From: Eledone cirrhosa
Taxonomy: Eukaryota
DNA length: 64,000 bases
Direction of reading: 5' to 3'
NCBI GenBank assembly: GCA_964016885.1
Contig: OZ024743.1
Location: 259,532,001-259,596,000, forward strand
In this document: positions 1 to 64,000 of the stretch, piece after piece
Position numbering within the stretch: position 1 is the stretch's first letter
How the letters are laid out: every line of letters starts with the position of its first letter
Notes under the pieces: model-generated
Told to the model about the DNA's origin: nothing
The model's input: only the letters and a program-made list of their open reading frames with translations
Databases searched by the model: none
Translations under genes and position numbers: made by a program

Positions 1-113
1 CTGGCGCGAAATTTATTATAATTATTGACAAACCAATCAAATTACTTCTCGAAAAACCTAGCATTTCGAGCCACTTTTTCCATATAAAACAAGTAACATT
101 CAGAGACCAACCA

Positions 114-326
114 GATGTGAGAAAAACCACAGACCCTCCATCTCAACTCACCTTTTGAAAAGCAGAAGAACTGCGAAACCGATAAAGGAACCAAATAAAT
201 ATATATATTTAAAAAAAAAATAAGACTCCAGTTGCATTTTCGATTTCATCTCTTTTTCTTTATACTTTCACTCGTGTAGGAGACCTCGGTTATTTTTCAT
301 TTTGTAAAAAAAACCTCACTTTCTAA
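114..326 (+). mobile_element. PLE-type terminal repeat remnant, family B, ending in (TA)n
   Basis: Near-identical copy at 3823-4034 and inverted partial copy at 4073-4123; contains an HHR motif. Confidence 0.7.
151..188 (+). ncRNA. Minimal type I hammerhead ribozyme, U3-A8 core variant (family B)
   Basis: cctt|TTGAAAA|gcag-aagaa-ctgc|GAAA|ccga|TA|aagg: stem I cctt/aagg, stem II gcag/ctgc. Second copy at 3860-3896 reads GAAA-cg-GTA-aagg. Confidence 0.6.
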
Positions 327-1534
327 TATATATATATATATATATAGTTTAATTTTATTATAAACATTGGGTCATATGACTGACCATTTAAAGGTTATAT
401 AACCTCAGTTACACAGTATCTTACACAAATATTTGTTGTTCTCCACCGTCTTCTATTTTGCAATATCGAAATGCTCGCACTAATTACAATTGTATCTATG
501 TAATTCTGAAGGTTCATCATTCACGTACCAATATTTCACGTTCCCTCTACTTCTATTATTAATTCTTCTTAATTTACGATTTTCTTGATTTGATGTGATG
601 ATCTCTTGGGCAATCTACTTTGAACAACAAATATCTCTTTGCAATATATTTCCCCACAAAATTATGCCTGACATTGTATGTTTAAGAATGTTATCTGTCT
701 GGATTATAAATTCCCATATGTACTATTCAGTCAGATATTTATGGACCATGTTTCTTGCATAATAAAACAAGTGTAAGTGTAAGCACATCTTATCTCGACG
801 CCTTTTATATTCCCGCTATGCATGAATGTCACAGGCACTTACAGTAGAGGAAATCATCTGCCCAGCAGATGTCAATATAATGCTAAAGTTTCGTGTAAAG
901 GAGAATATTTATGCTGTACTAATGAGAATGCTGAAAATACGCCATCCTTGCTATACATTTCGATTCGTAACTGCCAACATTGGGGTACTAGGATATGCTA
1001 CTAACTGCCCCAGTACAAATCTTGAGGACTTGGGTAACACAGAACCAGAAAGAGCTTGGCAAGTTAGAAAGTTGCAAGTACAGTCCATAAATGGAACTGG
1101 AAAAATATGTAAAATATTTCAGAAATTCAGCATGTAATACCTGGAAATAAGCACGTGTAGATACAGAAACATGTACGTGTACATATATAGCTAAAAACAT
1201 ACAGATCCTCAAATGTAATAACATCCATACCTGTACACACAAACCAAACACATAACACACACACACACACAAAACGACACATATGACTAGATATTTACCT
1301 AGTTGATGTCTAAATTTCAAAGAAAGAGACTTGTTTCTATGTTAGGAACTCACACACCTTCTATGGGTGGACATTTAAGTAACAATAATGCCAGAACAGA
1401 TTTATAGTTACATACCTACATATATACGTATATATACATATACATATATATATATACAAAAATACATACAGATATATATGCATGGATACACTAACACACA
1501 ACTATACACGCATACCCGCACGCACGCACGCACG

Positions 1535-1590
<56 letters not shown>

Positions 1591-1799
1591 TATACATATA
1601 TATAAATATATACATAAATTATATGTGTATAAATATATTCAGAGAGAAAATATATATACCCCTTTTCGCCTTATATTTTGAGGATTTACTCGAAAAACAC
1701 ACAATGACTACGTTCCATGTCAGGGGGTCAGTGCCAACAAGTGTATTGAAGTGCATTGAAGTTTCCCATCAAGATATATGAATCAGTTTTAACTACATC

Positions 1800-2002
1800 T
1801 AACGTTGCAGTGAATTCATCAACGCAGGACCTGTATACAGACTTTCTTTAGTACATAAATTTGCACCACCCACAGAGTCCTAACTTGCAGTCTAAGCTCC
1901 AATAAGCAAATCCTCCCTCTTAATGGGATCCAGTCCATAACACATTCTGACAGCCTGGGGCTTGTGAGAGTCCCCATTCCCACCTTTGTAGTCTTTTCTG
2001 AG
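1800..2002 (-). pseudogene. RTE-clade LINE APE endonuclease fragment, inverted relative to the adjacent RT
   Basis: Translation KVGMGTLTSPRLSECVMDWIPLRGRICLLELRLQVRTLWVVQIY resembles the RTE APE segment GVGILTSPRL...ERIxxLRL...VVxxY. Confidence 0.6.
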
Positions 2003-3248
2003 GGAGATTGTCGAGTCCAAGCTAGTGGATGAACAGTGCGGTTTTCGCTCTGGACACAGCACAGCCGACCAAATATTCGCACTGCGGCAGGTCTTCGAGA
2101 AATAGTAAGAGTATTGCAAAGAAGTATATTCTTGTTTTGTAGACCTCGAAAAGGCATATGACCACGTTCCTCGGAACCTGCTGTGGAAGGGTGTGTAGGT
2201 GCATGGGATCAAACTACTTGCTGCGTGGATGTCTCTATACGAATGCCTAAGTATTTGTGTCCGGATAAAAGATGCTAAATAGAAACGGTTCAATGTGGGA
2301 GACGGACCCCGCCAAGGGTGCGTAATGTCATCTCCCCCGTTCATTATTTATATGAACAGGATTGACATACGCAGCCGGATTGGAAGTGGTGTCACGACAG
2401 GCGGGTGTAAAATCAGTCGGCTGGAATTTACAGACGACATGGTGTTGCTTAACTCAACAGTAGGTGATCTCCGACTTGCACTTGATATATTTGATGGCGA
2501 GTGTTGCATAGCTGAAATGAATATCAGTGCTCCGAAAACTGAGACGATCATCCTCTCAAGGAAGCCGGCGTAGTGCACTCTACATGTGAATGGAGCTCCA
2601 CTGAAACGGCTGGAGATGTTCAAGTATCTCGGGGACAAGGTCACGAGTGATGGAAGGCTGGACACTGGATTGAGTGCAGGAATGGCAGGTGCTGGTACAG
2701 TAAGGCACCATCTTCAATATTCGGTAATCAGAAGAAGGGAGATAGGTGTAAAAGCCAAACTCGTTATCTTCATTTCGTTATTCGTGCCAACCATTACCTA
2801 TGGTCATGAATCTTGGGTAATGACCGAAAGAATGGGATTCCTTCGAGGGTCCTTGGAATAACGTTACTCGAGAGAATGCATATCTCGGAGATCAGTGAGT
2901 CACGCGAGGTAGAGCTGCTACTTCTCCGAATTGAGAGATCACAGCTCTGATACTACTGGCACGTGGTTAGAATGTCTCATGAAAAATCGGTGGACAGATT
3001 TTAGAGGCAAAATCAACCGGCAGGGGTAAACTTCGAGCAAGATGGTTGGATAAAATCCATGTGCTTGGCTTCTCTCGTTTGGAGATCTAGACGGATCAAT
3101 TAGAGACGGTAGCTTCTGATAGGACCCGCTGGAAAGAGTGTTTGAAGACTATGGCCCCACGACCCTTTCATGAATAAGTGAGCGAAGAAGAAGAAGAAGA
3201 AGAAGAAGAAGAAGAAGAAGAAGAAGAAGAAGAAGAAGAAGAAGAAGA
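2003..3248 (+). mobile_element. Decayed RTE LINE: reverse transcriptase to 3' end with (GAA)n tail
   Basis: EQCGFR, FVDLEKAYDHV, RQGCVMSSP, LEFTDDMVLL, FKYLG and PTITYGHESW motifs with stops and frameshifts; (GAA)n at 3185-3248. Confidence 0.9.
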
Positions 3249-3541
3249 TATATACGTTTATGATATATATATATATATATATATAAATAGAGATGTGATA
3301 TATATATATATATATATATAAATAGAGATGTGAGACACGAGTTGTGATATAATAGTAAAAAAAGAAAAGAAAATGCTGACAAATTTTTCCCAGTGAAAAA
3401 TAGTTTAATTAGGAATAAGTATAAATTAGTAATAAGTATTAGTTAGTATTTAGTTTTAGTTTTTAATTTTTACCGGTTGCGCATTTCTTATGCTTTTCAA
3501 AAATAATTTTGAGATAGAGTGCTCGTGATTTTTGCTCTAAT

Positions 3542-3822
3542 CTTAACGGGATCTTCTGAAACTAAGTTTCAGAAGATCCCGTTAAGGGTGAAAGAAGCGA
3601 ATCTTTGCTTAAACTTTAATCTGTTATTTTAAAAATATTTGCTCTATGGTTCTTACATATTTGATATATATTTATCCTTATCGAGTCCTCTTTGGATTCT
3701 AATCTTCGCATTTATTATTATTACTATATATATATATATATATATATATATTTAGTAAAATAACATATTAAAGTTTAAGCAAAGAATCGCTGCTTCCACC
3801 CTTAACGGGATCTTCTGAAACT
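3542..3822. mobile_element. Family A PLE-type terminal repeats in fold-back and inverted arrangement around (TA)n
   Basis: Hairpin 3542-3586, plus copy 3565-3726, minus copy 3757-3822; further copies near 6573, 6786, 7626, 24363, 33570 and 46766. Confidence 0.75.
3565..3615 (+). ncRNA. Hammerhead-like motif with CAGAAGA core (family A)
   Basis: agttt|CAGAAGA|t-ccc-gttaa-ggg-t|GAAA|g..tgc|TT|aaact: stem I agttt/aaact, CUU site. Confidence 0.55.
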
Positions 3823-4123
3823 GATGTGAGAAAAACCACAGACCCTCCATCTCAACTCTACTTTTGAAAAGCAGAAGAACTGCGAAACGGTAAAGGAACG
3901 AAATAAATATATATATATTTGTTTAAATAAGACTCCAGTTGCATTTTCGATTTCATCTTTTTTTCTTTATACTTTCACTCGTGTAGGACACCTCGGTTAT
4001 TTTTCATTTTGTAAAAAAAAAACTCACTTTCTAATATATACATATACACATATATATATATATATATATATATCTGCTTTTCAAAAGTAGAGTTGAGATG
4101 GAGGGTCTGTGGTTTTTCTCACA
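3823..4123. mobile_element. Family B remnant (plus 3823-4034) with inverted partial copy (4073-4123)
   Basis: Matches 114-326; HHR at 3860-3896. Confidence 0.7.
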
Positions 4124-4154
4124 TATATATATATTTCTCACATATATATATATT

Positions 4155-4189
<35 letters not shown>

Positions 4190-4245
4190 AAAAAACATAT
4201 ATATATATGTATATACATATATACATATATATATACATACATATA

Positions 4246-4299
<54 letters not shown>

Positions 4300-4346
4300 C
4301 ATACATATATATATACATACATATATATATACATACATATATATAT

Positions 4347-4418
<72 letters not shown>

Positions 4419-4774
4419 GATGTATGTATATATATATTTTTTTTCCCTGAAGAAGGACTGATGTTCGGTACTTCGAAACCCTCATTTACATATTGTCAAG
4501 CGTGAAACTATTTAGACGTTATATGCGTTTTCTTCCCCATAATTGACTTGTTTAATCTTGAACTATATATATATAGTTTAGAAATTGGATGATCTGTTTT
4601 CGCAGTCTGAAGAAAAGGGAAAATGTTTTAGGGGGAAAAAGGTGGAAGGATAGACATAATAACTGAGGACATTTAATCAAACATATTCATTTTCCCAAAA
4701 CATGTTTCCATCTATATATTTGTTAATGTGTGTGTGTATGTATATATATATATATATATATATATAAATATTCA

Positions 4775-4912
4775 GGACCTCGACGGCTGAGCTCCGGCCG
4801 TTTCGACAGCTAGATCCGTTCGAATATATTACCTACTCTACTACCCCAACTATCGAGTACTCTGGTGGGTTATGGTCTACCCGGTTTGGTTTTTTACCAC
4901 ACCCTATCTGAT
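4775..4912. mobile_element. Diverged family C PLE terminal fold-back remnant
   Basis: gacggctgagctccggccgtttcgac and gagtactctggtgggttatggtc match 31230-31358. Confidence 0.6.
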
Positions 4913-4919
4913 ATATATA

Positions 4920-5026
<107 letters not shown>

Positions 5027-5082
5027 GCGTACATATATGATGTGTATAACACATGTAGAAAATAACCATATTGTTGTATTAT

Positions 5083-5119
<37 letters not shown>

Positions 5120-5199
5120 GCAATGCACACGAATCTGCAGATTTTAACCAAACGTAAACAAAGGAAGCTCTAGGTATGCACGATAGCATCAACAAGGGA

Positions 5200-5612
5200 A
5201 GTCAACATGCACTATTACACAACAATGATTTCAATCCATATGATTATCCCCATCACTAGCAACACCACCATAACACCATCATCAGGAATACCAACAACAC
5301 TCCAGAACAACAGCACCCCCCCCCTCCCCGATCAGAAACATCACCACCTTCGTCACCACTGTCTCAATGTTCACGAAGATGAGGATGACCTTAATGAATA
5401 TGATGAGGGTGCTGATGTTGATGTTAATGATGATGATGATAAAGTATAATAGATAAGAGGATGACAATGATAATTACAACGACGATGACGACGATATGGA
5501 GATGAGCACGACACCGATAATGAAGATGATAGCAGCGTAGGTGATGTTGAATTTGATGATGGTAATGGTGGAAGTGGTGTTGACGAGCAGAACGCTTATG
5601 TTGATGATGATA
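5200..5612. repeat. Degenerate CAC/GAT trinucleotide low-complexity tract
   Basis: Runs of gat/gac/cac triplets. Confidence 0.7.
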
Positions 5613-5706
5613 ACATTAATATATTAAAATAGTAAGCAAATTGAAGAGACGACACACATAGCTTCCTTTCTGTGGTTTTGATTAAGAAGAAGAAGATATA
5701 CGTATA

Positions 5707-5756
<50 letters not shown>

Positions 5757-5758
<2 letters not shown>

Positions 5759-5872
5759 CGAAGGAATTGTTGTAAGGAACCAGATGGACCATAACGCACC
5801 AAAGTACTCAATACTTAGTGTAGTAGAGTGAGTAATAGGATCAAGTATGACCCAGACGGGGTCATATTTGTT

Positions 5873-5875
<3 letters not shown>
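5757..5875. mobile_element. Family C fold-back remnant in (TA)n
   Basis: Minus long arm and plus short arm joined at atgaccc-agac-ggggtcat. Confidence 0.75.
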
Positions 5876-5910
<35 letters not shown>

Positions 5911-5959
5911 CATGATATATATATATATATACATATATACATACAAACATATATATATA

Positions 5960-6070
<111 letters not shown>

Positions 6071-6619
6071 ATCCCGAGTTCGATCGGGGATAACCACAGT
6101 AAATAAGGTACTCAATGCATAGCAGAATATAAAATGAAAAATAAAACAAAATGAAAATAAATTTTTTTTTACATAGGGGGAGGAGTAAGATCAATGGTGA
6201 TTGAGGAGTAGGGGGAAGGAAGGTGAGAGAGAGAAGCTGATAAATATATTTATTTTAGATAAATATATTTATTTATAGATATATTTATTGAGACTAAATA
6301 AATTTAAATGATACCGAAAGTATGTAAAAATATCTTTAGAAACAATTATAAAATATTACTAACAACAACAAGCACAACGAATATAAAGACAGCGCGTGCA
6401 TGTGTTTAGGTATGTATGGGGTGTGTGTCGGGTAAATGCGGATGGGTCTAATAAAAAGAAGCGCGCGCGCTTACACCCACAATACAAGTATACATATAGA
6501 TAGATATCTAATCAGATGGAGATAGACAGACACTCCCACACATACATACATACGTAAATATAAAAATATAATCCTTATCGAGCCCTCTTCGGGTTTTAGT
6601 TTTCACATTTATTATTACT

Positions 6620-6740
6620 ATATATATATATATATATGTATATACATGTATATACATGTATATATATATATACATATATACATATATGTATATACATGTG
6701 TATACATGTATATATATATATATACATATATGTATATACA

Positions 6741-6789
<49 letters not shown>

Positions 6790-6832
6790 ATAATAAATGT
6801 GAAAACTAAAACCCGAAGAGGGCTCGATAAGG

Positions 6833-6916
<84 letters not shown>

Positions 6917-6952
6917 CATTTCATGTATATATATATACATATATGTATATAC

Positions 6953-7042
<90 letters not shown>

Positions 7043-7119
7043 GTATATACATATATGTATATATATATACATGAAATGTATATACATATATATATATATG
7101 TATATACATGTATATACAA

Positions 7120-7171
<52 letters not shown>

Positions 7172-7201
7172 ATACAAATATGTATATATATATATACATG
7201 C

Positions 7202-7239
<38 letters not shown>

Positions 7240-7268
7240 ATACATATATGTATATAATTTTATACATG

Positions 7269-7311
<43 letters not shown>

Positions 7312-7413
7312 ATACATATATATATATATATACATATACATGTATATACATATATGTATATATGTATACATGTATATACATATATGTATATATATACATA
7401 TGCATATATATAT

Positions 7414-7494
<81 letters not shown>

Positions 7495-7537
7495 ATATGT
7501 ATAAAATATATGTATATATATGTATAAAATATATGTA

Positions 7538-7591
<54 letters not shown>

Positions 7592-7625
7592 TATATGTAT
7601 GTATATATATATATATTATATATAT
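6620..7625. repeat. Long interrupted (TA)n/(TACA) microsatellite carrying family A ends
   Basis: Direct reading; inverted family A tails at 6573-6620 and 6786-6834. Confidence 0.95.
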
Positions 7626-7830
7626 TTATTAAAATAACAGATTAAAGTTTAAGCAAAGAATCGCTGTTTCAGAAGATCCTGTTAAGGGTGAAAGCAGCGA
7701 TTCTTTGCTTAAACTTTAATCTGTTATTTTAATAAATATTTGCTCTACGGTTCTTATATATTTGATATATATATTTTCCTTATCGAGCCCTCTTTGGATT
7801 TTAGTCTTCAATTTTATTATTATTACTATA
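7626..7830. mobile_element. Family A fold-back remnant with HHR-like motif at 7666-7714 (+)
   Basis: gtttCAGAAGAtcctgttaagggtGAAAgcagcgattctttgcTTaaac. Confidence 0.75.
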
Positions 7831-7978
7831 TATTATATATATATATATATATACATATATATGTATGTATATATATTATATATATTATATATATATATAT
7901 ATATACATATATATGTATGTATATATATTATATATATTTACATATATATGTATGTATATATATTATATATATATATTA

Positions 7979-8062
<84 letters not shown>

Positions 8063-8068
<6 letters not shown>

Positions 8069-8698
8069 TTGCGAGGTTTTTTATATGAAATCGTGTGTCG
8101 AAACAAATATTGTTATATTTGGGTAGGGTCATATTATTGTAATAATATTGCCAAAATTAATAATAGAATACACTTACTGTTTGGTTGGTTTTCGCTTCCC
8201 TATCTTTTATATCAGTTAATTTATTCGGTCCTCAATGTTTACCATTGACTGACCAACGGTCAAAAATACAGATATAATATAGACATAAACACATATATAT
8301 AGTCTAACAAAGTTCTTTCGTTGCACATCTGCAACATCGTTAGTGGTGCTATTATGTTTCCTCCTGTTGTATTGTATGTCTACGCCATCTTTATTTTCTC
8401 TTTATTTTAAATAAAGATGGCGTAGACATACAATACAACAGGAGGAAACATAATAGCACCACTGACGATGTTGCAGATGTGCAACGAAAGAACTTTGTTA
8501 GACTATATATATGTGTTTGTGTCTATATTATATCTGTATTATTGACCGTTGGTCAGTCAATGGTAAACATTGAGGACCGAATAAATTAACTGATATAAAA
8601 GATACGGAAGCGAAAACCAACCAAACAGTGAGTGTGTTCTGTTATTAATTCTGGCAATATTATTACAATAATATGACCCTCCCCAAATATAACAATAT
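8063..8698. mobile_element. Family D PLE terminal repeat palindrome (about 290-bp arms)
   Basis: 8107-8396 is the near-perfect reverse complement of 8409-8698; (TA)n on both sides; related to 46913-47185 and 62990-63230. Confidence 0.85.
8458..8499 (+). ncRNA. Minimal hammerhead ribozyme (family D)
   Basis: acca|CTGACGA|t-gttgca-gatg-tgcaac|GAAA|gaacTT|tgtt. Confidence 0.65.
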
Positions 8699-9000
8699 AT
8701 ATATATATATATATACAGTATATATATATATATATAGTGAGAAAAAGTCGATTATTAGGAAGAAAAATATTTTGTAATCCTTTTTATTTTTTCTCTTTTT
8801 TCTGGGTTAGAAAATGTTTAAAACAAAATATTTTACTTTGTGTGAAGTGTTAAGGTATTAGTTAATTTATTTATTAATTAACAGAAAAAAGCAAAAAAAA
8901 TTTCCTTTTTTTCTTTTTTCACTTCAAAAACCTTGTTTGTAAATAACATTATTCTTTCTTCCCCATTTCCTTAACATATTTTACACCAATACAAATTCCC

Positions 9001-9036
9001 CCTTTGATAATGCATAAATGCTGAAACCGGTAATAG
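9001..9036 (+). ncRNA. Degenerate minimal HHR, U3-A8 variant
   Basis: TTGATAA|t-gca-taaa-tgc-t|GAAA|ccgGTA with palindromic ACCGGT stem III; stem I poor. Confidence 0.4.
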
Positions 9037-9072
9037 ACAATTATTAAATATATAAATAAATAAATAAATGCC

Positions 9073-9169
<97 letters not shown>

Positions 9170-9186
9170 TATATACATATATATAA

Positions 9187-9390
9187 ATGTTGTGAGTTCA
9201 ATTCTCGGACCGGATGATGTGTTGTTTCCTTGAGCAAGACACTTTATTTCACGTTGCTCCAGTTTACTCAGCTGTTGAAATGTGTACCAGCCTGCCCGCC
9301 CAGCCAGTGGGATGGCGTTATCTTATGGCTAAAACAGCACGACGTGCTGTGATTGGCGACCGACAGACTGGTCGGTCAAGCTGATCAAGG
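9187..9390 (+). mobile_element. tRNA-derived CORE-type SINE fragment
   Basis: B-box-like gagttcaattc, then gttgtttccttgagcaagacactttatttcacgttgctccag shared with 58058-58290. Confidence 0.7.
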
Positions 9391-10141
9391 ATATATATAT
9401 ATATATGTATATATATATGCTCAACCGGAATACCGCCTATGGAAGCATCTTAGCTACCATCAGACACACATATATATATGTCATGCGTTCAAAAATGTGG
9501 CATTATTGTATTGTGTTCTGACATCTGGCTCAAAGAGAAGATGAATTGTGTGCCTGACACATTCAGGTGGATGTAGACGTCGACTTCTGAATACAAGGCT
9601 CATCGAATTTCATTCTGTTTTGACGTATTGAGGTGAACAATGTCGCAACTTCAGACTCGTCTAAGATTGTATTGTTGTGCAGGTGTTTCAACGTCTACAT
9701 CGGTTGGTAACCCCGAGTAGTTCTGGTGTGTCGTAGGGAAGGGGCCGAGACACCTACTGAGTAACTTCACTGCCAGATGAGACATCGACTCCTACATTCG
9801 GGCATGGTGTACAGCAGTACGCTCAGCACAGATCTGGGTTTACCAAGCATATATATATAAATATATATATATTTACAAACATACAGATACACATAAGCAA
9901 ATTTGAACACGTAAAAACGGATGCAGAGGACAAAACGAACAAAAGCATCTACACTATATATATATATCCCTACACACAGACACAGACACACACACATATA
10001 TGTGTATATATATATATATGTGTATATATATATATACATGCATGCATACATATATGTGTGTGTGTTTGTGTGTTGGGATATATATATAGATATAGATATA
10101 TATATGTATGTATGTAAGCATACCTACATACATATATACAT

Positions 10142-10174
<33 letters not shown>

Positions 10175-11210
10175 GGTTTCACCCGTGTTCAATCGGGGGT
10201 AACCACAGTAAGCAATATATATATGAAATAATAATTATTACTAAATAACACATGTGAAGACTAATTGTATATTTATACATATATATAAACATATATATAA
10301 AATAGAGGTATTAAAATACTGACAATTTATGTATTCCACCTTATTAATATTTTTTTAATGGAAAGTTTGTGTGTGTGTATCAATGTCAGTGTAGGGGCAT
10401 ATTGCCGCAACTGGTAATCCTTGTGGCCCCACGATCTCTGCAAAAGCAACGAATACATCAATAGTGTTAATATTTAAAAAAAATGAATATATGTTAACTT
10501 ATCTTTTTACCTTGTCAATAAAAATCACATTCTTGTATCTTCTATAGTATTTTATAATCGCTCTGCCGGTTTTGGTAATTCCACGTAAAACGTACCGGCG
10601 AATCCAGGTGTAGTAGCTATATCAATAAAAATGCCGGCTGCACTATATATTACTTTCCATATGAATACACGAAATATATATATATCTTTTTTTTGCGGGT
10701 GGGGGGGGGGGCATCAAATGTTTATTATTTAGTTAATTTTAAATATATCATTAAATGAAATATATTTTTTGTATTTTCAAAACATTTTGAGTTTTTGGTA
10801 CTTTTTTGTGTGTATATATGAAAGCATGCAAGTGTGTTTGTACATGCGTGACTTTGTGCGTGTGTTTGTACTTGTTTCTTTTGTAACTTTTGGCTAACAA
10901 CAGTTGTTTTAAATGCACACAGATGAACGCATGATACGCTTCATCAAATACATATGAATATATATATATATATATATATGAATATAAATATATATAATAT
11001 ATATATATGTGTGTTTAAGTGTGTGTGCGTATATATGTATATATAGTAACGTGCCAGAGATTGACGTATATCTAGTTACAAAAAATGCACAGACGTGTAT
11101 ACATATGCATAGGTATATATATATACATATACGTATATATGTATATATGTATGAATATATGTCTACCCCCCAACCTATCTTTTTCTATCTATCTAGCTAT
11201 CTCTCTCTCT

Positions 11211-11255
<45 letters not shown>

Positions 11256-11299
11256 TATTTATATTTAATTTTATTTACTCTTCAAAATACAGGTGAATA

Positions 11300-12029
11300 A
11301 TGCAAAAGGTATTTGTTGCTGTTGTTATGCCTGTAACTGTTGTGATGCTCGTTGTTGTTACGGCTAAAAATGTTTCTATGGTATTTATGCTGCCATGCTT
11401 TAGTTTACCTTTCCTTGTTGATCTTGTTGATGATGTTTTTGACGGTGTTGTTAGTGTTATTTGTGTTTTTGATGGTTGTGTTGTTGGTTTAGTGGTGTTG
11501 GTGATGTTGTTTGTGGGGATGGTGTTGTTTTTTGTTGTTGTTGCTACTGCTGTTGTTGGTACTTTTATTGTTGTTGCTGGTGGTGTTGGTAATGGTGTTT
11601 TTGTTGTTGGTGGTGTTGGTAATGCTTTTTTGTTGATACAGCATTTGTCGGTGGGTTGTTGTTTTTTAGGTTTCGTTGGGCTTGTTGGAGGTGTTGATGT
11701 TGGTGGTGTTGTTGTTGGAGGTGTTGTTGTTGGTGGTGTTGTTGTTGGAGGTGTTGTTGTTGGTGGTGTTGTTGTTGGAGGTGTTGTTGTTGGAGGTGTT
11801 GTTGTTGGTGGTGTTGTTGTTGGAGATGTTGTTGTTGCTGGTGTTGTTGTTGGTGGTGTTGTAGTTGGTGGTATTGTTGTTGGAGATGTTTTTGTTGAGG
11901 TATTGATTTTAGCTATTCTATATTTCACATTGTTGCTCTTAGATACTCTTTCAACTGTATTATTTTTGTTGATGATATTAACTTTCCCCATCCCCTTTAA
12001 ATTGCTGGCCTTGTGCCTTGAGTAGAAAA

Positions 12030-12080
<51 letters not shown>
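11300..12080. repeat. GTT-rich low-complexity tract with 15-bp GGTGTTGTTGTTGG(A/T) minisatellite and (ATT)n
   Basis: Direct reading; 15-mer array at about 11685-11895. Confidence 0.85.
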
Positions 12081-12557
12081 TAATGTTGTTGCTGGTGTTG
12101 AGGTTATTGTTTGTGAGTGTGATCATATGCGTCTGAAATATGCTATGATTGTGTGTCTACATCACTTTCGTTGTCTTTTGAATTCTACATCACCTTCTAC
12201 TCCTCTCACTCTTTCTCCGTCCCTCTCACTCTGTCCCTCATTTACACATATCACGCCAATTTTTCCCTTTGCCGCTCCTCCTTACTCAACTTTCTTATTC
12301 CACTTCACTCTCTCTCTCTCTCTCTCTCTCCCTTTCTCTTTCTCTTTCTCTCTCTCTCTCTCCCACACTTTTAGTTAGAATTCAATGTCTATCTAACTTT
12401 ATTTCTCTCTCACAAGTACAGAGAGGGAGAGAGAGAGAGAGAGGGGAGAGAGATATATAGTGGGAGAAAAGGGGGAGGAACGGGAGAGAGAGAGAAATAG
12501 ATAAACGAATGCAATATTATAGTTAACCGTTTATAGTTTATGAACTTACTATATATA

Positions 12558-12742
12558 TGTGTGTGTACGTGTGTGTATGTGTGTGTACGTGTGTGTATGT
12601 GTGTGTACGTGTGTATATGTGTGTGTACGTGTGTGTATGTGTGTGTACGTGTGTATACGTGTGTGTACGTGTGTGTATGTGTGTGTACGTGTGTATATGT
12701 GTGTGTACGTGTGTGTATGTGTGTGTACGTGTGTATATGTGT
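12558..12742. repeat. 20-bp GT-derived minisatellite (gtgtgtacgtgtgtgtatgt)n
   Basis: About 9 tandem units. Confidence 0.9.
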
Positions 12743-13130
12743 TTAAATTAGAAACTAACTATTGGTAAACACGTGATAAACATTTTCCCGTTTTTTATTA
12801 TTAAGCAATTCTGTGGAAAATACTCTCTTTCTTATATATACGCATCTCCACATATATTGAGAACTCCCATGATGAGTGGTATCCGCAGTCTTAACACCAC
12901 AAGCTCTTTCTATATATATCTCCTTCGCTCTCTCTCTCACTCTCTCTCTCTCTCACTATGTATATATATATATAATATATATATAATATATATGTATATA
13001 CTATTTAGTATATACAATATACAATATATAATATATATATAATATATATGTATATACTATTTAGTATATACAATATACAATATATTATATATATATATAA
13101 TATATATATATGTAATATATATGTAATATA

Positions 13131-13191
<61 letters not shown>

Positions 13192-13371
13192 CTACCTATT
13201 AATATATCTATTCATATTTTGGAGTGAGTAAATTGAATCGTTGGTCAACCAAGGATGGCTGGCTATAAAGTGAATAGCTGCTATGACTGAGTGAATACAC
13301 ACGTGTTTTTCTCAAAACCATTTTTCTACTTTCTCCTCATTCTGTATTTTTCTATTTCATCAGTTATTTTG

Positions 13372-13407
13372 TCTTCTGAAGAAGAATTAGTGTCCGAAAC
13401 GTTAAAA
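13372..13407 (+). ncRNA. Decayed minimal HHR (family E)
   Basis: tctt|CTGAAGA|agaattagtgtcc|GAAA|cGTT|aaaa; homologous to 51397-51432. Confidence 0.5.
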
Positions 13408-13511
13408 CCGTTTTCTTAAAATATCAAAAAGTAAACTAATATATTTCTTCTTTGATTGTGTCGCTTGCTTTGATATTCCTGTGGAAGTTTTGTATATATA
13501 TATATATATAT

Positions 13512-13579
<68 letters not shown>

Positions 13580-13920
13580 ATCTATATAATTATACTGAAT
13601 TAGGCGTGTTAAACACTATTAAATATAAGACTTACAAACTTTAGCGGGAGGAGCACTAAATACATGTAATCAGAGGAACTTGTTCAACTTCGAAGAAACA
13701 GCAATCATATTTTCAGAACATATAAACATTATGTATATATATATGTGTGTGTGTGCGTGAGAGAGAGAGGAAGAGAGAGAGAGAAAGAGAGAGAGAGAGG
13801 GAGAGAGAGAGAGAGAGAGAGTGTGTGTGTGTGTGAGTGAGTGTTTGCGTATGTATGTGTGTTCAATTATATATATATACGTACAAATGCGGATGCTTAT
13901 TCATACATTTTTTGTTCACG

Positions 13921-14006
<86 letters not shown>

Positions 14007-14159
14007 TAGTGTGAATGTCACGTACCTATACCTATGATTGCTTGCGGGTATGTACAAACTTGCTTCCGTGTTTGGTGTGTAAAATCCTCAAACATATTTT
14101 CCAACATGGTTAGATGCATAGACAAAGAAATAGCTATGTGTGTGTATATGAGCATATGC

Positions 14160-14230
<71 letters not shown>

Positions 14231-14379
14231 GTTGTATATGTGTGCTTTATATGTTTATATATTTATATATATGTGTGTGTGTGAGTATATATCATGTTAC
14301 TAGAAATTAAGTATACACACATCCATATATATGAATATGTATGGATGGATATGTAGATAGTTATTTGTAATATATCATC

Positions 14380-14419
<40 letters not shown>

Positions 14420-14536
14420 GATGTATCTGTGTATATTAGAGTATGTGTAAAGGTGATATACTTTAACGAAATGTAGCTTTATATATATTAATGTGTTTGT
14501 ATATCACTTAGAATTTTATTGTGCATATATGTAGTC

Positions 14537-14604
<68 letters not shown>

Positions 14605-14633
14605 CGATCGATAAATACAAAGTTAGATATATG

Positions 14634-14697
<64 letters not shown>

Positions 14698-15002
14698 TGT
14701 ATGTTCGCGCGTATATGTGTTAGACTGTATGTCTATATATATACTTGTATTTATATTTATATACGTATGTGTTTATCAGTTTGGCTATGCATGTGCGACT
14801 TTACACTGGGAAAATTTGTTTATCATTCGTACTGTTCAGCTATTTATATGTGCACACACGCATATATGTGTGTTTGGATATATATACACTCATACACACA
14901 AAACATTTATATGTATGTATATCTATATGTTTACCTTTGCATATATGTGTCATACGCAGACTTAGATACACCTATAATAATTGTATATATATAATTATAT
15001 AT

Positions 15003-15033
<31 letters not shown>

Positions 15034-15799
15034 GTGTGTGTATGTGTGTGTGTGTGTGTGTGTGTGCGTGTTAGTATTTATTTATGTATGTATGTAATTG
15101 TTTAATCTATGTTTGTGTATTTTTTAAGCTAAGTTTTGTAAATTTTTCAACGCTCATTTTTTTTTTTATAAGTTGAACATTTTTTACGTCGTTCTTCATT
15201 GAATCAGGAATATCTGGCTGCTATTGCTAGCATATCGAGCGACCACATAGAAGTATCCTCATTGGCTCGTATTTGATATTATTGTTGTTTTTGTTGACAT
15301 TTAGCCCCAGATCAATCCTGTTTGAGTAAACCTATGATCAAAGCCTTCAAGCCATGATCGTCCCATTTTATTTTCACACAATGAATTACGACTATTATAC
15401 ACTCGTTATCCTCTTTTTAAAACGATAATATTCTGTAGTTTGAGTAGAATTTGGTTGTTATTACTTGCAAATCGAGCGATCATATTTATGCTCGTTGTTA
15501 GTGGTATAACTGTTTTGCCGCATTTTTAAAAAATCGTATATACAAACATCTGTGTATTTGTGTGTTTCTATGTGTATGTTTGTGTGTTTAAATGCAAGTT
15601 CATATTAGTTTGTGTGTGAATGTGTACGTTAGTATGAATATGTGCATATGTATATTTGTTTGTGATTTTGTGTGCGTGGGTGCACTTATAGATAGATATA
15701 TAGATAATACATCTTTCTGTTGATTTTTTCTGTTACTCCTTTGTAAAAACAGAACGTATATATATGTTATATAGTGATATCCATTATCATATATATCTG

Positions 15800-15869
<70 letters not shown>

Positions 15870-15969
15870 AAAATAAATATTTATATATTCCAATAAGCAC
15901 TCAGCTGGTTTCGTGCGCGCTACACTCCATTTGCCGGGGAGATGTTACTACATCTCTGCAAGTGCTGGC

Positions 15970-17022
15970 TGCTAAAAATGACAGCTAAAATTGGAACGCA
16001 GCAGCTGTAAATGAAATAGCAGCAGCAACACAACAAACAGCATCAACATCAAAAGCATAGGCAGCTGCAGCAGCATCAATAGCAACAACACCACATCCAG
16101 CAACAGTAACAGCAGCAACAACGGCTACGACAGCTCAGAAGTATCTATAACAGCTGAGGCAAAACTCCGACAGTAACAGCACCGGCAGCAGTAAATACAG
16201 CAGTAACTCTAACAGGAACACCAGCAGCAGCAGCAACAGCACAAGCTGCAGTAAATACAACAGTGACTCTGTCAGAAGTGGCAGCAACTGCAGCAACAGC
16301 AACTGCAGCAACAAACAGGGCGACAACAGCTGTAGCTCTGTTGGTGCCAAAATGCAGTCAGCAGCAATTATTACAACAGCAGCAATTATTAACAACAGCA
16401 CCACAACAGCAACAACAACACAACAGCAGCACCGCAACAGCGGCACTATAGCAACAGCATCACAACAACAGTCTCACATAATCAACAATCACAAGAAGAG
16501 CATCACAACAACAACATCACAACAACAGCATCACAATAACAGCATCACAACAACAGTATCACAAAAACAGCATCACAACAACAGCTCCCAAACAACAGTA
16601 CAGGAAGATTACCGCAATGAAAACAACACAGCGATAGGAACACAGCTGACGTCATCACCAAAATAACAGCATAAAATGGCGCCACAACAGAACCAGAATG
16701 GCACTGCAATAACATCACCATAAAGACGGCACCTCAAAAGCATCAACATAACAACAGCACCATAACATCGCCACTCCACAACATCAATACTATATCACGA
16801 CAACAGCGCCACTCAACAACAGCGGAACTCCGACAGCAGTATCAACACATCACAACAGCATCACCATAACAACCTCACCGTAAAAGCATCACCATAACAG
16901 CGGAGCTCCAACAGCAACTCCAGAACAACGGTACCACAAGGCGCAATTCCATATCCACAGAACCAATAAATTACCATAAGCAGCAATATCAGAAGAGCAT
17001 AGCAACAGCCCCACAACAACAG
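15970..17022. repeat. Degenerate CAG/CAA trinucleotide low-complexity tract
   Basis: Direct reading; no long open frame. Confidence 0.8.
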
Positions 17023-17461
17023 TGTGTTTGTGTGTGAATGTGTGCATGTGTGTGTGCGCACAGGTGTGTGTATGTGAATATGTGAGTTTGTTTTGTCTTT
17101 GGCTACGAATATATATGTATGTGTGTGTTTGTGTACAGGTTTAAGTATATGGATTAATTCAGAAGAATATTAATGAAAAACTTTAGTCGCCATATAAATG
17201 ACAATTATATTAAAATTATAGCAAATATATATAAAACCCCGATACTGCTCATACGATATGTATTGAGCACTTTCTAAACAACAATGGCTACTTCTGTTTA
17301 TATTAATATATTTATCATCATTTGGAACAGTAGAATTCTTACATCTATGAGTGTATTAACATCACATCTGCATCTTCAAAGAAAGAATCGCCATAGTAGT
17401 GACACATTGGTGACCTGATTAGTGAAGTGATATGTATATGAATACACACACAAACACATTC

Positions 17462-17818
<357 letters not shown>

Positions 17819-18101
17819 CCAAATACAGACAAACAGACGTAAGCACACCACTTGGTGGGTATCCTATGGAATTACCTATAAGTTATCAAGCTTAGTTTCA
17901 ATATTATAAAGAGACGGTTTTATGTATATATCCTATACTTATAATATAATCATGTTATGCACATTTCAAATACATCGTAGTGGTTGCGTAATAATCAATT
18001 GATAAGTATTAAGGTGTAATATTTTTTGTTTGATTTTATATGTTCCCAATAGTTTGGAACACGATGTTAGCAGTCTGGCAACAAAGCAAACATATATATA
18101 T

Positions 18102-18263
18102 ATGTCCTGGGTATGACATTAAACTGCAACCATTGGCAAGGCTCCAGTTCAGGAGTTCAGGAGATATGGGGAATGTGGAGTTACCTCTTAGTTGTTATCA
18201 CTCCCAGGTCTGTTCTGACTTAGAGAAGTAGTATCTGTTAGGGCCCCGTTTATGGGTTAAATG
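18102..18263 (+). mobile_element. Probable SINE-like interspersed repeat fragment
   Basis: Resembles, from memory only, an abundant octopus repeat (ctccagtt...actcccaggtc...ctgttagggcccc); single copy here. Confidence 0.4.
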
Positions 18264-18946
18264 ATTACCTTACACGAATGGCTCCGGTAAGATATTATCA
18301 GCCATTGATAAAGAAAAGATATATATATATATATATACACATATATGTGTATATTAATTTAATTAATATAGCAGGAGAGGCCGAACTGGTAATATTCCTT
18401 TAAAGTTTTTTGTTGCAAAAAACAATATATATATATATATGTGTCCTGGTTACATAAGATCCTGGCGACATTATTACGTTCGGATTGCATAATTAGTTAA
18501 TCAAGAAAGGAATTACAGCAAACACAAACAGAGAATAGAAGAATAGAGAAAATATTAGATTCAGGATGGCCCGCGAAATAGGTATTATTGTTGCTTTAGA
18601 GTCTTTACATGGAGATGGTCTAAAGCTTAGACCATCTCCATGTAATCTTGCGGGAAAATACGAATTTTCCCTGTAAAGTGAGAAAATGATAAAACTCTTC
18701 AACCGATTTTCGGATCTTATTGGAGCATCATCTGAAGACGCGTATATCATCCAATCAGCCACACAGAAACATGTATTTAATCGGTATATGTATATATATA
18801 TATATATAACACAACTACACGTAACTATAACCTCTTGCTCAAATCAGTCCACAAACCCTTAGTAAATACCCTAAACCGCACTTATGATTCTTGTCAAACT
18901 AAACCGTACTCACCCTAAAAAAATCGGTAAAACAAACGCAGGTGGA

Positions 18947-19039
<93 letters not shown>

Positions 19040-19414
19040 GATTGTACGTCACAAAAATATATATTACAGCGGATTCTGAATAAAATGTTATGAAATTCTA
19101 CATCTTGTCTTTGTAATTATCAGTATCATATATATACTCTGTCATGGGCTATCAGATTGAATTTGGAAGGGTAGACATGTCGTTGAGTGCTTGAAACTCA
19201 TTGCATCATCGTTTACTGTTTGGAGTGTTGCATACACAGCTTGGTTGGTCAACATCATATACGAAAGAATATACTATTTTCATTATTCTCTTATTTTATT
19301 ATTTTATTAATCTCTAATTCCTGATTTTCCTACTTCTCACTTATTCAAATCGTTTTAGCTCTCTGCTCTACGATTATTGTCCTCACCCCACCCTTTTTTT
19401 TGTAGTACTAATAT

Positions 19415-19600
19415 GGTTTCTTATATAGGCACCAGGCCAGCAAAGGAAAGTCGATCAAATCGACCCCAGTGCGTGACTGGTACTTTATTTTATCGACCCT
19501 GTTAGGATGAACGGCAAAGTTAACCTCAGATCATAAAGGGCCTTTACTCTATGCTGCAAAGCATGGCGTCCGACCTTCTACCGATACTGGCAATCCACCG
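19415..19600 (-). mobile_element. tRNA-derived SINE (Meta-domain-like)
   Basis: Homologous to 21448-21630. Confidence 0.75.
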
Positions 19601-20004
19601 CCCTTGCTGTAGTACTAATATACAATATATTTAATATTTTATATTCTATTTTCATATTTTCCTTGGTTCTGCCACTAACATGGCCATAACAAACTACCAT
19701 ATTATCACTATAATTTCACTAATTTCAACTTTATCATCATCATCAAAATCAACGCATATATCATACCCTTTCTCTTCTCGAGTATTTCTATTATCCACTA
19801 AATAATTTACCTACCTCCAGCAATTGATACATACTGGCCTGCCTATCTAAGTTATATACTGTTCATAATAATTTCGAACTTCCTCATTTGCTAATTTCAC
19901 AAATTTCACAACGTCTTCTTCATGTTTTATGTGTTATTTTGTTAGTTTCAATCATATGTATAATGATCTCATATTATGTTGAATCGTTGGCGAAAACGTT
20001 TTCT

Positions 20005-20375
20005 GTGATGAAACACTTAATTGAAGTTACGTTTGAAAATTAGTCTCGTTGTTAGTAGTGCTATTGGGATGAGGGAGACTTTTGTTAAGTTGTAGATCTG
20101 TAGTTGTTTGTAGCGCTTATTAAATGAGGGGAGGAGTTGCTAAATTGAAGATATGTTGTTGTTAATAGTACTATTGGTATGGGGTTGCTGTTTGTGAAGT
20201 TGTAGCTCTGTCGTTTTTAGTGGTGCTATTGGCACGAGGGGAGGGTTTTGTGAAGTTATAAATCTATCGTTGTTAATAGTGCTATTGGGATGAGGGTAGG
20301 GGTTGTTAAGTTATAGATCTGTCGTTGTTAGTAATGCTATTGGGTTGAAAGATGGTTTGTGAAGTTGTATATCTT
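20005..20375. repeat. Diverged ~55-bp minisatellite, 6-7 units
   Basis: gctattgg...aagttgtagatctg units start near 20060, 20116, 20170, 20225, 20281 and 20336. Confidence 0.8.
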
Positions 20376-21447
20376 CATATTCTATTTTATCATACATGAA
20401 GTTCTAATTTATATTGGAACCGTTTTTACTGTTTATTTTATCCTCAAACGTTTCTTACTTCTATTTTGATGTTCTCGGTGGAAGTGTCTGCTTTATTGCA
20501 TAATGGATTTACTTACTTACCTGGTCATGTTTGTAGCTATATTCAGTCTCCTCATGTACTGTGGAACCGGATATGATGTGGTCATTTGCTTCTTTGAGTC
20601 GATTGTATAATATGCTGATAATATTAGACATTTGTTCTATTATTTCATGTTTGGTAATTGAGAAGGTGATGGCGGTGGTTAGGTCAAGCATTGATCTGTT
20701 GAAGCTAAAATCAGATTTTTTCCGTTTCTGCCTTTAGTCTAGCGCTATTGAGCTATTGTTGGATTTCATATTAGTTCCCTTCCCCACTCTCTACTGCCGC
20801 AGGATACTGATCGACAGATCAAGCAGAGTTGTTGTTTTCTTAGAATCTTTTGTCATTCTGGTTTGATTTTATATTTTGTTTTAACATTTTTCGTTGCTTT
20901 TATCTAAAACAATTTTCTCATTGTACGTGAGTACATGTTATGTATATTCAATCTATATTAAGTTTAGAATAGGTACTGAATTGACGGAGTCAGTAGAATG
21001 CTTTGCGTATTCCTTCCAGCTCTTTATACTCCGAGATCAGATCCCACCAGATCAATTTTGTTTCTCATATTTTAGTGGTCACTAAGTATTAATTATGTAC
21101 TGAGGTCATTTCTTCTTTATATAATTTCCTCGCTTCCTATTTTGCATTCTCTTTCACTTTCTTTCCTTTTCTGGATGGTCGGATGTGTTCAAATCTGGAG
21201 AGGGATGGGTTCTGCTAGATTTAAAATGTTGAAAACGCACTGTATGTCAATACCGTTCCCCAACAATTTCACGAGGCACGACAGATTCATACATACATCA
21301 ATTTTTAATTGTAAATTCATATAAGGAGAATTGTTCTTCTGATTATCATACCAAGGTTCTTTAATTTACTTACATTCCAATTTCTTATATTGAAGATGTA
21401 GTTCCTGACATGAAATTGTCCACGTATTCATGTATATCATTATTTTT

Positions 21448-21630
21448 GGTGGATTGGCAGTATCGGTAGAGGGTCAGACTCCATGCTTTCCAACATAGTT
21501 ACGTCCCTTTACGATCTGAGTTCAAATCCCGCCGAGGTTGACTTAGCCTTTCATCCTTACGGGGTCGATAAAATAAAGTACCAGTAATGCACTGGGTAAT
21601 TTCTGGCCTTGTGCCTAAAGTAGAAACAAT
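21448..21630 (+). mobile_element. Near full-length tRNA-derived SINE (Meta-domain-like)
   Basis: A-box-like tggcagtatcgg, B-box gagttcaaatcc, central gcctttcatccttacggggtcgataaaataaagtaccag; many copies in the window. Confidence 0.85.
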
Positions 21631-22280
21631 TATTTTTTTTAATAATTACGTCTCGGAATCGACACCACTGAATGGTATCTTGGACAAGTGACATTTACCA
21701 TAGCCTCGGGTCGACATATACCTTGTGAGTGAAATTAGGTAGACGGAAATTTGTTCTAGAATTTCGTCGGATGGACTATAACTTTATATCAAAAGGCCAG
21801 TCTTGACACAGTGTCACGCTGAATCTCTGTGAGAATTACATTTTGTATGGAATGTTGCATGTAAATTTTATGAGAAGGCTTGATCAGTCATTATCGAAAC
21901 CGATGGAGGTCTATACCATAACCTAATTCATAGCATTGATGTCGATTTTGATATTACTCTACTTTTGTAATTCATTATTCCTGAATTAAATAGTACATGC
22001 ACAACATCTGAAGCATATAGGATATGTATGTCGAACATAAAATACAATATAAACAAAAAAATAAATGTTTGCCAAACCAAAAAGAAAATATTATCCAGAT
22101 ACATGCTTCAAGCATGCAGAAATTCTAAACCTGACTGAGTTCACAAAGGTAGTCAATGACACAGGCTGGTCTGAAAGATTTTAATGAAGTTGATGGGGAA
22201 TCTCTCAGATCGGAAATATCTACGCTCTGAACCCATGACTCAATTCTAATTTTATTACTTCGATCTTGCCATTTAAAATA

Positions 22281-22460
22281 ATTGTTTCTAATTTTGGCAC
22301 AAGGCCAGCAAATTACCCAGTGTATTACTGGTAATTTATTCTATCGACCCCGTAAGAATGAAAGGCAAAGTTAACCTCGGCGGGATTTGAACCCTGAACA
22401 TAAAGGGCGGTATCTCTATGCTGCAAAGCATGATGTCCGACCCTCTACTGATACTGTCAA
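22281..22460 (-). mobile_element. Same tRNA-derived SINE
   Basis: Reverse-complement match to 21448-21630. Confidence 0.8.
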
Positions 22461-22729
22461 TTTAAAATTTGCCATTTTAAATAATAATTATAGTTTTCAT
22501 AAGGTTTCCTTCGGGCCTCATTTTGGTATAAATGCTGACATTATATGCAGTTTCTTTAACAGGTGCTGCTATATACGTGAGTGTGGCGTCTAGAGTTTGA
22601 ATTTATCCCCAAACACGACTTGTTCTGATTTGTGTATTTCATTTGTAGCCATTGAAGATTTCATTCAGCCAGAGGGATCACCTTTTTAATCCTCCCTATT
22701 CTATGCTAAGAGTCTGGCAAAGAAATGCA

Positions 22730-23280
22730 GGGAGATTGTCGAGTCCAAGACAGCTGATGAACAGTGCGGTTTTCGCCCCGGATTCACACTGCGAAAGGAT
22801 TTCGAGAAATCGTGAACGTATTGCCAAGAGATACATTCTTGTTTTATCGACCTTTAAAAGGCATATGACCGCGTTCCCCGTGATTAGCTGTGGAAAGCTG
22901 TACAAGAGTATGGGATCGATGGTCAGCTTCTTCTTGCCCTGATGTTTCTATACGAATGCCCTCGTATTTACGTTCGGATAAATGGTGCTAAATCGAAACA
23001 ATTCAATGTGGGAGTCGGTCACCGCTAAGGGTGCGTACTGTCACCTGTCCTGTTCATTATTTACTTGAACAGGATAGACATGCGCTGCTGAATTCGAAGT
23101 GGTTTCATGACTGGTGGGTGTAAAATCAGTTGGCTGGAATTTGCAGAGGATATGGTGTTAACTCGACAGAGAGTGATCTCCCACATGCATTCCATAAGTT
23201 TGATGCCGAAGAAGAAGAAGAAGAAGAAGAAGAAGAAGAAGAAGAAGAAGAAGAAGAAGAAGAAGAAGAAGAAGAAGAAG

Positions 23281-23310
<30 letters not shown>
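22730..23310 (+). mobile_element. RTE LINE RT fragment followed by (GAA)n
   Basis: Colinear with 2003-2500 (EQCGF, GCVLSPVLFIIY, LEFAED). Confidence 0.85.
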
Positions 23311-23311
<1 letters not shown>

Positions 23312-24119
23312 TAATGGTTTGTTTAAATATTTACCCCTTTTCTAATGTAAAGGGCTGCGACTATCTGCCGCAAAGCATGTTGTCCGACGCTCTGTTGATA
23401 CTGCCAATCAACCACGATGGTTAAGAAGACAGAGAGATCAATCAATTTCAAAGTTTTAATGTTGCTAGCAGTCTTGACTATATTGCTAAATTTCCTTCTT
23501 TTTCTGCTGACCCTTGTTTCTCATATAATGGTATATTTCTTTGTCTCCCCTCATTTCTAAAACGTTGTCAATATTTATTTTGCTGTAAATTTCTATTCCA
23601 TATGTTTCCCTATAGGATTGAATTTTAGATGTTGTTGTTGTTGTATGTCAGTGAACTATTAAGCATTGTTTATTGCTGTCCGGTAGAATTTAGAATATAT
23701 ATATCAAAACCATTATGCTGAGAGAAAAGTATTTACATTTCACAAACTGTATGTTTTTTTTCCCTCAACTCTTTGCAGTTATCTATTCCAATCTTTCCTT
23801 TTCTTTACTGGGATATTTTCCATTTCTTTATATTGCCTTTTCTTGATAATTCATTTTTTCCTTCGCCTGTTATTTTCTCTTTACTCTTTGTTTTCATATT
23901 AGATATTTTCCATCTAATTTAGCTACTTAAACATACATGTATAATTCAGAGTTCATTCTTTAACATACGTTTCTGTACAATATCCGTTTACATGTGGTGA
24001 CTGCAAATTCCATGCATTACGTAATAACATATTTCACTTCATCAGAAAGAGAAAAATTATTATAGTCCAAGGTGAGGTCGTTGCATTTCTGCAATAATCA
24101 TCCGTTACTGCTAACTGCA

Positions 24120-24181
<62 letters not shown>

Positions 24182-24362
24182 ACCGCACCAGCCACAATTG
24201 GCCAAGCATGGTGAGTATGGCTAAACAATTGCAGACATGTCTAAAACCAAACAGAAAGCGGACGTGGTTAACCAGTGAGGATTTCCTCCTACAGGAGTGA
24301 GAAGGCTCTGCATTGGATTGGATTGTAGACCTGACAACCTCTAAAAACTCAGATGGATATAT

Positions 24363-24429
24363 ATTAAAATAACAGATTAAAGTTTAAGCAAAGTATCGCT
24401 GCTTTCACCCTTAACGGGATCTTCTGAAA
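24363..24429 (-). ncRNA. Family A HHR-like motif with short end
   Basis: Reverse complement tttCAGAAGAtcccgttaagggtGAAAgcagcgatactttgcTTaaact. Confidence 0.55.
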
Positions 24430-27400
24430 ATAAAGAAAAAATCAATATGTGAACGCAGAAGTAAATATTTCGAAAAACGTTGCAGCCGAAGGAAAACAGG
24501 AAGGCGATACTTTGGTTTGTGAAGACGTTCCCTCGCAATGAACGGGAAAATGCAAAGATAATACGTCCATATGTGGAGCGAGAAGAACAATTAAGCGCAA
24601 AGACAAAACCACGTTTATGGTATAAATGGAGTCATCAGACTAATATTCTATTTAGGAAACCGAATGATTGTCGGCTTCGGAGTTAAGAATAATGTAAATA
24701 AATTAGTTGAACGAAAATGACAGAGGTTATTAAAATCATAAAAGTAATAACAAATATATACATACACACATCTATATACGTACAAACACGTGCTTGCGCG
24801 AAAACACACGCCACACATAAACACGGGCACACGTACGTAAATCGGCGCGACAACATATACCCGCACACATACGAACGTATACACCAAATACACACATATA
24901 TATATATATATATTTGTGTGTGTGTGTGTGTGGTATGCATATAATTATATATACATATATAAATATACACACACAGCATACGGAAGCGATGTGGTAAATG
25001 GACATCCAAATAGCGCATGTAACACACGCATATACAAATAGCTGGAGGTGTCTAACCGCACTACCCTGCTCGCGCATATAAGGCATAGACGGGGTATACG
25101 GCATATACAACGTATACAGCCACTTGTCGGGCTGACTGCTTTTGTTACTATTCACGTTTATCTATCATCATCCAGGCCCAGAATAATATCCTGAATTATA
25201 GATATGTTTGCTTCCATTGTTTCCCCTCCCTAACTATTACTATGTTATCGTGATACACTCAATTACTTCATACATTTTCAATGTTATATATCCTATGTAA
25301 GCCTTTCGAGGTTCTCTTTGATATATTATTTGCTCTTATGTTTTATCTACATTATATGAAACACATGAACATAAAGGATAGTGAATACTTTTCATTTCAA
25401 TTACATGCACGTTCAATGTCTAATTTCCTGTATGGTTTTTTTTTTATAGGTTTCTGTACTTCGTATTAGATAGACTGAAAATATACAATCTTCATCGCTG
25501 AATATCTAAATTATCTAAGTGGCGTTTGTATATAAATTTACTTATATGCATGCATATTACTTATATGCATGCATATAATAACGAAAACGTAGATAAATAT
25601 GCATACGCAAAATACTATATATTTGGCTAATGTATAAAATGAAAAGGCGGTGAATTGGAAGAGTTGTTAGAATGTCGGATAGAATGTTTTTAAAAGATCC
25701 TGCTACGGTCAAATTTGTCTTTCATGCTTTTGAGATCGATAAAAAAGTAAAAGTCTGGTTCTGAGCTCGATTCTTCTTCTATATCACTTTCTTTCTTCCT
25801 CTTCTTATTCACTCCTCTTGATGAAATTTGCCGTGTTCAGACATGGAGAGGAGATGGGCTCCGACTGGTTTAAAAACTGCCCAACAAACGCTGTATGTCA
25901 CTAGGGTACCCCCAAAGACTCCATAAAGAGTTACGGTCCCTTGCACACATACACAATGAACAAGAGAGGGAGCAAGAGAAGGGGAGAACGATAATGGGAT
26001 ACCATAGTAGGTTATATTCAATACAACCTATACACATGTATGTCATGAATGCATGTGAACAGACGCAGTATGAGGGTTACATCATGTATATATGCAGTAC
26101 AGATTATTAAAATATACAACATTTAAACTCTAACAATGTTCATTAACACAAATATATGCAAACTAGGGAGCCTATACGTATTGCACTATCAGCTAGAAAT
26201 AATAGTCAAATCTCATTGAACTTGCGCACTTTGGATAATGTAATTATAGATGAATAATATTCATTATAGATGAATAATATTCGATGATGTTGAGGATTCG
26301 CTACCTAACGAGATTTGTCCTGCAGCTAAACATCACCATGGCTATCTCTAAAGAAGTATCAAATATAATGCATATCTCCCAATATAGCAACAAAACACCA
26401 ACAATCACCTACAGTCAAGCTCAAATTTTAAAATACCAGGACAGAAATACGTGCAGATGTTTATCCAACTAATCTAGGGAAACTAAATTTCTTTAAAAAT
26501 GCCCAGTACAACTTTCGATAACTTGATAAAATAATACCACCAAATTCTGATAAAGATGATATATCGATTTCCTGTTCACGGTGTATATTTTGTTTTTCCC
26601 GAAAGTTTTGACAAGACCATGTTTTAGGAACTTTGCTACAATGTAAAAAGATGTTGACACATGATTCGCCAATTTCGAAATAAAATGACGATAGTTAACC
26701 ACGTTTGCATACAAAACAAGAGAGAAATAATTTGGTATATATATATAGTTTAAAAACATCATGGTTCAACGTATCTTACGTTAGTTCTTCATCAGAAGAT
26801 GTAGAATCCAGAAACAAGAGGTTGAGATATTAGAAGAGGATAAAATTGGGCATTTGAGTGTGTTGTTTTAATCCGTCCCTGTGTGTATATGCGTTTTTTG
26901 CATGTGTAAGTGTATCAAATATAAAAAAGAAATTCGACAAACATTGCTGTTTAGTTGAAAAATAAAACTCATTTCCCAAATGGGAAATAGCATAAGTTAA
27001 AATAAACATTATAACCAGAGATTCATCGTCATAGCAACGCCACAATATAGGACGCTAAATGAGAACTACCTGTATACAGGTGTGTATGTTTCTACCTAGA
27101 CTCCGTTCTACATGATTGGATTGAGGAAAGCCCCACCATACCCCAGGATGCAAATGGAAGACATCAAGTGCAGGTCACCCTTCAAGCGGACCGAGTCTTC
27201 CCAAACCGTCTCGCCTACTACCGTTCTGCTTTGCAGACAAACAACGGTGCATAGTTTAATCTAAAGCATTCTAGTAGCATCCTAGTAGCCAGTTCTTCAT
27301 CTATAGCATCATAGTAGCCACTTCTTCATGTTGAGGGCATGCCCCTCTACTTTTGCGTGTGTGGTCCACACAAATGCCGATGCGCCATAGCGCAAGGCGG

Positions 27401-28315
27401 TTCCTTCGACACACCTCTCTGAATGACCTAATCAGGAACCACGATGCGACCGGTTTCCCGTCACAACTGGAACCAACTGGCTTAGATTATAGTGATGGTA
27501 ACTCCGATTCGAGGTAATTAAATCCTCTTATATTTTCCTTATTGCCATTTATATTCTGAATCTGATCTTTTTCATTGCTTGCCTAATCGTAATATTATAC
27601 CTGTTACACACTGGAGAAGTGTGACCTAGCATAGCTTCGAGTTTACCTATTTTTGTGAGTGAAATTGGTCGACGGAAACTGTGGGAGCCCGTCGGATTGA
27701 CTATACATATAATTCAAAGGGCCAGCATTGGCCTACACTTTGCCACGCCAAATCTCCTTGAGAATTACTTTATGGGTACACGTCATTCAAATGCTCTGTC
27801 ATTTACACGTTAATTTCTTGTGTAAGCTGTTCCATTGATCGAACAACCAAAACACTCATCTTTGAAACCGACTCAGATCCATTGCACCTGTAATTTAAAG
27901 AGCAAGCATTGTAACGCACAATCTGATGCTGAGTATCCATCAGAATTACGTCAAGCGAGCACGACACTGCGTAATGTTCAGCCACTAATACATTAATTTA
28001 ATAAGTAGGTTATTCTATTGATCGAACAACTACAACACACATCTTCGAAACCGACGGAAGTTCATTCACCCAGTTTTCTTTCTTTACTTTTTCCATCCTG
28101 TTAATTTCATTACCGTTAGTATTCTTCTTATAGTAGAGCGCTAAGATCTGCTTCTACCAGCCAGTCTCTAGTCTCAAATGGATACTATTTATTTTAATTC
28201 CCAAAACACAACAGAAATTCTTCTAAACTATGTTATCCTATGCAATAGATTTCACCAAAAGTTATAATTACATATACATACATAAACACGTACAATCACA
28301 CACATATGTCGTATG

Positions 28316-28417
<102 letters not shown>

Positions 28418-28439
28418 CTTATATGTGTATTATGTGTGT

Positions 28440-29676
28440 GTGAGTTTGTGAAAGTAAATGGAAAACTACAAAGCAAGCAAAACAATGCAACGAATATATA
28501 TATTAAGTTAATGCTTGTTAGAGTAAGAAAGTACCTTTTACGTTTCGGACGGGAGTCCTTCATCAGAAGATAGAAAGAGAAATAAAGGAAAAAATACAAA
28601 GATGGAAGAGAATGAGAAAAGGAAGAAACAGACCGGAAAAAAAGATTTTAGAGAGAAAGCACGTGAGTGTTCAGTCAGTGATTTTGAAGAAATGTGTAGT
28701 GGAGGGGGTGGAGTTGTGGGCGTTTGGTGTGGTGTGTGTGGGTTCGGAGGTACGGACAGAAAATTAAGTAGGGGAAATTGTGGAGGGGGGCGTATAAGAA
28801 TGCATAGTAGGGTCCGGACTGAAGATGAGTTGGGTGGGTGTGGTGACGGTAGACAGGGAGTGGAGTGTGTCGAGTTTATGCTTCTTGGCGGATATGAGAA
28901 AAGTGAAGAGGATGATGTGGACGTGGATTGGGTGTGTAGTAGGTGGCAACGAGAGAAAAGAAGATGTAAGGCTTTGAGGATATCACAGTCGATGGTAGAG
29001 ATCTGAGAGAGGAGGGAACGGGAGCTGGTTTACATAAGATGTTGGCAGGAATGGATAAAGATATTTTAAATTGTGGAATAGTGTAGGACGTGGCGAAGAA
29101 GTCCTGGCGGAACCTTGGGGAATGGGATGGTGGTAATGGTAGCGGCTTAGAAATGTGTTGTTATTGTAGTAGCATGTTTTTGTGAAGAGAATGGATGACA
29201 ATAGGGAAATAGATGGAGGAAAAGTTTGGGTGGGAATTTGAAATGGCGGAGGAAAAACTTGAGATTGAGTATGATAGAAGTTTGAGTGTAAGGAGAGGGT
29301 GAGGAAACGGTAGGAGAAATCTAGGAGTGTAAAAGACGAAGGAGCGTGAGGTGGTAGAGAGAAGAGGCAGAAACACATTAGCGTATGGTGAAGAAGAGTA
29401 AGAGACGAGGGGAAACTAGGGTGAAGGTAACGGGCTAAGAATGTCAGAGAATGGTGAGATGGAGATGGTGAGAACGGAAGAATCAGAGAGAATCGTGAAA
29501 GAAAATAGTAGTGAATCGTGAGATATGGGTATAATGCAGAAAGCAATGAAAAGTGTTCAGTGATGCAAAGAGATATCCAGTTAGGAGTTCAAGTATAATC
29601 CGGGTAAAGTGAAGTTCCAGGGAAAAGAACCAAGGTAGAAATCAAATGAATTTGGAGTGGCCACGTAAACGTTGAT
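28440..29676 (-). mobile_element. Family E PLE 3' region (pyrimidine-rich UTR plus terminal repeat)
   Basis: Bounded by (TA)n; HHR at 28535-28570; end homologous to 31390-31530 and 51340-51470. Confidence 0.55.
28535..28570 (-). ncRNA. Minimal HHR (family E)
   Basis: tctt|CTGATGA|a-ggac-tccc-gtcc|GAAA|cGTA|aaag. Confidence 0.75.
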
Positions 29677-30524
29677 ATATATATATATATATATATATAT
29701 GAAAAAGTATGACCCCGACGACAGAGCTCAAGCCGTTTCGACGGATATTTCTGGACTGAATTAGAATTTTTAGCCTGGTGAATAAATAGCCGAACTTGTC
29801 AAGGGTTACTTCCTTATATGGGAAGATTGTAGTTGTCAAGAGAATTGGTTAAAATTTGTTGTAAACACAAATAAGTCTATCATGGCATTTAGTGGGAGTT
29901 AGGGGTGACTGAACTTGCCTGTAGAACAATAGGGGAGTGAGTGCAGCCGGTCAAGCGTTGAAAGTGATATGTATACATCAGATTCTAAGGTTGTGTATGA
30001 AATGGAGGAGGGGGGTTATAGAATAAGTAATTCGAATGAGAATAGGAGACAATAAAAGATAATAGAAAGAAATAAAAAAAATATATAAAATTAGATAGTG
30101 AGAAATGAATAAAAAAAATCACAATGCTATCTTACAATTACAGGTTAATAACTTGTGAATAGAAAAAAATTATAGAAATGGAGTAGTAACAAAAATGATA
30201 CAAAATTAAAGGGTTGTAACACATCTGCTATAAGTAGTTAGTAAAACGTATTCGGCCAATTCTATCTTAAAATTACAGGGGTGGGGGAACGGATGCTACA
30301 TAGCCCCGATGGGCTACATCGGAGTAGGCGAAAGGGGAAAAGCAGACGAGGAAGAAAAATGGGGGTGGGAGGAAGTGATAGGATGAGACAGGGGAAGGAG
30401 AAGACATAGAGAAAAAGAAAAGAAATACATCTACCTATGTAAGCTGAGGTTTCCCCTAACTTATTCGGCAAGTGGTGTGTGTGTGGGGGGGGGGGTATCA
30501 GCCCTTGTCTACCTACCCGGGTCG

Positions 30525-31103
30525 TTATGGGGGTTTGAGGGCGAGGTAAGTCCTACGCAATCTGTGTTTGCATGCGGTTACTAGTTCGTCTTTCTTCGTT
30601 AGGAGTTGGTCCTTCGAAAACAGCACTTGTAATGTTTCCTCCGAGCATAAGTTAAACGGACGGCGTCCTCCTGTGTAAGAGTTAGCTCTGGACAGTAAGA
30701 TCCAAGTGAGATTGTAGGTTATATTATTATCTTGGAGCTCCCAGATGTGGCCCGAAAGTGTAGTGGCATGTCGCCGGACCGGGTTTCGGAAAGTATGTCG
30801 GTATTGGTAGAGCCGGGTCTTGAAGTCACAAGCGGTTAATCCTATATAAGCTTTGTTGGAGGTGTCCGTCCTCACGTTACACTGATAGATCACGTTAAGT
30901 TCGCGGCATTTGTTGTTGAGGGGGCACGTAGATCTATCAGGGCAGTTACACCTCCTGGTCGGCTCTCCATTGATGTCTAGGTTGTTTCTTCCATAGGGGT
31001 TGAGTTTTTTGTTGTTTGAGAAGACGATGTTTTGTGCGAAGTTAGGTGTGGTACTGTAGGCGAGTTTGATGGTGTTTTTGTTGATTATGTTGTGGTAGCG
31101 GTT
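30525..31103 (-). CDS. C-terminal Zn-linker and GIY-YIG endonuclease of a PLE ORF (5'-truncated, open frame)
   Basis: Hand translation extends the listed ORF upstream without stops: NKNTIKLAYSTTPN...CNCPDRSTCPLNNKCRELNVIYQC...YIGLTACDFKTRLYQYRHTF...LSGHIWELQ...NLCSEE...KDELVTACKH. Confidence 0.85.
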   Translation of the reverse strand, partial: NRYHNIINKNTIKLAYSTTPNFAQNIVFSNNKKLNPYGRNNLDINGEPTRRCNCPDRSTCPLNNKCRELNVIYQCNVRTDTSNKAYIGLTACDFKTRLYQYRHTFRNPVRRHATTLSGHIWELQDNNITYNLTWILLSRANSYTGGRRPFNLCSEETLQVLFSKDQLLTKKDELVTACKHRLRRTYLALKPP

Positions 31104-31169
31104 ATTTGTGTTTACAACAAATTTTAACCAATCCTCTTGACAACTACAATCTTCCCATATAAGGAAGTA

Positions 31170-31263
31170 CCCCTTGACAAGTTCGGCTATTTATTCACCA
31201 GGCTAAAAATTCTAATTTAGTCCAGAAATAGCCGTCGAAACGGCTTGAGCTCTGCCGTCGGGG
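31170..31263 (+). ncRNA. Type I HHR with U3-A8 core and extended stem II (family C)
   Basis: cccc|TTGACAA|g..cggctattt...aaatagccg..c|GAAA|cggc-ttgagctct-gccg|TC|gggg; sister copy at about 29713-29806 (-). Confidence 0.8.
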
Positions 31264-31474
31264 TCATACTTTTTCCTATTTCCCACTCTACTACCCTAAG
31301 TATTGAGTACTCTGGTGCGTTATGGTCCATCTGGTTCCTTACCACAATTACTTCGTTATATACATATATATATATATATGTGTGTGTGTGAAAAGTAAAC
31401 GGAAAACAACAAATCATTAGTATAGTACAATGAAGATATATATTAGTTTAACTCTTGATATAGTAGGAGAAGAG

Positions 31475-31510
31475 TCTTAACGTTTCGGTCTTTAGGCCTT
31501 CGTCAGAAGA
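31475..31510 (-). ncRNA. Minimal HHR (family E)
   Basis: tctt|CTGACGA|aggcctaaagacc|GAAA|cGTT|aaga. Confidence 0.7.
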
Positions 31511-32318
31511 TAGAATGAGGGATCAAAGAAGAAACGAAAAACAATTTTGGTGATAAGGCACTTATGTAAGCTATTTTGGGGAAATGCTGGTCAAGGTTTA
31601 ACATAGATATACGAGAGGATTTGAGTGGGCATGATTGTGTGTGTTTGTATGTGTATCTGTTTGTATGTGTATCTGTTGTGTCCGCAAATTTATGAGTTGG
31701 TGTGTGTCAAGACGTGATAATGTTGGTTGCTACTAAAATTCTAGAGTTAGCAGAGGCACGTGTTCTGACCAACGCAAAGTGGCATACCTATATATGTGAA
31801 ATTCTGCGTACACATGTATATACCTCCGATTCAACCCGGAATAACTTATATATATATATACACAAGTAGAAAAAATCGCAAGGAGTTGTAGAGACAGAGA
31901 GACAATGGTGAACATTTCGCGTGTATATACGGCCGTAAGAGAAACTACAGTGCTTCTGGTACGACGTTATGGTGGTATAATCACAAAGGTTTGAACTACC
32001 AAATACGGGAAGTGTGTTTGTGTGGGTGTGTGCGTGGGGGTGGGAGGTTCAGAATGAATGTTCGGAAACACTTAACACCGATAGCACCCTAGTATGCACA
32101 CATACACACACACACGCACACGCGCGCGCGCGAATATATATATTTACATATATATATATATATATATATGGAATATGTTGGCTTTTTGCTACAATATTTT
32201 CTATACCTTTCATTTATATATATATATATATATATTTAAAAAATGATCGTTCTACATGGCTGAATACATTAAATGTAATCTGAGTTTTTCGAATATTAAT
32301 AATAATATTCGATTCGTT

Positions 32319-32496
32319 TGCAAACAGCCTCTTTTTTAAAGCCATATCAGTAGAATTTTCACTAGCTCTGACAGTTGGCAGGTGAACAGTGATGAAGGGT
32401 GATACCCAGAAACATTAGTGTCTGCAGTTCTGTTTACATGCCAACACAAGAGCATGAATGGTGGGCTCATTCTACTTAAAAAAGAGGCTGTTTGCA
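32319..32496. repeat. 178-bp segment with perfect 21-bp inverted ends and an internal decayed HHR-like motif
   Basis: tgcaaacagcctcttttttaa / ttaaaaaagaggctgtttgca. Confidence 0.65.
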
Positions 32497-32509
32497 TAAT
32501 TGTAAACTA

Positions 32510-32612
32510 AATCCCGTCGACGTTAGCTTTGCCTTCCATCCTTACGGGATCGATAAAATAAAGTACCAGTAATACACTGGGATAATTGCTGGCCCTGTGC
32601 CAAAAGTAGAAA
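32510..32612 (+). mobile_element. SINE 3' half
   Basis: Matches 21525-21630. Confidence 0.75.
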
Positions 32613-32623
32613 TAATCATTAAT

Positions 32624-32688
<65 letters not shown>

Positions 32689-32877
32689 ATTATTTTGATC
32701 AATACATAAAATATCAACTGTATTTTCTGACAAATGCACAAGCCAACAAAATGATAAAAATAGCTCAACGTTAGGTCAACAGCCATCTCGACTAAATGAA
32801 AACATGGAAAAACATTAGGAGCAGTAATACAATCATACATAAGAAAATATTCTCTAAACAAAATGTATCTAAGACCA

Positions 32878-32954
<77 letters not shown>

Positions 32955-33569
32955 ACAATGACATAAGAAAATCGGAAAGTAAGTGAATGACCTGACATAA
33001 AGATGGTAAAAACCAATTCCTCTAGGCTATACAACTGTTGCACAGTCGAAGGGAAATAATGTCAATTACCATTATTAGATAAGTAACAGGCACCAAAAGA
33101 CATCAGGACCTTCGATCTATGTGTGTTTAGTAAGACATGCGTCTTACTAATCAAACATAGATCTACCAGCCGCCATGCATTCAACATCAAATGTAAACGC
33201 ACATGCGGTTGGCTATAAAAACTGAAGGGTACTGGTGAGTAAACAGGAATGCTAAAAATAGCTTCATCTTAGGTCCAATAAATCAGCTCAAAAAGATTTC
33301 AATGTTAGGAGCAGTGTTACCATTTTTTTTTTATCAATATATTAAATACCGATCGTATTGTTTGGCACATGCATAGGCCAACAGAAATGTTTATATATAT
33401 ATATATTTCAGACTAAGCCGAGGATCCGTATAAGATTAAACATTTGTTCTCGGAATGGTGAACTAACTGTTGTGGAACTACTTCAACCAAACTCGTCCCA
33501 TGGACTGAGTGCTCTAATAATACGAATATAACGCTACAGTGTTCTACTATTATATATATATATATACAT

Positions 33570-33735
33570 ATAGTAATAATAATAAATTTGAAGACTAAAA
33601 TCCAAAGAGGGATCGATAAGGATAAATATATATCAAATATATAAGAGCTGCAGATTGATTCTTTTGGTTTCAGAATATCCCGCTAAGGGTGAAAGCAGCG
33701 ATTGTTTGCTTAAACTTTAATCTGCTATTTTAATT
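33570..33735. mobile_element. Family A inverted remnant with decayed HHR at 33666-33716
   Basis: Homology to 3565-3726 in both orientations. Confidence 0.7.
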
Positions 33736-33736
33736 A

Positions 33737-33769
<33 letters not shown>

Positions 33770-33773
33770 ATAC

Positions 33774-33884
<111 letters not shown>

Positions 33885-34326
33885 AATATAAAATTATAAA
33901 TATCCAGTACCTCCTTGTACAGTCGAAAAGGTACCGTCATAAGGCGTGTCTAGAACACTTTTAAACCTGGCGGAGCCCAACCATTTCCGGGTCTGAACAC
34001 AGCCGAATTTTTCTATACAGGAGGAATCGACGCAGTACCTGGCTTGTACTTTGTTTACCGATCTCGAAAGGATAAAAGGATAAATTGACCATTTAACTTA
34101 AATCTGCTTCCATACAAGCAAGTCTATCCGATCGATTTTTAAGTCTCTCATAAGATTACTCCCTTGATAATAGGTTTTTGAGCCCGAAAATATTTGGGAT
34201 CGTTAAATTTGCTAAGGTAAGATTCTTTTGTTATCTTGGCAATTTAACATTCTTCATACGCATGCGCATACATAAAAATACATATACATATTTTTATATT
34301 TGTATATACATATTTGTATATTTGTG

Positions 34327-34361
<35 letters not shown>

Positions 34362-34916
34362 CTGTGTGTGTGTCTGTGCGTGTGTGTGCGTGTGTGTGTG
34401 TTTAGGTGTACCAGTGTGTGTGTGTATGTATAACATGTGTGGCCCTCTTTATTTCAGTAATAAAGTAGTACCTCAAAGAAAACGAGTTACCTCTCCGTTT
34501 CAATCAATCACCTACGCTTGTCCATCACTGGACTGGGATGGGCTCCGCTGCCAGCCTGTAATTGCTGAGAGTCAAATAGCCTTGCGTTACGATGGCGCTT
34601 CTACGACCCCATCAGAAGTTAAGGGCTCTCCAAATGTTATAACATCTACAAATCCCTTCAGCTTCTTGACCTTTGATTTAATTATTTGAAAACCATCACA
34701 AGAGAAACATACACTTGCTCATCCACTTGTAAATATAAGTATAAATCAAAGTCTCATGCATACCTGCATTTACATGAATGCAATTTGCCAAACGAAACCC
34801 ATTTATCAAACGTTGAATTACATTGAGTATGTTTTAGTTCCACATCATTGAACATAAAATGTAATTTTATTCTTACCTTTTATTTTATTGTAGAAATGCG
34901 TAGCAAGGAATGATTC

Positions 34917-35062
<146 letters not shown>

Positions 35063-35981
35063 ATATGTGTGTGTGTGTGCGTGCGTGTGTGTGTGTGCGT
35101 GCGTGTGTATGTATGTGTGTGCGTGTGTGTGTAAATACTTATTCACATTCGAGGATATAACACGAATAAAATCGTAAATATATTGGATTCTTTAACATTC
35201 GAGTATATATCAGATTTAAATAATAGTTTCTCCGAGTTTGCAAAGCTAAACATTGCTACTTAGAAAGGTTTTTAATCTTCAATATATTCTTCATTGCTTT
35301 TGATAACTCTATTCCATCTGTCAGAAAACTCATAGATGCTACATTTATAAAAATTCCTTACATTTTTATGTGATATGAGAGATTAAAACATTTTCGACCA
35401 CTTCGTTTTTTAAACCCTAAAAAAAAAAAAAAAAAAAATATGGTAGGGGAAGCATCTTCCCCTAGTTGAGACCATCTCTGAGCTCCTTGTTTACTCCTAT
35501 AGTATAAAGATGGGTATTGACGCGATAAAAAATTATCCCTTTTCTGTTCACTTAGGGTGTCCTTCTTGTATCGAAATCTGTTTTTAGATGCCAAAATTAT
35601 TGGTAGTAAATCTCAGCTGTGATTTATTATTGTTTAACAGCTCCTAATGAACTAATCCTTGCATATCACACACTTAACATTGATCTTCATTAGATGTATG
35701 ACTCTTCTCGGTTGCTTAGCAGGGCAGGTCTATCACCACAACTAAGCCGCCGACGATGTTGATTAACTTTGTGTAAAGATCCATTCCTCAAACCCAGTAA
35801 TGATTCTGTGAAAAAAAAAATGATAGACACTGGGAGTTGTATATATAATGCCTCACAGTAATCAAAATGTAATTGATTTCATGCAGTAAGATTGTGCGGG
35901 TCCAATTCCTCCAAGCTATTTAAAATAGTGTATCTAGGTGTTACGGTATATATTTAAATGCAAATTGGGTTCCCTATCCAT

Positions 35982-36140
35982 AATTGTTTCTACTTTTGGC
36001 ACAAGGCAAGCAATTATCCCAGTACATTACTGGTACTTTATTTTATCAACCCCGTAAGGATGAAAGGCAAAGTTAACCTCGGCGGGATTTGAACTCAGAT
36101 CATAAAGGGCCGTAACTCTTTGCTGCTAAGCATGGTGTCC
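35982..36140 (-). mobile_element. tRNA-derived SINE
   Basis: Reverse-complement match to 21448-21630. Confidence 0.8.
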
Positions 36141-36874
36141 TTTTGGATAACTATCTCTTAGATCATCCGTTAGGTAAGATCTCTGTTTCTAGAACCAGAA
36201 AACAACTACTTGTTTCACATACCTTTTGGGATTAATATTAGTGCTGCATTTGCATTGACCCACATGTTTTCTTTAGTTCTAGAAGGCAAAACTGTGTGAC
36301 TATTTTGTGGTGTTTTTACAACATTAATCGGAGACAGATTGGCAGCGCCCTTGGAACTAAATTTTTTTCTGGGACTGTCGTGGTGAACGCCCCTTTGGGA
36401 TCAAAGAAATGGACTCGGCGGACTATTATAGATAAGCAACGTGTCTCGTTATCAGTGGTTCGGTTGGAGTCTCGCTTGAAAATCTCACGTTTTGTAGTCG
36501 GAAGTTACGCTTGAGATAAAATTGCTAGCACCCCTGCATCATAGAAAATATAACAAGTCCAAAGGGTTATAAAATGGACGAAGTGAAATCATCCCCCAAC
36601 CGGGCCACATAGGAATGTAAAACAGAGTGACAGATTAAGCTTACCACCTAAAAGATCAGAAGGCAAATAGCAAGAGAAAATACTGCAGAGCATGCCTTCG
36701 AAAGCTCTAATAATCCCTTCAATGTATTGACTCCGAATGGATGAAATGCATAGTTGGACTCGGTGGGATTTGAATTCAGGGTAAAGAGAAACGAAACAAG
36801 TACCACTATTCATTTATATTTGACACTGTAATGACTGTCGCCTATAATGTGTAGAACTTCAAAACAATAGATAA

Positions 36875-37225
36875 TAGTTGTTGGGTTAGTTCTTCTGTTG
36901 TTATTGTTAGAGGTGATACTGTTGACGCCGTGCTAGTTGGTGTAGTGCTGTTGTGGTTGTTGTTGGGGTAGTGGTTCTCTCGTTTATTAGTTGGGGTAGT
37001 GGTGTTCTTGTTGTTATTGGGGAAATCCTGCTGTTGTCGTTGGGCTTGGCAATGTTGTTGGAAGTAATTCTGTTGTTGGAGGTTACGCTGTTGTTGTTGG
37101 TGTAATGATGATGCTGTTGTTACTGTTGGGGTAGTGGTGTCCTTGGAATTGTTGGTTAGTGCTGCTGTTATTGTTGATGTTGGAGATGGTTCTGTATTTG
37201 TTGTTGGGGTAAAGGTGGCGGTGTT
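36875..37225. repeat. GTT-rich low-complexity tract
   Basis: Direct reading. Confidence 0.7.
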
Positions 37226-37914
37226 GCTTCTGAACCAGTAAGACAAATGAACATCTGTCTTCCAGTGTGAATATATTTTCCTTTACTACATTGCAAATGT
37301 CCACGATGACATCTTCTATAAAGACTATCTGTTTTAGTACACGACTCATTGTGAAATATATGTTAGGCTGAACAATGAAAAGCAAATATTTGTTCTCTTG
37401 TTCCCGTATATAACTTCACTGATAGCAACTCACTAATAGAGAGTAGCTGTTGTTGTTGCTGTTGTTGTGATTATTACTGTAGTTGATGCAGATTCAGTTA
37501 ATAAAGTGTTACAGACACTGTCAAATCTATTTTCACATTTTTATTTCAATTATGTAAGGATTACACTTGTCAAAGATAAGCAATTTATCGAATCTTATCG
37601 ACAACTTAGATTAGAATACTTAAGCTACTTTCATGCAGTTTACTCTTATGTAGGTTTGCAAATACACACACACACATACACGCTCGTATACATAGGTATA
37701 TACATACATGCATACACACACACACACATTCATATATGTATGTATATATATATACATATGTATATATATATATATACATATGTATGTGTGTGTGCGTGTG
37801 TGTGTGTATGTATGTGTGTGAGTGTATGTGAGTGTGTGTGTGTAGATAAGATGGACTCTTGTCGTAGTCGACGTATGAGTGTTCAACAGTCTTGTGAGCT
37901 CATTTTTATAGTTA

Positions 37915-39200
37915 TGCCTTAAATGGCACTCCAGTGAAGCTGCTGATTTACACATCAAGTCGCATTTATTGCAGGTGACAGGATTTTGAGCGGAGGAGGA
38001 TGGAAAGTTTGATCGAATCTTTGTGTTAGATCTTAGAACCTGAAAGTGGACCAGACAAGTAGTTATTTTTATCTTCATGGCAGATAGTTCTCCATTTATC
38101 ACAGTCAGCAGCTAGGGCTTCCAAAAGAAAAGCTACGTTCCCAGATTTGAGATTTCACTTCAGTTTGTCTTTATATTTGAGTAATGGACTTCCTACATAA
38201 CGTGCATTATGATTAAGTTAACTGTATAGCAGTAGATTGGTTGCGTGATACTCAGTCATCCGTAGGACATGGCCAGCCCATTTCAGTTGGGATTGTATCA
38301 GAAATTACTCATCCCAATCGATGTTACACCTCTTTAACAGATCGACATTGGCGATTCTGTCAGAAAGTGCATAACTCCAGATAGAGCGAAGACAACGTTT
38401 GTGGAAGTTTTAAAGATTATAAATGTGGGTGCGATGAAGTGTCCATGTGTCCGAGGTGTATAAAAGTATTGCCAGTACCACTGCGATAAACTGCCACCTT
38501 CGATTTCAGGAATATACCTCTGATATCCCATAGAAGATAATGCAGTTTACCAAACTTGTCAGTTGCTTTGGAGGCATGATTGACGTCTCAACATCCAGGG
38601 ATTGTAATGATGATTGTTAAATCAAATTCCTTACAGGCAAGCAAGAAGCGGTACATTAATTATGTAGCTCCTTCCAATTGAAGCAGCATCAGCAAATGGT
38701 AATATATGAATAACAATTCTTCGTGTCACAGTCCTCAAGCGGTGATGGAGGAATAGTGTGCCTGATGTACGGCATTCAAGTCTGACACCAGTGTCTAAGA
38801 TGCATACAGGAGCATTACAGAGAAGAACAAAACATATGAACAGGAGTCATGACACAACCAGGCTTCGTACTGTGTGCGACAGCAAAGGGTTCAGGGCATT
38901 GGCTATTTGACATAATTGATGTTTCCGTGCTCTCATGAAACGACATGATGACATTCAGGATATTGTCAAGTATGCCAAGCTTTTTAATGATTTTCCAGGG
39001 AGCTTTGAGATTGAGAGTATCAGAGGCTTTGGTGATGTCGTAAAAAGCATAACCTACTGTTCGTTCTCGTTCTTTTCACGAGCCATCTTTCCAAATTGCC
39101 GAAGAGCGAACGTCATGTCAATAGTACCCCGATTAATCCGAAAGTACATTGGTTTCAGGGTATATATTATAAACAAGTCTGGATGTAATTCTGTTAAAAA
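37915..39200 (-). mobile_element. Heavily decayed RTE-like LINE (RT fragments and C-terminal C2H2-like finger)
   Basis: Minus-strand remnants FRINRGTIDMTFALRQ, WKIIKKLGILDNILNVIMSFHE and CNKCDLMCKSAASLECHLRH. Confidence 0.65.
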
Positions 39201-39492
39201 TGATATCGGCATATCCAATATAAGCATCTCGTTGATATTATTCGGGACATCTGAGTTGCTTTGATAAACCCAGTCCTGTTGTTTTCTCCTACGAATTCTT
39301 GCTTTGCTCCACTCTATCTATCACTTCTCCGGACCAATACACTTCTACCCTTGTCCGTTGAGGTAAGATTTTACCCTCCACCATCAAGGACGGCATTCTG
39401 CTGTTTTGGCAGCCATCCTTGCTTTGAGTTTTTCTCATTATTCTATAAATTCTAATACACTTGCGCCTCAACTCGATTTTCGAGAAAACTTT

Positions 39493-39549
<57 letters not shown>

Positions 39550-39719
39550 AGAATATTTTCGAAACAGCGAGTGGATTTGAAATTATTAGAAATGTTAGCT
39601 AACCCTCGGAGAAATGGAAATTTTCTATTTCTCAGAAGGTTCTTAACCCCACTATCAGGCTAAATAATTTTTTTAATTTCTTTAGTCAAAATACGGATAT
39701 ATATATATATATATATTTA

Positions 39720-40287
39720 TATTATCAAAATAAATTAACGGAGTCATAAACTCGCGTTGGTCCCCGTAATTTATGAACTCAAAGGAAAGAGAATCCTGGG
39801 CTCTTCAAATATAATATATAGAAAAGATAATACATGAGGGAGAGTGTGTGTTTATCAATGTACAGGGAAAACCACCAGTTTATGGAATCAATAAACTAAG
39901 AAAACGGAGGTAGATGCATAATAATTAAAAATATAAATCAGAATGAATTTACCCACCTTTATAACTATATATCACACACGTACAAACTCAAAGAGATTTG
40001 TTTCGCCAAAAGATTAGTGTATGGAAAGAAACGCCCAGCTTCATCAGCGCGCGTGTTAAGTGAATTCCAGACGACCCTAAGAGAACTTAAGATACCTGCC
40101 TTGCATCACGTGGTAGAGAGGAGGAAATGTGTGCAAGGGACAGTAAACTAGTGGCTTGGGTGGGATGGGCCGCTAGAAAACGCAGCCCCAAACCTCACTT
40201 TTCTTAGTTTATAGATTCCATACATTGGTGGTTTTCTCTGTACATTGATAAACACACACTCTCTCTCGTGTATTATCTTTTCTATAT
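39720..40287 (-). mobile_element. Family F PLE-type remnant with ~90-bp inverted repeat
   Basis: 39815-39904 is inverted at 40198-40287; (TA)n flanks; diverged relative at 47540-47900. Confidence 0.7.
39974..40055 (-). ncRNA. Type I HHR (family F)
   Basis: cacgcgcg|CTGATGA|a-gctggg...tttggc|GAAA|caaa..tttg|TA|cgtgtgt. Confidence 0.7.
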
Positions 40288-40307
40288 ATATTATATATAT
40301 ATATTTA

Positions 40308-40339
<32 letters not shown>

Positions 40340-40349
40340 GTGTCTGTGT

Positions 40350-40442
<93 letters not shown>

Positions 40443-40619
40443 CGTGCGAAAGCATGTGTGTATGTGTGTGTTGAGTGTGTGTACATGTAGCAATGTAGCC
40501 CGTCGTTGCTGGGTAATTTTCACTGTAGAATGCCTTTCTTTCCATGTCAAACATTGTCTTCCCCGTTCCTCATCTATTTTCCGTTAATTATTCCTCGTGG
40601 CACACACCAGTGAATCACC

Positions 40620-40745
40620 CCAAGTTGGTTTCTATGGAAAGTTGACTGGAGAAGCGTGAAATATATTGTCTTGCTCAAGAATACAATGCGCCGTTGGGAA
40701 TCGAACTCAATAATTTTAGGCTCGTGAGCCGAATACCCTAACCAC
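40620..40745 (-). mobile_element. CORE-type SINE fragment
   Basis: Reverse complement of gagttcgattcc...attcttgagcaagaca. Confidence 0.55.
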
Positions 40746-41019
40746 TAATATATTCTACAAGGAAAATACATTACGAAATAAAAAGACGTACAGAATAAAA
40801 GAGGGTTTGTGGCAGTAAGGGCCATACACTAATCTGATTTGTTATCTGTCAACGTTTCATTCTGTGCATTAATTAATAGATATTTTTGTTGATAGAAATG
40901 TTATACATTTACTCCTTAGGGAATTAAGAAATTACATGTGTCCCCAAATATTCTACTTGGGACGCAGATTTCAGATATCACCGTTTCGGAGCCTTTCAGC
41001 GACATACACATATACACTC

Positions 41020-41105
<86 letters not shown>

Positions 41106-41339
41106 CTGTATATATATATATATTGAAAACAAAGCGTCTTTAAAGATTATACACAGTTACTACGGTTTCACAAATGGGTGAATCAGGATCTATATTAATG
41201 TTATAGACGCGACTGCTCTTCAAATCTGTTAATCAAGCAAAGCCAAAATCACCCATTTATTTCTGAGAAGGTGGTGGGGGCAGAGCCCTCAAACACTCCC
41301 ACCCGCGGGCCCTGTCAGAACTTCTGTACCTGCTTCAGT

Positions 41340-41556
41340 TTAACTCCACTTACATGCGGAGTGCACTGCGTAGGCTTCCTTGCAAGGAGGAGTGTCTCAA
41401 TTTTCGCAGCACACGTAGAATATGCTGCGCAGGCTTCCTTGAGAGACTGAGTGTCTCACTTTTCGCAGCACTGATTTCTATTCCAGCCATGCAGCACTCA
41501 GCCTCAAACCTATCGAATGCAAGTCGAAGATCACGTTCTGTCGAGTTAAGTAACAC
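41340..41556 (-). mobile_element. RTE RT fragment
   Basis: VLLNSTERDLRLAFDRFEAECCMAGIEISAAKSETLSLSRKP matches 2440-2570. Confidence 0.85.
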
Positions 41557-41634
41557 CATATACATACACACACGTACACACACATACATGTTATAAAGTT
41601 AGAGGTCTCAATACAAATATGTAGTGAGCATATA

Positions 41635-41818
41635 CGAGGGTCGGCTGAAAAGTTCATAGGCTGACCAAGATACTCTCATGGAATGACCAAATGAGGTTTA
41701 TTTTTCAAGGAAGCAATGCATTTATTAATTAGAAGAGTTGGAATTAACGCACGTAAGATTTCACAGAACTGGCATTAATCTTTTTTGGTCAGTCTATGAA
41801 CTTTTAAGCCTACCCTCG
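41635..41818. mobile_element. Mariner-type MITE, 184 bp, TA target duplication
   Basis: TA|cgagggtcggctgaaaagttcataggctgacc ... ggtcagtctatgaacttttaagcctaccctcg|TA. Confidence 0.85.
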
Positions 41819-42916
41819 TATATTCTTTATGACAGATGATATAAGACATAGTGGCAATCGGTAAACATATGTCTACAACATTAAGTTTTTCAATTTATAG
41901 TATCGTTATTCATGAATTTACCAACATATTTTAGTATTCTACCAGACAATATTTCTTTTACAAATATTTCTTTGTAATGAAAGCGGTATATATGCTTTGA
42001 CTACATGTATTTGTATATTCGTAAGATTGTACCTTTTCCGAGTTGGAATATTTTTGAGTTTTATAAATTCAAGAATTGCATATAATGAATAATTTCGTCG
42101 TTTACGTATATTTCCCAAATGCCTACTAAAAAGTTATTTCAGAGATGAAACCAAATTGGTCGAAGTTGTCATATCTCTTGTCGTAAATAAAACATATAGT
42201 CTCTACTAGTTGGATTAGAGGCGTCGATATTTGAAACATAATATTCAACATATTATAGGAATGTATGCACACACACACACACACACAAATCTACACGTCA
42301 CATTAGCAGCTTGATACTGTCCTCGGGTCTATCATATTGATTACAACTTAGAGCCGATCATCTACAAAACATCTTTTATGTTCGATATTGAATACATTTC
42401 CAATTCACAACGAAAACGTATTAATTCTTACAAAATATATTATAGCTCTTTTGCTTTATAAATAAGTGGTCTACATAGTTTAGAATTTGTTTCCAGATGT
42501 GTTCAATATATTTTACACTTGTTGCTGTGTATCACTTACGTATATCGAAAGATTTTCTCACAGCCTTCCACGCTAGGAAAACCTTCGAAATAAAATGAGC
42601 TTCACCGTCGGGTTTACCTGTTATGAATATAAGAACATAATATAAATATTATACTGATGGATCCGTAGGAGCAACGTTGTGCTGTACATAACGATCAAAT
42701 CTATTACAGTCAGTTTGTTCGTGGGAATGATAAAAAGTTACGCCCGCACGCTCAATCAGACACACACATGCATATATATAAATATATATATATATATATA
42801 AATATATATATATATAAATATGTATATATATATATATATATATACATTATGAAGAGAGAAGAAACATTTAGATATAATTAGTAATAAAATGTATCATACC
42901 TAAACTGTTCCTAAAT

Positions 42917-43004
42917 TCCTCGACTACGTAGTTTCGTGGCATAAACAAAAACAATATATCAAAGATATAGAGTCCTTGCGAGGTCTGCCGACTTATCAAG
43001 AGGA
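42917..43004 (-). ncRNA. Type I HHR, U3-A8 core, palindromic stem III (copy 1)
   Basis: tcctc|TTGATAA|gt-c-ggca...tgcc-ac|GAAA|ctacgtag|TC|gagga. Confidence 0.8.
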
Positions 43005-43507
43005 TACCTCATTTTACTAGTCTCAAGAACGCGTCTACACGACGTGAGAAAGAATCCCAAAAGGCGGAGGGGGAGATAGTCACGCGATATAACGGTCGAG
43101 AAACAGAGCTAAGCCTCTTATAACCACGAAAAAAATACCACGGAGGCGGAGGGGGTATTCATATCGAGGCCGCAGAAGAGGTAGTGAAGAAGGCGAGAAG
43201 TATGAGTAATGGAAGCTTTCCAGTTGTCCCCACACTTCAAAGATTGCTCGACCAGAGGGAGTTATTAATACATTTAGAAACACACAGATACATGCGGACA
43301 CACACATATATACATGAATGCATCCGCACCCAACTGTGAGTTAAGGGTGCCAACTTCACCGATGTTGCTCAATGAATGACTGGGACAGACCAATTCAGTT
43401 TGAACCAGACTGAACCAGTATCAGAGTTAAAAATACATTATGAAGAGAGAAGAAACATTTAGATATAATTAGTAATAAAATGTATCATACCTAAACTGTT
43501 CCTAAAT

Positions 43508-43595
43508 TCCTCGACTACGTAGTTTCGTGGCATAAACAAAAACAATATATCAAAGATATAGAGTCCTTGCGAGGTCTGCCGACTTATCAAGAGGA
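43508..43595 (-). ncRNA. Type I HHR, U3-A8 core, palindromic stem III (copy 2)
   Basis: Identical to 42917-43004. Confidence 0.8.
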
Positions 43596-43611
43596 TACCT
43601 CATTTTACTAG

Positions 43612-43650
<39 letters not shown>

Positions 43651-43653
<3 letters not shown>

Positions 43654-43988
43654 GGTGTTGGATGCTTAAAGCGTCCGTGTGCGGTAGGCCGTTTGAGCAC
43701 TCGATACTCTCATAGAGCAGAGTATGATATCACAAAGAAAAGAGAATCAGTGTTGCGACGAATGGAATTTATTGGACATATTACAATCGTTTCTCTGGCG
43801 ACCAGCTCGAGGCACGATCGATGTGATGATCGAACCAGACTCTGAAAATCGCAAGGTCCTCAGATACATCTTGATTTTACGAAGCAGATTTTCCATTAGA
43901 AAAATCTGCTTCGTAGCTGGTCGCCAGAGAAACGATTGTAATATGTCCAATAAATTCCATTCGTCGCAACACTGATTCTCTTTTCTTT

Positions 43989-43995
<7 letters not shown>
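43651..43995. mobile_element. Family G fold-back element with perfect 81-bp inverted arms
   Basis: 43727-43807 versus 43915-43995; extra internal hairpin at 43878-43915; (TA)n flanks. Confidence 0.8.
43775..43870 (-). ncRNA. Type I HHR (family G)
   Basis: gatgtat|CTGAGGA|ccttgcga...tcgccaga|GAAA|cgattg|TA|atatgtc; 7-bp stem I with two GU pairs. Confidence 0.65.
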
Positions 43996-44043
<48 letters not shown>

Positions 44044-44501
44044 AAAGAGAGAGAGAGAGAGGAAAGAAAGAGTGAGATGTAAAGGCAAAGTTGATCTCGG
44101 TGAAATTTGAAGTAAGAGAGTAGAGACCTAGACCGAACACCACCACGAAGTACTCTATCAGACGTTCTAAGGATTCTGTCAATACTCCACCTAAGATGAA
44201 ACATACTTTTCTCTTTATAGCTAGGCCTATTGAATGACACAGAGGCTGCTAGTGATCGAGTTTACAATAGTGGTATACCTGGAATTCTTACAACTTGGCA
44301 AACAATAATATAATTCACTGAACTTTAATATAAACATAAAATGAAGCTGGTGGTATAGTTAGTCTATCACTACAAACAATTTATCCCCCCATGTTAATTT
44401 CTACGTTTTCCTTCCAGCAATTTTCCTCTAGAAACTGAATATTTTGTTTAGGTTTGATATATACACACGCATATATATATATATAGGTATATATATATAT
44501 A

Positions 44502-44583
<82 letters not shown>

Positions 44584-44660
44584 CATACATATATGTGTGT
44601 GTGTGTTTATATATATATATGGGTAACGCTTTTGTTCCGTGTACGAACATAAATAGATAA

Positions 44661-44700
<40 letters not shown>

Positions 44701-45359
44701 ATGCTTTGTCCAATAAACGTAATATTTCACATCCCATTTGAATATATACCTGTAATGGACAGAGTTTTTTTAGCTTTTTTCTCATTCTAAGAAAATAATA
44801 TTTACGTTTCTTCGCTTTATAGTTTTCAGTATATTTCTACAATGTTTACATCTGATTTATTTCATTCTCACTGGAGATTCTGACATTATTTTATTTTTCT
44901 TTATAATTTTATAAAGCCATTTTTATTGTTTTCATTAATTCTTTATTTTTTTCTCGAATTGTTGTCCAAGCAAAAGAATCTTTTCTTTTGAGAGTTTGCA
45001 ATCCATCTTAACAAGTTTCACCATCAACGCTTCTTGAAAAGACAGCGTATTAAGATTAGTTCCTTCTCATTTGTTACAACCATAGAAATTTAGAATTAGA
45101 ATTCTATATTTTCTATTGAAATTATTATCATTATTATTTTGTATAACTTAACATTTCCCAATGTATTTTAATCATACCTAACAATGTAACAATGAAATGT
45201 AGAGAATAAAATTCCCAGATTCTCTATTTATTGAATTACAGTCAATAGGCCCGTTATAGATCTTTTAAATCCATATTCCTGATTAGAAATTATAAGAAAT
45301 CCCTCGACGTCTATCGGCTCGAAATGAGATCATCATGTGATAAATGTTCTCCTTTAATA

Positions 45360-45845
45360 TGGAAGTGTTGATGAGGACGGTGGGTAGGTTGATAATGTTG
45401 CTGGTAGTATCTGTTGTTGCTATAGTGTTTTTGTTTGTAGTACTGGTTACAGTGATGGCTGGAGATGTTAATGATGATTGCAGCAATGGTCATGGTGGTG
45501 ATGGAGATCAAGAGAGTCTACTAAGGTGATGAGGTGATAAGGTAATGAGGTAATGGTGTAATGAGGTGTTGTGGTAATGAGGTGTTGAGGTAATGAGGTG
45601 AAGACCCTGGAAGCAGCGGATATGGTGAAGGTCGTAGTTTTACTGTCTGCCAAAGGCCATGTTGATGGCAGAGCTGCCAATTATGATGCAGGTGGTAGTG
45701 CTGAGGCTGCTGAAGTTAGTGATACTTGTGATGGTGTTTGTCGTGGTGCTAGGGTTGTTGCTGTTGTTGCAGGTAATGGTGGTGGTGGTGGTGGAGGTGG
45801 TACTGGTGGTGGTGGTGCAGGTATTGGTGGAGAAGATTGTGTTGA
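45360..45845. repeat. GGT/GAT-rich low-complexity tract
   Basis: Direct reading. Confidence 0.7.
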
Positions 45846-46765
45846 AAAGTTATTTGTGCAGGCTGATATGTATAGTGCATACACCTGCATGTGTGCCTCT
45901 ATATATGTATATATTCATATATGTGCACGCGCGATCCCCGTTCGCGTGTATGGGTATATTTGTGTGTATCTTTTCGTGTATATGTGTATATGAATGCATG
46001 TATGTATGTAGGTGAATGCATGTGTGTTTGTTATGTGTGAGCGTGCATGTTTGTGTTGTGTGTGTGTCTGTGCGAAGGATGAAACGTAACAAAAACGAAT
46101 CAATTAAAGCGAAGAAATTCGAAGACAATTTCCGCTGAGTCTAATTGCAACCATAGTTATTGGAAGAAAACTACATTAAGTGAAATCTCAGTCAATAGAA
46201 AGCAGATGAACTCGAAATTACATCCTTATTGCTTTCTTATTTTAGTTTTTTGTAAGGAGCGGGGGCTGGCATCTGTTAATTTTAAATTCCGCCTTCTCTA
46301 CTTTAACATTTTAAAAAAATCTCCACCCTCACAATAAAGCAACAACAAAAAATATTTAGAAATAATTGTTTCTACTTATTGGCACGTGGCCAGCAATTAA
46401 CCAGTGCATTACTGGTACTTTACTTTATCGACCCCGTAAGGATGAAAGGCAACTAGAAATAAATGACCAAGATTGCAATAGGTGTTGGACTAAATTTAAT
46501 CTTCTTTTCATTTCTATTATTCCGAAACATATAATTTTTAAATTTTATTCAAAAGTACAAATAAATATAAATTACATATTTATAAAAAAAAAAACAACCC
46601 ATTTCAGTCTTGACACAACTAAAACCTTCAAGGACGATACATATATCATTACTATATTTGATAATATTTTATCGTGACCCCTACTAAAATAACATAACAG
46701 AACATTTCATACCTTCCATTTGAGTATCACAAAATACTCCAATACACACACACACAAACACACAC

Positions 46766-46910
46766 ACCCGAAGGGGGCTCGACAAGAATTATATATATGT
46801 ATATAAAATATATATAAATATAAAAGCCTGCAGACCAAATAGAGTTTCAGAAGATCCCACTAAGGGTAAAGCAGCCATTCTTTACATAAACTTTAATCTG
46901 TTCTTATAAT
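46766..46910. mobile_element. Family A remnant with decayed HHR at 46842-46893
   Basis: gagtttCAGAAGAtcccactaagggt-aaagcagcc...aaactt. Confidence 0.65.
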
Positions 46911-46912
46911 AT

Positions 46913-47185
46913 ATATTGTTATATTTGGGGAGGGTCATATTGTTAAAATATTGCCAGAAATAATAATAAAACACACTCAGTTTGGTTTGGGTTGGTTTTC
47001 GCTTTTGTATATTCTATATCTCTATAGTTAATTAATTTAGCTGGCAATCAATGTCTATCATTCATTGACCAACAGTTTAAAATATAGATATAAACATAAC
47101 ATATATATAGTCTATCAAAGTTCTTTCATCTCACTTCTGTGACATCATCAGTGATACCATTATGTTTCCTCCCGTTGTATTGTAA
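46913..47185 (-). mobile_element. Family D terminal repeat with HHR at 47114-47155
   Basis: atca|CTGATGA|tgtcacagaagtgagat|GAAA|gaacTT|tgat; colinear with 8107-8376. Confidence 0.75.
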
Positions 47186-47207
47186 TTATCACACACACAC
47201 GCACACA

Positions 47208-47521
<314 letters not shown>

Positions 47522-48303
47522 ATATATATATATATATAATTAAAAAGCGGAGTTAAAGACTGGCGTTAATCCTTTATAATTTAATGAGTTCAAGGAATAT
47601 ATTCCGGGCTCGGTTCTGTACAAGACGGTATATAGAGAACAATACACAAAGAGGTATGTGTTCACTTATGAGGGATAGAATACCACCAGAGTGAAAAACA
47701 TATTGTCTACGAAAGGAAGAAAGGAATGGAGAATACATTTCAATTAAAAGAATAAATTATAATGTACAAACCATCCGTTTAAAACGATAACACCTGGACA
47801 CGCTCATATTAGAGAATGTTTCGCCATCAAACATGAAGATTCCATATTGCAGAGTTTTATTTTAGTTATGTGATATATTTTTAGAAGTGTGGACCACCTG
47901 CTCATAAGCCGTCTGCAATATGGAAAATTTGGAATTTAAAATGTAGTCGTCTTGTTGTGAATGGCTAAAAAATAGTCGATCACTATTATTAATAGTTCAG
48001 AAAATCGTGTGAAGTACCCTTAGGGACGCAAAGAAAAGTGGCAGAGGCGAATTTTCATACTTCTGTCTCCAGAAGTAAAATTTTCTTAAACACGGTAATT
48101 TGTATCCAGATGCCTCTGGTTAACGCACTCCCCCGCCATCTGACAGATGCGAGGTTTGATTCCTCGAAGGCATCTCTCTACTTTCTCGAACCTGATTTCC
48201 TCAAATATTATTTATTGTGATCAACTATTATTATAGTCATTCACATTGAGATTACTACTTTTTTTATCTATACATATGTATATTCTACTAAAGTGAGTTC
48301 CAA

Positions 48304-48440
48304 TACGGTTATAAGTAAGACTTATAAAGCTATTAGAACTCATTTTCGGAGAATATACATGTGTATAGATAAAAAAGTCGTAATCTATAATAATAGTCGA
48401 TACGGTTATAAGTAAGACTTATAAACCTATTAGAACTCAA
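48304..48440. repeat. Local direct repeat of ~39 bp
   Basis: tacggttataagtaagacttataaa(g/c)ctattagaactca occurs twice. Confidence 0.8.
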
Positions 48441-49217
48441 TGTGGTATAGTTATGAGCATTCATCATAGCAAAGCGAAACCAGTTCTTGCAGAAAAGTAG
48501 TATTTTATTACATGTTAATAATTCAAACATTACAGTGTCACACAAATAAGTTAGAAGAATGAAAACGAAGAGGACAAAACACAATTTAATACATTGTTTT
48601 ATGATCATCCCAAAGGGCAATATAAGCTAACATTTTATTGATAGTAGTTATAAAACTCTTTATAGTATTAACCTCGTTTTGTGTGTGAAGATAAACGGCA
48701 GAATGGGTGCTTTTTATCGAGGCTAATACTTTGGAGTTGCATAACTTCTAACGATCCTTCAACCACTGTTACTTACAGATTATATTTCCATAATTTCTTT
48801 TAAATTAATCCTTTAGGAACTACCAATTTTCAGATATTCATAATTCCCTTCTCTTATATAACGATTCTTCATAACGAATATCCGTTAATTTTCGCATATC
48901 TATCAGAAGAGAGAAATTTCCAGGAAGGAAATATTCATTATAAACAAGAGACACTCTATATAAAGCTTTTATACGATGTTGCTTGTATACTTCAGTAACT
49001 AGTTTCATATATATCAAATATCTTTTTGTTTAAGGATGCTGCTGTCTTGTACGCTTCAATTTCGTTTTGTTTATTTACTAAGAGCTATTATCTTACATAT
49101 ACTGTATTTATCATTCAGTAATCGTGCCAAGATTCTCTTGACCATTAAACCAACTTCTGGGAATTACTATTTCTGAAAACAACACCAATTACCTAAATGT
49201 TTTCAGGTCTTTTTGAT

Positions 49218-49305
<88 letters not shown>

Positions 49306-49484
49306 CACACACACACACACACACACGCCGATACACATATTAACTGCTACTACTGGTCAGAAGAGTGCCCTCCATTCATTGAACATTGCACGATTATGTT
49401 ACACGCAGGTCACTTTTCAGACCAGCTTTTATTTTGCAAGCACGTTCAGAGACACTTGATTTGTCTCAGTCCTGGCAATACCGG

Positions 49485-49995
49485 CTAGAATGTGGCCAGT
49501 CCACCAGCTGACTTGCAAATTAAGTCAAACTCATTGAAAATGTACCGCGGAGGGCCTGGCGGTACAATCATTTTACAAGTGGCTCGATTTCTCCCTGGTT
49601 TGTGTGACATTAGATGGTTGACAAATACAGCTCTTGATAGAGGAAATCGTCCACATATATTGCACCTCAATTCTAGCTGGATTTCTGCAGGCACTGCACT
49701 TAGGTCCCGCTTACGAGTGAACGCTTCAAAGCAGCATGATCCACTCGTTTTTTCTCAAAGACATCACATCCTTACTGGATGTTAAATCTCAATGATGCCA
49801 CCCAGTTCTACCTATCAATCTACAGTGTCTTGAGATTGTCGTTTATGACATCCCTAAATCGCTTTTTTGGTTTCTGCTGTAGTCTTTTCCCTCTGGTCCG
49901 CTCCCGTAAAATAACTGTCTAGGCAGCTTTCCATCTTTCATCCTATCCACATGACCAGCCCAAAGCATCTGGTCCATAATAATCCTCCTCTCGGT
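49485..49995 (-). mobile_element. RTE-like LINE 3' fragment with C2H2-like fingers
   Basis: LWAGHVDRMKDGKLPRQLFYG, KPKKRFRDVINDNLK, CNICGR...HLMSH and CKSAGGL; same family as 37915-38250. Confidence 0.75.
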
Positions 49996-50514
49996 ACTAG
50001 TGTTGCCCGTTTATTGGTGTGTAACGTTTAGTTACAGTCGGTTCGCAAGTTTGAGTACTAAATGCCAATATGGTTTCGGTTGACGGTATGTTATTCTACG
50101 TTTGGTATTACACCTTAGTCGCTATCCATGAGAAGCGGTGTTAATATATATAATTATAATATAGTTACGAAATCACAGAACAAAGTCAAATTAATAAATG
50201 GAAAATGTTTATTCGAAAATTCTAAGTTTGAACTCACTTGCAACATAATAATTTTTTCAACACTGAAGAAAAGTAGAGGAGTTACGCCCCTTGTCACAGA
50301 TTAAAATTTTTTTTTTACACACACGCGAAGGCGAAATCAGTTGTATCGCTTACTTTAGCAAGGACAGAAGCGACCTAAATCATTGTGGTCGAAAATCAGC
50401 ATGCAGGAGATTTAACGAAAAAACAATTTAACCTAATTACAAATGTTTTGAAGATCCAAAAGGGAGAAACCAGGCATTGCTAACATCAATGTTTTATACA
50501 TGTTATAAAGATGC

Positions 50515-50552
<38 letters not shown>

Positions 50553-50591
50553 AGGTGCGCTTTTCGAACCCTATTTTTATTAACCTTTTCT

Positions 50592-50667
<76 letters not shown>

Positions 50668-50897
50668 ATCTATATCTATATACAAATATAATTCAGCGAG
50701 AATCGTATTTCGGCTGGTAGAAAAAGCGAAACGAAACGCAAAATCGTAGAAATGCTGGCAAGCGCTCAATAGTTAAAAAACCAGAGCTAAATAATATGTT
50801 AAAACGTCATACAACCTGAAAAACCTAAGCCAAAAAACAAATCAAGCTAAACAAGTCAAACAAAATAAATGATAAAAACCTGGACCCAAATATATAT

Positions 50898-50985
<88 letters not shown>

Positions 50986-51396
50986 TATACTTTAGGAGGG
51001 CCGTCATGCTCCCAATAAAAACACATGCACCAATTGAATTTATTATGATTTCTCAGTCGATTATTTTAATATTCGGATGTTGTTGTTTTTTTAGTTGTTG
51101 ATTGTAAAAATTCTTTCCTCACAGATTGACCTCCCCTGTAACTACTTTTGATACTTTGTATCTCATGTTTGATCTATTATTAAACTTACCGACTGGGTAA
51201 TTATAAAATTTTATTGAAATGAAACTTAACTGGTGCGTGTTAGGGTTTATCGGTCTCAATACACGTCTTCACATCAGAAATCTTGCAAAACAAATACAAA
51301 AACAAAATATACATGTATGCAAAAAAAAAACAAAGCAAATGACACAGTACAATAAAGAAATATATTAGTTTAACATTTGATAGAGTGGGTAAACAG

Positions 51397-51432
51397 TCTT
51401 AACGTTTCGGACACTAGTCCTTCATCAGAAGA
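51397..51432 (-). ncRNA. Canonical PLE-type minimal HHR (family E)
   Basis: tctt|CTGATGA|a-ggac-tagt-gtcc|GAAA|cGTT|aaga; loopless palindromic ACGU stem III. Confidence 0.85.
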
Positions 51433-51905
51433 TAGAATGAGAAATAAAAGGTGAAATAGAAAGGCAGAGAGTGAGAAGATGAAGGAATGGAGAAACAAAA
51501 ACAAAATATTTAGAAAAAACAGCTCTGTTTTCAGTCATTAATTTTGGAAAAACGCTGGTCAGTGGGTATCTTAGGTATTAGAGAGGTTTAAACATGGAGG
51601 TAGTCGTCATATATTTTTTTGAGTGGACATGTTTGTGTGTGCGTGTGTAGGTCTGTTTGTTTGTTTGTTGAAATGTTTGAAGGATGCGTGTTGGACCGTG
51701 ATGGGGCTGGGTACTGTGAAATTGTCGAGGTGTGAATGAGCGCGTGTGCATGAACTGACCAATGTAGGGAAGTGTATAAATATGTATATGAAATTCTGCA
51801 TATACATACATATACACACGCGTAAAATCAGTCGCAAAGTGTAGTATATATATGTATATAAACATCTTTCCGCCTATTTCAAATTGCATCAGAGAATAAG
51901 GGACC

Positions 51906-51946
51906 ACTACCCTGATGACGGCCAAAGTCAGAAACACGTTGGCAGT
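51906..51946 (+). ncRNA. Minimal HHR (separate family)
   Basis: actacc|CTGATGA|c-ggc-caaa-gtc-a|GAAA|cacG|TT|ggcagt. Confidence 0.65.
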
Positions 51947-52132
51947 TGTTGCCCGATACTTCTGTCGTAATCTGCTAGACGGCGCTAATCATCACCTTTT
52001 TACTATTCATAGCTAGAAGGATTTCCAAATGCTTATTCGTAAACAACGTATATCATTAGATATACGAAATTCACATACTTATATGTATACAGCTATATGG
52101 GAGCGGAAAACTTCAATTATATATATATATAT

Positions 52133-53957
<1,825 letters not shown>

Positions 53958-55583
53958 AAATTAATTTTTTCTCGCTATCTATACGAAATGAAGTTTTTTT
54001 GGAACGCAATATTCTTTTTAAATGATCACAATAAATTTCAAATATAATTTTCTTTTGACTGTCCTAAATTTGTATAATTAGATAAACCACTACACATCTG
54101 ATATACTTATCCCCTGTTACTTCTTTATTGAATTCCTTCCTTATTTATCTTATCTGTTTGATTAAGGGGAAAAGTTTTTATATTTTTAAAGCACTTAACT
54201 CACTCTCAATGCCTAGTTTTTTTTCCTTTTCAACTAATAATACCTAAACTTTAGTATATTATCTAAAATCCAATGAACATGTCTCATAGTAGTCATATAT
54301 ATTCATAGTGCTTATATTTATTTCATAGTTAATTTCATTTTCTTTGGATTAAATTCTATTATAATATAGAATACAGAAGTGTTTTTAAATCTAGAGAGGA
54401 AAGCAAATATTATGACGAGAAGTGGAGTGAGATACGGAAGTCATGTGTTGAGGCAGGATGAAATTAACAAATTGAACAGAACAAAGCCAATGTTTAATTT
54501 TGTGAAGATAATTTGAATGAAATGGTTGATCCATTAATCCAAGGAATGATGAAAGAGACTGAGTGAGAATACTGAGATAAATGAATTAGGAACGGAGTAG
54601 GAAACGAAAATGACCAAGAAAAACATCGTGAAATATGATGGAGGAGAAACTGAATGCTAATGTATTTGTCAGTTTCCTGTATCTGTACATGTAAATATGC
54701 TTAATTTTCAGAAAGAAATTATTTGATCATCATTTAGCTAAAACAGTTCGAGATTACATTTCTAAATTTTAGTTTTATATAAGTTACTAATGGACTTACT
54801 ATGCTCGTAGTTTGAAATCTCGGGGACTTTGAATACATCCATAATTTCCTGAAACATCAACACATCAACATGTAATATAAACATTTATATCAATAGGCAA
54901 ATACAGACATATCAGGAGTTATGGGTACATAGGATGAAGTCTTCTAATATTTGCAATATACAATTCTTACCACGATGATTATATTTTACATGACTAGCAT
55001 ATGCCAATCAGTTTAGCCACTCACCAATGGGTGTGGCTTCACTCCATTAGACAAGTAAATAATTTCTGTTCGTTTTGAAATTAAATATATGCTGCTTTGA
55101 TTCCGTTTATGGATATCGTGTGGCATTAATCCCCTGGAAAAAGATTTTAAATATTTATTGACTGTTTAAATGATATTTTTAAGAGATTAATATATTAGAT
55201 TGGTATAATTTGTAAGCTGTTGTTCTATATTTTATTTTATATAGGCCATTATTTATATTAGATATAGACTAGGGATGGAGGAAATCTCACGATCTGTAGT
55301 ACAGCATATATACAAGGTATACACAAAAATTATGAATGATAAGACAGGTACGATTAAAGCTGATATGTTGTGATACTCCGAATGAATTTAGTTTAGAAAA
55401 CAGATTTAATGCAAGATATAATAGAATGGAATTTTTACTCAGAATATAGAGAGCCGCAACAGATACTACAAACATTTAATCCGAAGCTCACATATGTCTG
55501 TCAATTCGCCGCATTATGCATTGGTATACGAATGTATGGAATGCGTGCTGAGCGTTGGTAGATGAATGCTGTGTGTGCTTATA

Positions 55584-55624
<41 letters not shown>

Positions 55625-55663
55625 AATATATAGATGCAAGTGAAATGATTCCCCAAAACACAA

Positions 55664-55694
<31 letters not shown>

Positions 55695-56228
55695 ATCCAG
55701 CTCAATTCACTAAGGGAACAAAACTCACGCAGATGTGCATGCCTGCATACAATCATCCCCCCCCCCCCCACACACACACAGACACACACTCACATCGCAT
55801 TACAACAGAAAAATGAATAGCAGAGCATTTGAAAAACAACAACAACAAAGGAGCCAATCATCAATCCTTCCATTGTTCTCTCTATAGCTGACATTCAGTG
55901 GTCGCAACACTTGGTAATTCTACCGTCCATGGACTCGTACTTTATTTATTGACCCCAAAAGAATGACAGTGATTTCTATATCAAGTTAAATAACCCGACA
56001 CTCTAACGAATCACGTGAAAGAAAAATTCCCCATTAAGATATGAAAGGCATTGAAGGAGCACGAAATAAGTGTGAATAAGAAGGGGGATCATCAGAGCGC
56101 ACGTTCATCGATGAAATCCTTGGTTGTGACGAAAGAACTTTGCTGAATGAATTATTTAAAAAAACTGAAGTGAAATATAATCTTTGTCAGCAGTATGACA
56201 CTCCCCTAATAATAAGGTTACTACTACA

Positions 56229-56286
<58 letters not shown>

Positions 56287-56388
56287 TTACTACTACTACT
56301 ACTGTCGATTTGTGGATGGTGATGGCGCTGGTCAGAATGCATCAAATAGTAAAAAGGCACATACATACAAAATAGACAAAGAACAAAT

Positions 56389-56712
56389 CTTCTTCTTCTT
56401 CTTCTTCTTCTTCTTCTCAGAGGTTCATGGGAGCAGACTCCTCAAACACTCCTTCAAGTGGGTCTTGTCAGAAGCAACCGTCTCCTGCTGATTCAGCTGG
56501 ATCCCCAAGCGTGACCAGCCAAACTGATGGATGTTATCAAACCATTTTCCTCAGTGTCTACCCCTGGGTCTCCTACCGGTTGGTTTTACCCGTAAAATCT
56601 GGCTAGCGATTCTTTCTTAAAACATTCTAACTACATGCCTATATTATCAGAGCTGTGATCTTGCAATTCGGGGAAGTAGCGGTTCTACCTGGAGTGAATC
56701 TCTAATCTCAAT
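56389..56712 (-). mobile_element. RTE LINE 3' end with (GAA)n tail
   Basis: Reverse-complement similarity to 2885-3175; (ctt)n at 56389-56416. Confidence 0.8.
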
Positions 56713-57006
56713 AACCTCGACAATTTCTAAGAAATTGATAAGGTTATAAATGTTATATATTTTCAAATACATCAATGCCGCGGAGTGTCAACAATAATTA
56801 AACGGACAGGTCTGCTTTAACGTAGTTCTCATAGAGGTGCATCAAGATACAGTATACGACAAAGCTGACCCTTTGTTTTACAAGTACATATATTTTTTCC
56901 AGATAAGTGAATTTGAAACACAAGGAAATAAAGTGTATTTCTCAAAGACATTGCGCCGTTGGGGAAATGGTCGAAAATACGACGTTCGCATCACACATAT
57001 ATATAA

Positions 57007-57068
<62 letters not shown>

Positions 57069-57100
57069 CACCACTGGTTCTCCGTTTGTTATATGATATA

Positions 57101-57746
57101 TCTGTATATATATATAAAATTAAGTATGTGTGTGTGTCTGTATGTCTGTGTATTACCTATAGGGGCCTACATCTTACGGCCGATTTTCATGAAACTTTAC
57201 AGGCTCATAGATTAGTAATCGGAGAGTGTTTTCTATATATTAGCATATGGTTTTTTTTAATCCAGGATCATTCTGAAGATAAAAATCGATAGGGGGCTCA
57301 CCTTTTTTTAGGTATCGAAAAATAAGATTTTTGGCTCTAGCTCCCACATTTTGCCACCAATTTCGTTCAAATTTTAAAGCAAAATAGAATTTATCATTGC
57401 ACATCATGCAGTATAATGGCTTTATATTTTGCCTTTGTTGTTCAGGGACGGCGTGGCAGTGGCTTAAATATTCAAAAATACCACTTTTAGACTCAAATTT
57501 CCGCCTTTTCGGCTCTAGCTCCCACATTTTTCAACCGATTTCGTTCAAATTCGAAACTCCCTACCCTAGCATGCCCCTTCGTCAGTCACCCGCGGTTCTC
57601 AGTGATAGAGGTCATTACCACCCTCCCCCACATGGCCTGTGTGTGGCCATAGATGAGTCATCGAGAAGCAGTGGCTAAGATCAACACCTTTTCATCAAAG
57701 CAGATATTATTTTACCTACCCAGGCAACGCTGGGTAATGCTGCTAG
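57101..57746 (+). mobile_element. Non-autonomous Helitron
   Basis: 5' A|TC start, 3' hairpin acccagg-caacg-ctgggt then CTAG|T; internal ~45-bp duplication at 57329 and 57507. Confidence 0.7.
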
Positions 57747-57759
57747 TATATATATATAC

Positions 57760-57835
<76 letters not shown>

Positions 57836-58057
57836 CATACATACATGCATACATACATGCATACATGCATACGTAGATACATACATACGTACATACATAC
57901 ATGCATACATATATATATACAAACAATATATATATGTATTTTTTTTAACCGGAAATTTATAATAAATTGAAGTGAAAACCAACAGATGCATGTGGTTTTA
58001 TTAGCAGCATGACCCTCCTGAAGTATAATAATAATATATATATATATATATATATAC

Positions 58058-58290
58058 GATCATAATGTCGTGTGTTCGATTCCTGGGTTGCGTGTTGTGT
58101 TCTTGAGCAAAACACTTCATTTCACGTTGCTCCAGTATACTCAGCTGGAAATGAGTACCAGCAATAGCTGGAGGTTTAACCCTGCGATGGACTGGCGTCC
58201 TGTCCAGGGGGGAGTCTTGTACTCTCAGTCGCTTCACGCCATGAAACCGGGATAAGCACCGGTCAAATGAGCCTTCTGGCTTAAGACAGC
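58058..58290 (+). mobile_element. tRNA-derived SINE with CORE-like and V-domain-like segments
   Basis: gttcgattcc B-box, gttgtgttcttgagcaaaacactt, ccctgcgatggactggcgtcctgtccagggg. Confidence 0.75.
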
Positions 58291-58335
58291 CTTTAGACTT
58301 TTTTTATATATGTATATATATATATATATATATAT

Positions 58336-58407
<72 letters not shown>

Positions 58408-58535
58408 TTATTGGTTCCTTTTTATATTATCACGAACTGGGCTATTATTGAAAAGGTGAAATATACTTTCCTCCATTTAAAAGCAAAACTATTTCCATAC
58501 TTGCCTTAAACAAATTATTTGAAAAATAGTAACAA

Positions 58536-58614
<79 letters not shown>

Positions 58615-58899
58615 TGTGTGTATTGAGTGTATTATGTAAACAGCCATTCACACATTCCTTCGCTCGCCATTTTTTTCTCCGTCTTCACCTTCTCTATCTC
58701 TTCTTTATTCTTTCTCAATCTTCTGAAGTTGGTCGTAGCCTGGAACGGTATATATTAACTTTTCTTATATCTCTTGTGCGTTAAACTAATATTCTCAATT
58801 TGTATTATATTTAGTCCTGTTTTTGTTTCACTACACACACATATATATGTGTATGTGTGCATGTGTGTGTGTATGTATATATATATGTGTGCGTGTGTA

Positions 58900-58949
<50 letters not shown>

Positions 58950-59015
58950 TATGTATATAAACAGTTAGTTAGATAACTTAATAAATGGAATGAGAGAAGT
59001 CTCCCTCTCTCTGTT

Positions 59016-59102
<87 letters not shown>

Positions 59103-59115
59103 ATGTATATATATA

Positions 59116-59331
59116 AAGAAATGGAAGAGGGACGGTATCACATGTTCAACGTCATTTTATTCTATAATAAAATGACGTTGAACATGTGATACCGTCTCGC
59201 TTCCTTTTCTAAATATTGATACACCATTTGATACCATATGCGTAATACCTTGTGGCATCTATGACGTCGAGTGCTTCCGCCTGATTACAACATTGCTGGT
59301 CGATTGAATGAATCACCCAGCACTGATAATC

Positions 59332-59333
<2 letters not shown>
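59116..59333. repeat. TA-flanked fold-back element with long and short arm
   Basis: gacggtatcacatgttcaacgtcattttatt-ctat-aataaaatgacgttgaacatgtgataccgtc. Confidence 0.7.
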
Positions 59334-59394
<61 letters not shown>

Positions 59395-59416
59395 AGCCGG
59401 GAAAAGCGAACGTAAA

Positions 59417-59451
<35 letters not shown>

Positions 59452-60694
59452 ATATATTCACAACAGAAGGACAGGCGTCATCATTCAGGCCAAGGAGCTG
59501 GCTTTAAGCTATTTCAATATATTCTAAAATATTAGTTACACGTAGCCGTTACTAAGAAGCTATATAGATTTCAAATATCGCTGCTTATGTGGTTCTCAGT
59601 GTCCTGGTATTTTAAGCATTCCCAAAACTGTGTTGGTGAATATAATACTTAACCAGAGGGAAATTACAAGTTATATTACTTCGTGGCATCTCAAAACAAA
59701 TAATTGTATTAGTTTTGCATAATTATCCCTCAAGAGAAATTTGGAGAGTATAATTTAATTATGAGCCATATTCATACAAATTGTCATACAATTCACACTA
59801 TATCAATTCCTCTGATAAGAATCTTGCCTGGAAGATCATTGGGAAATTGCCTAAAAATCGTCTTACATACAATAGCCGAGAGTAAGAAGGTAAGCAAAAT
59901 TGAGATTTGTATGAGGATACACTCCATGCAACGAATCTTAAGTAGCAACAGCTTTAATGACTTCATTGATCTAACATGTGATGCGTCTGTCTATTTACAT
60001 CTCAGCATACATCTTCAAACTCCGTGCTTCACTTCACCTAGCTGTCAGAAATAGGTAATCAGATATTATGAGAGTTTCCTATACTCTATAGTATTAACAA
60101 TTAGATTTACGTTATTGCTTTTTAGTGATGGATGAAATAGAATTGTAGATAAAAGTGATAATGTGAAAGTAAATATGTATATGCAGCTTATAACACACCA
60201 GTATCAGATAAGTGTAAACAAAGAAGGTATGTGTTCGATTTCATCAAATGATTTGATTTGGTTTCCCATTAGTTTTATGTTTTATATGTTCACAAAATCA
60301 TTCACTGCGTTTAGAGAGATCATAAACGTACCGTTTGATTCTCAGTTATCTATAATTGCAATCAAATAAAAGATATGGATCTTGAAGTCTTCAGAGCATA
60401 GCATGTAGGTCATACGGCATTCAATTGATAGAATCGTTAAAGTGTCGGACAAATATCTTGCCATATGTGTTCCGGTATTTTCATTGTGAGTTCAAATTCT
60501 TTCAATTTCTATAAAATAAAATAGCAATCTAGTACAGTGGGCCGATTTATAACACACACATACACCTAGAGAAAGCCCCCCATTGTTGCAGCATCTGTGC
60601 AACAGTGTGCAGGTACCTAGAAGGACTAAAAAGCCACGTCCGTGCTGCTCATGCTTAGGTGTCAGGCGAGAGCATTACTCGAAATCGAGTTGCA

Positions 60695-60736
<42 letters not shown>

Positions 60737-63230
60737 TGATCGGCTGCACGGTGTTGTTGCAAGCATTTAGTCTGGCCTCAGAGCCTCGGAAGTTTTGGAA
60801 AGTGTCAAGGGAACTGCCATCCTCACTCTAAAGTAAACGAGAAAAAAGAAAACAAAATCCGTATTCATTCAAAACGCTTTGAATGTATTAACAAAACGTT
60901 TACTTTCAGTGTAAGAGTAACGAGGATATATCGGGATTAACACCGAAAAACAGAATTATATAAAAGGAAAATAAAACATCTTCCATTAACACAGATGCTA
61001 AGATTTCAGACTGATTGCGGAGTTACTGCTTAATATGAGATCTGCCATATGAGAGTTTATGATGCAGCAGTAATTACACCTAAATAAAAATTAACGAAGG
61101 AGACATGGGTATAATATCATGTCCCTTCATTTTCGCACATGCTTTGCATAAATGAAATTTACAGTTCAGAACTATATAGATTTAATTGGCCTCTTACACG
61201 GTTGTATCTCATAGGAAGTGTCATGGAATTTTTAATGATAGGAGCGTCAGACCTATCATGAAAAGCAACATGAAATAAAACGTCTTTCTCAAGATCACAA
61301 CGCGCTGCTCCATCCAGGCATCAAACCTTATCCCAACACTTTTATCACTAGGTCATAGACCTTCACGTTGTTTAAAGATGTGAATATATATATATACCGT
61401 TTATTCCCAGTTTAGTCATTACTAAAACGAAATAAAATCTAAATTCAATAATGTTTCCTAGTTACTTCAGGTGAGTTTAATCTGTCATTTCATCTAATGT
61501 GTTGGTATGAAAACTCTTGAAGATTTTTGTGGGGTGGGGAGGGGTATTAGTGGTCTATATTTGATAATATATCCTGCAGACTACACACTGAACACGAACT
61601 ATCAATTACAGAAAATTATGAGACAATGTCACACGTGGCTTACAAAATCAAAAGTATCGTCTCAATCGAAACTAAGAGGCTACATATTGGCAAATGTGTA
61701 ATTAGGAGACTTACAAGGTAATAGATGTATTTTCAGTAGCTCTGCTGTTGTGTCTTGATGAGGGAGACACCATTGAATTTATGAATGTACATCACATATG
61801 CAGCTGTCAATTAGCTCCTACAATGTTAATGGATACCACTCAATTGACTGACAAGCAGGAATGTATAAGCCTGAAATTACGTAAATTATTAAAGGTAAAG
61901 TCAAGTACAAGACAATGAAAATCAAAGTAACATTTATCTATTTGGTTATGAAAATCTTTCAATATTTAATCGAAAATGTTGTTATAAATACATAAAAAGC
62001 ATTTCCTTTTATTAATCCTTTTGAAAAATAAAAGATATTTAAAATGTGTTACTAAAGAATCTTTTATGTCAAAGAAATACAATACATTATATGAGATATA
62101 AAATCTATTATGTTCTATTCTTATTTATTTTAACTTACTATCATATTTTCGTATTAAAGTGCAGTCATGTACTTATGTTTGAAAATCTAAGTGCAAACCT
62201 ATTATATTCAATACAAGATGAAAACCGATATACACATAAGTATTATACACAATCGAAAACAATCCGATGCATGAACCTCTCTGTCAGTCGACATGCTAGA
62301 AATAGCAGCCACACTCACCCTACTCGCCTTTCGTACTGAACAAAAAATTGGATTATATAAGCTGAGACGATGCTGTCCGAAATTACTGGTTAAACACAGT
62401 TAGAATTTCATTGACTATATATCTGCTCAAACAGAGCTGAAACTGGTTAAAATAAAAAATAAAAAAGTAACAAATGAAGAAGGTCATACATGTTTATTTT
62501 TTTAAATGAATTCCTGATAGTCCGAGGAGCATCGCCGTTAAATATGGCGAATCATTGGCATTTTAAAATTAGCAGCCTCCATCTCCTCTAAAGGTCTCAA
62601 CACAAATGATTTCTTTTTCCAAAGACATATAGAGAAAACTACAGAGACAGATCAAGAATCAAGCAAACACTTAATGGTATTGAATTCATCCATGTTCAAA
62701 GGCAAAGTTGACCTCGGTGGGATTTGATCTCAGAGTGTATAAAATCGGAACAAACAACACAAAGCATCCTACCCGACTTTCTAATGCCTTCAATATATAC
62801 AACTTCGAATATATATTTATAACTATAGGAAACACCTTAATTTACATCATCCAATACGATCATACATGAAGATAAATATATATATATTGTCGAGGTTTCC
62901 AAACGACTTAAAGATATTTACTTATTATTCCACAATGCTTCAAGCAAACTTCAATACTCTCATATATATATATATATATTTCGTTTCTGAATTTGTTTAG
63001 CAAGATTCTTTATCTGAAAACGTGTGTTGAGACCGATATTGATATACTTTGGGAGGGTCATGTTGCCAATAAGAAACACACGCACCAGTTGCTTTCACTC
63101 CAATATATTATAAATTAAATTATAGATTTTTAAAAATTTGTAAATTTCCGGTTGGCTGGTTGGTTCCACAACCGGACGGTTGTTCATATATTGTCAAAGT
63201 TCTTTCGTCACACATTCTGTGACCTCATCA

Positions 63231-63729
63231 ATACAACCCCTAGAGGCAAACTAGCTTACAAATTTAGAAGGGCACTAGATAAACTTAAACTAAATATTAA
63301 GATAGTGGAAAGACCAGGTACCTCCATAAAAACACTTATTAGTAATACATACCCTTTTCAAAACCTCCCTGTATAGATAGGAAATGCATAATCTGTAAAC
63401 TAAGCCCCCATATTAACTGCAAAAGGTGTACTGAGGGACAATGTAAAGATAAGAATATAATGTACATAGGTGAGACAGCTCGTAGTATAGGAGAACAATT
63501 AAATGAACACTGGCGAGAGCTTCAAGATAGAAAAGATTCATCAGTACTCCCCCAACATGATAAAATAGAACATAAGGGCAAATTAGAGAACATAGAAATA
63601 AAAATAAAATCTACACACAGAAAAGACGCAATGTTTCGACAAATCACAGAGGCAGTAAACATAAATGAACTCCAACCAAAATTAAATAGAAAACATGAAT
63701 GGAATAGCAACATCACAACTTACAATTAA
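63231..63729 (+). pseudogene. Frameshifted PLE linker and GIY-YIG endonuclease
   Basis: KIVERPGTSIKTLI...YPF, Cys cluster, YIGETARSIGEQLNEH, RQITEAVNI...LNRKHEW. Confidence 0.85.
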
Positions 63730-63925
63730 GGGCAAAATGAAAACACACATACACAGAACTACCAACCAACTAGTAACATGTAAATAAGCAAATAAATAAA
63801 CAAATAAAAATACACACGGACACCCGGATGTAACACATGCGCAAACTAAGCACACAACACACTCAAAAACAAGATGGCGTAGGACAGAGCAAAGGAGAGG
63901 CAAAAAACAAAGAAAAGAATCCCCG

Positions 63926-63968
63926 GTCACTGATGAGGTCACAGAATGTGTGACGAAAGAACTTTGAC
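63926..63968 (+). ncRNA. Minimal HHR (family D-related)
   Basis: gtca|CTGATGA|g-gtcaca-gaatg-tgtgac|GAAA|gaacTT|tgac. Confidence 0.8.
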
Positions 63969-64000
63969 AATATGTGAACAACCGTCCGGGTGTGGAACCA

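What the first reader, a model, noticed from the sequence alone, without database searches (positions are those of the whole stretch)
42842..43613. Candidate retrozyme: a 1.3-mer of a 591-nt unit bounded by two identical variant hammerheads
Seen: two 181-bp direct repeats with no difference I can find, 591 bp apart, inserted in (TA)n. Each holds a complete minus-strand HHR (5-bp stem I tcctc/gagga, core UUGAUAA, branched stem II, GAAA, palindromic CUACGUAG stem III, GUC site). The spacer has no credible ORF. Known: retrozymes are non-autonomous HHR-bearing retroelements whose transcripts self-cleave into monomers that circularise, and palindromic stem III favours dimeric HHR folding. Inference: cleavage at 43513/43512 and 42922/42921 releases a 591-nt RNA. 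The insert keeps about 100 nt upstream of the first cleavage site, which fits an RT running more than once round a circular template, probably a PLE RT given the shared TA targeting. I know of no description in cephalopods but cannot verify that.
Basis: partly seen in the sequence, partly recalled or inferred. Interest (0 to 1): 0.85.

Follow-up and report, generated by a model that had tools for sequence, protein, structure and literature searches.

The report
Retrozyme copied from single RNA circles
A 591-base non-coding repeat with a hammerhead-ribozyme motif has spread to thousands of TA microsatellites in this animal genome, and its copies show a pattern that likely records a Penelope-type reverse transcriptase running round one RNA circle from two fixed start points, a step so far only hypothesised for such elements.

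Summary
Observation confirmed: two identical 181-bp repeats 591 bp apart in (TA)n, each with a U3-A8 type I hammerhead motif. They are not LTRs. The insert is 1.31 turns of a 591-nt unit with 5,045 exact hammerhead-core copies genome-wide, in dispersed arrays of up to several units: a young animal (non-LTR) retrozyme family. In 140 sampled loci, 217 of 230 arm 3' ends sit at one of two internal sites (unit positions ~80 and ~245) joined to (TA)n, while 5' ends scatter. All 78 two-ended inverted insertions use one site of each kind, as do two intact Penelope-like (PLE) families here (13 of 13), which is the PLE 'tail' signature. Units and both arms of one insertion share one haplotype; one A>G-rich haplotype occurs in 7 units of a single insertion and nowhere else. 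Variants fixed across an insertion are enriched for sense-strand A>G (22/70 vs 10/220). Best reading: one, sometimes edited, RNA circle is copied by PLE machinery from both target strands. Cleavage, the circle, editing and the partner PLE are not shown. The scan earlier noted a tRNA-bearing analogue in another genome, nothing for this sequence.

The parts
42842..43613 (-). Whole insertion, 772 nt = 1.31 turns of the 591-nt unit; single arm, 3' end at unit position 80, 5' end at position 491
   Evidence: L008
42922..43512 (-). One full unit between the two predicted cut sites (position 1 = 43512, position 591 = 42922); predicted circular monomer, 42% GC, circular MFE -172.6 kcal/mol, z = -6.4 against 40 shuffles
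43508..43602 (-). Hammerhead motif 1: pseudoknot strand UGAGGU, stem I UCCUC/GAGGA, core UUGAUAA (U3-A8), extended stem II, GAAA, CUACGUAG, predicted cut 43513/43512
42917..43011 (-). Hammerhead motif 2, identical; predicted cut 42922/42921
42842..42848 (-). Used near start site (position 80, ...AAUGUAU joined to (AT)n): the fixed 3' end of this insertion
   Evidence: (1,889 exact junctions)
43424..43439 (-). Near start site inside the unit (positions 74-89, AATGTATTTTTAACTC)
   Evidence: loose TA ends at 43433 in run X2
43259..43274 (-). Far start site inside the unit (positions 239-254, AATGTATTAATAACTC), 165 nt from the near site; 14 of 16 letters shared with it
   Evidence: 142 + 1,003 exact junctions; loose TA ends at 43268 in run X2
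42772..42841 (.). (TA)n target, 3' side of the element
43614..43650 (.). (TA)n target, 5' side of the element

Best explanation
This is one copy of a high-copy, protein-free 591-nt hammerhead repeat (an animal retrozyme) that is likely transcribed, self-cleaved and closed into a circle, and then likely reverse-transcribed into (TA)n sites by a Penelope-like element's enzyme. Shown from sequence: the family, its (TA)n targeting, two fixed 3' ends (unit positions ~80 and ~245), scattered 5' ends, one end of each kind in every two-ended inverted insertion, and one haplotype per insertion. Inferred: (1) multimeric transcripts cleave at the hammerheads and monomers are ligated by a host ligase; (2) a PLE RT-endonuclease, probably a dimer, binds one circle, nicks both strands of a TA tract and starts cDNA at the near site on one strand and at the far site on the other, helped by AAURUAU pairing with the TA primer; (3) each RT runs round the circle and stops at a variable point; two cDNAs joined head to head give the inverted form, and one productive start gives a single arm such as this window's copy; (4) some circles are A-to-I edited first, so that the same A>G changes appear in every unit.
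For: Copy number 5,045 cores; arrays at 591 spacing. 217 of 230 arm 3' ends at the two sites with a TA flank; 1,889 near and 1,145 far exact junctions genome-wide. Near+far in 19/19, 32/32 and 27/27 two-ended inverted insertions chosen three ways. Same rule in intact PLE family A (9/9) and B (4/4); two internal RT start sites bounding the tail, and extension of both target strands, are shown in vitro for an anole PLE (PMC11167929). 5' ends: 2 of 150 at the cut site, 1.3 expected; 128 of 150 arms cross it; 109 of 109 matched crossings have no indel. Divergence 0.42% within arms, 0.34% between arms, 1.93% between loci; neighbouring units differ at 32 of 3,064 polymorphic comparisons, 768 expected from a pool. 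L060 haplotype: 7 hits, all in one insertion, both arms. Insertion-fixed rare variants 22/70 A>G against 10/220 for unit-private ones, Fisher p 1e-8.
Against: No RNA evidence was obtained. Rfam does not recognise the hammerhead. In Li et al. 2026 only 1 of 9 predicted dimers cleaved in vitro; in Frangieh et al. the hammerhead was dispensable and uncleaved RNA the main substrate. No PLE sharing sequence with the unit was found. 55 of 70 inverted insertions also fit snap-back of one cDNA, more than the 46.7 expected by permutation (p 0.016). 6 arm-discordant sites against 104 concordant. Editing signal is weaker in the replicate set (6/24 vs 3/52, p 0.024; A>G vs T>C p 0.09), the 5'-U preference (12/18) did not repeat (1/6), and the changed A's are not more paired than other A's (0.62 vs 0.61). 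PAc started RT without homology to the target and without a strand difference in start site, unlike steps inferred here.
Confidence: 0.7

Rival explanations
1. The template is a linear multi-unit read-through transcript of an existing array with uncleaved hammerheads, as proposed for the anole PLE; no circle is needed.
For: PMC11167929: unprocessed RNA is the main substrate in vitro and the proposed mRNA holds several copies. It also predicts intact junctions, scattered 5' ends and within-array likeness. Most arms are short: 11 of 150 cross three or more junctions.
Against: Arrays could only shorten, yet near-identical young insertions hold up to about 9 units and one arm 6.7 units (L238). The L060 haplotype has no source array in this assembly. 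RNA-level A>G on a linear multimer would be private to units, but it is enriched in insertion-fixed variants and depleted in private ones.
Confidence: 0.15
2. A single cleaved linear monomer is copied repeatedly by the RT jumping from its 5' end to its own 3' end (pseudo-circle).
For: Explains one haplotype per insertion and insertion-fixed A>G as well as a circle does. A mild cluster of 5' ends at positions 6-28 (11 of 150).
Against: No pile-up of 5' ends at the cut site (2 of 150) and no indel at 109 matched junction crossings (the anchored pattern would miss large scars). Jumping between different monomers is excluded by 32 differences seen against 768 expected.
Confidence: 0.07
3. Units insert once and arrays grow and homogenise afterwards at DNA level (unequal crossing-over, gene conversion), as a satellite; inverted arms arise by snap-back of one cDNA.
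For: Li et al. 2026 favour local amplification for retrozyme tandems. Local duplications exist (L039, L144). Snap-back-compatible arm lengths are in excess (55/70 vs 46.7) and a few junctions are exact fold-backs (341|341, 176|176, 371|371).
Against: 15 of 70 inverted insertions cannot be made by snap-back. DNA-level processes are strand-symmetric, but fixed variants are biased to A>G (22 vs 9 T>C, p 3e-4) and private ones to T>C (46 vs 10, p 1e-3) on the sense strand. It does not explain the near+far rule (78/78).
Confidence: 0.06
4. The unit is the terminal repeat (pLTR) of an unsampled autonomous PLE, and these are its truncated partial tandems.
For: Same end rule as PLEs; solo inverted pLTR pairs of families A and B occur in the window. 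Only two PLE families were compared.
Against: Units join head to tail at 591 nt with no ORF between them, in all 140 loci; older subfamilies at 72-83% identity have the same ORF-free layout; no short-stem version of this hammerhead elsewhere in the genome. One junction with a family A ORF (L250) was seen.
Confidence: 0.02

Closest known systems
Animal non-LTR retrozymes (Cervera & de la Pena 2020, PMC7229834; Li, Clavereau & Pollet 2026, 10.64898/2026.07.22.740005)
   Same: Tandem non-coding units with one type I hammerhead each, GC under 50%, thousands of copies (mussel ~5,000), highly self-paired predicted circle, co-existing PLEs; both papers propose rolling-circle copying and PLE mobilisation.
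   Different: 591 nt against 170-400 nt in the 2020 paper (within the 51-972 range of the 2026 preprint); strict (TA)n targeting; U3-A8 core with long stem II and predicted pseudoknot; two fixed start sites and a near+far rule in inverted copies; haplotype and A>G evidence for a single template. The parts of those papers that I read describe none of these end or haplotype patterns, and no PLE sister sequence was found here.
EN+ Penelope-like elements and their 'tail' (Frangieh et al. 2024, PMC11167929; Craig et al. 2021, PMC8557442; Arkhipova et al. 2013, PMC3846280)
   Same: Partial tandems, head-to-head inverted arms, ragged 5' ends, a tail on one end only, two internal RT start sites, microsatellite bias.
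   Different: No ORF; tail is 165 nt, not 30-40; start sites resemble the TA target (AAURUAU), whereas PAc starts without homology; the data favour a circular sense template, where Frangieh et al. propose a linear multi-copy mRNA and Arkhipova et al. 2013 considered antisense self-priming.
U3-A8 hammerhead variant of the Schistosoma mansoni Cercyon PLE (Cervera & de la Pena 2014, PMC4209133)
   Same: Same covariation in the catalytic core, palindromic stem III, proposal of circular templates for more-than-unit copying.
   Different: There a minimal motif, mostly single and heterogeneous; here a large motif that is nearly invariant across a young tandem family.
Plant LTR retrozymes (as described in PMC7229834 and the 2026 preprint)
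   Same: Two hammerhead-bearing direct repeats bounding a 600-1000-nt circle, which is what this one locus superficially looks like.
   Different: Type III hammerhead, true LTRs, PBS/PPT and 4-bp TSD there; here the repeat length is an accident of where copying stopped and differs at every locus.

Membership tests
Animal non-LTR retrozyme | Tandem units each with a type I hammerhead motif | tested here: met
   core positions nearly invariant in ~93-96 loci; no Rfam hit
Animal non-LTR retrozyme | At least two consecutive complete hammerhead motifs (Li et al. 'active' criterion) | tested here: met
   both motifs complete in the window copy
Animal non-LTR retrozyme | No protein-coding capacity; GC below 50% | tested here: met
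   longest ATG ORF 75 aa; 247 of 591 G+C
Animal non-LTR retrozyme | Multi-copy, dispersed, no true LTRs | tested here: met
   5' ends scattered over the unit; 5,045 cores; PBS/PPT not searched for
Animal non-LTR retrozyme | Self-cleavage of the transcript | not testable with these tools
   needs a co-transcriptional assay
Animal non-LTR retrozyme | Expressed as circular RNA | tested here: inconclusive
   no RNA run listed; a 621-nt closed contig in a run of unknown type cannot tell circle from tandem DNA
Animal non-LTR retrozyme | Target-site duplication longer than 4 bp when present | tested here: inconclusive
   both flanks are (TA)n, so a TSD cannot be read
PLE-mobilised element | Two internal start sites giving a tail on one end | tested here: met
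   217 of 230 ends; same pattern in families A and B
PLE-mobilised element | Partial tandems and head-to-head inverted 5'-truncated arms | tested here: met
   78 two-ended inverted insertions in 140 loci
PLE-mobilised element | Intact RT + GIY-YIG PLE present with the same target | tested here: met
   1,217-aa and 784-aa ORFs in many copies, in (TA)n; Atlas neighbours carry HTH_animal, GIY-YIG, RVT_1; direct Pfam and PDB searches blank
PLE-mobilised element | Sequence homology to the pLTR of a partner PLE | tested here: not met
   best matches 10-16 nt to families A and B; other families not sampled
Autonomous PLE | RT-EN ORF between pLTRs | tested here: not met
Plant-type LTR retrozyme | Type III hammerhead in fixed-length LTRs | tested here: not met
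   type I motif; repeat length varies by locus

The most novel reading that the evidence does not exclude
Each insertion is a record of one RNA circle, at times ADAR-edited, held by a PLE enzyme dimer whose two subunits start at two dedicated sites, one on each nicked target strand, and roll round the same circle at once. The strict near+far rule would then be the general mechanism behind the tail, tandem and inverted structures of Penelope-like elements, and host RNA editing would be a main source of heritable change in this family.
Probability: 0.45. Interest if true: 0.82.

Novelty: new variant of a known kind. Interest (0 to 1): 0.66.

Why it matters
Two open questions meet here: how animal retrozymes get back into DNA (circle and PLE enzyme are both hypotheses in the papers read), and how PLEs make their tandem and inverted insertions. 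Thousands of young copies of a short unit give a natural experiment: the ends tie the retrozyme to PLE enzymology without needing sequence homology, and the haplotypes argue that one sense-strand monomer templates all units and both arms. A 591-nt circle with two defined start sites is also a small, ready substrate for the existing in vitro PLE assay.

Tried and rejected
Rfam: no hammerhead at gathering threshold or E<=10 (only weak miRNA-like hits). No tRNA in the window. Expression: no RNA holder listed, which is no evidence either way; run X1 holds one 621-nt contig (591+30) at depth 7.8, but its type is unknown and tandem DNA gives the same shape; the unique flanks were not covered, so the window junctions were not confirmed by reads. 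Partner search: changed-stem-I pattern returned older subfamilies of the same family (30 of 56 hits examined); short-stem-II pattern returned 5 deletion variants; families A and B share no sequence with the unit; 5' flanks of single arms match neither family. One chimeric junction with family A (L250) has near+near outer ends and may be a later deletion; not used as evidence. Covariation on 14 rows: 93% of cells paired but only one pair with a two-sided change, score reached by 10 of 500 shuffles; rows were selected for a non-G at position 1.1, so that pair is uninformative. The bacterial promoter scan is irrelevant here. Window-wide repeat search was swamped by microsatellites. Literature searches for prior description: hammerhead ribozyme+octopus+circular RNA (1 unrelated paper), retrozyme+ADAR+A-to-I (1 cancer review), Penelope-like+twin priming (2 L1 papers), (none; badly bounded; none of 8 listed mentions retrozymes). 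The supplement of PMC7229834 could not be read and bioRxiv supplements are closed; either may list this host or such end patterns.

Full report
OBSERVATION. The two repeats (42842-43022, 43433-43613) are identical over 181 bp, 591 bp apart, between two (TA)n tracts. Each holds on the minus strand a type I hammerhead motif with a U3-A8 core, predicted cuts after 43513 and 42922. The U3-A8 covariation is reported for a Schistosoma PLE (PMC4209133, passages). Rfam finds no hammerhead, probably because of this core and the 60-nt stem II (inference). I number the unit from the first base after the cut (43512 = 1, 42922 = 591).

FAMILY. The 410-nt spacer has 1,910 first-look candidates in the 3.0-Gb genome; the 40 scored are essentially identical and many lie 591 apart. 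The 31-nt core pattern has 5,045 exact matches, control 0. Older subfamilies at 72-83% identity keep the core and the same layout (30 of 56 hits examined). Public runs of three coded organisms hold the sequence, and run X2 shows TA loose ends at exactly the two sites described below. On 14 aligned motifs 93% of pair cells hold, including a predicted pseudoknot between UGAGGU and loop II (98.8%), but two-sided covariation is nearly absent.

ENDS. I fetched 140 loci, all on contig C1: set A, the first 40 clusters of the core listing; set B, 60 consecutive near-site junctions; set C, 40 consecutive far-site junctions. I dropped the second halves of two local duplications (L039, L144) and a third arm in L215. 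Of 230 arm 3' ends, 117 lie at position 74-86 and 100 at 238-251, each joined to (TA)n; 13 are other, mostly internal or broken pieces. Genome-wide there are 1,889 exact near junctions and 142 + 1,003 exact far junctions (lower bounds). The two sites share AATGTATTWWTAACTC. 5' ends of 150 arms (sets A, B) spread round the unit (7-21 per 50-nt bin, with clusters near 6-28 and 167-186); 2 fall at the cut site against 1.3 expected; 128 arms cross the cut site once or more, 59 twice or more. In set B, 109 matched crossings have no indel. The window copy is a single arm that starts at 80, makes a full turn and stops at 491. So the 181-bp 'repeats' are 80 fixed plus 101 accidental bases.

THE NEAR+FAR RULE. 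Every two-ended inverted insertion has one near and one far end: 19/19 (A), 32/32 (B, selected on a near end), 27/27 (C, selected on a far end); three more with very short far arms follow it too. Single arms in set A split 10 near, 10 far, so free choice would give like ends half the time. Two PLE families with intact ORFs (1,217 aa, 4,117-bp unit; 784 aa, 3,531-bp unit) insert in (TA)n and obey the same rule in inverted insertions that I picked from those listings: ends 510-514 with 553-569 in 9 of 9, 1207 with 1290 in 4 of 4 with both ends in hand (3 more had an end unresolved). Their PLE identity rests on visible RT (YVDD/YRDD) and C-terminal GIY-YIG-like motifs and on Atlas neighbours; Pfam and PDB sequence searches were blank, and the clade was not determined. 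Frangieh et al. 2024 (PMC11167929; parts 1-2 of 4 read) showed that an anole PLE cuts and extends both target strands, is predicted to be a dimer, and starts RT at two internal sites that bound the genomic tail. The tail on one end of inverted copies is also described in PMC8557442 and PMC3846280 (passages). The two-site start is therefore known; that a retrozyme carries it, and that inverted copies always use one of each, I did not find in the texts read.

ONE TEMPLATE PER INSERTION. In set A, divergence is 0.42% within an arm, 0.34% between arms and 1.93% between loci. Over all 140 loci neighbouring units differ at 32 of 3,064 comparisons at common polymorphic sites; 768 would be expected from a pool. 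Arms agree at 104 minor-allele sites in 32 loci and disagree at 6 (sets A, B). L060 carries the same A>G-rich haplotype in all units of both arms; its AA>GG marker has 7 matches in the genome, all in that insertion, 4 on one arm and 3 on the other. Snap-back of a single cDNA cannot make 15 of 70 simple inverted insertions, but compatible cases are in mild excess (55 vs 46.7, p 0.016), so it may contribute.

SUBSTITUTION SPECTRUM. Counted against each column's commonest letter, rare variants fixed in all units of an insertion are 22 of 70 A>G (T>C 9); rare variants private to one unit are 10 of 220 A>G (T>C 46); Fisher p 1.4e-8; without L060 and L058, 16/62 vs 9/215, p 3e-6. A sense-strand A>G excess confined to fixed variants is what editing of a monomeric sense RNA followed by repeated copying predicts (inference; ADAR chemistry and its 5'-U preference are recalled). 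Selection for G-U-tolerant changes should also favour C>T, which is far less enriched (12/70 vs 31/220). Against: set C alone is weaker (6/24 vs 3/52, p 0.024), the 5'-U preference (12/18, p 0.011) did not repeat (1/6), and changed A's are not more paired in the predicted fold. I put editing at about 0.6. The private T>C excess may be RT error at U on each pass (inference).

MECHANISM AND RIVALS. Best: cleavage, ligation to a circle, PLE-driven priming from both target strands at the two sites, rolling copying (0.70). A linear multi-unit transcript (0.15) fits the ends but not the private haplotype or the fixed A>G excess. Repeated jumping on one linear monomer (0.07) is hard to separate by sequence but predicts scars or stops at position 1. 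DNA-level growth with snap-back (0.06) fails on strand asymmetry and on the near+far rule. Cervera & de la Pena 2020 (PMC7229834, parts 2-4 of 6 read) showed circles for coral, mussel and axolotl retrozymes and proposed, without showing, RT on the circle by PLEs. Li et al. 2026 (parts 1-3 of 5 read) link retrozymes to PLE pLTRs by homology, favour local amplification, and saw cleavage in 1 of 9 dimers.

LIMITS. An earlier scan note (e1-7810660) describes a tRNA-bearing, TA-targeted PLE-type unit in another genome; it was not checked here, and look-ups by sequence and by place returned nothing.

VERDICT. A real, young, abundant animal retrozyme family: a known kind. The variant and its insertion record add direct genomic evidence on how retrozymes and PLEs are copied. 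Interest 0.66.

Noticed in passing
window 30509-31362: Inverted remnant of PLE family B with a GIY-YIG-like 221-aa frame (87% to the young family); the young family has intact 784-aa ORFs in arrays of up to four 3,531-bp units.
   Followed up: partly
window 62988-64000 and L190:1-120: Inverted insertion of a relative of PLE family A with a canonical minimal hammerhead at 63926; further canonical minimal hammerheads at 47155, 51432 and 31510 on the minus strand.
   Followed up: partly
window 8062-8698 and 47314-47521: Solo head-to-head pairs of PLE terminal sequence (family A ends 555/510; family B ends 1290/1207): the near+far rule even in ORF-less minimal insertions.
   Followed up: no
window 43651-43991: Another self-inverted, TA-flanked repeated element right beside the finding, high depth in runs X2 and X5, found in several other loci; unclassified.
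   Followed up: no
L250:2640-9431: Family A PLE sequence joined directly, over 3 shared bases, to a retrozyme arm; could be a template switch (a lead to the partner) or a later deletion.
   Followed up: partly
L192, L208: A strict hammerhead descriptor found no motif in the young units of families A or B, although older relatives in the window have one; family A keeps a core with a weak stem I.
   Followed up: no
unit positions 358-368, 440-450 and 96-108 (window 43145-43155, 43063-43073, 43405-43417): Two copies of CCCCCTCCGCC (GC-box-like on the other strand) and an A-box-like TGGTTCAGTCTGG without an obvious B box; possible internal promoter parts, labels recalled.
   Followed up: no
L185-L189: Five copies with most of stem II deleted, two pairs of them in both arms of one insertion, again a variant shared by both arms.
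   Followed up: no
140 sampled loci: Unit-private variants are biased to sense T>C (46 vs 10 A>G), the opposite asymmetry to the fixed ones; unexplained, perhaps RT error.
   Followed up: partly
L080: A 213-aa frame that looks Helitron-like (recalled motif) beside an old copy.
   Followed up: no
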